64,000 nucleotides of DNA from Okamejei kenojei (Eukaryota): contig CM069156.1 in assembly GCA_035221665.1 (NCBI GenBank), positions 26,412,001 to 26,476,000 of the forward strand. The letters run 5' to 3'. A program made the position numbers and the translations under genes. This document shows, one piece after another, positions 1 through 64,000 of this stretch; the first letter of the stretch is position 1; each line of letters opens with the position of its first letter. The notes below the pieces were generated by a model, which did no database searches, was not told the origin of the DNA, and worked only from the letters and a program-made list of their open reading frames with translations.

Positions 1-47
1 TTTCTTCAGGCCACAGACAGGGCGCTCTCAGTCACCATGGAACTCCC

Positions 48-82
<35 letters not shown>

Positions 83-2865
83 AGATGCAGCTTTTTCCAC
101 CACTGCCTCCTCCTCCCGTTGCTTTGTTTGCTCCCCCCCCCCCCCCCCCTCCGTTGCCGCATCCACCTCCTCACCTGGAGTCACCAAAATCACTTTTGAC
201 AGTGGTGGAAGGGAGAGTGGCAAAGGTATTCACGATTTTGGAGGAGAAGTAGGCAACAGAAGAGGGGGGAGCGGACAAAGTGAAAGTCAACAAGAAGAAA
301 CAACAACCAGTGAGAGGGAAGGGAGTCCTATAATGATAAAGTGAGTTATGTCCCTGGTGGTGGTTCGAAGAAAGTGCTGTTGGCCCGGGCTACAACATGA
401 GCCACAACAACAGCCGTCAACCGGATGTGCCATCAGTGCCTAGTTTTAAGGTGAAATTACACAAAATGCTGGAGGATAGTCAGGGAACATCTCTGGAGAA
501 CATGGATTGGTGATGTTTCGGGTCGGGGCCCTTCTTAAGACTTGAAGGATCCTGTCCAAAAATGTCACCGATCCATGTGCTCCAGAGGTGCTGTCTGACC
601 CGCTGAGTTGCTCCAGCACTTCATATCATTTTGTGTATCACCCAGCATCTGCAGTACTTTGTTTTTATCTATTTTCAAGGCGATTCCGACTAGCATAAAA
701 TCGGATGTGCAAGGGTATATAGAACTTAATCCTTGTGTAAATCCAGGGGGTGCCTGTATTGCATGTAGATGAAAAGACTTTCAACAGGCTGCTGGTATGT
801 AAAGTGCTCAGTTCTTGCAAGAATTTGGAATTAATTAATTATAGCAATGGACTAAATTTGATGCAATTTTATCAGATAAAAGCTATTTGGAGCAGTTGGG
901 TGGCATGTCATTTAAGACTGGAACCTAAGTTCTCATTTTTCACGGTCATAAACCTAGAACAGTACAGCACAGGGATGGGCTTTTTGGCCCACAGTGCCAA
1001 ACATGATGCCAACATAAACTAAACTCATCTGCCTGCACCTGATCCTTATCCCTCCATATCCTACATATTTATATGCCTATCTAAAAGCCTCTTAAATGCC
1101 ACTATCATCTGTCTTCCCCACCAGCATTCATGCACCCACCACTTAAAAAAAAACACCTTGCACATCTCCTTTAAACTTTGCCACCCTCACCTTGAAGCTG
1201 TGCTTCTAGTCTTTGATATTTCCACTACGGGTGAAAGGTTCTGACTGCCTACTCCTTCTCATTTCCTTTCAACACACCACTTAAGCACAGTCACGTACCT
1301 TTGTTCCCACACTTCTGTGCCAGGTCACAATTGTCGAAGCCCATGATCCCAGTTATATGTTAAAGCCCAAAGCACTGACTTTATTTAAGTTTGAGCAACT
1401 CTACTTGCCCACAGCACTGTGGCGGTGAAACACACAGCAGTATTAAGGGATGTTAAGCTTGAGCATTTAAATTACCGTGGGCGGCTGTCTGAATGCCCCA
1501 GCTTGTACATTGTTGAATTCATCTGGTAAGGGAGGTTTTATGAGGGGGAGATAATTGGCAGATTCATTATCTCCTCTGATGTGAGAGGAGAAAAGGCTGC
1601 TGTATCTGCAGGCCAACTGGCAATTTCTTTCATCCCCCGCCACATTTGTAATTATATGAAAGCAGCAGAACAGATGAAGTGTGGGAGGGTAGTTCCCACA
1701 TATCTGCTGTTCTTGTCTGTCTTGGTATGGAAGACTCTGGCTTTGTGCATTGCTCCATTGCAATTAGTGGAAGCTGCACTGTCATTCTCTAAACACCTTT
1801 TATGTACTTGGCTCCCAAACTGTTGGTAGTGTGAGAACAACCAAAAATGAAGGGAGTCAAATGTTCTTTAAGAACAAAAAGCATAGCCTCCTTGGGAATC
1901 AGACTCTAGCTATCAACCTTATCTATGTCCATCATAATTTTTATCACCTCATTTACTCGATTGCAGTCAGCATCTATCTCATAACTCAGTCCTCCAATTC
2001 ATGCAAAATCCCTGTGAATCTTTTCTGTACTCTCTTGACTTGAATCACATCTTTCCTGTAGCGTGGTGGCCAAAATTGTGTATAATACTCCAAGTGCGGC
2101 CTAACCATGACAAAAAAGGTAATGTATTTTTGAAACCATCCCTTGCAGCATGAGTTGTTGAATGCTGCTTAAAGAGTTAAACATTTGAAGCGGACTGGAC
2201 AATCAAGGTAGATTATCAAGTGCGGGTTACTAAATGGCAGGAATGCATTTTCTACATAACATATTTCAAACCAATGTGTTAGAAAGTACAGCAGATGCTG
2301 GTTTAAATTGAAGGTAGAGAAAATGCTGGAGTAACTCAGCGGGACAGGCAGAATCAATGGAGAGAAAGAATGGGTGACGTTTCGGGTCAAGACCCTCCTT
2401 CAGTCTGAACAAGGGTCTCGACCCGGACGTCACTCGTGTTTCAAACCATCCACTGTATTTAAACCTCAGCATGGGTTACAAAGCTGTCCAAATAAATCGT
2501 CAGGTTTATTGTCACATGCATAAGCGCAGTGAAGTGCAGGCACAATTAAAATCTTGCTTGCAGCGGCATCACAGGTACATGGACTCAATTAACGCACAAA
2601 AACAGAAATGTGTTAAATGATTGTTATCTGAGAACACTCTCAAAAACACAGTCTTTTTTAAGTTCAGGCAAAGTTTTAATTTGGGTTTTACTTGTTTATA
2701 CATTAAATTTGCTTGTTTGTAAAACTCGCCCTGCTCATTCTGTTGCAACAAAGTAGGCATTGATTGGAACCTTTGAAATGTTCTCAGTGGGGCACTCAAC
2801 CACACAGATGAAAGGTTCAAAGCTCAATGAGTTTGTATTGGTATCAGCTAACTAAAATGGAATGT

Positions 2866-3250
2866 TCATACTGCTGGGGTGTAAACTACCCAAGTGAAAT
2901 ATGAGGTGGTGTTCCTCCAATTTGCACTGTGCCTCACTCTGGCAATGGAGGAGGGCCAGGACAGAAAGGTCAGATTCAGAATGGGAGGGGGAGTTGAAGT
3001 GTTGGGCAACCGGCAGATCAGGTTGGTTAGTACAGACTGAGCGGAGGTGTTGGGCGAAGCGGTCAGTGAGCCTACGCTTGGTCTCGCCGATGTAGGGAAG
3101 GTGACACCTACAACAGTGGTTGCAATAGATGAGGTTGGAGGAGGTGCAGGTAACCTCTGCCTCACTTGGAAAGACTGTTTGGGTCCTTGGATGTAATCAA
3201 GTGTAGCATTTCCTGCGGTTGCATGGGAAAGTACCAGGGGAGGGGGTGGT
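2866..3250 (-). mobile_element. Penelope-like element, GIY-YIG endonuclease fragment
   Basis: The minus strand encodes LYIGETKRRLTDRFAQHLRSV and HCQSEAQCKLEEHHLIFHLGSLHP. Confidence 0.85.
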
Positions 3251-3279
3251 CTGGGTGGGAAGGGGCGAATGTGCTCAAT

Positions 3280-3865
3280 CCTCCAAGGTCTGCTGGATCT
3301 CCCAGTTGCTAACCATTTTAAATCCCCTTCCCATTTCCATAACAACCTTTTTGTTGTGGGCCGCCTCCATTGTCATAGAGATGCCACACGCAAGCTTGTA
3401 GGAGGAACAGCAAATCGTATTCTGCTTGAGTAGCTGACCACCCAACAATGTGAATATTTAATTCTCCTAGTTCGGGAAATTAACTAACACCCCCCCCTCC
3501 CCTTTTATCCCCTTCTCTTCCCTGTGCTCCACCTGGATGTGCACCTATTTCTCGCACTACCACATTCCCTTCCACCTCCATCCCTTCGTCTGTCTTCACA
3601 CTTTGCGCCTCGTCTCCTTATCTTGTAGCCTTTCAACTTCTTCCCACATCTGGTCTTTGTCAACTCATCTGCCTATCAAAACCCCTTCACCTGAATGCAC
3701 GTCTTGCTTGCCTGGCCTCGTCCTGCCCTCAGCTTTCATTCCCACGCTATAATAAGTCTAACAACTGTCGACCCCTGACTACAATCAGTCTGAAGAAGAT
3801 CCAGGCCGAAACGTTGCCTATCCATGTTCTCCAGAGACGCTGTCCTGACTTGCTGAGTTCGTCCC
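3280..3865 (+). mobile_element. Penelope-like element 3' end (endonuclease C-terminus plus terminal repeat), head-to-head with 2866-3250
   Basis: Degenerate endonuclease C-terminal coding sequence, a pyrimidine-rich UTR, then ctgaagaag...ccgaaacgtt and the shared tail. Confidence 0.75.
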
Positions 3866-4746
3866 GCAGGTTGTAATTTGCTTTATAAATATTACATTTA
3901 GCTCCCTTATCTGAATCATTGAAGTGCACTGTGAATAGATATTAATATTACAAAACCAATAATGTTTTAAGATAAGATTTCTGCACATATCAAATTGCAA
4001 GGGACCAAACAATGACCTGTAGATTTAAAAATAGATGCTACATGTGTGAATAGAAACACAAATTCCTCTGAGTCCAATATCTGCTTTTGAATAAAGTATC
4101 TTGAAGGTGTCAGTTCTATGAATTTGGAGAACAATTGGGCACCATTACACCCAGCAGCTAACTGGCTAAAATGTCAATTTTCTCAGCAAGTTAATGTTCA
4201 ATTTTTTGCATTTGTCGAATGCATCAGCTCATCAAACGTAAGCTGCAAGGAATGTTTATTTAGACACAAAATGCTAGAGTAACTCAGCAGGACAGGCAGC
4301 ATCTCCAGTGTTTTGTGTCTAACTTTGATTTAAACCAGCATCTGCAGTGCTTTCATACACATTTTGTCTGCTCCACTGTGAAATTGACTCAAGGTATGTC
4401 TACCTTGAAGAAGTACATTCCTTCTCTTCAGAGATGCTGCCTGTCCTGCTGTTACTCCAGCATTTTAAACCAGCATCTAAAGTTCCTTCATACACAGGAT
4501 TGTATATTTGTCTGACTATCCAGCGCTTGTGTTGGATGTGAAAATTTCTCCAATGATGGGGAGGTGCGGAGAGAGGAGGAGGCGGTGGAAGCAAACCCAC
4601 CTCAGGCCGGCCCAGCAATGGTGAAGAAGAGGCGGCGGCAGCAACAACCAGTGCAGCTACCCAAGAAGGCCCACCGTCACCGAGCGCATCTTGTCGGTGG
4701 CGGCGTCCAGCAAGCAAGCAGAGGCGCGGCATCTCGCTGGCTGCGC

Positions 4747-4938
4747 TATCGGTTGTTTACACTCGTGATCGAGTGGCTGACTGGGAGCTGCGGCTCGCTG
4801 CTGCCGTTGCCCAGCATCTTGAGAGAGTATCGTACTGGATATCGCTAGCCTGGGAAAAGATCTGAATGTGTATTGCTTTTGCACCATCGTAAAGTTAAAA
4901 TATCTTAAGTCGAAGCATCGTAAGTCGAGGAGCATCTG
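4747..4938 (+). mobile_element. Tigger4/Zombi-like (pogo family) DNA transposon, right end
   Basis: Ends cgtaagtcgaggagcatctg followed by TA. The internal sequence gtggctgactgggagctgcggctcgctg...atcgctagcctgggaaaagat matches the Tigger4 consensus as I recall it. The left terminal inverted repeat (TIR) is not visible. Confidence 0.75.
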
Positions 4939-6215
4939 TAATACTGTGTGAACAATTCTTTCTTCCAACTCTAGCCTCTTGTACATTCTCCATTTCACTT
5001 GCTTCACTATTAGCAAATGTTATTCATCTACCGAGACCATGAATTTTGCCTTAATCTCCACCCCTCTACCTCCGTGTAGCTTTCAAATTTAATCTTAAAA
5101 TCTAAGCCCAGCTCCTTGATCAAGCTTGAATTTGTTCTGGTTAATTTTGCACGAGTTCATTCCTATTAAGTGCCTTGTGATGTTTTCTTATGATAAGCAT
5201 AGTATATAGGTTGGTATCCCTTTGTCGAGATTCATTTGGATAATGCAATGATTTCCATCTCAGTGGGCTGATCTACTTCAGTAATGCAATCGTGCCCATA
5301 AAACCCATGGCTTTGATTGTAAATGGTTTGAAGCCACAAACGTCTGTCTGTGTTGTCCGACAAAGTAATTTTCATATTGTGATCTCATCTGTTAGCTTGA
5401 AAGTGTTCAAAGATAGCTGCTCAAATCTAGTCAAGTTCCGAGTTTTCCAGGAGCAGCTGAAAGTTTGTTGTAGGTGTATGTATTCTGGGAATTTAATACA
5501 TGTCTTAACTAGGTTGACATACTGATACAAATCTTTCCCATTTGGAATCTCCTTTGCAATGTGTAAATGATGGGTAGCTTGAAAATTTCAAGATGGAAGA
5601 GGCACAGTTCCAAAAATATATTTTGGTTCAATTATGTAACTGGAGGAGCGGTTGCAATTTTTTTGTGAAACTGGGAATTATGAGCTTAATGTTGTTTCTT
5701 GGTGCCAGTATGTTAGTTTTGAGTCGGGTTCACCATTTATTCACTCTATTCTACTTCTCCTTTTCTGTTTTGCAATCGAGTCATCTGATGTCCTGAATCC
5801 ATCTCACTGCCGAGATGCTCTGTCATAATAAGGTCCTTGTGTCACCTACAATGGACAATTAGAAGAATAAGCACTGAGTAATTGTGAAGGAATCACGGAT
5901 CGGTGTAAGACGTGTTGTACAGGAATTCACTAGCAGCAGTTTGATGGAATATTGGTACGGAATATTCCTCTGAATTTTTAGTTGTGCAAATGCTCTAAAA
6001 GCATTTACTGAGTTGCATGCATCAGCAATGGCTTCATAACACTAATTACACAAACATGAGATCAACTTTTCAAAAATGCAGACAAGGAGATGAATAGATA
6101 GGGCGAACACAGTCTTTTCCCCCAGTATAGGCACATCAAGGACATGAGGGGATAGATTTAAGATGATAGATTAAATACGAACCTGGGGGGCAATCTTTTC
6201 ACACAGAGGGTGTTG

Positions 6216-7039
6216 CAGGGCTCTCACTTAACTTATTTTTCCCTGTTTCCAGCCGTGCAACCTAGGCAGCTTTTTAGGTTGCCAAATGACGGTTCAGGTG
6301 GTCAGTGCAGGATGAATAGATTTGGGGGGGGGCACAGGGGATGTCAGTGAGGACTGAATAGAGGCGGGAATGGGGATCAGTGTGGGATAGAGAGGAGGGG
6401 TGCCAGGATGAGGAGCGCGAGAGATATCGATCGATCGATCCTCGGACATCACCGGCATCCTCGCTCCGCTGCCTTGGCCGTCCCTGTCCACCGCCAAGTG
6501 CCGCCGCCAAAGGGAGAGGCAGTTAGGATCTCCTCGCCACTGCCTCCCCTCCTCCGCCAGCCAACAGGAAGGTGCAGGGCCAAGCGGTGCAGGTGCTTCA
6601 GACGGCAGAAGAGGCCTTTCCCTGCCCCCCCCCTTCCTCCCTCCTGCCGGCCTCGGCGTGTGGGAGGGTTTGTTTTGAAAGTGGTTATCGCCGTTGGCGG
6701 TGTGGCAAGCAGTGGCCAAAATCAGGGCGGGCAGGGTGCGGGAGGAGGAGGAGGTGCAGCCGATGCTGCTGTGCGGATCTGTCATTCGCTCCGACCCTCC
6801 GTCACCCCGCACCTAGTATCTTTCCCCGTACTACAGCCGTCGCCGACACGAAGCGTCACTTATTCCTTTTCTCCAGAGATGCTGCCTGACCTGCTGAGTT
6901 ACTCCAGTTTTTTGTGCCTATCTTCGGTACAAACCAGTATCTGCAGTGCCAAGCCGGGCAAAATGACTCGGCATTTAGGTTGTCCGGCGGCATGTTAGGT
7001 GGCCATTGGCACCCGGACAACCGCTAATTTCGAGCCCTG
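6216..7039. mobile_element. Non-autonomous DNA transposon (hAT-like termini), GC-rich interior
   Basis: Termini cagggctc...gagccctg. It interrupts a CR1 fragment (acacagagggtgttg | ggttgggtatatggaac) and contains a Penelope-tail piece at about 6850-6945. Confidence 0.75.
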
Positions 7040-7417
7040 GGTTGGGTATATGGAACAGAGCTTCTCTATCAAGTTTGGAGTTTAGAATACTTGTTCAAAG
7101 AGGCCAATTGGGTGGTATTGGTGGCTTTTTTACATAGAATGTATTAACTTGATGACACAAGAAGTATTGAGTGTATGACAATAGAAATATAAAGAAAGCC
7201 ATGTACTATCTCATTTCTTGTATGTATTTATGAACACCTTGTTTTTGAAATTAAAAGATAGATGGCATATGAACCCTTGCTATATTAGTATATTGAACTG
7301 TTCCTTTGCTATATTAGTATATTGGTTCACACGATGTTTTACTGTGAGTTGTACGGTAGTGCAAGGTTTTTTTTTAAATGGTTCAACATTGTAATTATGT
7401 CATTTCTTCATTTCTAG

Positions 7418-7499
7418 GTGGCTGCTGTGGATCAGATCATAAGCAATATGTCATTGGGGGATGGGCCTGGGCCTGGTGGTGCGTCTCGCAGGCACAGAG
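7418..7499 (+). CDS. FLOT2: Flotillin-2 coding exon 2 (82 nt, phase 1 to 2): (G)GCCGSDHKQYVIGGWAWAWWCVSQAQ(R)
   Basis: Flanked by tttctag| and |gtgaga. The translation matches the vertebrate FLOT2 N-terminus (GGCCGSDYKQYVFGGWAWAWWCISDTQR), including the Cys-Cys pair that is palmitoylated in mammals. Too short for the ORF track. Confidence 0.96.
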
Positions 7500-7515
7500 G
7501 TGAGATAGGCAAGGG

Positions 7516-7535
7516 CTCTCTCTCTCTCTCTCTCT
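7516..7535 (+). repeat. (CT)n microsatellite just downstream of the exon 2 donor
   Basis: ctctctctctctctctctct is directly visible. Confidence 0.9.
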
Positions 7536-8100
7536 ACACTCCCTTTTCCTCTTTTTCTTCCTCGCCAAGGTATGCGAAGCTGTGTAAATGAATATTTGAT
7601 GGGAATAACATGCAAGGTGTCACCTTGCACCCATTGTCGCTGATTGCCTGTGGTAAGTGGGCGGAGCTGTCAGCCTCCCTATTTTTCAGAAAATATGATT
7701 TGTATTTCAATGCATTTTACATTTTCTATCACTTGAGTGAATGTTAAATTACAGTGAATGTAAGTTTTATTTGTTTATATTCAGTATATGATGACACATT
7801 ACCAAGGGCTAGGTTGTTACTAGTCTTTCTCTGCAAAATATTGGTTTTGCCTGCTGTGAACATCTTTGCTAATATAATTTTTATTTTCAATAATTTTCTT
7901 CTATATTGTCTTTTTAACTAAAAATGTCGTGTCCATAGAAGGATATGGTGAGAAGCTCAATAAGGTAACATGTACGGGGAAAATAACTATTCCAAAATCA
8001 AGAAACTTGAGCATTGACACAGGATATCCAGAATCTGTCCATTTTCTTGAGTGGTATGGCACATGTTTTTAAATAACTTAAAATTTTAAGTATTTAAATA

Positions 8101-8392
8101 GTGTAGAGCTGTTGCCTCACAGCACCATGGACACTGGTTCGATCCTGATCCCCAGTGATCTCTTTGTGGACTTTTTGTCTTCCCTGTGACCACATAGTTT
8201 TTCTCCAGGTGCTCTGATTTTCTTCCAAATCAAAGACATCGGGTTATGAAAGTTAATTGGCCTCTGTAAATTGCCCTTCATGTGTATGGAGTAATTGCGA
8301 AAGTGGAGTAATATAGACCGAGTGAATGGGTGATCGATGATCAGCGTGCACTTGGTTGGACGAAGGGCCTGTTTCCATGCTGTATCGCTAAC
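8101..8392 (+). mobile_element. HE1-type tRNA-derived V-SINE (other copies at 49538-49825 +, 37500-37787 -, 44503-44675 plus 45263-45400 + split, and fragments at about 15610 and 57490-57620)
   Basis: tRNA-like head (gtagagctgttgcctcacagc...ggttcgatcctga), conserved core (ctccctgtgacc...ctccagtttcc...aaagac...gttaattggc) and a gaagggcctgtttcc tail shared with CR1 3' ends. Confidence 0.8.
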
Positions 8393-11300
8393 ACTAATCC
8401 TGTCCATTTCCTTCAATGGTTTGTGAGGTATATTTAAATAACTAAAATATCTTTAATTTTAATATAATGAGTTCTGGTGTTATTTGCAGCAGTAAATTGT
8501 ATTTCCAGTTGTTAGATTGACTTCAGGATTAAATGATAGGGCACAAATTAAAAGCGGAAGAAATAATGGAGGGAGTGAAGACAGTATGTGTACAAATAAC
8601 TGATCAAAAGTGTAAGCTGACATGGTCACTTAACATTTTGCTTATTTCATTCTTGGAAATGTTCTGGCAGTGCTTGGGTCGGGGAACTTGCTTTCACAAA
8701 TAAGAGATAAAATAAACTTACCTTCTCATTGTTTTTTAAACTTATTTGGGAGAGATAAGTGGATCCAAAGTTGCGCACACTCAACAAAACTTATTGATCA
8801 GCTGCTGTGTGTTGATGGAAATAATGTTTATTTATTTATTTTTTTAAACTTCCTATAAACACCTTGAAGTAATGTTTTTGGTATGATAGTGGGAAGTGAA
8901 TTTGCTCTTTGCAAGGATGCACTTTTCACTGCCGTATTGAATGTCCTAATTGCATGTGCTGAACAGTTTCCAAATAGCTTAAACTGGTTTTGTTTTTAAT
9001 TCCCTGCACTGCAATTTACAGAAATCCATTCTCCAGTCATAAATATTCTTGAGCCATTTGGTTCACTGCCAATTCTGAGGAAACAAAAAGGAACTTACTG
9101 CTCTAGTCTCATTGCCCTTGTATGCTTTGATGCAAAGCTTTTTTGATGTTCTTTGCATTTGAGGGTGTTATCACTGCTGCAGCAGTGAGTTGACAAGAAA
9201 GAATAAATCTCATTGTGTACAAACTGTCTTTGTCTTATGTTACCCCACCAAAAAAAATTGACAAGTAGTTTACCAATTCTTCCATAAATATATTCAAAAA
9301 TGACCAGTGTACTTGAGATAGATGGATTTTCAGCTAAAATGGTCCATGCTAGTGTATTGCTGCCTTTGAACCGCCTTTCATTTTCCCTCATCTGCTTCGA
9401 TGAACATGAACATCTGTTTCCATCTACCTCATATTCTTGAGCCTCAACCCATCCCTGTTGGACTAGATTCAACATTCTGGCTGCTCTTTTGGTTGAAGAA
9501 GTTTCTCTTAAATTTTATCTTGCATTGATGGTTCTTAGTTCTGCTCTTCCCCACTGGGGAAATCTCTCTCTAGTCCATCACAATCTTGGTGACATGCTTC
9601 TTCACTTCCTTCGTCCTCCCTCTCCACATCTCACGTTGCTTTTTCAAAAGAGAACCCAGTTCTTTTTTTAAATCTCAACAATATATGCGGTAAATGGAAT
9701 CATTGTATTTTCCTGAATTCACTGCACCATCAGTTCAAAGCATTATCTTAAACTGTCAGTGCTGCCTGTAAAGTACTTTAGAGGAGTGGCACCCTTGTGT
9801 CCAACGGCAACAAGTTCCTAGATTCTGCTCCTTCCCCACAGCCTTTGTAATTCTACACATACACAGAATCTGGACAGGTAGAACATTAGTATGTAATGTC
9901 ACTTGGTGTTTGCCTCCCATGTTTCCATGCACAACTAGATACAGCCATGCACAAAGTTGGCCATCAGGATAAAGACAACATTGGCTATGATGTTCCAATC
10001 ATCCAAATCTCCATTTACTGGAGTCACGCGTTGCATCAAGATGGACTTTCTTCATCTTGGAACCTCAGATGAAACCGAAGATGTCAAAGGGCCCGTTTCC
10101 ATGATGTATCTCGACACTAAACTACCACGGTGCAGGACAGGGTATGGGTCACACTTTCACTCTACACAGCAGCACCACGAGCACAATGATCAGAATTTTG
10201 TCTTATGGATGGCAGAGTGCCACAACCAAATTCTGTTGGATCTTGTCTCTCCGTTCTAGCCAATTTCTACATTATGCTCATCTTCCTCTGAAGCAGATCC
10301 CTAGCACCTTCAGGTAGTCAGAACAGATAGTTATAGATGTTTGGTCAGGCCTGCTGCCAAAGAGCAAGGCCTCTTTCTGTGATTACCTCTGGCTCCACAA
10401 ACTAACTACAATTGATTGCTGATATTGACAACCTGCTATGTACGCCTTCACATTCTTGGATCATCTCGAAATCACCCTACTCTATCCAATGGCTCTATAT
10501 CTTTTTCATAATACGGTGATCAGAACTGTCCTCAGTATTCCAGTTGGTGCTATTTTTAAGTACTCATACCTGTTGTTCATTCTTTGAACATTTAATATTT
10601 CAGCCACCGTTTAGATATTGTGGCAATAGGGGAGTGTTTCCTGTTAAAAATTTATTGTGTTCGGTTAACTAAGTTTCATGCACTTGCACAACAGTCAGAA
10701 CGGTTATTGCTAGGCTACATCAGCTATTTTGTACTGCAGACTGTAGGAGCCGTTAATTTCAGATAGTGGGAAATCCAGTCGAGAAATTATGGGGTATTTC
10801 TTCATTTAGAATAGTTAGATTGGGTAACATGCAAGCATGGGCAAATAATTAGTAACCTTTCAAAATGAAATGAAGTCAATGGAAAGATACAGGGAGAAAC
10901 TGAATTAAGGTTAATGGGCTATGAGGAGACTGGATAGAGTTCTAAATATCTGAATTAGTTTTATGTAATTCCCTTGTGTCAACTTGGCTAAGTGGATAGG
11001 GTCTGTCTCCATATAGAGATTGTGGTTCAATTATCCCTTCCATTATCTGAGTAGTGCACTTAGAAAATAAACAGAATACAAAAATGTAAAAAGTCATACG
11101 CCACTTGGCTCATGCTTCATATTCAACGAGCCCATTGCTAATCTGACTTTTCTGAACTAACCCAGACCCTTTGATTCCTATAATATCCCAAAATCTTCCA
11201 ACCTCTCTTGAATATGATCAGCAACTGATCCTTCACAACTCTTTTGGGTAGAGAATCCCAATCTTTGAATAAAAAATGTTTAAATCTTGTTTATTTGTGG

Positions 11301-11527
11301 CAAACCCTTATTTTTGTGCCTGTGACCTCTGACTGAATTTGTGATTTTTCACCAGTTGTGAATTTTGTATGATTTGATGAGCTTGTCACATTCTTGTGAA
11401 CTCCAAGTGTAGGTCCAGTTTGCTTAATTCTCTCGTCAGGTGACAAACACTCTTTCCCAGAAATCAATCAGGTGAGCCTGGGTAGTAATCTCTCTCTCTC
11501 TCTTACTGCACATCCCTCTGCCACAGT

Positions 11528-13886
11528 GCAAGACATCTAAGGTTCTCCGTGCATCATTCGACACCGAGATGCTCAAATAACCAGACGTCACTGAGAAGTA
11601 CCAGTCCCAGCTGGACAACAAGCTGACTGCTCATGGACCACTGACAGGCGACCCAACTGAAAAGTGGAACCAGTTCAAAGAGCTGATGACAGAGTCAGCT
11701 AAGGAAGTGCTTGGACGCAAGCAGCGTGTGCACTAGGACTGGTTTGATGTAAACAATGATGAAATAACCAAACCTGGACGAGAAACACAAGACGTTCATC
11801 GAGTGGCAGAACGACGTATCCTCCTATAACCAAAAAGAACCGCTTCAAACACCTGCAGAGCAAGGTACAGAAGGAGCTACGAGAAATGCAAGACAGCTGG
11901 TGGGCGAGTAAAGCTGACGAAGTGCAATGTTACGCAGACATGAACAACTCAAAACAAATTTTCAGCTTGATCAAGGCTGTGTATGGTCCACCCAAGCTGA
12001 CCTCCACCCCCTCCTTTCAGCTGACAGCAAAGCCCTGCTCAAGGATAAAAGCAGCATCTCAGACAGATGGAGAGAACACTTCACCAACCTCCTCAATAGA
12101 CCCTCTGCCGTTGACCCAGTCGCTCTTGACCTAATTCCACAAAAGCCAACACTTGACGACCTTGACCTCCGCCCATCTTTGGAAGAGATCAAGAAGGCCA
12201 TCAGTCAAACCAGCTCAGGTAAGGCATCAGGCATAGATGGAATACCTATTGAATTCTACAAGATAGCAGGTCCTGTGACACTAGATGCCTTCCACAACAT
12301 CTTGTCCAGCATCTGGGAGACAGAAAATATGCCCGATTAATTAAGGGATGCCACTGTTGACTCCTTGTTCAAAAACAAAGGTAGCAAAGCTAACTGTGGC
12401 AGCTACCGAGGCATCTCTTTGTTGTCCGTCACTGGAAAGATATTGACTCGTGTCATCCTCAACGGCCTAATCAATAAGGTCGCGGAAGCAAGGCTCAGTT
12501 GGTTTCAGACCTGGTCGCAGCGCTGCTGATGTGATCTTCACAGTGAGACATGACAAAGGCCTTTGCCACGGTCAACTGGGAGGCTCTGTGGTTGATACTT
12601 CGCAAGCTCAGCTGCCCAAGAAGGTTAATCTAGATCATCCACCTCTTCCATGATGACATGACAGGAACAGTTCCGGTCAACAGTGAAACTTCTGCACCTT
12701 TCGACATCTCCAATGGAGTGAAGCAAGGTTGCATGCTGGCCCCTGTACTCTTCAACCTCTTCTTCGGCTGCGTCCTGAGTCACGCACTCCAGGACCTCGA
12801 CCGTGCCATGTACCTGAAGTACTGTCTGGACGGATATATCTTTTACCTTCAACGACGCAATGTCAAAACCAAGACGCACGAACGGCTCATTCTCAAAGCC
12901 CTTTTTGCGGATGACGGCGTCGTCATGGCTCACGGGGAGTCTGACCTCCAGTTCATTGTGACCAAATTTGTGGAAGCAGCACAGGCTTTTGGTCCCACAA
13001 TCAGCCTCAGCAAAACGGAAGTCATCCACCAGCCGGCTCCAGACTCTGCAGCACCGCCCCCAAGTGTGCATGTTGACAGCACACAGCTGAAAGCCGTTGA
13101 CTCCTTCAAATACTTGGGAAGGGTAATATCTGATGGCTCTCTGGACAAGGAAATCTCAATAATCAGCAAAGCCAGTCAAGCACTTGGACGACTGCGTACA
13201 CGAGTGTTGAACCACCACAACATCAAGCTATTGACTAAACTCAAAGTCTACAAAGCAGTTGTGCTTTCCAGCCTGCTCGATGGCTGTGAAACGTGGACCT
13301 TGTATAGAAACCACATCCGTCAACTTGAGAAGTTCCATATGCACTCTTTATGGTCCATCATGAGCATTCGCTGGCAGGACAAAGTGCCCAACCTAGAAGG
13401 ATTGGACAGATCCAGCTTCACAAGCATTGAGGCAATGAGCATCAAAGCACAGCTCCGATGGACTGGGCACGTCATCAGGATGGATGAAACCCACATGCCT
13501 CGACAGGTCTTCAATGTCGTGCTCTCCCAGGGACAAAGAAACCGTGGGCGTCCCAGGAAGCGGTACAAAGATTGCGTCAAGGACCATCTCCACTATTGTG
13601 GTCTTGCGCTCAAGCAACTGGAAGCCTGCCTCAGCGACAGAACACGCTGGCGTGCAGCAGTGCGGACAGCAGCCAGCAGCTTCGGGAAACACTGCATAGA
13701 GAGACTTACCAAAGCCAAGGAGAGGAGGAAGGCTGCCGCCCAGAACCCGCCAGCGATGACCTTCATCTGCCCCCACTGCCCTCGTTTGTGCGGTTGACGA
13801 ATTGGACTCGTGCGCCATGTCAGAACTCGCCAGAATTGAGACTGCACAATCCGCCATCATTGTTACTGACGGGCCAGCACCACTAG
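11528..13886 (+). mobile_element. 5'-truncated, decayed RTE-clade LINE (reverse transcriptase plus C-terminal zinc knuckle)
   Basis: ORFs 11886-12134, 11927-12340 and 12658-13797 contain GKASGIDGIP, GVKQGCMLAPVLFN, LFADD, FKYLG, QLRWTGHVIRM, GRPRKRYKD and CPHC. Stops, frameshifts and an internal deletion are present. It sits inside an older minus-strand CR1 fragment. Confidence 0.9.
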
Positions 13887-16800
13887 TATCTATCTATTCT
13901 AGGGTAGAGAGATCGGAGCTGGGCACACTATTCCAGGAGTGCAGTTTCATCAGGGTCCTGTATAATTGCAACACAACGTCTCTACTCTTGGATTCAAATA
14001 ATTTCTTGGCAAAGATCACTATATAGCTTGCTTTTCTAATTGCTTGCTCGTTAACCTTCAGTCCTGTTCATAGCCACCCAGGTTCCTCCTGAGCGCAAGC
14101 ACCTTTAAACCTCTCATCATTTATAAATAAAAAAGCTCTTCAGGCAAAGAGGATGACTGAATATTGTTTCCATATTTCTACTGCTCCTGGTCATTAACTT
14201 AACTATTTACCACTGAATCCTCTGTTCTCACTCCCCACTATCTCAAAATTGCCACCCACCTTTGTCAGCAAACATGGATTCTTAATGCCATATCTAAATT
14301 GTAGGTATAGATTGTGAACAGCTGAGTTCCTCGCATCAATCTTTGTGTTGCACTGCTGGTCAGACCTTCCCAATCTAGAGATGACCCGTCCTATTTTTTT
14401 TTTGCATGTTAACCACACCAGAATGTCAACCGTCTAGTGTGTTGAAAGTTTTCTGAACCATATCCACTGGTTCCCTTTATTCTGTTCCTCTAGTCATTGC
14501 CTCAGAAAAAAACCCTTAACAGATTTGGTAAAAGTGATTTATCTTGCGCAAGGCTATGTTAACTATATCTAGTCCTGTTCTAAGTGCCATGATACTGATT
14601 CATTAATAATGATTTCTAGCTGTTACCCCACTGATGGCAGGCTAACCAGACTGTTCTCCTTTTTGTCCCCCTGTCTCTCTTAAATCATTCTATTTTTTAT
14701 GATCTTGTCAATAATTATGAAATTTTGGAAGGTGACAATCATTGGAAGTAATGTCTTTTCACTTCTGGTGAAGATCACAAACACTTGACGCCTTGCATGT
14801 GAATCTAAGCTTGGTGTAAGCAACCCTAGTGTAATTTTTTAATCAAATCTCAAATGCAACTGGAAGTAATTTGGAGCATCTGCTGCTGTGCATTCTCACT
14901 TCCTTCCACCTTGGAGTCAGGATCCCAGGTTTCACAGAGTTGTCTCCAAGGAGAAAGTTGAGGGTCAACACAAGGCTACAGCCCTTGTGGGTGGGTGCAG
15001 CCCCTGGAACTGGGGAGGGTGATAAGTATCCTAGTGGTCTTTGTTTCAGCACCATTTACTGACAAATGTGTGTTTTTGTTTTAATGTAATCTATTTTGAT
15101 ACTGCCTCACCCGCTGAGTTTCTCCAGCATTTTTGTCTTATCGTAAATATTTTTCCCTGAATCATTTTTTATTTTTTCTTGGAAATGGCCTCCTTGTAGC
15201 CAGTCAAAGAAATAGAAATTTAAAGCAGTCTCCAGGGATTTTTGTGAAATACAGTTCTGGCAGTACATTTCATTTATCATATCCTGTTAGTACTGAACAC
15301 TAAATTCAACAGGACCCTATTGGTTCTGGTTTTGATTTAGCTGAACTTGTTTTTATGGAGAGGCAGCACACAGGAGTAGTGATGCAAGGATTATTTATGG
15401 CCTAATTTAAAATGCCATCCTGTAATACCTTAATTACTTCCCCCTCTGCCAGAGATGCAGTGCTGCATGTACTGGTCACTCTCAAGCAAAGATGAAAAAT
15501 ATTGTGGATGTTGGAAATATTCTGCAGATGGGATAGTTTCTCTGGAGTGAAGAACACATTTAATTATTTTAATGAAATACCTGTCACAACAATAAAAATA
15601 TAGGGGATAGCACAACAGCACAGCTTGTAGAGCTGCTGCCTCATAGCTCCAGAGACCCTTTCAATGCTGGCCAGATCCTGTTAGTGTAAATTTTTCCCCG
15701 TGACAAGATCAGGTTCATAAGAGAACAGGAGCTCCTCTATTTACCTCCTTGAATATGTCCAAAAATCTGGTTTTCACCTCCAATGCGAGAAAATTTGCAG
15801 ATTTGTCAGCCTATATGACGCCATTTCTAGATACCTCAGTCTTTAACGACTGGCCCCTTGTAGTCATGTCTGTTTGGACAAGACGTACCAACTAATGAAA
15901 GCAGCCCAGCATCTCCCCTGTCATGCATTTTTAGGATATTGTGTGTTTAAATAAAATAACCCCTCATTCTTTTAAACTCAGTGGCACAGGCTTTGTTTGG
16001 GTAGCTCTGGATGCTGAATAAATAAAATGGGATTAGTTTATGACCAGTATGGAAGGGGTTCTTGGTGGTTTGTGTGAGTGACGTGGGCCAAAGGGACTGT
16101 TTCCATACTGTTTGACTGACTCCAAGTAGGAGCTGGTGGTGTGGCCCATCAAGCCATTCAATAATCATGGCCGATTTGCCTCAGACCCCAACTTCATTAC
16201 ATAATCAGTTTCCCATTGCTCTCAATTCCTTGATCTTTCAAAATGTTATCTGTATGTTATCAAAATGTTATACCCCTATGATCCAGCCTCTAAATTCCAG
16301 GAGATAGAGAATTCTAGAGATTCTCCCATCTGAGAAGAAATTTCTATGCACCTTATTTTTAAATGACTGGCGTTTATCTTGTAACTGTGCCCCCTCATTC
16401 AAGATTCAACCACCAGTGAAATAATTTGATCATTAACCCTGACATGCCCCCATAGGAACTTGCAGGTTGCATTTGGATCACTTCTTTCAGAAACTGAAAA
16501 AAAAAATCAACTTTTTTATCCATTCATGGTGCATCATTCATTTTATCCCAGGAAAGAACCCAGTGAGTCTCTAATGGATTGTTTCCAATGTAACTATACT
16601 TTCTAAAGCATATGGTCCGGTGATGCAGATTGTACTCTCGGTGCAGCCTCCCTAACATTCTCTACTTCTGTAAGAATATTTCTGTTACTGAACCCCAAAT
16701 GGCATGCAACTAAAAGGCCATTATACCATTTGCTTTCTTAGATCCCCGTGTGCCATTTGTAGTCTCTCTCCATTAGATAGGCTTTGCACTTTTCTACATT

Positions 16801-17928
16801 AAGTTCAATTTACTACATTTTCACCCATTCTAATCAACCTGTCTAAATACTGCTGTGGATTCCAAATAATGTCATGCCTTTCCCACCTATTTCTATGTCA
16901 TCACCTAAAACTCTGCCTCCTCAAAGTCATTCGTATAGGTAATAAATAATTGAGGGTCAAGTACCAATTCCGGGGGAACTTCCTTCCAGCCTGAGAAAGA
17001 TATATTTTATTCCACCTGCCTTCCATTAGTTTTTTATTGATCTGGAGGCAGTCCATGGGACACAGATAACTGAAATTATCTCAGTTCTGATATTTACAAA
17101 ACTTAAGTTATTCATCAATTTGAAAATAAAGATCTTCATTCTAACCAGCGGAAGTGCTTCTTACAAAAGTGCTTAAGATTATTTGGTTCCTGCCCAGATT
17201 ATTGCAGAAAAAAATTGAAGAGATTTCAGTAGTGGAGATGATAAAGATATAAATGATGCATCTTAAGTGGCTCAAGAAGTTATCAGATGCCAAAAGCAAA
17301 TTGCATTTTGGCCATCTGCTGGCAAATCATTGTGGAAGAGTCTTGGGAATGGCTGTGATGGCATTGTGCTGTTCATGCAGTGACTGTTTGAAAAACGTTT
17401 CAAATTCCCATTCCTCCGCATCGTGGAAATTGAATCTGTATCTAATTTACTTTTGTGAACCTCCGCAGAGGTTTTTTGTTTTATTAATTCAATGTTTACC
17501 AAGTGCACTTGTGTTTTTTGGGTTTCTTGTGTTGGATGGTGCTATACTTTATAAATCAATTTCATATGTCCACAATGTCTTAAAGCTGTGAACTACCAAC
17601 AAGCAATTAAGGAATATGAGGACTTGTATTGGAGAAATGTCAGTTCTCCTTGTCCTTTCCTTTTATTTTAATGTTATTTGCTAAACCAGCTTCATTCCCA
17701 GTGGAGCTTCATACCCAGTCTCTCAAAAATGGATCGGTTACTCCACTGTTTAAATCTGCTATTATTACAATGAAGATGTGTGCTGGGAACCCATCTGATG
17801 CCTGATTACAGCTCTGGCCTGGCCTTAATTTATTAAATTCAGGAATCTCTGATTTCCCCATTTTGTCTTTTCTACACATCCAGCCAAATCAATGGGCATT
17901 GTGGTCAATTTAACAATCCTCTTGATGT

Positions 17929-17956
17929 CTGAAGAAGGGTCTCTACCCGAAACGTC
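17929..17956 (+). ncRNA. Minimal type I hammerhead ribozyme core in a Penelope-derived insertion (17929-18059)
   Basis: CUGAAGA-A-GGGU(CUCU)ACCC-GAAA-C-GUC. Near-TSD ctcttgatgtctg / ctcctgatgtctg at 17919-17931 and 18060-18072. Confidence 0.7.
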
Positions 17957-19237
17957 ACCCATTGCTTCTTTCCAGAGATGTTGCCTGTCCCGCTGAGTTA
18001 CTCCAGCTTTTGATGTCTATCTTCGGTTTAAACCAGCATCGGCAGTTCCTTCTTACACACTCCTGATGTCTGCAGTTGCCTATCCTGGTGTAGACCTGAC
18101 CAGCACCCTCTTGCCTTGAAACCAGTTTCTCAGACCAAATGGAGCTGAAATTACATGAGAACAATCTGAATATGAATGCCAGTTTGTTCGTGGATTTATC
18201 TTGAGAGGAGCTGTTATACCATTCATGGGTTTGGGTCAGCTGTCTGTTGGACTTGTGTGTAGATATTGTTGGCTCTTATTTTCTTTCAAACCCTTTGGGA
18301 GGAGGAGGGAAATTTGAACAAATGCTCTCTGGCATTTTTCCGGGCAAACATTGACTTATTGTAAGGCAGAGAAGGCACAATAGATCCAATGTCCCACTTC
18401 AATTAAGACTTAATAGTTAAAGTAGTCTGACTGTTTAAACTTTCCTTACTTTTGTGTATTCCATTGATGTGCAATGCCACAAGTATAAAAGTTTTCTTCT
18501 AACCAGTGGTGATATTGTTCATACACCTCCATTGTCATGGGGAGATTGTCATTTTTGCATCTCTGCCACCCATTCTGACATTTAATATGTCCAATCTTCT
18601 ATAATGAAACAGCTCTTTCATTTTAAAAGGTTAAAAGTGATAGGAGCAGAATTAGGTAATTTGCCCATCAAGTCTACTCCACCATTCAATCAAGTTCAAG
18701 TTACATTTATTGTCACATGCACCAATTGGTACAGTGAGATTAGAGTTACCATACAGCCATACAAATTCAAAAGGGGCACAATACACGATAGAATTTAACA
18801 TGAACATCCCCACACAGCAGAATCAATGTTTCCCACTGAGGGAAGGCAATAAAGTTCAGCCATCTTCCTCTTTGTTCACCCATGGTCGGGGCCTTTGAGC
18901 CCTCCCCAATCGGCCTACGGGCCTGATGTTTCAGGCCCTCTCGCCGGGGTTATGGAACTCTGACATCGGAACGGGAGAACACTCTCAGCGGCTTGGAGTT
19001 TCCGAATCGGCTGCTTCCTACCGGAGACCGTGGCTCCCGAAGTCCACGGGCCGAGCTGGGCGGAGCTCCGACACTGGTGACCCTCGGCAAAGGATCCCAG
19101 GACTCCGCGATGTTAAAGTCAGCGCCGCCCGCGGCTGGAAGCTCCTCAGACCACGATGTTAAAGCAGCTGGCCCAACACTCCGGAGCTCCACACGGCGAT
19201 CCCTGGTAAGGCATCGCCCACTCCGCGATGCAAACCA

Positions 19238-19653
19238 GTACTCGCTAGAATTTAGAAGATTGAGGGGGGATCTTATAGAAACGTACAAAATTCTTAAGGG
19301 GTTGGACAGGATAGATGCAGGAAGATTGTTCCCGATGTTGGGGAAGTCCAGAACAAGGACACAGTTTAAGGATAAGGGGGAAATCTTTTAGGACTGAGAT
19401 GAGAAAAACGTTTTTCACACAGAGAGTGGTGTGTCTCTGGAATTCTCTGCCACAGAAGGTAGTTGAGGCCAGTTCATTGGCTATGTTTAAGAGGGAGTTA
19501 GATGTGGCCCTTGTGGCTAGAGGGATCAGGGGTATGGAGAGAAGGCAGGTACGGGGTACTGAGTTGGATGATCAGCCATGATCATATAGAATGGCAGTGC
19601 AGGCTCGAAGGGCCAAATGGCCTACTCCTGCACCTATTTTCTATGTTTTTATG
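19238..19653 (+). mobile_element. CR1 LINE 3' fragment, same subfamily as 42614-43972
   Basis: Encodes YSLEFRRLRGDLIETYKILKGLDR and is nearly collinear with 43557-43972, including the tail. Inserted into a GC-rich repeat. Confidence 0.9.
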
Positions 19654-21175
19654 AAGCTCTGGCCGGTCTCCGGCAGGAAAGGCCGTGCCAATGCAGATGG
19701 TAGGCTGCGAGCCATTGCAATGTTCTCAGCATCAGTCAGGCAGTGAAGGATGGATGATACTCTCCTTCAATCCTTCAGACCAGATTGAGGAGCAGAGACT
19801 GACTGGCTGCATATGGAGCGGAGATGCTCACTGCAGACACGGCAAAATACAAATCTTTCTTTATAAATCTTCTGTCTTTCCCTCGGATCTTCCTGGGCTG
19901 GGTCCAGTGTCTGTAATGGCCTGCTGCCACTGAGAAAAGGATGGTGCCAGAACAAGCCTTTGTTCCAAGTTGGGGAAAGGTCATCCAGCATTCTTCAGAA
20001 ATACTTATTCTGAGTTTGGAATGACTGGTGAGGCGGCTCCAGCAAGAGTGGGATTGGAGTCACACCTGTCAAAATATTGTCATGGGAATGCTTTGCCATT
20101 GTCCAAATCTAAAACTGTAGCCCTGCTTGAACAGATTCTCCCTTTATTTTGAGTGTATTATCTTTTGCTTTGCACAGTTATAGCTTGACCTCCACACCTC
20201 AAATCCTGTCTGTGCTTTCCATCATCAATTTAATCTTGATTTACTTGTTAGGAATACATCACGGGCATTTTTTTTGAAGTTGTACATTTCTAATTCTGTC
20301 TGAGGTGGGAACATTAAAACTATATGATAACAACCAGTTCTATGCTTTGACACAGCTCTTAAGATTTTGCATCAGAGTAATTAACATTGAGAAGATGATC
20401 CCACCGTTGAATCCTCAAATATTTGGCATTTCTGAACCTTAATAATAATAAAAAAAACTGCTGGAACACAGACTATATGACAGAATCCTATATCAGGCAG
20501 TCAGCTTGTGAATTATTCTCAAATAACTGGACCATCAGACTTTAATGCAATTAGGAATCTAATTCCCATCAATCTGTTAGATGCTTTTGTCAAAAACTAG
20601 ACTTTAGGTTATCAGTAATGTTTTTGCCGTTTGGAGAATTCACTTTGATTTTGAAGAAAACATTGTTTACAGGGCTTGGACGTTGCTGGCAATGACAGAA
20701 ATGTATTTTCTCGAAAATAAGTATGTCTCCTGGACTATCAAGTCTCGTATCACTACATCCCTGTCTGACTTCACCCTTCCTGCTCTGCCTCAGAGCCAGT
20801 CTTGGTGACACAAAGTTGGCGGCTGCTTTTGCTTGTGTTAGCCAGCTACTATATGCCAATATCTGTTTTTAAGGATGCTTTAGTGAAATGAGATTGAATG
20901 ATCTTGGTCTACTTCCTTGTTCCAAATTTCCAGGCTGACTTATCCTGAGCTTGCATCGTATGGAAATCCCAGCGTGACACTGCAGTTGGTGCTCGACTGA
21001 CGTTCAAGACTCTGTAGTAGCTTGAAGGATATTTCACTCTGCATCCATCCACTCATGCTCTACAAAAATACCTAATCTCATTGAGATTATACATTAGCTT
21101 GATGGTACAATGCTTGGATACATCGCCCTCCTAGAAAAAACAAAATCATATCTGTGCCAAACAGTGAGTTACTTC

Positions 21176-21310
21176 TTCTTCTTCCGTGTGGCGTGCACTG
21201 CCTAAAGTTGTTGGACAACTTGTTCTATTTGATCTTCCCTTTGTGCACGTCGAGTTGATTGCATTAGTCGAAACAGGGCGGACCTCGTGAAGGTTGCAAT
21301 CTTCCACCCC
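21176..21310 (-). mobile_element. 135-bp non-autonomous non-LTR retroposon (possibly Ingi/Vingi-type) with a 5' HDV-like ribozyme and a (GAA)n tail
   Basis: Perfect direct repeat agtgagttacttc at 21163-21175 and 21311-21323. The 3' end reads ...gcacgccacacgGAAGAAGAA. The 5' end coincides with ribozyme G1. The clade assignment is inference. Confidence 0.85.
21257..21310 (-). ncRNA. Minimal HDV-like (CPEB3-type) self-cleaving ribozyme motif, 54 nt
   Basis: The minus strand reads GGGGUGG-AA-GAUUGCA-ACC-UUCACGA-GGU-CCGCCCU-GU-UUCGA-CUAA-UGCAAUC. This gives P1 (7 bp, G1.U36 wobble), P2 (7 bp, perfect), P3 (3 bp), a 7-nt L3, P1.1 C22-G37, and J4/2 CUAA carrying the putative catalytic C. Activity is untested. 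Confidence 0.88.
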
Positions 21311-21723
21311 AGTGAGTTACTTCAGGAGTGCCGTAACGACCCTTAAATGCAAAGAACTGCACTCGCTTCAAATATGTTGAATTATCTTTGAGACGTTTCA
21401 TTGGAAATGATTTGTAGCCTTCATTGTGAGCATCTACTCTTTGTGTTGCATATAATCATTTAACCATTAAAGAAGTAGTTAGAAAATTGGTCATTGCACT
21501 TTCAGAATAGAATGCATTTTGTTTTGAAAACTTCTGTGTCATAATGATTGACAATGATTTAAAATTGAACAGCTGGGCTGTTATAGCTCAGCAATATTCC
21601 TGGTGCACATTTGTTGGGAAGGAAACCTGTTTTTAGCAGTCCACCTAAAGGTTTCCAGCTGGATAGAATAAGAATTGCTGTCTGTCAGTTCCCTGGTCTG
21701 GTGAATCATCTGCTCTACATGCC

Positions 21724-21960
21724 AAAGATGGACACTAAATGCTGGAGTAACTCAGCGGGACAGGCAACATCTCTGGAGAGAAGGAATGAATGACGTTTCA
21801 GGTCGAGACCCTTCTACAGACTGATCAGTCTGAAGAAGGGTCTTGACCCGAAACAGCATCCATTCCTTCTCTCCAGAGATGCTGCCTGCCCCGCTGAGTT
21901 ACTCCAGCATTTTGTGTCTATCTTCGATTTAAACCAGCATCTGCAGTTCTTTCCTACACA
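21724..21960. mobile_element. Palindromic (head-to-head) Penelope-derived mini-element; similar ones at about 455-665, 2280-2435, 28715-28865 and 54815-54980
   Basis: About 95-bp inverted arms centred on gactga|tcagtc (21824/21825). The right arm carries an extra tail. Near-TSD ctgctctacatgcc / ctgctccacatgcc. Confidence 0.85.
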
Positions 21961-24861
21961 TCCTGCTCCACATGCCCTTGGGTTAGGGAGTTAAAAGCTG
22001 CACAGGCTTCCTAATCTCAAGGCAGTACACCTTGGTGGTCTATGATGTCTGATTTGACTGAAGAATGGATTTGTTCCTGATGCCAGCATTGAAAATGCAG
22101 ACTTGCAAATTAACCAATTTGCAATGGTGCTGGTGTTCGAATGCACCTACTGCAAACTTAAACTTTTTGAAGAGAATTTCACAAACTTTAAATTTTAAAA
22201 ACAAATTCCCATCATTAATTATTATAAGTTATTGAATTAAATCATATAGCAGCGATTGGAGCAAGCTTCATTACAGTAGATCTTTACGATATCATGAAGG
22301 AAATGTTTTTGTTATGTGACTAATATTTATGCCGAACATCAAGGGAACCTAGTTTTGAAACTGTCCTTGTTCATTATTAATTTTCATATTTGCAGTCAAC
22401 TGGCTAATATCACTGTTGTGTTATTGTATGTGATGTTATAAAGCTCTAGAGTCTAGAAACTAATAGTGTAATACAGGATGGGAACAAGCCATACAGCTCA
22501 CCACATCCATACTAACCATAATAATGTGTGAATTACTTGAGCTGATAACGTGTTGCAACCCAGTGAAAACGGCATCTCATTTCTGAAGGCTGCAGTCTAT
22601 ACACAAACACTCCAATGATACAATCAGCTATGAAAGCTTGGAAGCATCGATTTTTGTTGTGATCAGTTTCCACGTGATTGCCGTCCGCTTCTAACATTTA
22701 ATTAAGAGTAGCATCTCTTTTTTGTAGAATGCAATTATTACTCTGCCAAACCCAAATCTAATAATTTAGTATTGGCAAATGCTAAGTGGTGTGAAAATCA
22801 AAGATAGCGTGGACAAGATAGCAACAACACTTGATTCCTTAAACTTTACAGTCTAAATGTGAACATCAACATGGGAATTTATCCCGATATAATTTTGTTT
22901 TATAATCCATATTTTCTAGTCCAGTGTTACATCCAAATATTTCAGCAAATTGTTCGTTCAGTGGTTTTGGATTAATTGAATTTTGTTCTATATTGGTTAT
23001 CACACTGAAATATTTTATGCAGAAACCCCCTGACTCACCTCCAATTGCTGGTCAAAAGCTAATTTTCCTTTGAGAAAATAAAAGCTCCATTTTATATCAT
23101 CTCCACTCCCACTCATCTCCTGGCTAGTGAAATGTTTGTAGATTTAAAAAAAACATTTACAAAATGAATTTACAGTGAGACCATCTCAGGCAGAAGAGGA
23201 TGCAGCATAATCATTTCTGTTTCCTGTACAATGGTTATCAGCATAAATAACTCAATATAAGCCTGCCCTAGTTATGTTCCTTCTGTTCCCTGACCTCAAA
23301 ACTCGCGGAGGTGTTGATGGAATGTGCTCTGAATCTGAAAATAAAGATTGAAAAAAGAAATGTATGAAGGGAGCTGAGAAAATACTTCACAATTTCATAG
23401 TGTGCAAAAGCAGATTTACCATATTCCACAGACTCCTTGTGATCAGAAGCTCGTCACAAATTGAGAGAACATACCACAAATAGGAACCCGTAAGCCTTTG
23501 TGCCTGTGGAGTGCTTATTAAATAAACTTCAATACTTGTTCTAATGTCTCAATGTTCCATAAATGACCGGCTCAGTTCCCCCAAGTTCAAAATATCCTTG
23601 TGTTCTATGCAATTGAGTTACAGACTATAATTCTTGTCGGTAGTCTATCCAATTTTGACCGAACTAGCTTGCATTCTTTTGTCACCATTACACGGCAGTG
23701 AGGAATGACATTAGACACTGGCATTTACCAAAATTGCTCACATTATGGTTGTTAAGAGTGTAGTATTTAGGGACTAACATCTAGTTCTGGATCATTGGTC
23801 CAGAAACACGAGTGAATCTCACTGGGGAACATAGGGACAATTGAATTCAAAGAGTTTTTTTTAAACTAGAATTTTAAAAAAGCAATTAATCTTTGTAATG
23901 GCAGCCGTAAAGCTACTATTCAAAAGTTAACCTGGTTTGTAAGAAAGCAGCTACTCTTGGGTCTAGCCAGAGTTATCGATTATGGATGACTCATCAGCTG
24001 CCTCAATTTGGGAGTCATTAATGATGGTTAATAAATGGCCATAATTTTGTCATTGACGTCTATATCCCAAGAATAAACAAATGTTGTTCTTGGTCAAAAA
24101 AAAAGCCAAGGGAAGAGCTGCTTGGGAAAACTTGGCAGAATAGGTGGTTAGTGAACGAAATTCACAGGTGTTTTCCAGGTTTCTTTTCCAGGCCATGCAT
24201 TGCTGTTTACAGGACACCCAGAAACCAAGTTCAGCATTATCCAGTGTCGCTGTCGTCAAGACAGGACAGCGGTTCTGAGTACGGGTTTTTTTTTTGTCTT
24301 CCGTCAGGGTGTTTCCAGGATACCAGACTCGCCTCCAAGTCATGGATTGAATGTGGTGTTTTACCAGGATAAAATAACAGCATTTGAACTGCACTTTATT
24401 TTAAAGCAGATAACCTTTTGAGAATTGAAACACTTGCAGTCGTGAAATGTTTGCGTCGAGTGGTTTAACATTGATTATTGTAAAACGTAAACATTTGGAA
24501 TTGGCTGCGTAAGAGTGTATAAATCACGCATGTCGAAGTCCAATGTGTTTAATTTATTGTGTTATTGGAATATTGACTCGTGCATGGAACTTCAGAAGAT
24601 TTAACAGCAGGTATAGGCAGTTGAAAGTAAATCATGCTTTCTGTAAGCACAAAATGAAATGTATGGCTGCTAAAGTGCTGTTACAGTTCTTAAAGGATTG
24701 AATTACCTTGAACACCCATTGAAAAAGAAAGAATTGATTTCTTACTGTCACTGGGAGTTGGATTTCTCATGCTTTGTTCTGATGATTGCTCTGACTGAAT
24801 GTGTGCTGTCCCACCCCCTTCCTCCCCCATCCCTCCCCTGCCAACTCCTCCTGCTGCATAG

Positions 24862-24952
24862 ACTACCTCTGGAGATCATGACTGTCGTCTGTCAGTGTGA
24901 GGATATAGAAACCATTGAGGGGGTCCCTGTATATGTTACAGGGGTGGCACAG
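24862..24952 (+). CDS. FLOT2: Flotillin-2 alternative exon 3a (91 nt): (R)LPLEIMTVVCQCEDIETIEGVPVYVTGVAQ
   Basis: catag| acceptor after a C-rich pyrimidine tract and |gtaact donor. Open, phase-compatible with exons 2 and 4, and paralogous to exon 3b. Resembles the alternative mammalian exon LSLEVMTILCRCENIETSEGVPLFVTGVAQ (recalled). Confidence 0.92.
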
Positions 24953-25803
24953 GTAACTTGTTCTTAACCGTGTTGTATTTTCTTGCCTTGTTTTCTTGCC
25001 CCTCCTTCTCCCCATCCAACCTCCTTCCTTTCCTCTTCCCCCAAGCAGCAGCTGAATGTTGAGCTCTACTGCAGCACCTTCACCGCTTTATCCAAGTGGC
25101 ATGGCCTGTAGCACTGTAGGTATCGCACCAAGGAAGCGGATTGAACCCAACGAAGAGGCAATGGGCGAGAAAGAGGTGGGATGGATAGGTGGATTAAAAC
25201 ATTGACTAAAAATATTTAATAGTGGGTGTTCGCTGAGTACTTTGCCACTTCCACATCTGAAATCCAAGAGTGTCTAACACCCCTCATGAACAACTATTGA
25301 TTACAGATTACAATTCTCTAATGGACAGCTCAGAATTCAGAAGGTCTGCCACATATGAAATGCACTCACTGCAACAACAAACACAAATCCTTTCTGGAGA
25401 GAAGTTGCATCCCCCTGTGCTGAATTGTGGGGATTGTCTGGTATTAATAATTATTGTTTACCTTAAATAATAAGCTATGCTGTTCAATATAATGACTCGT
25501 TCTTTGTGAAAAGTCACGTGCAATAGTCCACTGAATAACATGGTTGCTTTTGCAACTTTATCAGCAGTTATAACTGTTGAGCAGTTTATCAGAAGTCATC
25601 TATGCTCTGAATATCTCATGAGGTCAGTCTCTTGGGAATAATCTAATGGTTTTACTTAAGCAGTTATTTTATTTAGATCAAGTTTATTTTGAGCTCAACA
25701 CATCTGGTTGGGTTTAAAGATAAAAGGATTGGAAGACAAAGGAAGTGAGGCTTGAGGCCTGTCATGTGACCTGGAATTTGCGAGTGTTTTACGTTTTCCA
25801 CAG

Positions 25804-25894
25804 GATTTCCCTTGAGATTATGACGCTTCAGCCCAAGTGTGAGGATGTAGAGACCGCAGAGGGGGTAGCACTAACTGTCACAGGGGTCGCTCAG
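25804..25894 (+). CDS. FLOT2: Flotillin-2 exon 3b (91 nt): (R)ISLEIMTLQPKCEDVETAEGVALTVTGVAQ
   Basis: ttttccacag| and |gtaaat splice sites. Peptide is nearly identical to canonical human FLOT2 (ISLEIMTLQPRCEDVETAEGVALTVTGVAQ). Confidence 0.97.
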
Positions 25895-26955
25895 GTAAAT
25901 AACCCCACAATCCCCAAAAATATGATTTCTAAAAAAAAACTCTTTGCAGCCTAAGCCTGTCAATAGGCATAATTAAAGCTTACTAATGCTTTTGCTTAAC
26001 TTAACAAAACAGTAGGAGGTCACACAATCTGTAATTTGTATATGAATAAAGTTCAAGGGTGGAAAATGTGTTTTAGAAGGGCCTGACTGTGAGAGCATTC
26101 AGGCTCATAGACATTTAATCAAGGCTCATTGTGTAAAGTCTTGGAATGTCATTTATCTTGGCTGAGCTGAGTGGCTTCCATGAAAAGTATTGCTGAATCC
26201 CAAAAGCTCAGCATCAAAATTATATGCTTGTGGATGAACACACAATCTGATGTATGATGCAAAATCTTTCACACGGTTTTCCACCTTTGAATGTTGGTGG
26301 TGAGCTGATTGTTCACTTTGGAACCATGGGAACATTTTCTCTAACGTTCGGTTAACTTTGCAGGTTCTGATTATTTTTGTTGTTGTTGACATGTGTTTCT
26401 ATTCTGCCTCACCTGGTTAAATGGAACTGCATGACCTTAAGATGAATGGCATTCTCCCTGGTTTGAGCCCATACATTGTGGGAAGTCGCAAGCATCCCGA
26501 GTTGTCTTGGTGGCTCATAATGGGGCATCAGCTTTATGGTACAACATGTGCCTGCATGCACCATAGCTATCTGTGGTTTCACTGGCCACACATTTTTGTC
26601 AATAAATGTGCAATATTGTTGGAGTATGTAACTATTAAGCACCATTGTTTTTTTTTTTAAGTGTAGACAAGTCTGTTGGAGTAATTGAGTACAAAGGTCT
26701 AGTTATGGTAAATTGTAAATCATTGGTTATGCTGCAGCTAGTGTATTGTGTTCAACAGAACAGCATTGTGAGCGGCTTCTGACTATAATGTAAGAATTTA
26801 TTTACTATTCTTTAAGCAGCAATTGTGCCCAGGAATAGCATTTTATGGTAGTCAACTACAAAATTTCACACCTAAATTTTGCATTTTAATTGCCTCTCCC
26901 TAAATAATGATAACACTTAATTCTGGATAATTGACAGCTAAGCATTTAAAATGAG

Positions 26956-27025
26956 GTTTTCCATTAAACATGAGGTTGTGGAGACTGCAGAGGATGTAGC
27001 ATTAACTCTCATAGGGGTTGCTTGG
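26956..27025 (+). pseudogene. Degenerate third copy of FLOT2 exon 3 (3b-derived pseudoexon, 70 nt): (R)FSIKHEVVETAEDVALTLIGVAW
   Basis: Aligns to exon 3b with an in-frame 21-nt deletion. Retains the |gtaaataac donor and downstream intronic similarity (aaaatatgattt). The acceptor is purine-rich (aaaatgag|). Confidence 0.8.
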
Positions 27026-27734
27026 GTAAATAACAAGCATATTCCCAGCAAAATATGATTTTATTTGTTGTTTTTTTTTTGTTTGTTAGTTTGAGGAATT
27101 AAATTAGTTTTTCAGTGTGATTGTAGTCTATTGGTTGTGCCTTGGAACCCTTTCTACAATTAAATTTAATTTCCTGCAACAGAGCCAACAGATCAGGAAC
27201 TATTTGAGACAGATTGAAAAGGCAGAGATAGAGCAATAACTTTCTACACAAGGTAAGCTGCAGAGAGATAAATTATTTACATGAAGAAATGCGTTGGGGA
27301 AAATAAATCTTGAGTGAACAAGCTCTTTAAGCACAGTGACCACATGAAAGATGGAGTAGTTATTGGGAGGGGGGAACATTTTCAAAAAGAAATCAAGACT
27401 GCATAATGGGACATGAATGTTAATATAGAGAAGGTAACGGGTCATTTCAATATGACAGGATTGTATTTATTTTGATGTCTAATGTATATGGAAGGACAAT
27501 TTCCAATCTATGCTCCAGAGAAATTTCCCTAGTTTTTATTGATTTTTTTACATATGATAAGAAAGAGAAACTGCAGCAGGAGAGGCTCAGTTGCCCCTCC
27601 CCTCCCACCCCTGATTGCTATGGTAGTGGTTGATCCAGGGTTGGCCTCAACACCCCTTTCCCATACCAAGGACTCTTGCCGTTCGAATGTCTGCCAATTT
27701 CTGTTTTGAATACAGAGGATTGATTTTGGTTTAT

Positions 27735-28255
27735 CACAGTCCCATCCACCAAGATACAATGGGGAAAATGTTGCATGCTTTCATGTCACATCATACCATG
27801 CATGAGTACAAAAGGTAGTGCAAAAAGAGAAATAAAGCAGTGCAGAATATAGTGTTACGTAACAGGGAAAATGCAAGTTAAAGCAATGCAAGGGCGGCAA
27901 CCTGGTAGATTGGAAAATTGGAAATACATCCGTAGCATATGAAACATCTGTTCAAATGTCTGATAACAGCGAGGAAGAAGCTGTTTTAAAATTGGTGGTT
28001 CGTGCTTTTAAACTTTATCTTCTGCCTGATGGGAGAGGGGAGCAGAGAGATAACTTGAGGTCTGAGTGGATCTTTGTTCGGTGGGGCACGAACAGGCCAG
28101 CTGCTTTCCTGATGCAGCATGGTGTAGATGGAGTTGATAGGCGGGTGGTGGGGTGGAAGAAGCTGGTTTGCTTGGTAGCTAGCTGGACTGTTCACAACTC
28201 TCTTCAATTTCTCATGGTCTCGGGCAAACAGTAGTTGCCATACCAGGCAACTGGG
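27735..28255 (-). mobile_element. Rex1/Babar- or L2-like LINE 3' fragment (related ends at about 2495-2600, 18690-19235, 29940-30085, 40515-40780 and 55460-56070)
   Basis: Degenerate RT C-terminal coding sequence and a gtgacaataaa-type 3' end. Family assignment is tentative. Confidence 0.55.
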
Positions 28256-31200
28256 AAAATGCTGGAATCTATTAGAGTGCTGTGCTATGTTCTATGTTTG
28301 CTCTAAGCTGGATTGGCATATGATTTTCCAATATCCTATTTACTCCTCTGAATAGATTCCAACATTTTTGCTGTGATTGGGCGTTTTCCCCATTGTTAAG
28401 CAAACCGCTCTGTAGTTTCCAGCTTGTCTCCTTTCTTGAATGGTTTATTTGCAAGTTTCTGATCGCCTGGACTTTTGCAAAATTGAAGGGATTTCAATAG
28501 GTTGCATTTCAATCACGATATCCATTCCTCTGGGGTTATTCCTATTATAAATTGTCTGTCATTTGGCATCTTCTCTATCGATGGAGATTGTTTGGGTTCT
28601 TCCATCCCTGCTGTCTCTTGATTATCTATTATCATTGGGATGTATTTTGTTTCTTTAAACATGAAAATGGATCCAAAATAATTATTATGAATATCCGAAG
28701 ACTCACGATTCCCGATGCTGCAATTTTGAACAAAGCGCAAAATGCTGGAGGAACTCAGCAGATCAGGCAGCATTCGGACTCTGAAGAAGGGTTCCATCCC
28801 AAAACATTGCATGCCCGTTCCCTCCATAGATACCACTTGACCTGCTAAGTACCTACAGCACTTTGAATTTAGAATCTCTATTACTTTTTCTCATTATTAA
28901 TCCACGATCTTGGCCTCCAAGGGACCACTGTGTACTTAAGTCAAAGTAACTTATTTTATGCTATTTGCTAATTTAATATCTTAATTTTCTCTCTTTTATC
29001 ATTTTCAGTCATCCTTTGCTGGTTTATAAATATTTCACAATCTTTGGCCTACTTCTATTCTTCACATCTATGTCTGGGTCTTTATCAATTTACTCTATTC
29101 CTTTAAATAGCCACACATCACTTTTTTTTCTCTTTAGGGATTTTTTTTGCTGGTAACTTCATTTGCTGAAATTTATAATGTCTCCCCTTAAGTGTCTGTC
29201 AATGTTCATGTAATACCTTCCATTTTAACTATTTCCCTAGTCCATTCCAGTCACTTCTCATTACTCTGAAATTGCCTTTATTTAGGTTTAGGACACTTGT
29301 TTCAGACAGTTTCAAATCCTAAAATTGAATTTAAACACCTCTAAGGTAAGATCATTCTTTCCAATGAAATTGTTTACTATGAGAGCATTAATTATTCCTG
29401 TCTTATTACACAACACCACAACCAAAATAACTTGTTCCCTGATTAGATAATTTCTCATTGCAGTGTTTTCACCCCACAAATGCTCAAATCATCCATCCCA
29501 AGCCAGTACCAAGCAATACTTGTTTAAATCCAGTTCAGTGCTTTTAGGCACGAGGCAATGCTTAGCATGATCCTACACATTAAGTCATTATTGATATGGG
29601 ATAGGGAACCGACTCCTCTCGGATAACAAAAAAAAACCACAGGCAATGACACCAAGGCTGCGATTGGACAAGGCCAATTTTTCCATTGATGTAGCAACTT
29701 CTACTTGCATCTCAGTTTCAGCTGTTTATAAAGCTGCCCACGCTGCCAGCCCACATGCCTGACACTTCCTCCCCCAACATCCCTGACACTGACCCAGGCC
29801 TTTGTGAAGATATGGATCTGTGGATGATAACCCAGCAGATATTGAAGACGTAGTCTACGTGCACGATTCTTTCTGGAGTGATACGTATCTAAAGTAGTGC
29901 AGCCTATGAGCAGAATTCAATCTTAAAAAGATTCATGTGGGATCTCCTTCCACTGCGGTGGATGTTTATGTTAAATTTTATTTTATGTGTGTATTGTGTT
30001 CTTTTCACTTAGTATGGCTGTATGGTAACTCAAATTTCACTGTACCTTAGTTGGTTAAGTGACAATAAACTTGAACTAGAACTTTATCTCAATAGCAGAG
30101 ATGTCTGTTTACATTAGAATGGCCATTCTGCTAAAGAATTGTAAAAGACCAGTTTGACAACATGCAGAGTAATATTTCATAAAACAGAATAACATAAATG
30201 ATAGCAGAATTAGGCCATTCGGCTCATCAAGTCTACTCCGCCATTCAATCATAGCTGATCTATCTCCCCTTCCTAACCTCATTTGTGGCTCACTTGTTAC
30301 AAACTCACTTTCTGAATCCCAAATTATGTTTGGGGAAACTTCGAATACTAAATTTGGGTCCCATTTTAGAGACTCAAGTCCATAATCTTGATGGGATTGC
30401 AGAACAGAGGGTGGCAGTCTCATGAGTCAAGGATTACTTCCTTCCTCTGCAGTTTTCTCGGTTGTGAGGTGCTGAAATGTCCATTGCTAGATCTGCAGAT
30501 TCTCCCCCAACGATGCTCTGGGAGGATGGTTTGAATGTGGTGCCTGCTGTGGTTTGTAGTTCATTATGTGCTCCCATTGTAGAGACTCGCTGCTCATAGT
30601 TTTCCCTGTTGCCAAAGAGCACTTTAGATGGGCAAAGTTTTGGGATTCCCATGAGTCAGTGGGGATGCTACATTATTTCAGTGAAATCTTGGATTTCCTC
30701 TGGGGTCCTGAAAACCTTTTGGAATGGTGACTCTCAGAATAGAGTGCTTGATTTTAAGAGTCTTTGTGTGAGATATGTGGGCAGTGATGATGTTGGGCAG
30801 GCTACATCATTCATTTGCCAGAGACCATTCTTCTGAATCGGGCACAATATCAGATAAATAGCAGGAGTGCTGGCTTTCCAAACTGCCCACGTACTCCACC
30901 AAAAACATATGGAAGTCCCCCATTTCCCTCGTAACCCGATATTGACTGCACATTGTTTAACTATTGAAAATGGCAATTTATCCAAGGCCGAATTGGGTTG
31001 AAAGGGAAAGAGATCAGTCATGATTGAATGGTGGAGTAGACCAGATGGGCCGAATTGCCTAATTTTGCTCCTATGATGTAGAGACAGTGGGTGGTTCAGG
31101 ATAGAAGGCAGGGAACTAGAGTTAGATGTGACCAGGAAATGGAGAATATCCATTCTTGATTGTTGCCCAGTAGTGCAGGGGTGACTAACTTATTTTGTCA

Positions 31201-32890
31201 TGTGATGTGGACGTGAAGTAATGTTGGAAAACTGGAAGTTCTCAGCATTGTTAGTATTTTAGAAGCTTGCCTTGTCTGCTGCCAACGTTATTTTTGTGTT
31301 TGTGGCAATAAAAAGGCCTCCAGCATGAACTGAAATGTCTGAAGAATTTACAGTCACGTGAATTCCCATTGTTGGGATCATTGTTCTGCTAACCAACTGT
31401 GTGTGCAGATTATGGAACAGGGACAGGTTACGTCCCTTTTTTTTGTAAAATGTAATTACCATTATATCCATGAATATATATAAATTTTCTGAGAAAGGAT
31501 GGCTATTTTTGTGTTTTAACAGATGAGACCTGTAAATTGGAGGCAAAAGGGTCAGAGATTTGCCTCTGAATATTAATTTTGATGAAGATTTCATCTTGAG
31601 TGAGACTTAAATCACACCAGATTTTTCAAAAGCAAAACTGTAGCGTGTACATGAAAGCAGATTTTGAAGGCCATGTCGGGCCATGATCCTGCTCTTAGTT
31701 TCAGCCTCTGTGACCTAGATATTCGTAGATTCTTCCTTGATTGAAATGCCCTCAGAATTTGCCTACCAGTATTGAACCAGTTGTGCTGAAACATGCTGAT
31801 CAATGGGCACCAGGATCACTGTCCTGTCTAGTGAAGCTTTTAATTCAATTTTAAGTTAAATCATTAAATTGAAACTGTTGATATGTTTCAACCATTCTTT
31901 CAAACAACATCTTAATTTTAAATTAAAAGCACTTGACCATTAGCCTTCCAGATCTCTGAGCTAAAGAGTGGGGAGAGGAGTCAGCAAGAAATTTGTACGA
32001 CTTCAGAGCGATAAAGTGGGATGCGCTGGCAAGAGTATGTGTGAATGTCCAGATGAGGGCACCGTTGGAGGCGATTGTGATGCACACCAGAGTTGAATAC
32101 CCCTGTAGAGATCTGTTCCCTAGGCTTACACACGTTTGAATATTCATGCCAAACGTCAATGACCGTTGTAGGAGATGAGGGAAAGGAGAAGCTATGCTTT
32201 CACAACATTACTGTTGACGGTTCAAGATCACTGATTAGTGCTTGAGTGTCAGCCTTTCAGTGCTAATGATACATTCTCCCACATTCCAAATTCTTTTGTC
32301 TGTGATGCAGTAATAAATATTAATTAAAGTTCTAGTTCTTCTCGTGTCAACTTTAATTGGGGTAGGCAGCAAAGCTTCCATATTGTATTCATGCTCAGAA
32401 AGGAGTACATTTTTGTTTTGAAAAAGAATTGTTCCATTTAGAATGACTCCCTTTGACATCTGGGCCCTCGGACTGGCTTGTGTTACCTTGTCAATAAGCC
32501 CTTTGTGTGCAGGACTTAGGAAGTTTATCAAAGGTTCCTTGGAACCTTTCATTGGAATCTCGGGTCCCCAGTCTTTTGTTGCCCTTCTATCCAGGGAATA
32601 TCACAGCTCTATTTCACTTCCAATAATTCCACCTCCCCCTGCCTTTTTTTAAAGTTGGACACCAAAGTAAAATATCACTTTTGGTGGGCTTAGGAAGTAC
32701 AGATAACCAGAGGAGACCTGTCTGACTTTCTGTACTTGGTGTGAAAGTGTCTATTTTCATGGTGTACAGTTAATAATTTAACTAAGAAAAATTGTTGTTC
32801 TATTAGGGAAACTTAATTTTTCTAATATACAAACTGTCTATATATGTATAGGGCAAAGCTTTGGTATAAAACCAACCTATTAAAGGGAAT

Positions 32891-32983
32891 GTAGACAAAA
32901 ATGCTGGAGATACTCAGCGGGTGAGACAGCATCTATGGAGTGAAGGAATAGTAGACGTTTCGGGTCGAGACCCTTCTTCAGAC
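32891..32983 (-). mobile_element. 93-bp Penelope-derived insertion with intact hammerhead core (32954-32981)
   Basis: Perfect 11-bp TSD ttaaagggaat at 32880-32890 and 32984-32994. The minus strand reads CUGAAGA-A-GGGUCUCGACCC-GAAA-C-GUC. Confidence 0.85.
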
Positions 32984-34461
32984 TTAAAGGGAATACTCGC
33001 TTATTACTTTATTGAAAAGGCTATAAATAAAATTAAAACTTGTAGCTAGGCTGAGTAACTTATCCCTCTGAGTCCAGGCCACAGACGATGGCCCCCCTCC
33101 CTTGCCCCTCAGTGAGCTGCCCCCTGTGGGTTTCCTGATGTGCTGAAACCCTGGGGAAATGGAGGTACATAGCACTACTGTGAGAAATAGTTGGTTGCAG
33201 AGATAATTGGTCACTGATTCATGCGCCAGCACCTGAGCTTGTTTTCTTCACATATTATTATTGGTTCCTGGATATTGTGAAAGGCACCTCTGATATAATT
33301 CTCATAAATTTCAGTCGGTAGGAATGCAGCTGCTACTTGATGTCTCCTTGCTACTAGTGCAACTAGATAACTATCTGTGAGAGTCCATCATGATTTTGTG
33401 TTAGCGTTGACTACCACCGATCGAATCTCTTATGGTGACAGTTATAACTTTCAGAAATAAAAAGGATTTGCAGCAGGAATCCATTGGCCTATTTAAGATT
33501 GTGCCACAAAAGTAGAATTAGGCCATTCAATTCCTCATGTCTACTGCACCTTTAATTAAGATTGTGACTGTTTACTTCAGGGTCATATCCCTGCACCTGC
33601 CTAATTTCCCATTTATCCATTAATGTCCAAAAATCAATTGATTTCTGCAGAGCTCATTGATAGAGAATTCATAAGATGCACATCTTTAACATCCTTAAAA
33701 AAAACTCTAATTTCAGCACCCAGTGGGCCTTTTATTTCTGAAACTATAATCCCAGATCCCAGACAGCACTGCACAGGGAAATTGTCCCCTCAGCTACCCT
33801 GCAAGCCCTGTAAGAATGGTGCATGTTTCAGTGATTGCTTTTACCTTTTTTTCTTGTTCTGAGAGTATAAGCCCAGTCTGTTTAATTCCTTCTCACTGAA
33901 CAATCTACTGATCCCAGGAATCAATCTGGTAAACCTTCATTGCACTCCCTCTACTGCAAGAGTATCCTACTTTGGGTAGGGAGACCAAAATTCATGTTTC
34001 ATCAGTGCTCTATATAATTGCATGATCAAATGATCGTGTGGCCCCAGTGTTTATTCATAATCCTATGAATATTTCCATTTCTACAATTCAATTCTTCCTT
34101 GTTCCCTTTTAAGATTGAATCTACATAGAAGCTTTCTAAGTGGGAGTTCTTATGTACTGTATATTTGAACTCTCAGCCTGCCATTTCCTATTGACAGCAC
34201 TGCTGATCACATCCCACTCTGTACTCGAGGGCCATCCATTCCTGATCTTACAACATGCCCTCAGCGCTGCTCGAGGACCATATTCAGCACTTCATGCTGT
34301 GTTAATAATTTAGGCAGTATCATCTATAACACAGTGAGTAAATCAGATAGTTATTCCAGGCCCTCACCCAGTTTTTCAAATGAACATTTAAAATAAAAAT
34401 CAGCCGAATGGTGCAGTACTTCTACTCTTGAGGTCTCTTCATCAGATAAATCTGATTAGGA

Positions 34462-35265
34462 TTTACTTAGTTACTTTTTATTACAGGCTCAAGGTCTAGA
34501 TAAAAGACAAGACATTACATTAGAATAAATTGCATACAAAAGCATAATAAATTACATACTAAAGCACAATACGGTTTTAGATCAAGACTTTTTAAAAACA
34601 GTGTCCTACAACGAAACAACTATACCAATGTCTCCACAGCTGGGATTGGTAACGTGTAGTGCTAAACCTTATGTTTGATAAGGCCAAGATGATTTCATTT
34701 TCAGAGTCATTAATCCGGCAAATAAAATTATACAAAAGATTTCTTAAGACAGTTTGTAAAGTATTGGCTCCTGCAGCCACAAACATTTCACTTGCACTAC
34801 ACATAAGTAATATTCTCATGACATCATTACAAGCTACTTTAAGTCTCTGTAAGCTTGCTTTCTGCAGTTTGACCATAGGTGTGCATTATAGAGTGGTGTA
34901 CAATATGCTCTGAATAGACATCTTCACTCCATCTGTACAAGCACTAAACTTGAGTAGATAATGTTTGCTTGTGCATACATCATATGCCGTTGCCTATAAA
35001 TATCCTCATCATCTGTCATTTGTTCTGTAATAAAATATCCAAGATATTTTACCTTATTACAGACACTAAGATTATTATCAGACAATTTAAAAACAAGAAA
35101 ATTTTAGACATTTATCCTCTTTAGTTCTACAGATCATAACAGCACTTTTACCAGCATTATATTTAATATCATGTTCCACACCATGCACAGAACATATAGT
35201 AAAGAACTGCTGGAGACCAGCGGTAGATGGACTAAAGACCACAAGATCATCTGCATACGATCCTA
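34462..35265 (-). mobile_element. 5'-truncated LINE, probably RTEX-like
   Basis: Minus ORFs YADDLVVFSPSTAGLQQFFTICS...KYNAGKS and RLKVACNDVMRILL...SASEMF. The 3' end is gaccttgagcctgtaataaaaa. The clade call is from recall. Confidence 0.7.
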
Positions 35266-38200
35266 TCTTCAATAAGAGATAGGATTGTCAGAACCAGGAC
35301 TTCTGATGAAGTTGACTTACTAACGTGCTTTCCCTCAAATGTACTGGACCTGTCTCTCCAACGGATGCTTACAGAGTGTCTAAAGATCCTGCTAATAAAG
35401 CAGGAACAAGACCATGGAGCTACAGAAGCATAGAGCCGAGAAAGAAACCCCTTTGGTTATGTTAGTTGCATAAGTTAGTTTTCCAGTGGTTACGCTGGAG
35501 CCTAAGGATTTCCATCCAGCATTGATGAAAGTCCCATTAAATTACTTGCTGTGTAATGCAAGGAAATATGTAAATGTTGATGTAAAGTGCAATCAACTTG
35601 CCTAAATTCCCCAACAGTTTTATTTAGAATGAAGTTCTCTTAATTATTGAACTTTTTTTGGTACTATCTTTAGTTGTGCATACCCGCAAAAGTATGAGTG
35701 CAAATTTATCATACTTATGCTCCAGGCTGTGTTTATGTGCCTCCTAGCAGCCGACCATGGGATAATGTTGTGGAGGATGCAATTGACCTGCTTTCTGGTC
35801 AACAAGTGTTAAAGGAACAGATAGCATTATTTTAATGAAGAGGAAAACATTATTCCGCTTATTCAAGGTGGCAGAGGCTGTCCCATTAGTTCCCCTGCAG
35901 CTTGCAAATAGCGAGCACACAGAGAATATCTGGTCCTAATCTTACTCTCACTGTGCCGACAGAGTGGTTGTTCCATTCTGTTCTCCATTGTTCCCTTCAG
36001 CTGTTAAATCATTCCACAGGAAAGGAAAAGGACCCTTGCTCCAAATATCTAGCTGGTAGACAATGCTGCACAGTGTGAATTTCAGGGGATGATCATGTTT
36101 GTCTGTGAAAGCAGGCAGTGCTTACTGTCAGCTTGGTTTTGGCAGTGGAAGAACTACCAGATCCCTCCTCCTTCCTGGAGATGTTCTCCGTGCAGGATTG
36201 ACTGCCTTTTGCAGAGGGTGAGAGAAGGGGCAAAATTGGCATTAAATCTTTTCAAACCAAGTTATTTGCTTAATTTCCTAAGGTACTGTATTTCTGCCTC
36301 CAGATGGTATATAAAACAATTTGGAAGATTCAACCTACAGAATCACAACCTGTCATGAAAATGAATGTGTGGTCAGAGTGAGAAGGAAGAAAATAGTTTA
36401 AAGCTTTAAACTCGGATGACCATGTGTCATGTAAATAAATTTCAGATGAGAAAATTGAGCATGGTTAGCATTTTATTTTCAAAGCAATGTGAACCTGATG
36501 GTTGCTTCAGATTTAGATTTCACAGCTTGTGTTGTGCACGATTAACCACATCCAAAATCCAAACCCCTCTCTTTCCAGCTTGCCACTCCTAAACTTGCAA
36601 AGCCTCTCGGTGCCTTCTCTCAGAGTGTGACAAGTCATATCCTGTCTGTGAAAGGCTGGTAGACACTGAAAGGGAAGGTGTTCAGCGGATCCTCTATATA
36701 CCATTTTGGAGTTGGATTGTAGTTGTAGCAGAGATTTAGGAGCAGGAAGTGTTTGGAAGGTAAGAAATAATTGAAACCCATAAATCCTTCCACTTTGAAG
36801 ACATAAATTGATCACATTAACATCTATACTCTGAAGTATTAATCAAGGTACATCCTGGCACATCAGACTTGCATTTGCATACACCCACTCAACACAACAG
36901 TGTTTTACTCAATACTAGAAACAAATCAGTGCTCTGACCTTTCTGAAATGTTTCCCCTCTTTCACTTCTGGTTCATTGTGATTTTATTTTTCCTCTAACT
37001 TCTCCTTATTTTCTTGGCTATACCTACCTACGTACCTGCCTGCCAATTTTGAAAAGTCATAGAGTCATACATCACAGAAATGGACGATATGGCCCACCTC
37101 GTCCCTGCTGACCATTTAAATACTATCTACAAGAAGCCTATTTCCCTGCGTTAGTTCCGTGACCTCAGGTCGAAGTTCCTGACTAGAAATGGGAGTGAAT
37201 GTTTATCCAAAGTAATATCTCTTGGTCACAAGATTAATGCTTTCACCTGCATTCTGTGCCAAAGTGTGGGGTTGATAAATCATCGTGTCATCTGCTCTGG
37301 ATCACTGCTCTCAAACTGTCATCAGGTTTATGAGCACATTAAACATTTTTGCTTATAGCTCCTCCCTGACTGCATTGAGTGAAGCCCAATCTACTGGTGA
37401 TTTTGTATGAGGTAGCAGATGGGGATGTTATCCAAGTCCCGTTACGGATGCTCAGACTAGCTAGATGCAATTGATTAGAATCCAGTTTCCTACTCTAATT
37501 GATCAAACAGGTCCGTTGGCCTACCAAATCCAAGCCAACCATCGATCACCCATTCACACTAGGTTCCACGTTATCCCACTTTCATATCCACTCCTTATAC
37601 ATTATGCACAATTTCCAGTTGCCAATTAATCTACAAAATCACACGCCTTTGGAATGTGGGAGGATACTGGAGCACCTGGAGATAAACCCACCAGGTCGCA
37701 AACTCCACACATACTACACCCGAGGTCAGGATCACACTGTGGTCTCTGGGCACTGTGGGACAGCAGCTCTACCAGCTTTGCTACTGTAGTCATCACGGTC
37801 TGGCTGGTATTGGCCTCTAGACCTGTGTTGACAAGGTCAGTTCCAATATGATTCGGTCAGGTGGTTTCCCAAACCTGGTTGGGCTCAGGAAGAGGATTGT
37901 CCCCTGGAAATGGAAGGCTACCAGTGACCCAAATCAGCATGAGGAAGGGAGTCCTTGTGCTTTGGAGATGAGAGGAGGAAAATTGTGTAACCCACTACAT
38001 AGTCTGTGGTAACTGTCAACCCACTTTGTGCCCTTAGAATGAATGTTCCTTGTAGACTTCATGTTGAACTTTACAGAATCAGACATTCAATAGAACCTCC
38101 TTTTAATTTTCATTATCTGCATCTGTCTTATACGTCTTGCATATGTCTGTCATAAATGGCACAGTGCATCTTCAGATTTTTCCCGTATTTGTTTGAGATC

Positions 38201-39299
38201 TGGACACATCTGGCAACACCGGCATTCTTTGTCCATTTGTTTAACTGTCAACTGTGGAGGCAGTTTGGAGTCAACCATGGATGGGTCTGGAATTGCATAC
38301 AAGTCCCAGTGGGTTAAGAATAGGGTTCAGTCACTATAGGGCATCAATGAACTTGATTTTTTTTTTCTGTGCTGGTAGTTTCATTGTGACTGCTAGTGAT
38401 ATCAGTTCTTGATTTCCATGACTGTTTAATGAAGTGAATTTAAGTTGTCTAGTTATCATGATGTTGAGCGTGTGTTACCAATGGTCCAGCTCTCTGGGTA
38501 CCAGTCCAGTGATGCAACCAATCTACCAATTAGATTTGTCTAGATGTTCTCGAGTTGGTCCAATTTAGCAATTCTCCACTCACTCAATTCCTTCACTTTC
38601 CAGTGGGCAATTAGGAGTCCACGCTGCAAGCGAGATCTGATGAAGTTCAAATAGCAAGATAGCTTTAATTTTCTTGTGTTCTATTATGGCTGATTGTGTC
38701 CACTTTTCTGCTCTAAATACTTGAGGGAAAACACAAACCTATATTGAGAGTTTTGGAATGTTAGATTTGAGATCCTACCTCACTTAATCTAGAGAGGGGC
38801 GAGGTGAGAAGGACACGCAGTCACCAGGGTATCCTGGTGAACTTTTCACTCTTAAACAGGCGAGGAAGTCATCATCAGACTGGTTGGTATCTGTGGGAGC
38901 TTGCTCTTCATGCCCAGCCCATTTCCACATTATGGCAGTAACACACTTCAAATGTCCCTCGAAGGCTGTAAACCATTGAGATGTTCCAAGGAAAATTGTT
39001 GAATAAATGCATGTCTTGTTTTTTTCAGTAGCTAACCTGCGATGATTTCTATTTTCTCTGCAATTTCAGTTGATCCTGATCTGGAACCTATGACTTGTTT
39101 TAGTTGGGAGCTTCCCTATGACTTGTTTAGAGTTGGGAGCTTCCCTGGTGCAAGCACATAATGCGTTCTGTGTTGTATAATTTACTAGTTCTCCTTCCCC
39201 ACTTCTGTTTTGTCATGCTTCTCAAGGATTTTGGATTACAGCGACAAGGGCAATTAGAAGTCCACATTGCAAGCCAGACTTGATGAAGTTCAAACAGCA

Positions 39300-39580
39300 A
39301 GATTGAGAACCTGATTTGTTTCATTAGACTGTTCAAAACTTCTGATTGTTTGCAACTGTTTTAACAAATCTAAGATGGCTTTTGTGGAAATTGAAATCTC
39401 CCTGTTTGTATAGACACTAAATGTTTTTAAATAAAGCAGTAAAGTGCAAGTGATTAATTGTGGTTAATTGCTGCATCGTTGTATTAAGCATTAAAATGGG
39501 GAACTGTAGTGATTCCAAAGTTGTAACCTTTAAGGAAATTCTACAAACAGTTCCTGAACTTTTTAAAACGTTACATGAAG
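39300..39580 (+). repeat. About 280-bp local direct duplication, copy 1 (copy 2 at 43976-44385)
   Basis: Collinear blocks attagactgttcaaaacttctga ... gtattaagcattaaaa ... caaacagttcctgaactttttaaaacgttacat occur in both copies. Confidence 0.9.
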
Positions 39581-42021
39581 AACTGAAATATTCTACTATA
39601 AGGATTTGAGATGGGCAATGTAAGAAATAATTAACTGCACTGTTACCAAATGTGCTTATTAAAAGGCAGGTGTCAATTCTGGTCTTTGCATTTTAGAATA
39701 AGAATAAATGCATGAAGCAAAGGCTGTGTTCTTCCTGAATATAAAAATACAAGATGCAGATAGGGCTGCATCCGTGGAAGAGAAACCAACTTGACATTTA
39801 GAGTGAAGACACTGTTAGAACTTCCTTGTTAGCCTAGTAGAGAGCTTTGCTTTGATGCTAGTCTTTGATGTTCTAAATGTTTTGGGAATTGCTTGGTGTA
39901 TCCTGGCAGTAGCAGTGGAATTTCCATCAGCAGGAAAGGGGGAGGGGGGCAGAGCGAAAAGAACAAATGAAATATAGATGACACTGGACTGCATTTCACT
40001 TCCATACTAAAAATCAGTTGAAAATGTTTGCTTGAAGCCCCCTTTGAGTTCTGGTTGTGATAATGGCCATAGGATGATCTGCTGAAAGATCAACCTAGGT
40101 TGATCTTGCGTTTATTCGTAAGTTCGCCCTTCGGAGATACCAATTGCATTTCGTTGTCGCCGTATTGTACACTGCACAATGACAATTAAAGATTGAATTG
40201 AATTGAAACAACCATCTACCAGGGTCCCTTTGGATGTTCAGTTAATCTTGGTTCCTGTTGGATGCTGCCACCAGAATGTCTGTAACTGGTTGCTGCACAG
40301 AGGTAATTTTTGAAGGAATGGAGGGTATGAAATTGAGTCTGTAAAAGAGAGAAGGGAAAAGCAGGAATAAATCTGTTTGCTGGCCAGAAAGGACAAGAAA
40401 GAGGAGGGGGCAAGGAATGAGGATAGACTGTGGCACAAGGCTGGATGATATCTTTCATCTTCTCATCCTCAAACTGGTGAGGCAAAGTGAGAAGATGAGA
40501 AATCTCAGCATTAGTTTGTTTAGGTTTTTATTGTTGTGTGTACAGTGAAAAGCTTTGTTTTGCATGCTGTCCAAACAGATCAGATATACCATATAGAAAT
40601 ACAATCAAGTAAACTCAAGTACAATAGATCGAGCAAAGGGGAAAATACAGAGTGCAGAATATATATTTCTCAGCATTGTCACGCATCAGTTCCATACACA
40701 AAGTCCAATGTCTACAAGGGGGTAGAGGTGAATCGGGCAGTATTCTAGCTCATGGAAGGATGACGGAGGGGAAGAAGCTTTTCATAGGCAGTGTGAAGTG
40801 TAGGACGGTGGACACATGTCGCCAATTTCAAGTCTTGTGTAATCCCTGAAATATGAGCTGTTTTTCAAAGGCAAAATAAATTGTAGTGGCACTTATAGTC
40901 AGATATAGGAATGATGATTGAGGGAAGCTTAGGGCAACTGGTGGCTGTCGACAGTCCAGCCTCCTTTTATTTCTGGCTTGATGCTGGGATATCTCTCTCT
41001 TCTCCTCTCATCCCACCATCTTCCAGACTGGAGAAGTTCCCAACCAAGAATAAACTTGAGAAATCAGGGTTACAATAATCTGAAGCTGCAGGGTGGAGAT
41101 AGCCCATTGCCCTTGACCTGCCTGTACCTCCTTTCAACTGAGGTCAACGTGCATTTAGTGGCTATTTAAGGGTGGTGATTGAGAAGTTAGATGTGTTATA
41201 TTTCCTTAGCCATTTGCACTTCAACATTAAGTGTCTTGCCATTCTGTTACCACAGTAGTGCTCCACCAACAGGGTGCTTTCACACGCTCCCTTGCTCACA
41301 ATTCTACAGTCAACGGCCAACTCCTTGGACCTCCCTACCTCTTCCACATGCGACTCTCCCTCTTTCCCACCTCCTCCCCATTGCCTTTTGTCAGCTCCAC
41401 AGTTTGTGTATTTATTTTCCTTATTATTTTGCTGGTTCAACCATGACTGTCACAGCTGCATGCCACAGTCATATTGAATTGCTGCCATGTGGTGATTGTA
41501 ATTGGTGTGATTCATGTGAATGCATGCACTTGCAATGGCTCCATCCAGACCAATCAGGTTCACATTTGTCACCAAAGCTCCAAATAATAATATGAAGAAT
41601 TATCCTGTAACAACTTAATTTGGCAACATCTAATTCTGAAAACTAATTGGGTTGATTAATGTATCGAAATCTTACAGTCCAGAGAATTGGAATGAAAACT
41701 TACTAAATTCCGTAATTCCCTATGGATTTCAGTTGCCATGTTAAAGTTACAGGTTCCAAGACTGTTTTGTTGCTTTATGCATTGGTGTGCCTTATTTTTA
41801 AAGTGTGCTTTGCTTTTTCTTTGCAGTGTGTAATTTGCTTTCATAGTGTAGTTCTGCAATTTTTAACAACTATTAATCTTTAAAAAGTATTACAAATGTG
41901 TTGTCTTGGTTTAATTCCAGTAAGTGTTGCAACACTTCTATTAATAGTCTTAAAGTATTATCAATATATATTTAGTTGTTTGTCACGTGCTGTTGGCTCA
42001 TGTTCTGTTCCCTGTGTGCAG

Positions 42022-42145
42022 GTGAAAGTAATGACTGATCTGGAGTTGCTAGCTGTAGCATGTGAGCAGTTCCTGGGGAAAAGTGTCATGGAGACCAAAA
42101 GTGTGGTGCTGCAGACCCTAGAAGGACACCTCCGAGCAATCCTGG
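42022..42145 (+). CDS. FLOT2: Flotillin-2 exon 4 (124 nt): VKVMTDLELLAVACEQFLGKSVMETKSVVLQTLEGHLRAIL(G)
   Basis: tgtgcag| and |gtaact splice sites. SPFH-domain peptide matches FLOT2 (LLAVACEQFLGK...VVLQTLEGHLR). Confidence 0.97.
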
Positions 42146-42613
42146 GTAACTTGTCTGTCTTGAATTTGTTTGATTCACATCCCAGCAAAGAATTTACCCA
42201 GACAAGCTAATAATTCTGCACCACTTGTGACCTATCTGGTTATGTGAATGAAAATGGGAAATTGTAATCCTTGGCTGGTGGGTCCTCTCATGCAAGGCAT
42301 AAGGCACCCTTCCTCAACAAAGATTGCGACCATTGGTTAGGGGTGCACATGCAGGCGCTCTTTCGCAGCATGCCTTCACAACTGATCACTCTTCTTCACC
42401 TACTAGGGTGGGATTCAAACCCATGTCTCTGGATCGCCGGTCGAGTAACTTAACTGCTGCAGTCTCATCCAAGATTAATAGGTTGAAGAGTTTGATTGAT
42501 TGAAGGTTGATTGAAAGATACAGAATGGAAAAATCACTTCAGCACACTGACACAACGCCAACCACCGATCAGTTCTATGTTATCCCACCTTTGTAGCAAC
42601 TCCCTACATTGGA

Positions 42614-43972
42614 CTGCTAGAGTCAGTTATTAAAGATGGGATAGCAGCGCATTTGGAAAGTGGTGAAATCATTGGACAAAGTCAGCATGGATTTACGAAA
42701 GGTAAATCATGTCTGACGAATCTTATTGAATTTTTTGAGGATGTAACTAGTAGAGTGGATAAGGGAGAAGCAGTGGATGTGTTATATCTGGACTTTCAGA
42801 AGGCTTTCGACAAAGTCCCGCACAAGAGATTAGTATACAAACTTAAAGCACACGGTATTGGTGGTTCAGTATTGATGTGGATAGAGAACTGGCTGGCAGA
42901 CAGGAAGCAAAGAGTAGGAGTGAACGGGTCCTTTTCAGGATGTCAGGCAGTGACTGGTGGGGTGCCGCAAGGCTCAGTGCTGGGACCCCAGCTATTTACA
43001 ATATATATTAATGATTTGGACGAGGGAATTAAATGCAACATCTCGAAGTTTGCGGATGACATGAAGCTGGGGGGCAGTGTTAGCTGGGAGGAGGATGCTA
43101 GGAGGAAGATGACTTGGATAGACTGGGTGAGTGGGCAAATGCATGGCAGATGCAGTATAATGTGGATAAATGTGAGGTTATCTACTTTGGTGGCAAAAAC
43201 AGGAAAGTAGACTATTATTTGAATGGTGACCGATTAGGAAAAGGGGAGATGCAACGAGACCTGGGTGTCATGGTACACCAGTCATTAAAAGTAGGCATGC
43301 AGGTGCAGCAGGCTGTGAAGAAAGCGAATGGTATGTTGGCATTCATATCAAAAGGATTTGAGTACAAGAGCAGGGAGGTTCTACTGCAGTTGTACAGGGT
43401 CTTGGTGAGGCCACACCTGGAGTATTGCGTACAGTTTTGGTCTCCTAATCTGAGGAAAGACATTCTTGCCATAGAGGCAGTACAGAGAAGGTTCACCAGA
43501 CTGAATCCTGGGATGGCAGGACTTCCATTTGAAGAAAGACTGGATAGACTCGGCTTGTACTCGCTGGAATTTAGAAGATTGAGGGAGGATCTCATAGAGA
43601 CTTACAAAATTCTTAAGGGGTTGGACAGGCTAGATGCAGGAAGATTGTTCCCGATGTTGGGGAAGTCCAGGACAAGGGGTCACAGTTTAAGGATAAGGGG
43701 GAAGTCTTTTAGGACTGAGATAAGAAAATTGTTTTTCACACAGAGAGTGGTGAATCTGTGGAATTCTCTGCCACAGAAGGTAGTTGACGCCAGTTCGTTG
43801 GCCATATTTAAGTTGGATGTGGGCCCTGTGGCTGTAGGGATCAGGGGGTATGGAGAGAAGGCAGGTACAGGATACTGAGTTGGATGATCAGCTATGATCA
43901 TATTGAATGGCGGTGCAGGCTCGAAGGGCCGAATGGCCTGCTCCTGCACCTAATTTCTATGTTTCTATGTTT
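42614..43972 (+). mobile_element. 5'-truncated CR1-clade LINE (HER1-like), RT region plus 3' UTR
   Basis: ORFs 42653-43210 and 43114-43878 contain QHGF, YLDFQKAFDKVPH, GVPQGSVLGP, KFADD and LVRPHLEYCVQFW. One frameshift lies near 43105, and the element ends in a (tttctatg)n tail. Confidence 0.93.
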
Positions 43973-44090
43973 ACAAAGACCTTGATTTGCTTTATTAGAC
44001 TGTTCAAAACTTCTGACAGTTTGCAACTGATTTATCAAATTGAAAATGGCTTTTGTGGGAATTGAAATATCCCACTATAAATATACAGTT

Positions 44091-44201
44091 TTAAAGAAGG
44101 AACTGCAGATGCTGGAGAATCGAGGGTACACAAAAAGCTGGAGAAACTCAGCGGGTGCATGCTGCTGCACCCGCTGAGTTTCTCCAGCTTTTTGTGTACC
44201 C
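44091..44201. mobile_element. 111-bp Penelope-tail insertion forming a perfect 36-bp hairpin
   Basis: Arms 44124-44159 and 44166-44201 are exact reverse complements. Perfect 14-bp TSD ataaatatacagtt at 44077-44090 and 44202-44215. Confidence 0.9.
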
Positions 44202-44677
44202 ATAAATATACAGTTAATGTTTTTAAATAAAACAGTAAAGGGCAAGTGATTCAAAGCCAAATTGTGGTTAATTGCTGCATAATTGTATTAAGCATTAAAA
44301 TTAGGAACTGTAGTGATTCCAAAGTTGTACCTTTTTAAGGAAGTTATGCAAACAGTTCCTGAACTTTTTAAAACGTTACATCAAGAGTATGGGTGAAAGC
44401 TGGAAAAGAGAGGTGAGGTAAGGCAAAGGTGAGCAAATGATAGGTTACAGGTGAGGGGAGTTTGAATGGCAGATGGGTGGAAGGAATAAATGACAAATGA
44501 CAGGGCAGCACACTAGCGTTGTGGTAATGTACTGCCTTACAGCACCAGAAACCCAGGTTCGCTCCTGACTGGCTGCTGCCTGTACGGAGTTTGGACGTTC
44601 TCCTCTGACCGCATGGGTTTTCTCTGTGTGCTCCAGTTTCCTCCCACACTCCCAACGACATACAGGTTTGTGGGTTT

Positions 44678-45262
44678 TTAAGGAAGGGACTGCAAATGCT
44701 GGATAACACCGAAGATAGACTCAAAATGCTGGAGTAGCTCAGCGGGACAGGCTGGATGGAGTATTTGCAGCAGGCAGGTGGGAAGAAGTGTAGTCTAGAT
44801 AGTTGCGGGAGTCAATCGGCTTCAATCGATAGTTTATCTCCTGTGATAGAGACAGTGATTAAGAAAGGGGAGGGAGGTGTCACAGATGGTCCAAGTGAAT
44901 TTGAGTGCAAGATGGAAATTGGTAGTGAAGTTATGAAGTCCTTGAGTTCTGCGTGGGTGCAGGAGGTCGCATCAATGCAGTTGTCAATCTAGCGGAGATA
45001 GAGTTTGGGCACAGGGCCAATGTATGCCTGGAACAGGGATTGATCAGCGTACCCTACAAAGAGGCAGGCATAGCTAGGGGCCAGACGGGTTCCCATGGGT
45101 ACGCCTTGGATTTGGTGGAAGAGGGAGAAGTCGAAGGACAAATTGTTGAGAGTACGGACCAGCTCCACTTGGTGGCGGAGAGTGTTGGTAGAGGGTGGAT
45201 AGAGTCTTTGCAGGAGGCAAGGAGACTGTCCCGCTGAGTTTCTCCAGCATTTGTGTCTATCT
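44678..45262 (-). mobile_element. Penelope-like RT fragment between inverted terminal tails, inserted into an HE1-type SINE
   Basis: Minus ORF FHQIQGVPMGTRLAPSYACLFVGY (GxxMG motif of Penelope-type RTs). Flanked by atgctggagtagctcagcgggacag and ctgtcccgctgagtttctccagcat. Confidence 0.85.
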
Positions 45263-47063
45263 TTAGGCTGTAGGTTAATGGCTTCGGTAAAAATGGTAAA
45301 TTGGGGTGCTAGAACGTAGGATAGTGTTAGTGTACAGGGGTGATTGCTGGTTGGCATGGACTCCGTGGGCCGAGTGCCCTGTTTTGCATTGTATCTCTTA
45401 AAAAATATGACAGAGGTGAGATGGGTGTCAAATAAGGCAAGAGGAGGAGAAATTTAGTCAGAAGGAGTGATTGGTGTAATTCCATACCCTCTAGTCTGAC
45501 ATTTCCACCCTAGGAAAATGGTTCCCACTGTCGACTCTTTCTAAGCCTCATCATTTTATATATTTCCCTCGGGTGTCCCCTCAGCCTCTGACACTATGGA
45601 TAAAACAATCCAAGTATGTCCAGCTTCTCCTTCAAGCTAATACCCTCTAATCCAGACAACCTTCTGGTAAACCTATTCTGCAGCCTTTCCAAACCCTCCA
45701 CATCCTTCTTGTAAAGGGGTGGCCACTCATATGCAGCCTATCCAGTCTCATAAATTTGCAGTTCAGCATATTCCTGTAAAATCTAGTGCACACTCAAAAG
45801 AGGAAGTTAGAATAGAGGGAGCAAAGAGCAAAAGAGTACCTTGAAAGTAAAAACCACTGCTGCAGTTCTGTCACCTGAATATTGGAAATTTCGAGTCCAG
45901 GTTGATCTAATGACCACCTCCATGCACATCACAACACTATACACTTAATATGCATGGCCTTATTCGAGAACAAGTGATGAACAACAAATACTCTTCAGAA
46001 TCTCCTGCCGCACACAGCATTGCTGAGAATGGACTGAGTACAAGCTTTGGTGTCCCTGCTATGGTCAGCTTTTGGCCATTGCTCCTCATTGTCTGCCTTC
46101 GTATTCAGGTTTGTTAGATAAAACTCCTTTGCTTTGGGACATTTTATTTTGCAGAAGGCTGTATACAAATGTAATTTATTAAGTAGTGGCTCAGGTTCCC
46201 TCCCTGGCCATGTTCTAATTTTCCAATGGGAAGGCTCTTAACTCCTCTGAAGTGTGGGAGAAGGAAGATGAAGAGGGAGGGAGGGCAGTAAATAGCAACT
46301 CGATCAAGCTGAGAGCCCATGCTATATTTGCACACAAATGATGTGTGGACCCTAACCACAATCAAAAGATTGATGTCTTCAGTGCAGTAACAGCGGAAAC
46401 GGTGTTGAGTAAAAGTACACTATAGGTGCCGAGGCTGTATTTGCCCTGTTGTCACACTCGTCTCCTCTACTGCTGATCAGATAATCCAGTGGAACCCATC
46501 CAGCCCAGAAGGGAATCTGCCCTGGGTTCCCTTTGAATGCCCAGCTGTCTCAAGCAACACCAGCCTCCTGCACACACCCCCTGTCAGTCAGTGGTATGTA
46601 GGTGAAATGTTACTGATCATGTGATGAGGCTAGAGCTGGCTTTGTTCTACAGCAAATTTGCAGTGATCTACAAAGAACAGGCATTTGATCTGATCTTTGA
46701 AATGAAATAAAGGTTCTGTGATAATCAAATAAAAGCTTTTTCTATCTTAACTAGTGAGAGAACCAATTTAAAATTCGTCCATTTCTCATGCATATATCCC
46801 AAAGATTCAATAATAAAAGGGCATCTATAAATTCTAAAATTGCCCATTGCATTCAAAACTTTTAATCCAATACCACTTGATTTTCATATATATCTCATAA
46901 AGTAGAAATAAATAATATATAACAAATTTCATTACATTGCCAATTAAAACTCTGGTCTGTTTCAAAGTCAATAATTGCACTTAAGAAGTCTAGAAAATCG
47001 AGAGGAGTGAACCATTTGATCCTCACACTATCCCTGCTTTTTGTTGAGATCATGGCTGATTCT

Positions 47064-47642
47064 NNNNNNNNNNNNNNNNNNNNNNNNNNNNNNNNNNNNN
47101 NNNNNNNNNNNNNNNNNNNNNNNNNNNNNNNNNNNNNNNNNNNNNNNNNNNNNNNNNNNNNNNNNNNNNNNNNNNNNNNNNNNNNNNNNNNNNNNNNNNN
47201 NNNNNNNNNNNNNNNNNNNNNNNNNNNNNNNNNNNNNNNNNNNNNNNNNNNNNNNNNNNNNNNNNNNNNNNNNNNNNNNNNNNNNNNNNNNNNNNNNNNN
47301 NNNNNNNNNNNNNNNNNNNNNNNNNNNNNNNNNNNNNNNNNNNNNNNNNNNNNNNNNNNNNNNNNNNNNNNNNNNNNNNNNNNNNNNNNNNNNNNNNNNN
47401 NNNNNNNNNNNNNNNNNNNNNNNNNNNNNNNNNNNNNNNNNNNNNNNNNNNNNNNNNNNNNNNNNNNNNNNNNNNNNNNNNNNNNNNNNNNNNNNNNNNN
47501 NNNNNNNNNNNNNNNNNNNNNNNNNNNNNNNNNNNNNNNNNNNNNNNNNNNNNNNNNNNNNNNNNNNNNNNNNNNNNNNNNNNNNNNNNNNNNNNNNNNN
47601 NNNNNNNNNNNNNNNNNNNNNNNNNNNNNNNNNNNNNNNNNN
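47064..47642. other. Assembly gap (579 N)
   Basis: Run of N characters. Confidence 1.
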
Positions 47643-48319
47643 TATTTTGTGTCTATAAACCTATCTACTTTGTAAATGTATAGAGCAATTTCGTCTCCAT
47701 GGTCTTTTGTGGCAATGAATTCCACAGATCCATCAAACTCTTGAGTGATGAATATTTCCCTTATCTTAGCGTAAACATTTTACTCCTGGTCCTGAAACCG
47801 TGACCCTGCTCGTTGAAGAATCCGCAGCCAAAGGGCAACATCCCTGGTTATTTAAGTGCAGTGAGAACTTTATACATTTCAGTGAGATACCTTCTAAATT
47901 GTTGTGAATGGAGGCCTATTGAACCCAAAATCTCTGGAATCTTCTTTGCATTCCTTCGACATCAGGTATCTCCTTTATTAAGTCGTGAGTTAAAAACTGT
48001 ACACGGTGCTCCATGTATGGTCTGACATGAGCCTTGAATTAGTTTAGTAACACGTCCTATCTCCTCAATTCAAAACCTCCTCCAATGAAGACCAAACCGT
48101 TTGCTGCATCACCTGCTTGAATCACCTGCATGTTCATTTTCCGTGAATGATATAGGAGAGCATCCACATTCCTTTGTGCATCAGTTTTCCACCCTCACCC
48201 TCTGAGTAAAAGAAAACCTTGACCCTCACATCTCTTTTAAGCTTTACCCCTCTCACCTTATAGCTATGGCGCTTGATATTTCTACCCCGCGAGGAAGATT
48301 CTGACAGTCTACCCTATCT

Positions 48320-48800
48320 CATAAGGTCATATGTGATAGGAGTAGAATTAGGCCATGCGGCCCATCATGCCTACACTGCGATTCAATCATGGCTGATCTA
48401 TCTCTCCCTCTTAACCCCAATCTCCTGCCTTCTCCCCATAATGTCTGACACCTGTACTAATCAAAAATCTATCTGTCTCTGCCTTAAAAATATCCACTGA
48501 CTTGGCCTCCACAGCCTTCTGTGACAAAGAATTCCACAGATTCCCTACCCTCTGACTAAAGAAATTTCTCCTCATCTTCTTCCTAAAAGAACATCCTTTA
48601 ATTCTAAGGCTATGACCTGTAGCCCTAGACTCTCACACTTGTGGAAACATCCTCTGCACATCTACTCTATCCAAACCTTTAATTATTCTGTATGTTTCAG
48701 TGAAGTCCCTCCTCATCTTTTAAACTCCAGCAAGCACAGGCCCAGTGCCGACAAACGCTCATCGTATGCTAACCACATTCGTGGGATCATTTTTGTAAAC
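48320..48800 (-). mobile_element. CR1 LINE 3' fragment
   Basis: Reverse complement of the CR1 3' end (ccacagccttctgtg...aagaattccacagatt); similar to 51135-51610. Confidence 0.8.
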
Positions 48801-49837
48801 AGTGGCTCCATATCAATCATGTGGGGCATTATTAAAAGCTGTCCAAAAATACAAAGACACTGTATCTACTGGTTCCTCCTTATCTATTGTACCAGTTACA
48901 TCCTTGAATGAAACGCCGGTGAGTTCATCACGTGAATATGTTTTTCCTCGTTCATTTTGTCTATTCCCACCGATGTTTTCTAAGTGTCCGATCACCAGCT
49001 ACGGAATCAGTGTGGCATCTATTTGAAGCTGAGCCAGGCTGCTTGCAGCCTCTTGTCGATGAGCCGAGTCAAATTTCAGTTCTCATATTCCTAGCATTGT
49101 TTATGTTTATGTCTCTGTGTCACTGATATCTTTGCTTATCTCTGTAAATCGATGCTCCTCCAGATTCAGACCTTGGATCATTCCCAACTCAAATTCCTCA
49201 CCTTTGTTAGCTGTGTCTTTACCTGCTAGGATCCAAAATAAAAAAACAAAGCTTCTCTAACTCTTTCTTTCCTTAAGACTTGTATCAAGAAGTACTAATG
49301 TCTCTGCAAAGACTTGAGCACAGGTGCCACACTGTTGATAGTACTGCCTTTTGAGCAGTCATTGCTTTTCGTCTTCATTCTCGTTGAGATACAAGAGATC
49401 CAAAATACCATCGTAAGGAGCTCCATCCCATATCCTGGATAGTTTTTATCACTCAAGTAATACTAATATCTGGTGCTTTGCCATATGTGTATTGGCTGCT
49501 CTGCATTCTATATTACTGCAGTGATATAAAAAGTAGAGCACAGAGGCGCAGCAGTAGAGTTGCTCTCTTATGGCGACAGAGACCGCGGTTTGATCCTGAC
49601 TACAGCTGCTGTCTGTATGGAGTTTGTACATTCTCCCTGTGACTGCGTGGGCTTTTTCTGGGGGCTCCAGTTTCCTTCCACATCCCAAAGACGTACAGGT
49701 TTGTAGGTTAAATGGGTTCAGTAGATTGACGCTAGTGTGTAGGGTGCGTTACTGGGATAACTAGTTGGTTGAAATGGAATTGGTGGGCTGAAGGCCCTGT
49801 TTCCACACTGTATCTCTAAACTAAATATTATTATATG

Positions 49838-50410
49838 GCATAGAACAGTACAGCACAGGAACAGGCCCTTTGGCCCACAATGTCAATGCAAAACATGCCA
49901 AGTTAAACTAATCTATTTTGTCTGCACATGATCCATATCCCTCCATTCCCTGGATATACATCCATATGCCTATCTAAAGTTCTTGTAAATGCACTATTGT
50001 ATTTGCCTCAACCTACCATCCTCTGTGCAAAAAAAGAAAAACTTGCTATGCACATCTCCTGTAAGTTTTGTCCCTCTAACCTTAAAGTTATGCCCTCTAG
50101 TCTTTGTCATTTCTACCCTGGCGAAAAATTCTAACTGCCTACCTTTCTGTGCCTCTCATAATTGTATATACTTCTATCAGGTCTCTCCTCAAACTCTGAT
50201 GTTCCAGAGAAAACAATCCAAGTTTGTCAAACCTCCTTATAGCTAATACTCTCTAATCACGGCAGCATTCTGATAAATCTACATCCTTCCTGGAAAGGGG
50301 TGACCAGAACTGCACACAATGCTCCAAATGTTACCGAACCAAAGTGTTGTGAAGCTACAATACGACTTCCTGACTCTTATACTCAGTCACACAAATAAAG
50401 GCAAGCATAA
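49838..50410 (-). mobile_element. Older CR1 LINE 3' fragment (related copies at about 945-1255 -, 45490-45750 -, 63535-63852 -, 61885-62266 +, 57630-57945 +)
   Basis: Shared tagaacagtacagcacagga...ggcccac start and gaccagaactgcacaca motif. The copies are mutually similar. Confidence 0.7.
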
Positions 50411-50742
50411 CATATAAAAGTATTTCCTTGGCTGTGAAGCTAATTGAGCTGACCTAAAAGGGATGTTATGGATCCATTAAAAATCGGTTATTTTCTTTTA
50501 ATGTTGTTGAGAGATTGTCCAGAACTGCTGAACTCTGCAACTTTCTGTTTACCTAAAAGAGTACACACTGGGCCTTGGTTTATTGTACATTTGTGGCAGT
50601 GCAGCACTTTCCCAATTCTACACATGGATTGTCAGATTCAATTTTATTTTCCAGAATCAGACTAGGACTTGAATTTGCATCCTCTGATTCATTGATGAGT
50701 CTAAGCCACGTTTATGTCTTTAAAGAAGGTCTTTAAAGTCTT

Positions 50743-50836
50743 CTGAAGAAGGGTCTCGACCTGAAACGTCGCCTATCTCCTTCGCTCCTTAGATGCTGCT
50801 GCACCCGCTGAGTTTCTCCAGCCTTTTGTGTAACCC
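50743..50836 (+). mobile_element. Penelope-derived insertion beginning with a hammerhead core (50743-50770)
   Basis: ctgaagaagggtctcgacctgaaacgtc followed by the shared tail. Near-TSD ctttaaagtctt / ctttataagtctt. Confidence 0.8.
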
Positions 50837-51134
50837 TTTATAAGTCTTTACCTTGTTGGTATGTTCCATTGACCTTTGACCATTCGTGCCAAGTATTCAA
50901 TTGCTCTGCTGTTTCTTTTGTTTCATAAGTCACTAATTTCAATTCATTCAACCTTCACATTCTTACTTTAAATTCCAGTGCCATGTATCCTTTCCCTAAT
51001 TCAACACTGCTGAAACGGTATTGTTTTATAACTCCTTTGTGGGACTTGTTGCCACAGATTTACAAAGCATAACGATCACAAGAAAAACCAAAGCTGTTCG
51101 CCCATCACAGCACGACTGTTCTTTGGTGTAGTTT

Positions 51135-51610
51135 TCATAAGATCATGAGTGAAAGGAGGAGAATTGGGCCACTCAGCCCATCAGGTCTGCTCCATTCAAT
51201 CATGGCTGATCTATCTCTTCCTCCTAACCCCATTCTCCCGCCTTCTCCCCATAACCTCCTAACATCCGTACTAATCAAGAATTTATCTATCTCTGCCTTA
51301 AATGTCTGCTCCATTCAATCACTGACAGTCTCCACAGCCTTCTGTGGCAAAGAATTCCACCGATTCACCACCCTCAAATTAAAGAAATTCCTCCTCTTCA
51401 CCTTGCAAAAAGAATGTCCTTTAATTCTGAGGCTATGACCTCCAGTCCTAAACTCTCCGTCTAGTGGAAGCATCCTCTCCACATCCACTCTATCCAAGCC
51501 TTTCCCTATTTTGTACGTTTCAATAAGGTCCCCCCTCACTCTTCTAAAATCCAGCGAGTACAGGCCCAGTGCCATCAAAAGCTCATCATATGTTAACCTA
51601 CTTATTCCTG
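51135..51610 (-). mobile_element. CR1 LINE 3' fragment
   Basis: Minus ORF LGLYSLDFRRVRGDLIETYKI...RVVNRWNSLPQ followed by the 3' UTR. Confidence 0.85.
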
Positions 51611-51947
51611 GTGTAATGTAGTCTCAGCCTGGATCATAGCCTGATCGTCCCTGAGTTGGATTCGAACCCACAACCTTCTGACTCAGATGCAAGAGCATTC
51701 TCGTTCAGCCGACAAAGCATGAGTTTTAATCCACAGCTGATCAACAATTCAGATTACTGTCAATCACGTGAGAGGTTTATAGTTCTGTGAACATGGGGAG
51801 GAACAATTGATGCCAGAGAGGGCAATGCCAGGTATAGTGCCTTGGTACTTGCCCAAGTTGACGACTGCTTGATGTACTTGACACTGATTACAAGAGCAGG
51901 GTCCGCACTGAGTCGCACTCACCCGCAGGATTTGCTCTTCCTCACAG

Positions 51948-52066
51948 GAACATTGACTGTCGAAGCCATTTACCAAGACCGTGATCAGTTTGCTCAGCTG
52001 GTGCGTGAGGTGGCTGCTCCTGATGTTGGCCGTATGGGAATCGAGATCCTCAGCTTCACTATCAAG
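51948..52066 (+). CDS. FLOT2: Flotillin-2 exon 5 (119 nt): (G)TLTVEAIYQDRDQFAQLVREVAAPDVGRMGIEILSFTIK
   Basis: cctcacag| and |gtaaac splice sites. Near-identical to FLOT2 and phase-compatible with exon 4. Confidence 0.97.
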
Positions 52067-52259
52067 GTAAACCAAATACTTACATCTCAGATTTAAATGG
52101 ATTATAAATGTTTCCATCAGCTGCTGGAGCAGACAAAGGAAGGGGAGTGAAATCACTGAGTACTTATTTAGCCTCAGGGAAGGGTATCACGTATTTCAGA
52201 TCGGTGGGTGGGATATTTAAAGTGAGTGACTTGCCACCTGAATCCACAAAATGCTTTCT

Positions 52260-52810
52260 GCCATATACAGGGCAGTCCTTAGTATGGTGGAATACTTGTG
52301 CTTGCCTAGATAGATGCAGGCTCAACAACATTCAAGAAGCTTGATACTATCCAGAGTAAAGCAACTCATTGGACTGACATCCAGTTACTACTATAAATAT
52401 TCCTCCCTTCACCACCCATATCTCAAGGCAGCAGTGAATACCATCTGCTAAATGCGCTATTGAAAATTTATTTGATCGCACATCTCAGGTCTTCAACGTC
52501 TACTGCCAAAAATACAGGAACAGCAGGTGCATGGGAACCCCTGGAGGCCTCTCTCTAGTCAACCTCCAGACTGTCATGGAAATATATATTTGCTCTTTCA
52601 TCTGTCCTGTCTAAATCCTGAAACTCAATTCTCAGTGTTAACATAAGAGCACCTTCACACCAAAATTCAAGAAGTTTCCTCCCTGCCATCTTGGGCAGTC
52701 CCATTAGGCAAATTTTGGAGAGATGGTGTTGACTGCTGGTGACCAAGTGGGTTATCTCCCCGAGCATGAACAGTAAATGCCAACCTAGTCGCTAAGTGTC
52801 TTGTGAATAA
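52260..52810 (+). mobile_element. Old CR1/L2-type LINE 3' fragment
   Basis: Degenerate coding sequence MVEYLCLP...TFKKLDTIQSKA followed by a 3' UTR. Confidence 0.5.
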
Positions 52811-55800
52811 TTTTTTTTAAAACAACATGCTTTGGATTGGTTCTTGGAACAGGAGAAGGCCTTTCTTCACCCTGAGCTGCTATTTTAATCCAGTTAAGTT
52901 ATTTTACACAACCTTCGAGGGACCCTTAATACTTGCTGTAATATAATTAAACAGCAGCACTTGTTATATCAGTCGACATGGCAAAGAGGAGGAACTTTGC
53001 ATTTCTCTTTCTAAGTCTGTAAGTAGATCTTGCTGCCTCTGCAGATGCTGGATATATTGCAGAGATAAACAGAATTAGAAGTTTCAGGTCTATGACTTGT
53101 TGGAATTGGAAAAAGTTGGAAGTCAGATATGTTTTAAGTTGCAGTGAAGGAAGAGGTGCGAATAGAACAAAGAAGCTGTAGAATGGCACAGGAAGTGGTG
53201 GCACTGGCTCTGGAAGTCTGGTGGAGATGTGAATAGAAGGAAATGAATGTGAACACGGGAGAAATGAGTGCTGGAATTACGAGACTGCAGATGCTGGAAT
53301 CCTGAGCAAAGCACAAGTACTGGAGGAACTCAGCAGTTCAGGCAGCATCTGGGGCGGGAATGGACGGACGACATTTCACGTCTGGATCCTCCTTCATACT
53401 GATAGGAGGGAAAAGCTGGAATGGAGGTCGGGAGTCGAGAGAAGTACAGTAAAAAAATGTTAAATGCAAAATATGAAAATGTTGGATATGTGAAGTAAAG
53501 CAGAGTATGTTGTAAACAGTTACTGTCACATCAAATGTGGCAAGTTTTAAGACAGAAAATAGGCACACATTGCTGGAGGAACTCAGCGGGTAAGTAGCAT
53601 CTCTGGAGAAAAAGGATGGGTGACGTTTCGGGTCATGTTCTCAATCAGACTGGAAAGATCAAATCTGAAATTATTGACTTCAGTGAGCTGAAGTGTGTTG
53701 AATTAGATGATGAGATATTTTCCTTGATCTTGCATCTAAGGTGATAGAACGAGTTGCCAGAGAATGTAGTTGAGGCAGGTACAATAACAACATTTGATCA
53801 TGTACATGCTTAGGAAGGGTTTAGAGGGATATGGACCCAACCCAGGCAAATGGGACTGGCTTAGATGAGATATCATGATAAGCATAGGTAAGTTGGCCTG
53901 AATAACCTGTTTTGGTGCTGTATGACACTATGACGCTTATAACATAACTGGAGGATAGCAACTAATTCCATTTGTTACCTGAAAGAAAGATTATCTTGGC
54001 AGACACGTTGTGCTGAAGAGTTTGTATTGTTTGTAATTCATGATTTGGTGGCTGTGGATTGGCTGCTTATGTCTTCTGTACTTGCAACTCTGAGTTGTCC
54101 TGATTCGGGCAGGAAGCTAATATTAATGTTTCCCAGACAGCTTTCCTTTGATCCGAGGGAATGCCAGGAAATGAAAGCTGGCTGATTCCATGCAGACATC
54201 GTTAATTAACCCAGGCTGTGGTCCGTCTACTTTCACGTATCGAAGTGAAGCTCTGACACGAGGTGGCCTGATGACCTGTTGGCAGTCGGGATCAGCAGCG
54301 GGGAGGATGGATAAATAGCACCATGTGTACAGTTTTTTTCCTTGGAGTCAGTGGTCAATGTTCTATGCTGGCTGCTAGTTACCTGCCCCAGGGTTGGTTT
54401 GGTGACTGCTGCTTGAGTCTCATTGCAGGCTTGGATAGTTATGAACTTGATGCTCCTACCTGGATTTGCATGTTCCTCTGGGCAATTTTATGCAAATCTA
54501 TGTAAAGGGAGTTCAAGACAAGTTTTACAACTCGGCAAGCCCGTGGCAAAATGTTAGAATGTTTTTCTTAAAGTTCCTGATGGCTCAGTTATGAAGGGCA
54601 GACAAGCTGAAAAGGTCTTGGATTTGACAAGGATATGCTTAAGTCATCAAAGTTGCAACTTTTGAAGGAACATGTGTCTGTATCCTTAAAGTTATCACGT
54701 GAACATGTGCAGGCACATCTCTAGATTGATGGGGGTGCCCATGCCCAATGTCTCTTCCACGGACCCCCGCCCAACCCAACCTCCACTTGCCTCATTGATA
54801 TTGAACACAACAGAAGATAGATACAAAATGCTGGAGTAACTCAGCAGGTCAGGCAGCACCTTTGGTAAAAAGGAATAGGTGATGTTTTCGGTTGAGATCT
54901 GAGTCTGAAGAAGGGTCTCGACTCGAAGCATCTCCTTTTACATTTCTCCAGAGATGCTGCCTGACTGGCTGAGTTACCCCAACAACCTAGCTGTTGTATT
55001 GAGGACTGAGTTCAAGAACTAGGCCAAGCTTTTCCAGGACAGTTATAGCATGGCATCCATCCAGCAATGTGGAAAATTACCCAGGCTTGGCCTGTCCATT
55101 TAGCTCGACACAAAGGAGATGTTATTCCCAGAGTTTGTCTCCCACTGGGAATTCCCAGTGACGGCTGGAAGCAGAACCATGATTCCCATTCATTTTCTGT
55201 ATCTGAGCCTTCACTGGTATGTTTTGAGAAGATATTGCCGAGTTGCTGCCTTGAACCACTGACCAGACCAGAGCAGCAATTGGAAAATAAAATGGTCCTT
55301 GATTGTTAACACTGAATGGGTATGGGGTTATCCGTCCATCTAAACTTGCAGTCCCAACAACTTTATTTAGCAGAAGACACAGAGCTGGGTGCTGCTGACA
55401 GTCCATTGGTATATGACCAGCAATAAATTTCTCCCTGTCGGTCTCATGGAGAAAAGGAAGTCAAATTTATTATCATATGCACAAATATGTTGAGATACAG
55501 GCACAATGAAAATCTTGCTTGCAGCAGCATCATAGACTCAAACGTACATAAGGAAGTAAGTAAGTTTATTGGCCAAGTATTCACATACAAGGAATTTGCC
55601 TTGGTGCTCCACCCACAAGTAACAACATGACATACAGTGACAGTTACGAATGACTCGGAAAACACTAAACATTTATAATAATAAAACATTCATGATAAAA
55701 CGATAAACATGAATTATACATTTTACAAGACATTGTGCTCACATATGTGATTTAAAAAAAATACACAATCAGAAAACAAGTCCATGGTAGTGCAAGAGGG

Positions 55801-56434
55801 GGTACGTTGTACTTCAATGCTGAGATGGGATTAGGGTCGTGTGGGTTGTTCAACAACCTGTGACTGCACCTGGTGGTGAGGGACTTCAGGCTTCAGTATC
55901 TCCTGCCCAATAGTATCAGCGAGAAGAGGGCATGGACCAGACGGTGGGGTCCTTAATGATAGATGCCACCACCTTGAGGCAGTGTCTCGTAAATGTATTT
56001 GATATTGGGGGGATGGGGGGGATTTGTTCTACCACTATGCCTGTCTGATGGTTGTTTCTGCCACAGTTGGGATATAATGAGAACAATGTGTAGTGAAATA
56101 AAACTGGGTAAATGGCAGAAGAGATTGTAAAATTGGGGAAGAGTGAAAGTGGAACGATGCACAGAAGAGCAAGGGTAATTGAGAAGGAATAATGAGAGGT
56201 AAGCCACTGGTGTCTTGGAATGTAAGATCCAGACATAGAAGAGGATGGCAACAACGTGGTGACATTGAGGATGAAAATCTGCAGAAGCATATGAATTGGG
56301 TGCAGGAGTAGCCAATTAGCCCTTCAACCCATCTCTACTATTCAGTAAGGTCATGGTTAATCAGATTGTAACTTCCCTCAGCAATATTCTTTCATCTTAT
56401 TTGAAACATTGAGGGTCGAAGCAGTGTTGAGGCA

Positions 56435-56700
56435 ATAGACAATGGTGCAGGAGTAGGCCATTTGGCCCCTCGAGCCAGCACCGCCATACAATGTGATCAT
56501 GGCTGATCATCCCCAATCAGTACCCCATTCCTGCCTTCTCCCCATATCCCCTGACTCTCCTATTTTTAAGAGCCCTCTCTGGCTCTTGAAAGCATCCAGA
56601 GAACCTGCCTCCACCGCAGAGAATTCCACACTCACCACTCTCTGTGAGAAAAAGTGTTTTTTCGTCTCCGTTCTAAATGGCTTACTCCTTATTCTTAATT
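56435..56700 (-). mobile_element. CR1 LINE 3' UTR fragment
   Basis: ggtgcaggagtaggccatt...gatcatggctgatcatcc is the reverse complement of the tail at 43860-43950. Confidence 0.8.
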
Positions 56701-58127
56701 TTTTTTAAACAAAACTATTACATTTTTTGCAACAGCATAACAAAAAGTAAAGAAAAATTTAAACTGCACCTTTCACAGTCTCATGTGCTTCTGCTGAAGT
56801 ACAGAAGTAGGAAGGATTTTGTGCGCCATGGTCAGGCAACGGCTGAGAGGGTTGAATTCACCGTTGTGGTCACCACACCTCAAAAGTGTGAGGGACCTTG
56901 AGAGAGGGTGGAGGAGCTGTTCCAGGGTGGTTCTGTGGATGAGAGGTTTTCGCTAAAAGGTCAAGGTTGAAGAAGATGCGTCATTCTCCTTGGAGAAAAC
57001 GTGGGCGGGAGATTTGTAGACTAGTACAGATTGAGATTTCAGATGAAGTAAAGATAAAGAAACGATAAAGATACAAGGACTGGGCACAGTTTAAGGGATG
57101 GAGATACAGGGGATGGGGGAAGAACTTCCTTGCACAGCGAGGGGCAAAACCATGGAACTCTATGCCCTGGCATGGAGTGGAGGCAAAGATGGTCAGAAGG
57201 AAATTAGATTGGCACCGGAAGGGAGTGAACCTGCAGGACTACAAGGGTAGAACAGGGGGGATAGAACCAAATGAGCCAATCTATGGTGAACTGTTATAGA
57301 TTCGATAGGCGGCTAGGTCTCCTCTTTTATAACAAGTCGACAGGCGTCATTATAATATAAGAAACAATCCAGGCAATTTATGTAAATTAACGAACGGATT
57401 ACCAGTGATATTTGTTGAGCGATTAATATTGGCCAGGGCTCTGAGAGACTCTCCTGTTCTCCATTGTCAGCTCTGTGGGATCTCGGTTGCTCATAGGCTA
57501 ATTGGCTTGGTAAAATTGTAAATTGTCCATAGTGTGTCGGATAGTGCGAGTGTACGGGGATCGCTAGTCGGCGCAGACTTGGTAGGCCGAAGGGCCTGTT
57601 TCTGCGCTGTTTCTAAAGTAAATTTAGAACCGCCTCACAGAGTCTTTTGCCCAGAGTAGGGGAATCGAAGACATAGGTTCAATGTGAAGAGGAAAAGGTT
57701 TAGTAGGAATCCAAGGGGTAACGTTTTCACACATAGGGTGGTGGGTGTATGGAACAAGCTGCCAGAGGAGGTAGTTGAGGCTGGGACTATCCCATTGTTT
57801 TAAAAAACAGACAGGTACATGGATAGGGCTGGTTTGGAGGGGTATGGACCAAGTGCAGGCAAATGGGACGAGTGTAGCTGGGATATTGTTGGCCCTTGTG
57901 GGCGAGTTGGGCCTAAGGGCCTGTTTCCACACTATCACTCTATGACTCAGTTTAAAGTCTCAGGGGACACTCCCTCAGTTCTGACCCCAAGGTGACTAGA
58001 ACATTCAACGTGTTGACAAGTCAGTGTATCATGGGAGGCATCAAACCCAGACGGGTCCTTAAGTTGAATAACATGATGCTTGTCATTGAGTTCACTCAAG
58101 GTTAGGAGTAGGATTTGCTCTGGATTA

Positions 58128-58826
58128 TGGGCCTGTCCCACTTAGGCGACGTTTTAAGCGACTGCAGGAGACTATGCGGTCGTCACATGGTCACCACATG
58201 TTTGCTGGTGGTTGCTGGATAGTCACCTTCATCGTCGTGAGGAGTTCCCGCATTCTGGGAACTAGTCACAGCAAATTTTTCAACATGTTGAAAAATTAGC
58301 GCCGACCAGAATGAAGTCGCCATGGAGAGTAGCAAGAATTCTTGTGCCGCAGGTGCAGTGGTAGAGGGTTGCCATGAGGTCGAAGGTTGTCGTAGGTTCT
58401 CGTAGGTTGTAGCCGGTGCTTAACGCTGAATTGGCTCATTGGGGGGAAATAAAACGTAAGCAGTAGTTTTCAGAACCAAGGATAACCGACCGGTAATGTT
58501 AATGTCCGCCGTGTATCTCTGGCTTCTTAAAAAGTCTCCACTCCTTCGCCCTCCTTCCCACCCCCCCTCCCCCCCTCTTTTAAAAGACTTACGTGACCCT
58601 TCCCGCACGCTGTGTTTTCACCGTCTTAATTACAGCGCCAACCTTCCTGTTCATTGCGGTGTGTGTCTGTATCACATTGGTTTTGCACCGTGTAAATTTC
58701 ACTCAGACAGTACTTACCCAGCTTGCCCTGTCCCCCGCCTGCATAAGCGATGTATGTGTATGTGTTCCACTCTGACAGTCGCCGTTCCAGACGCCGGTTT
58801 TCCTGGCGACTGCCGGCGACTTGACA
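58128..58826. mobile_element. PIF/Harbinger-like non-autonomous element, right end missing
   Basis: tta followed by a gggcctgtcccacttaggcga left terminus, with repeated ggcgact/agtcgcc subterminal motifs. No matching right TIR is seen. Confidence 0.6.
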
Positions 58827-59329
58827 TGGAGCACAGCGGACAATTCGGCACAACTGATCTGTTCCAGTGCATGTGTTTGTTTCTCCCAACCACTTTTTCT
58901 TGTCTCATGATCAAATCTTTATATTCTTCCCTCAGTCGTGTTATCTTCTCCTTTAATGCATCCAAAGAAAAGTTATTTAAAATAGAACTGTGGGAATATC
59001 CAGCCACATTTGTCATACACATCGCAGCGACATGGCATTCTCATATAAAAGGAGCCTGGAATCTGGGGTGGGAACTATCAGAGAGATCTCATCAGGATAA
59101 TTTTTAATGTCTTTTGCTACTGAATGAGCTAAAACATTGCAGAAGGGAAAGCCATTCCTTTCCATACAGCAAAATGCCAGCTCCCCTCTCTCCGTAACCT
59201 ATGACATTTTTAGTTGCGTTTCTGAAACACTAGATGATTCACACAGTTCTGTTATTTTTAGCTTGAAATTTTAAACTTATGTTAAGAATGTGGTGAGAAG
59301 TTTTTGGTTTCTGTTACAAGACCAGAATT

Positions 59330-59745
59330 GCCCATTCCTACACAGACCTTTCTGTCCTCGGTCTCCTCCATTGTCAGAGTGAGGCTAAACGCAAATTGGA
59401 GGAACAGCATCTCATATTTCGTTTCGGCAGCTTGCAGCCCAGTGGTATGAATATTGATTTATCTCACCTCAGGTAGCCCCGGCATTCCCTCTCTCTATCG
59501 CTCCCCCACCCAAGACACTAGCTTCTCATTTTCACCCTACAAACAGCTTACAATGGCCTGTTTCCTTTATTATCGTTACATTTTTGCATATCTTTCATTC
59601 ATTGTTCATTATCTCTCCACATCACCATCTATATCTCTTGTTTCCCTTATCCCTAACCAGCCTGAAGAAGGGTCTCGACCCGAAACGACACCCATTCCTC
59701 CTCTCCAGAGATGCTGCCTGTCCTGTTACTCCAGCTTTTTGTGCC
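59330..59745 (+). mobile_element. Penelope-like element 3' end with hammerhead-type motif
   Basis: Encodes DLSVLGLLHCQSEAKRKLEEQHLIFRFGSLQPSGMNID. Followed by ctgaagaagggtctcgacccgaaacgac at 59662 (cleavage triplet mutated) and the shared tail. Confidence 0.85.
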
Positions 59746-61379
59746 TGCATTTCCTACCGCCTGATAAACACTTTCAATATCTGATACCATGAACCCTGTA
59801 ATTGCCTGTTACTTCTCACTTCCATTTATTTTTCATTTATCTCTTGCCTGTTTTTTTTTTGGTGACACGCAGTGCCTTCTGCTTCATCTGTGCCTTGGTT
59901 TTAAAATTCCTCATCCCTGGTGCGTCTCTGCACCTGCAGGCCAGTGAGTCTTGGTGATTTCTGCACTCCTTTAATTCAGGCCCTTTGCTTGCCCCTATTC
60001 TTACTTGTTCCACTAATTACAAGCCTGCTTTCAGGCACGCCAACATCCAGCTTAAACATACTTCCTCAAAGATGCAACTTAAAATCTCCTGTACGCACCC
60101 CCATTCCTGACACCTTCCTCCAAATGTTCTCAGTTTATTAATACCAGAAAATAAGCACACTGAGATATTTAGTTGCTTTGAAAAATCTATTGCAATTCAA
60201 ATTGAGTCTCTTTAAAAGTGGATATTCTTAATGATTCTCGCATCTTAAACTGAAAATCATTTAAATCTCTCCCAGTGGTTACTGTGCTCAGTGGAATGAG
60301 CATTTCAAAATGTTTATTTAGGAATGTTACTTGACTGAGGATGCAGAAGGAATGTTGATATCATGGATTTCCAACATTGATATGAAGAGACAGAACATGA
60401 TGCAGCCCTCCCTTGCTACGGCACTGTGTGACGGTTATTAATGTGCTTACGTAGTCAAAGATGAATGTGTGATTTAATCTTATCACTGAGCAGTTAAATC
60501 CATGGGTGAGTGAACCTATGCAATTTTCTGATGTCCAATGGTTCACTGATTCTGGTGCAGAAACATCGCTGTAATTTTGAAAAGATTAAGCATTGTTGAC
60601 TGCGGACACAGTGGTTAATGCATTAACGAAGCTCTGGGGATGGAAACAAGAACGGTGCTGGCTGAGGACCTGACTTTACACTTGGGGCAGTAATGCAGGG
60701 AGCAGTCGTTGCCTGGCTGGCTGCTTCCTGTCATGTACAGTGGTTGTCAGAAAGTATCTTGTGCATGGAAAGTGCCCTGTGAAGCAACACTAATTCGAGT
60801 TAAAGTGGCTACTTGACTTGTTATTAAAGTGGCTGCACTAAACTGAACACCATAGAATATTCTATAGGAAGTCATGATGTAGGACACTCCCTGGTTGATT
60901 TGTCAATATTGGCATTTTAAAATTCCTGCACATTTTTCAAAAGGAAAATATTTTGTCAGTGTCAGAGTTGAATTTGTTGATTTGTGATTTAAGTGAGTGG
61001 GGATTTTTTGTTGTTGATTCTCTTGCTCTGGAGATTGGCTGCTGGGTGCTTCCCTTGACACTTCCATCCCTCCCACTCAGCCATCTGTACTGTGCAGCCT
61101 CTCCACCACAGCTGTGCATTGTAACTCGTATTGTGAAGAGACACTTCCCTTGACAGGAGTTATCCTGTTACTTGGACCAACATTCACCAGGCCTACACAT
61201 AATGATTGATGGAACAGTATTAACACAGGCCCTTCAGCCCGCCAAGTCCATGCTGACCATCGATCACGCATTCACTCTAGTTCTATGTTACCCCACATTG
61301 ACTGACCTTTGCTCCTACTTTCTGTCATGTAGCAAGCTTGCGCCTGCACCATGCCTTTCATGACAAAGTGCTGCTAAAC

Positions 61380-61710
61380 ATTTGCAGCCACTGGAGCACA
61401 TTTTTAGTAATATGGTCATTGGTGTAATGTAGGAAACATGCCACACACACAATGGCCGGATAATCTGCCCTAGTGATGTAAATTGAGGAGTAAACTTTAG
61501 CTCCAGCGTACTGGCTTGGACTCTCCAGACTGTCAGAAGGTGTTTTTGATGTCTATCTGCAAGATTTGGCAGAACCTCTGCTTTACATCTCGTTAGAAAG
61601 GCTCCTCATCTCCCAGTGCTGTATGAGATTGGTCAGTCTGGAGCTTTGTGTTTGTGAGATTGGGACTTAAACCCAACCCAACACCATCTGCCACAGGGCC
61701 AACAGAGGCT
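61380..61710 (-). mobile_element. Degenerate ancient DeuSINE-like (SacSINE/AmnSINE-related) fragment; similar pieces at about 57360-57485, 50570-50700 and 38890-39020
   Basis: Motifs such as tagtgatgt...tgagg, taatattggccagg and gggactt.aaccc resemble the Deu-domain SINE consensus as recalled. Highly diverged. Confidence 0.45.
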
Positions 61711-64000
61711 CAGGTGACTTATCAGGCACATGTGGAAAGCACAGTTTAAAAGACACTAATGATTTTATTTGAGCAAAAGTTGGAATGTGGGGCAAGGTAA
61801 ATGGAGTGTGGGGCAAGGTAAATTAGGTCCAAACTGATGTGGAGATTGTTTCCTTTAAAATGTGGTCTTCATTGACAGAACCTACAATATGAAAGATATC
61901 TGGTGTATCGGAAGCTGAGGGGAGACCTGAATGAAATATATAAAATTATGAGAAGCATAGACAGTGTAGTTGGTCTGAACTTTTTTCCCCAGAGTGGAAA
62001 TGTCAAAGACAAGTGGGCAGAGCTTTAAGATGAGAGGGGAAAAGTTTGAAAGAAATGGGCAAGGCGCGTGAGTGGGTGGTTGGAGTGGGGATGGAGGCAG
62101 AAATGAAAATGGCATTCAAGAAGCCTTTAGATAGGCACATAGATATGGAGGGATATGAACTCCATGCAGGCAGAGACAAGGAGATTAGTTTAACTTGGCA
62201 TCATGTCCAGTACAGACATTGCGGGCCAAAGGACCTATTCATGTGCTGTAGTGTTCTGTGTTCTGTGGCTAGAGAATTATCTGAAGCTGGCATCCAAAGA
62301 ATAAGATTATTTTCAAAGGGAATTACATAGTTCCGTTAAGAAGAATGCTGAAGAACATAGGGAGCAAATACTGAGATTACATAGTGCTTTAGATGAATCC
62401 TCTGCTGGTCTTGATTTAATGAAAGGCAAACATTGTCTGCATTCTGCAGTGTCCACACCACTCGTTGTTGGCCCTAGGCTGTTCCTGCACAAATTCAGTT
62501 AATCATCGCACAGAGGAGGAGGCCCATTTGTCCTGTCAACATCAAGGCAGCGCTCTGCATGGCAGTTCACTCAATTACATCAGAGAAGCTGGAAACCTTC
62601 AGATCCTGCAACATCCGTGGAGAGAGAAACTGCATTAACATTCTAGATGGCTGAACGTCCCGTAGAACTATTGATCTAATATGAGAACCATCCTTCTCAT
62701 GGATAAATAGAAGAGGATGAGGACATTTGGCCCTTCGAGCCTGATCCACAATTCAATAAAATGATTGCTGATCGTCAAGATTTGGATAGCCAGTTCCAGC
62801 TTTCTGCTCACATTGCTTGATCCCTCCAACCCTGACTTCATCTAGCTTCTGTGCTGAAGAAATTTCTCCCCATCCAGTCCTACATGATGCCTTTTATCCT
62901 TTGGACTGTGAGCCCAACTGAAAGAGGTCGCTGTCATCGGGAACATCCTTCTTCTCAACTAGATCTTTTTCCAGCACCCTGGCTGGGACAGTGAGTGTAG
63001 TCCTTACTTGCGACCGCCAGCACCTGCTCCCAACCATCTCCCGTGGGGTGTGATGGAAACTACGGTGTCCTCTCCTTTTGGTTGCACACATGTCCCCGTG
63101 CCAGAGATTCCTCTTTAGTCGCAAGCTCAGCAGTGGCTTTTATCCATGCCATGAATGATGCGCCGTTGATTGGGTGCAGTCGATCTCTGGTTTATACGCT
63201 GCTGTGGTCCCCTGAAGAACATGCACTATTGCAGCAAGACATCCCTGCTCCTACATTCAGATCCTCTTGCTACGAAAGCCATAGCACCTGCACGCTTGCC
63301 TTCAGTGATTGGTGAACATGTACCCCGATGTCTCAGTGTGTCTCCCCTATTTCTAATTCTTGGCCATTCAGATAATCTGCATTCCCGTTATTTCCATCAA
63401 AAAAGGGGAACCTTGCATTTTTGCACATGATATATCTGCTCACTCCGTCAACTCTCCATGTCAACCTTCATCCTCCAGAGCTCATTCACTCTCCCAGCTC
63501 TGTGTCACTCACTGACTTAGAGATTCCACTTTTAGAACATAGAACAGTACAGCCCAGGAGCGGCCCTTCGGCCCACAACGTTTCAGCAGAACATGATGCC
63601 AAGGTAAACTAATTTCCTTTGCCTGCAAGTGATCCATATCCCTCCATTCCCTGCATATCGACGTACATATCTAAAACCTTCTTAAACGCCACAAGCATAT
63701 CTATCTCCACACCACTCCTCACAATGAGTTCTAGGCATTCACCACTGTTTAAAAATACTTGGCCTGCACATCTCCGTTCAACTCTTGTACCTCTCAACTT
63801 TATGCCTTTTAGTCTTTTGATATTTCCACCCTTGGACAAAGATTCTGACAGTCTAGACAGAAGGAACTGCAGATACTAGTTTACAAATAAAAATGCAAAG
63901 TGCTGGAGGAACTCAGCGGGTCAGGCAGCATTTCTGGAGAGCATAGATGTGCAAAGTTTTGGGTAGGGACCCAATGTTACTACAATCCCTACTACTTCAA

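Follow-up and report, generated by a model that had tools for sequence, protein, structure and literature searches.

The 135-bp element at 21176..21310 of the window (the 64-kb stretch of DNA analyzed here as a whole) very probably consists of the two joined ends of a V5-type LINE, about 71 nt from its 5' end and about 36 nt from its 3' end; the family to which it belongs numbers about 18,000 copies. For its first 54 nt, the likely structure is an HDV-like ribozyme without P4, with a predicted cleavage site just before G1, the first nucleotide of the element.

The insertion and its host gene

The element is a non-autonomous retroposon copy, a bipartite Vingi-like derivative of the short subfamily, lying on the minus strand (21176..21310). 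One copy of a 13-bp direct repeat, the target-site duplication (TSD), abuts its 5' end at G1 (21311..21323), and the other follows the tail (21163..21175), with its first GAA in phase with the (GAA)n tail at 21176..21184 (minus strand). The same tail is present on all five Vingi-like families sampled. Contigs of four public runs (run X11 is probably DNA) were aligned to 21060-21420; runs X17-X20, which have fewer than five words in common with the sequence, were left out. In three of the four (X3, X7, and X16, from organisms B, D, and H), the contig passes directly from 21161 to 21310 and omits 148 bases (135 + 13), as expected of the empty orthologous site, which shows that the insertion is real and arose after the lineage diverged from those organisms. 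In the fourth, from organism A, a contig extends from the flank into the 135-bp element. The minus-strand insertion with a 13-bp TSD and a (GAA)n tail, proposed in the first-pass annotation from the sequence of the window alone, is thereby confirmed. A splice-donor-like GTGAGT on the FLOT2 strand lies within the target site and was duplicated by the insertion (21163-21169 and 21311-21317, plus strand).

A flotillin-2 exon at 25802..25897 (31/32 residues, E 9e-15) places the host gene on the plus strand, and the element is therefore antisense and intronic, which supports the earlier statement that it lies antisense to FLOT2. A further exon near 7459 is presumably flotillin-like, judging from its sequence motif. 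The copy in the FLOT2 intron is most likely inert there, and this individual insertion is probably neutral. Two similar flotillin-2 exons in tandem (24674-24967 and 25802-25897, plus strand) resemble mutually exclusive alternative exons. A near-perfect palindrome of 200 bp at 21725-21924, with 100-nt arms that are 90% complementary and no spacer, probably represents two inverted copies of a common repeat.

The predicted ribozyme of this copy

Read on the minus strand from 21310 to 21176, the element opens with the nested double pseudoknot of HDV exactly as it was first claimed, the predicted P4-less ribozyme occupying nt 1-54 (21257..21310). P1 comprises 7 bp and includes the G1.U wobble (21304-21310/21275-21281), P2 comprises 7 bp (21295-21301/21257-21263), and P3 is ACC/GGU (21292-21294/21282-21284). 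These helices are connected by a 2-nt J1/2 (AA), L3 (UUCACGA, 21285-21291), J1/4 (GU, 21273-21274), a 5-nt linker UUCGA in place of P4 (21268-21272), and J4/2 (CUAA, 21264-21267), all on the minus strand. The predicted catalytic cytosine, C44, lies at 21267; it is an invariant column in the blind alignment of seven heads described below, and its role is assigned by analogy with the HDV family. Position 26 of L3 had been singled out for comparison with the family: the A is real in this copy, where it represents a shared minor variant, but the majority type is U.

The prediction draws on a structural descriptor with shuffled controls, on covariation across families, and on weak covariance-model matches in sister copies. 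A general HDV-like descriptor, composed after the element had been seen, matched the element as its sole occurrence in the 64-kb window and had no match in 60 shuffled windows (both strands) or in 20,000 dinucleotide shuffles of the element. The Rfam HDV and CPEB3 models had no match on this copy at E<=10, and no Rfam ribozyme matched locus L093. The HDV-F-prausnitzii model matched the 54-nt head with exact boundaries in two of three sister copies, weakly and at chance level (E 3.7 and 8.9). Bit scores were 14-16 on the sister copies and 32 on the head of family V4 and did not reach the gathering score of 44; the single model alignment inspected has a P4 hairpin in it. The thermodynamic fold of the element was unremarkable (z 0.49) by a method that does not handle pseudoknots. 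Judged from the sequence, a 2-bp UUCG hairpin in the linker, which would take up G37 and C44, could compete with the fold, and the upstream flank at this locus is predicted to pair with P1. J1/2 spacers of 0-1 nt are reported to leave the Agam-2 ribozyme with no or little activity (PMC4908430); the 2-nt J1/2 is kept in all five Vingi-like families of this genome.

Copy number, boundaries, and subfamilies

Two 28-nt patterns were searched in the genome with at most 2 mismatches: that of the ribozyme core matched 18,193 times and that of the middle part, which is specific to the element, 18,058 times, with no match for either reversed control. The near-equal counts suggest that most copies keep the head. 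Genome BLAST of the element returned 791 first-look candidates, and the 40 that were scored were near full length with 96-100% identity. Among 26 loci with an exact core match, chosen by their order along the genome, a sample that is biased to intact cores and includes a duplicated pair, the P1 5' strand stood at nt 1 in every copy (26/26), though it was absent from the search pattern. Twenty-three of these copies parsed at full length, with the whole fold in 20 and a TSD abutting G1 in 16; at the 30 best-BLAST loci, the corresponding figures were 23 and 27 of 32 copies. Moreover, each of the four runs shows loose contig ends piling up at 21310/21311, and the flanks of these are unrelated to one another. 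The coincidence of G1 with the element boundary thus holds family-wide, and the genome-wide check of copy number and common 5' ends proposed at the outset points to a family of about 18,000 members with G1 as their first nucleotide. The mode of the TSD length across the copies is 12 bp, which is the TSD size in the ingi clade (PMC3820030).

Two subfamilies were distinguished, one of 135 nt with CUAA in J4/2 and one of 139 nt with CGAA. Pairwise identity was 93-94% (14 and 5 copies), and 96.9% in a set selected by similarity. Neither of two copies met incidentally in unrelated loci had an intact fold; these are too few to weigh, yet they speak against most copies staying competent. Eight organisms carry at least 86% of seven words sampled for the family. 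Many copies also contain small internal deletions, some of them recurrent at the same short repeats, suggesting slippage of the reverse transcriptase.

The first-pass annotation described the head as unrelated to tRNA, and the analysis supports this: ARAGORN found no tRNA gene in the element, no Pol III A box within one mismatch and no exact B box were present in it, and the Rfam tRNA, 5S, and 7SL models had no match on this copy. The head is the 5' end of a LINE and lacks the tRNA, 5S, and 7SL features by which SINEs are classified.

The parental LINE

As judged from its sequence, the parent is a Vingi-like LINE of about 3.05 kb (family V5) with a single ORF that encodes an apurinic endonuclease-like domain (APE), a reverse transcriptase (RT), and a zinc finger, without RNase H. 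It was reached with a pattern of the C-terminal zinc finger, a motif that we take to be of the Vingi/Ingi type; the pattern had 1,344 genome matches, and the 30 loci examined fell into five families, all with a (GAA)n end. The V5 3' ends match the last 26-43 nt of the element with 81-91% identity in 11/11 loci, the common segment being nt 100-135 (21176..21211, minus strand), which includes the LINE stop codon TAG at 21204-21202. A search with the V5 5' region gave 48 first-look candidates, and 17 of 30 loci match nt 1-71 (21240..21310, minus strand; 83-93% identity) with the same P4-less head. Between the two segments, nt 72-99 (21212..21239, minus strand) form an element-specific junction, in which a 7-bp hairpin (nt 90-106) has its 5' arm. 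Both ends of the element occur in one V5 copy at four loci (L373, L374, L375, and L376); L374 runs from ribozyme to tail over 3,040 bp and has a flanking repeat. The element shares its first 71 nt and last ~36 nt with V5, so it is a bipartite, internally deleted LINE derivative.

The Ingi/Vingi-like partner sharing both ends that had been postulated was therefore found, and two parts of the original proposal have to be revised. Rather than a separate invention, a "ribozyme SINE", the element joins the 5' and 3' ends of V5 and falls into a known category, that of the SIDEs or bipartite non-autonomous LINEs. Likewise, the loss of P4 did not arise in the short element, as P4 is already absent from the parental LINE. 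At position 5 of P1, the LINE has a U-A pair and the short element a U.G pair.

The V5 RT was recognized by Pfam (E 9e-29). Its APE shares 35% identity (E 2.4e-21) with that of family V4, which matches the Pfam APE, and the 155-aa V5 APE fragment by itself had no Pfam match. No RNase H was detected by Pfam in the V5 and V4 segments, the V5 scan ending in the zinc-finger region about 65 codons before the ORF stop; the same scan of a Nimb-like control recovered RNase H at E 4e-13. A Vingi assignment is suggested by the compact ORF and the domain content, which fit Vingi as described in PMC13708176; the protein atlas gave generic RT clusters only. All V5 copies seen have a broken ORF, and no intact parental ORF was found among them. 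Their pairwise identity of 89.9% (10 copies) makes V5 older than the short element; that of the sister family V4 is 98.7% (8 copies). V4 (L314, L319, and L382-L386; e.g., G000:C1:131400610-131403810) is a very young 3.2-kb Vingi-like LINE with a compact HDV-like head, and the copies seen are frameshifted; it is a candidate driver of recent insertions. Separately, L350 (1399-2282) contains an internally deleted V5 copy of about 890 bp, and in four V5 copies (L303, L353, L354, and L369) the 5' head is inverted relative to the remainder.

Other searches for a partner were unproductive. Seed patterns made from the exact ends showed no recurring LINE among the first 100 of 273, 275, and 305 matches, nor in all 52 matches of a fourth pattern; they missed V5 because V5 differs there at single letters or because the search constraints excluded it. 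A PF14529 search led to elements which, by our own reading of the clades, are Nimb-like, CR1-like, and L2-like, and which have neither end in common with the short element. L107, L255, and L274 match 12 nt of the 3' end, which was taken as chance, L255 sitting in an apparent DNA transposon. RTE families A-G were rejected as parents: RTE families of this genome have HDV-like heads but, wherever an end was seen, different 3' ends. The HDV-like 5' ends of RTE families A, B, D, and E (L194, L201, L203, L214, L217, L219, L221, and L262) have a pyrimidine-rich P1 5' strand and a G-C P1.1, and these families are all old, with pairwise identities of about 84-93%. The RTE-A derivatives at L233-L242 have been shortened to about 760 bp by internal deletion; several have one common junction, suggesting a second bipartite family. 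L131 (G000:C2:28223500-28231500) is a two-ORF Nimb-like LINE with an unbroken APE-RT-RNase H frame of 1,276 codons.

The HDV-like fold in five Vingi-like families

All five Vingi-like families sampled from the genome begin with an HDV-like fold. Seven heads (the element, V5, V4, V3, two copies of V1, and V2) were aligned blindly with MAFFT, with no manual help, and the named structure was laid on the alignment: 124 of 126 cells pair (98.4%), 12 of 18 pairs show changes on both sides, none of 500 shuffles reaches the score, and slid controls pair in 37-48%. These figures lean upward, since well-parsing heads were chosen, the structure was derived from them, and the short element is nearly identical to its parent. 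Covariation, a check of which had been proposed at the outset, is strong across the five families. U20, C24, G25, the predicted catalytic C, and the A of J4/2 are invariant in 7/7 heads, and the P1.1 pair varies, being C-G or U-A in the aligned heads and G-C in the RTE heads. P1 and P2 turn over completely even among the families of this genome. On the V4 head, Rfam HDV-F-prausnitzii matched at E 1.1e-4 on the exact boundaries, and HDV at E 0.015. The P4 region measures 16-40 nt in V1-V4 and is replaced by the 5-nt linker in V5 and the short element, so P4 was lost in the LINE lineage.

A candidate stem joining the two ends

Complementarity between the two ends of the element suggests that a stem joins them. 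Its candidate 5' arm, nt 60-69 (21242..21251, minus strand), starts 5 nt after the 3' strand of P2, and its candidate 3' arm, nt 112-121 (21190..21199, minus strand), ends just before the terminal motif and the tail, which in the LINEs lie 3 kb away; in the window copy, 8 of the first 9 stem positions pair. The cognate 5'/3' duplex had the lowest mean energy in all five families. In a fixed register with Watson-Crick pairs only, on chosen copies, the cognate combination was best in three of four families, with 6.2, 8.8, and 8.0 of 10 positions paired in V1, V3, and V5, and with 5.2 in V4 against 6.6 when V4 was combined with its close relative V3. Register 0 beat the slid registers in three of four families. 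When single pairs were shuffled, V1-V4 reached significance (2-60 of 2,000) and V5 did not (299 of 2,000). The 3' end of V2 could pair with the 3' strand of P2 instead, and the arms of V5 contain a palindrome. Overall, the evidence for a real 5'-3' stem is suggestive.

Mobilization and alternative readings

Target-primed reverse transcription is the established mechanism of non-LTR elements. A copy of the short element would be transcribed either as part of a read-through RNA started at a host promoter or with its own head acting as promoter. The ribozyme would then trim the upstream host RNA, after which new copies start at G1, as their 5' ends do. A Vingi APE-RT protein acting in trans may bind the 3' end, and the stem in which RNA behind the ribozyme is complementary to RNA before the tail probably joins in this binding. 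Target-primed reverse transcription on the (GAA)n tail would complete the insertion with the duplication of about 12 bp that is seen in the TSDs. The parental V5 family would have supplied the protein first, and younger copies, including this one, may have used that of the younger sister family V4, which shares with the short element the tail and a few letters before it.

The same origin could also be combined with a head that is a catalytically weak or dead relic, whose main role would be that of an internal promoter, or of a stable 5' cap or protein-binding fold in the manner of Pr77, with the 5' ends set by the transcription start. There is precedent for such dual use, Pr77 of L1Tc/NARTc being promoter and ribozyme in the same 77 nt (PMC3383444); moreover, a short J1/2 can cripple activity (PMC4908430), and P4-less heads remain at chance level in Rfam. 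We nevertheless regard this reading as unlikely. The parent and every aligned family retain the catalytic C, the purine-A of J4/2, U20/G25, and the single pair of P1.1, P1.1 covaries (C-G and U-A, with G-C in RTE heads), and P4-less ribozymes with a catalytic C are active in vitro according to the theta preprint (10.1101/2023.06.13.544163). Mobilization by an RTE-clade LINE instead of Vingi appears highly improbable: RTE families of this genome do have HDV-like heads, one of which matches nt 10-30 of this copy at 18/21 positions, and RTE-A ends in (GAA)n, but the 3' sequence of the element is absent from RTE families A-G wherever an end was seen, and the RTE heads differ in their pyrimidine-rich P1 5' strand and their swapped P1.1 pair. 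The possession of both ends by the Vingi-like V5 largely refutes it.

A direct relationship of the head to the mammalian CPEB3 ribozyme, the latter being a domesticated Vingi 5' end, was also considered. The two share core numbering (P3 from 17, U20.G25, C22 in a one-pair P1.1 beside U-U, a 7-30 pair, and a 4-nt J4/2; PMC4836649), and Vingi traces occur in human DNA (X12_LINE; PMC5753468). Against this, the U20/G25 numbering holds for HDV itself (PMC4836649), the common letters are those of a constrained catalytic core that other Vingi and RTE heads here also carry, and P1 and P2 are replaced entirely from family to family within this genome. The Rfam CPEB3 model matched none of the heads scanned at E<=10, and the copy sits in FLOT2 rather than in a CPEB3 intron. 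We consider this relationship slightly less probable than a relic head; the link between head and CPEB3 is weak.

Returning to the bipartite V5 derivative with a functional head, a broader proposal is offered tentatively, at somewhat below even confidence: the Vingi clade as a whole may start with an HDV-like ribozyme and close its RNA by a covarying 5'-3' stem, the RT may recognize this two-ended structure, and the 135-nt element with an active P4-less ribozyme may be a natural minimal Vingi template. Recognition of a two-ended structure by the RT would explain why both ends are kept in Vingi non-autonomous elements. If true, no minimal HDV-like ribozyme before this one would have had a function in the genome of an animal. 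An extension of the proposal in which CPEB3 derives from a domesticated Vingi head is less likely.

Comparison with known systems

According to a review, hammerhead or HDV-like ribozymes are employed by some LINEs and SINEs (PMC6765202). No description of a Vingi ribozyme, an animal P4-less ribozyme, this family, or the 5'-3' stem was found in the passages of papers searched; given its abundance, the family may have been catalogued before. On the present reading, Vingi would join the retrotransposon clades whose 5' ends are processed by an HDV-like ribozyme, and the range of P4-less ribozymes would extend from gut phages to an animal genome, in about 18,000 copies and with a defined role. Direct assays could make use of the five sister families as a natural series of covarying heads. 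Why only a few LINE clades give bipartite derivatives is stated to be an open question (PMC5786205), to which the candidate 5'-3' stem would be an answer that lends itself to testing. Vingi-1 is in use for inserting genes by way of RNA, the donors having a UTR on either side (PMC13708176); a natural template of 135 nt hence shows which cis elements may suffice.

The short element has all the features given for bipartite non-autonomous LINEs in PMC5786205. Compared with Vingi-1_EE of hedgehog and other bipartite LINE derivatives, it comes with five families that have the fold and with a candidate end-joining stem. The closest parallels are NARTc and RIME, the partners of L1Tc and ingi in trypanosomes, in which the HDV-like ribozyme of a LINE 5' end is likewise joined to a LINE 3' end, cleavage occurs just before +1 (as is predicted for the short element), and the TSD is also 12 bp (PMC3383444, PMC3820030). 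NARTc, however, is 263 nt long and has a P4 helix, a poly(A) tail, and a demonstrated promoter (PMC3383444), while the short element measures 135-139 nt, lacks P4, ends in (GAA)n, and is present in about 18,000 copies in an animal genome, with an activity that is predicted only. The R2 SIDEs of Drosophila also combine a 5' ribozyme with the 3' end of the parent and are mobilized in trans (PMC3414825), as we infer for the short element; they are rDNA-specific, rare, and derived from R2, whereas the short element is dispersed, abundant, and derived from an APE-type LINE.

In terms of fold, drz-Mtgn-1 and the theta ribozymes share with the head a nested double pseudoknot without P4 and a catalytic C in J4/2. 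They occur in metagenomes and, beside tRNAs, in gut phages (10.1101/2023.06.13.544163), whereas here the fold heads a retrotransposon; the theta study, whose eukaryote screen covered human, mouse, and protists, is reported to have had matches in bacteria only. The mammalian CPEB3 ribozyme resembles the head in its G1-initiated 7-bp P1, 7-nt L3, single-pair P1.1, and 4-nt J4/2 (PMC4836649), and differs from the short element in being a single-copy, intronic ribozyme with a P4 hairpin.
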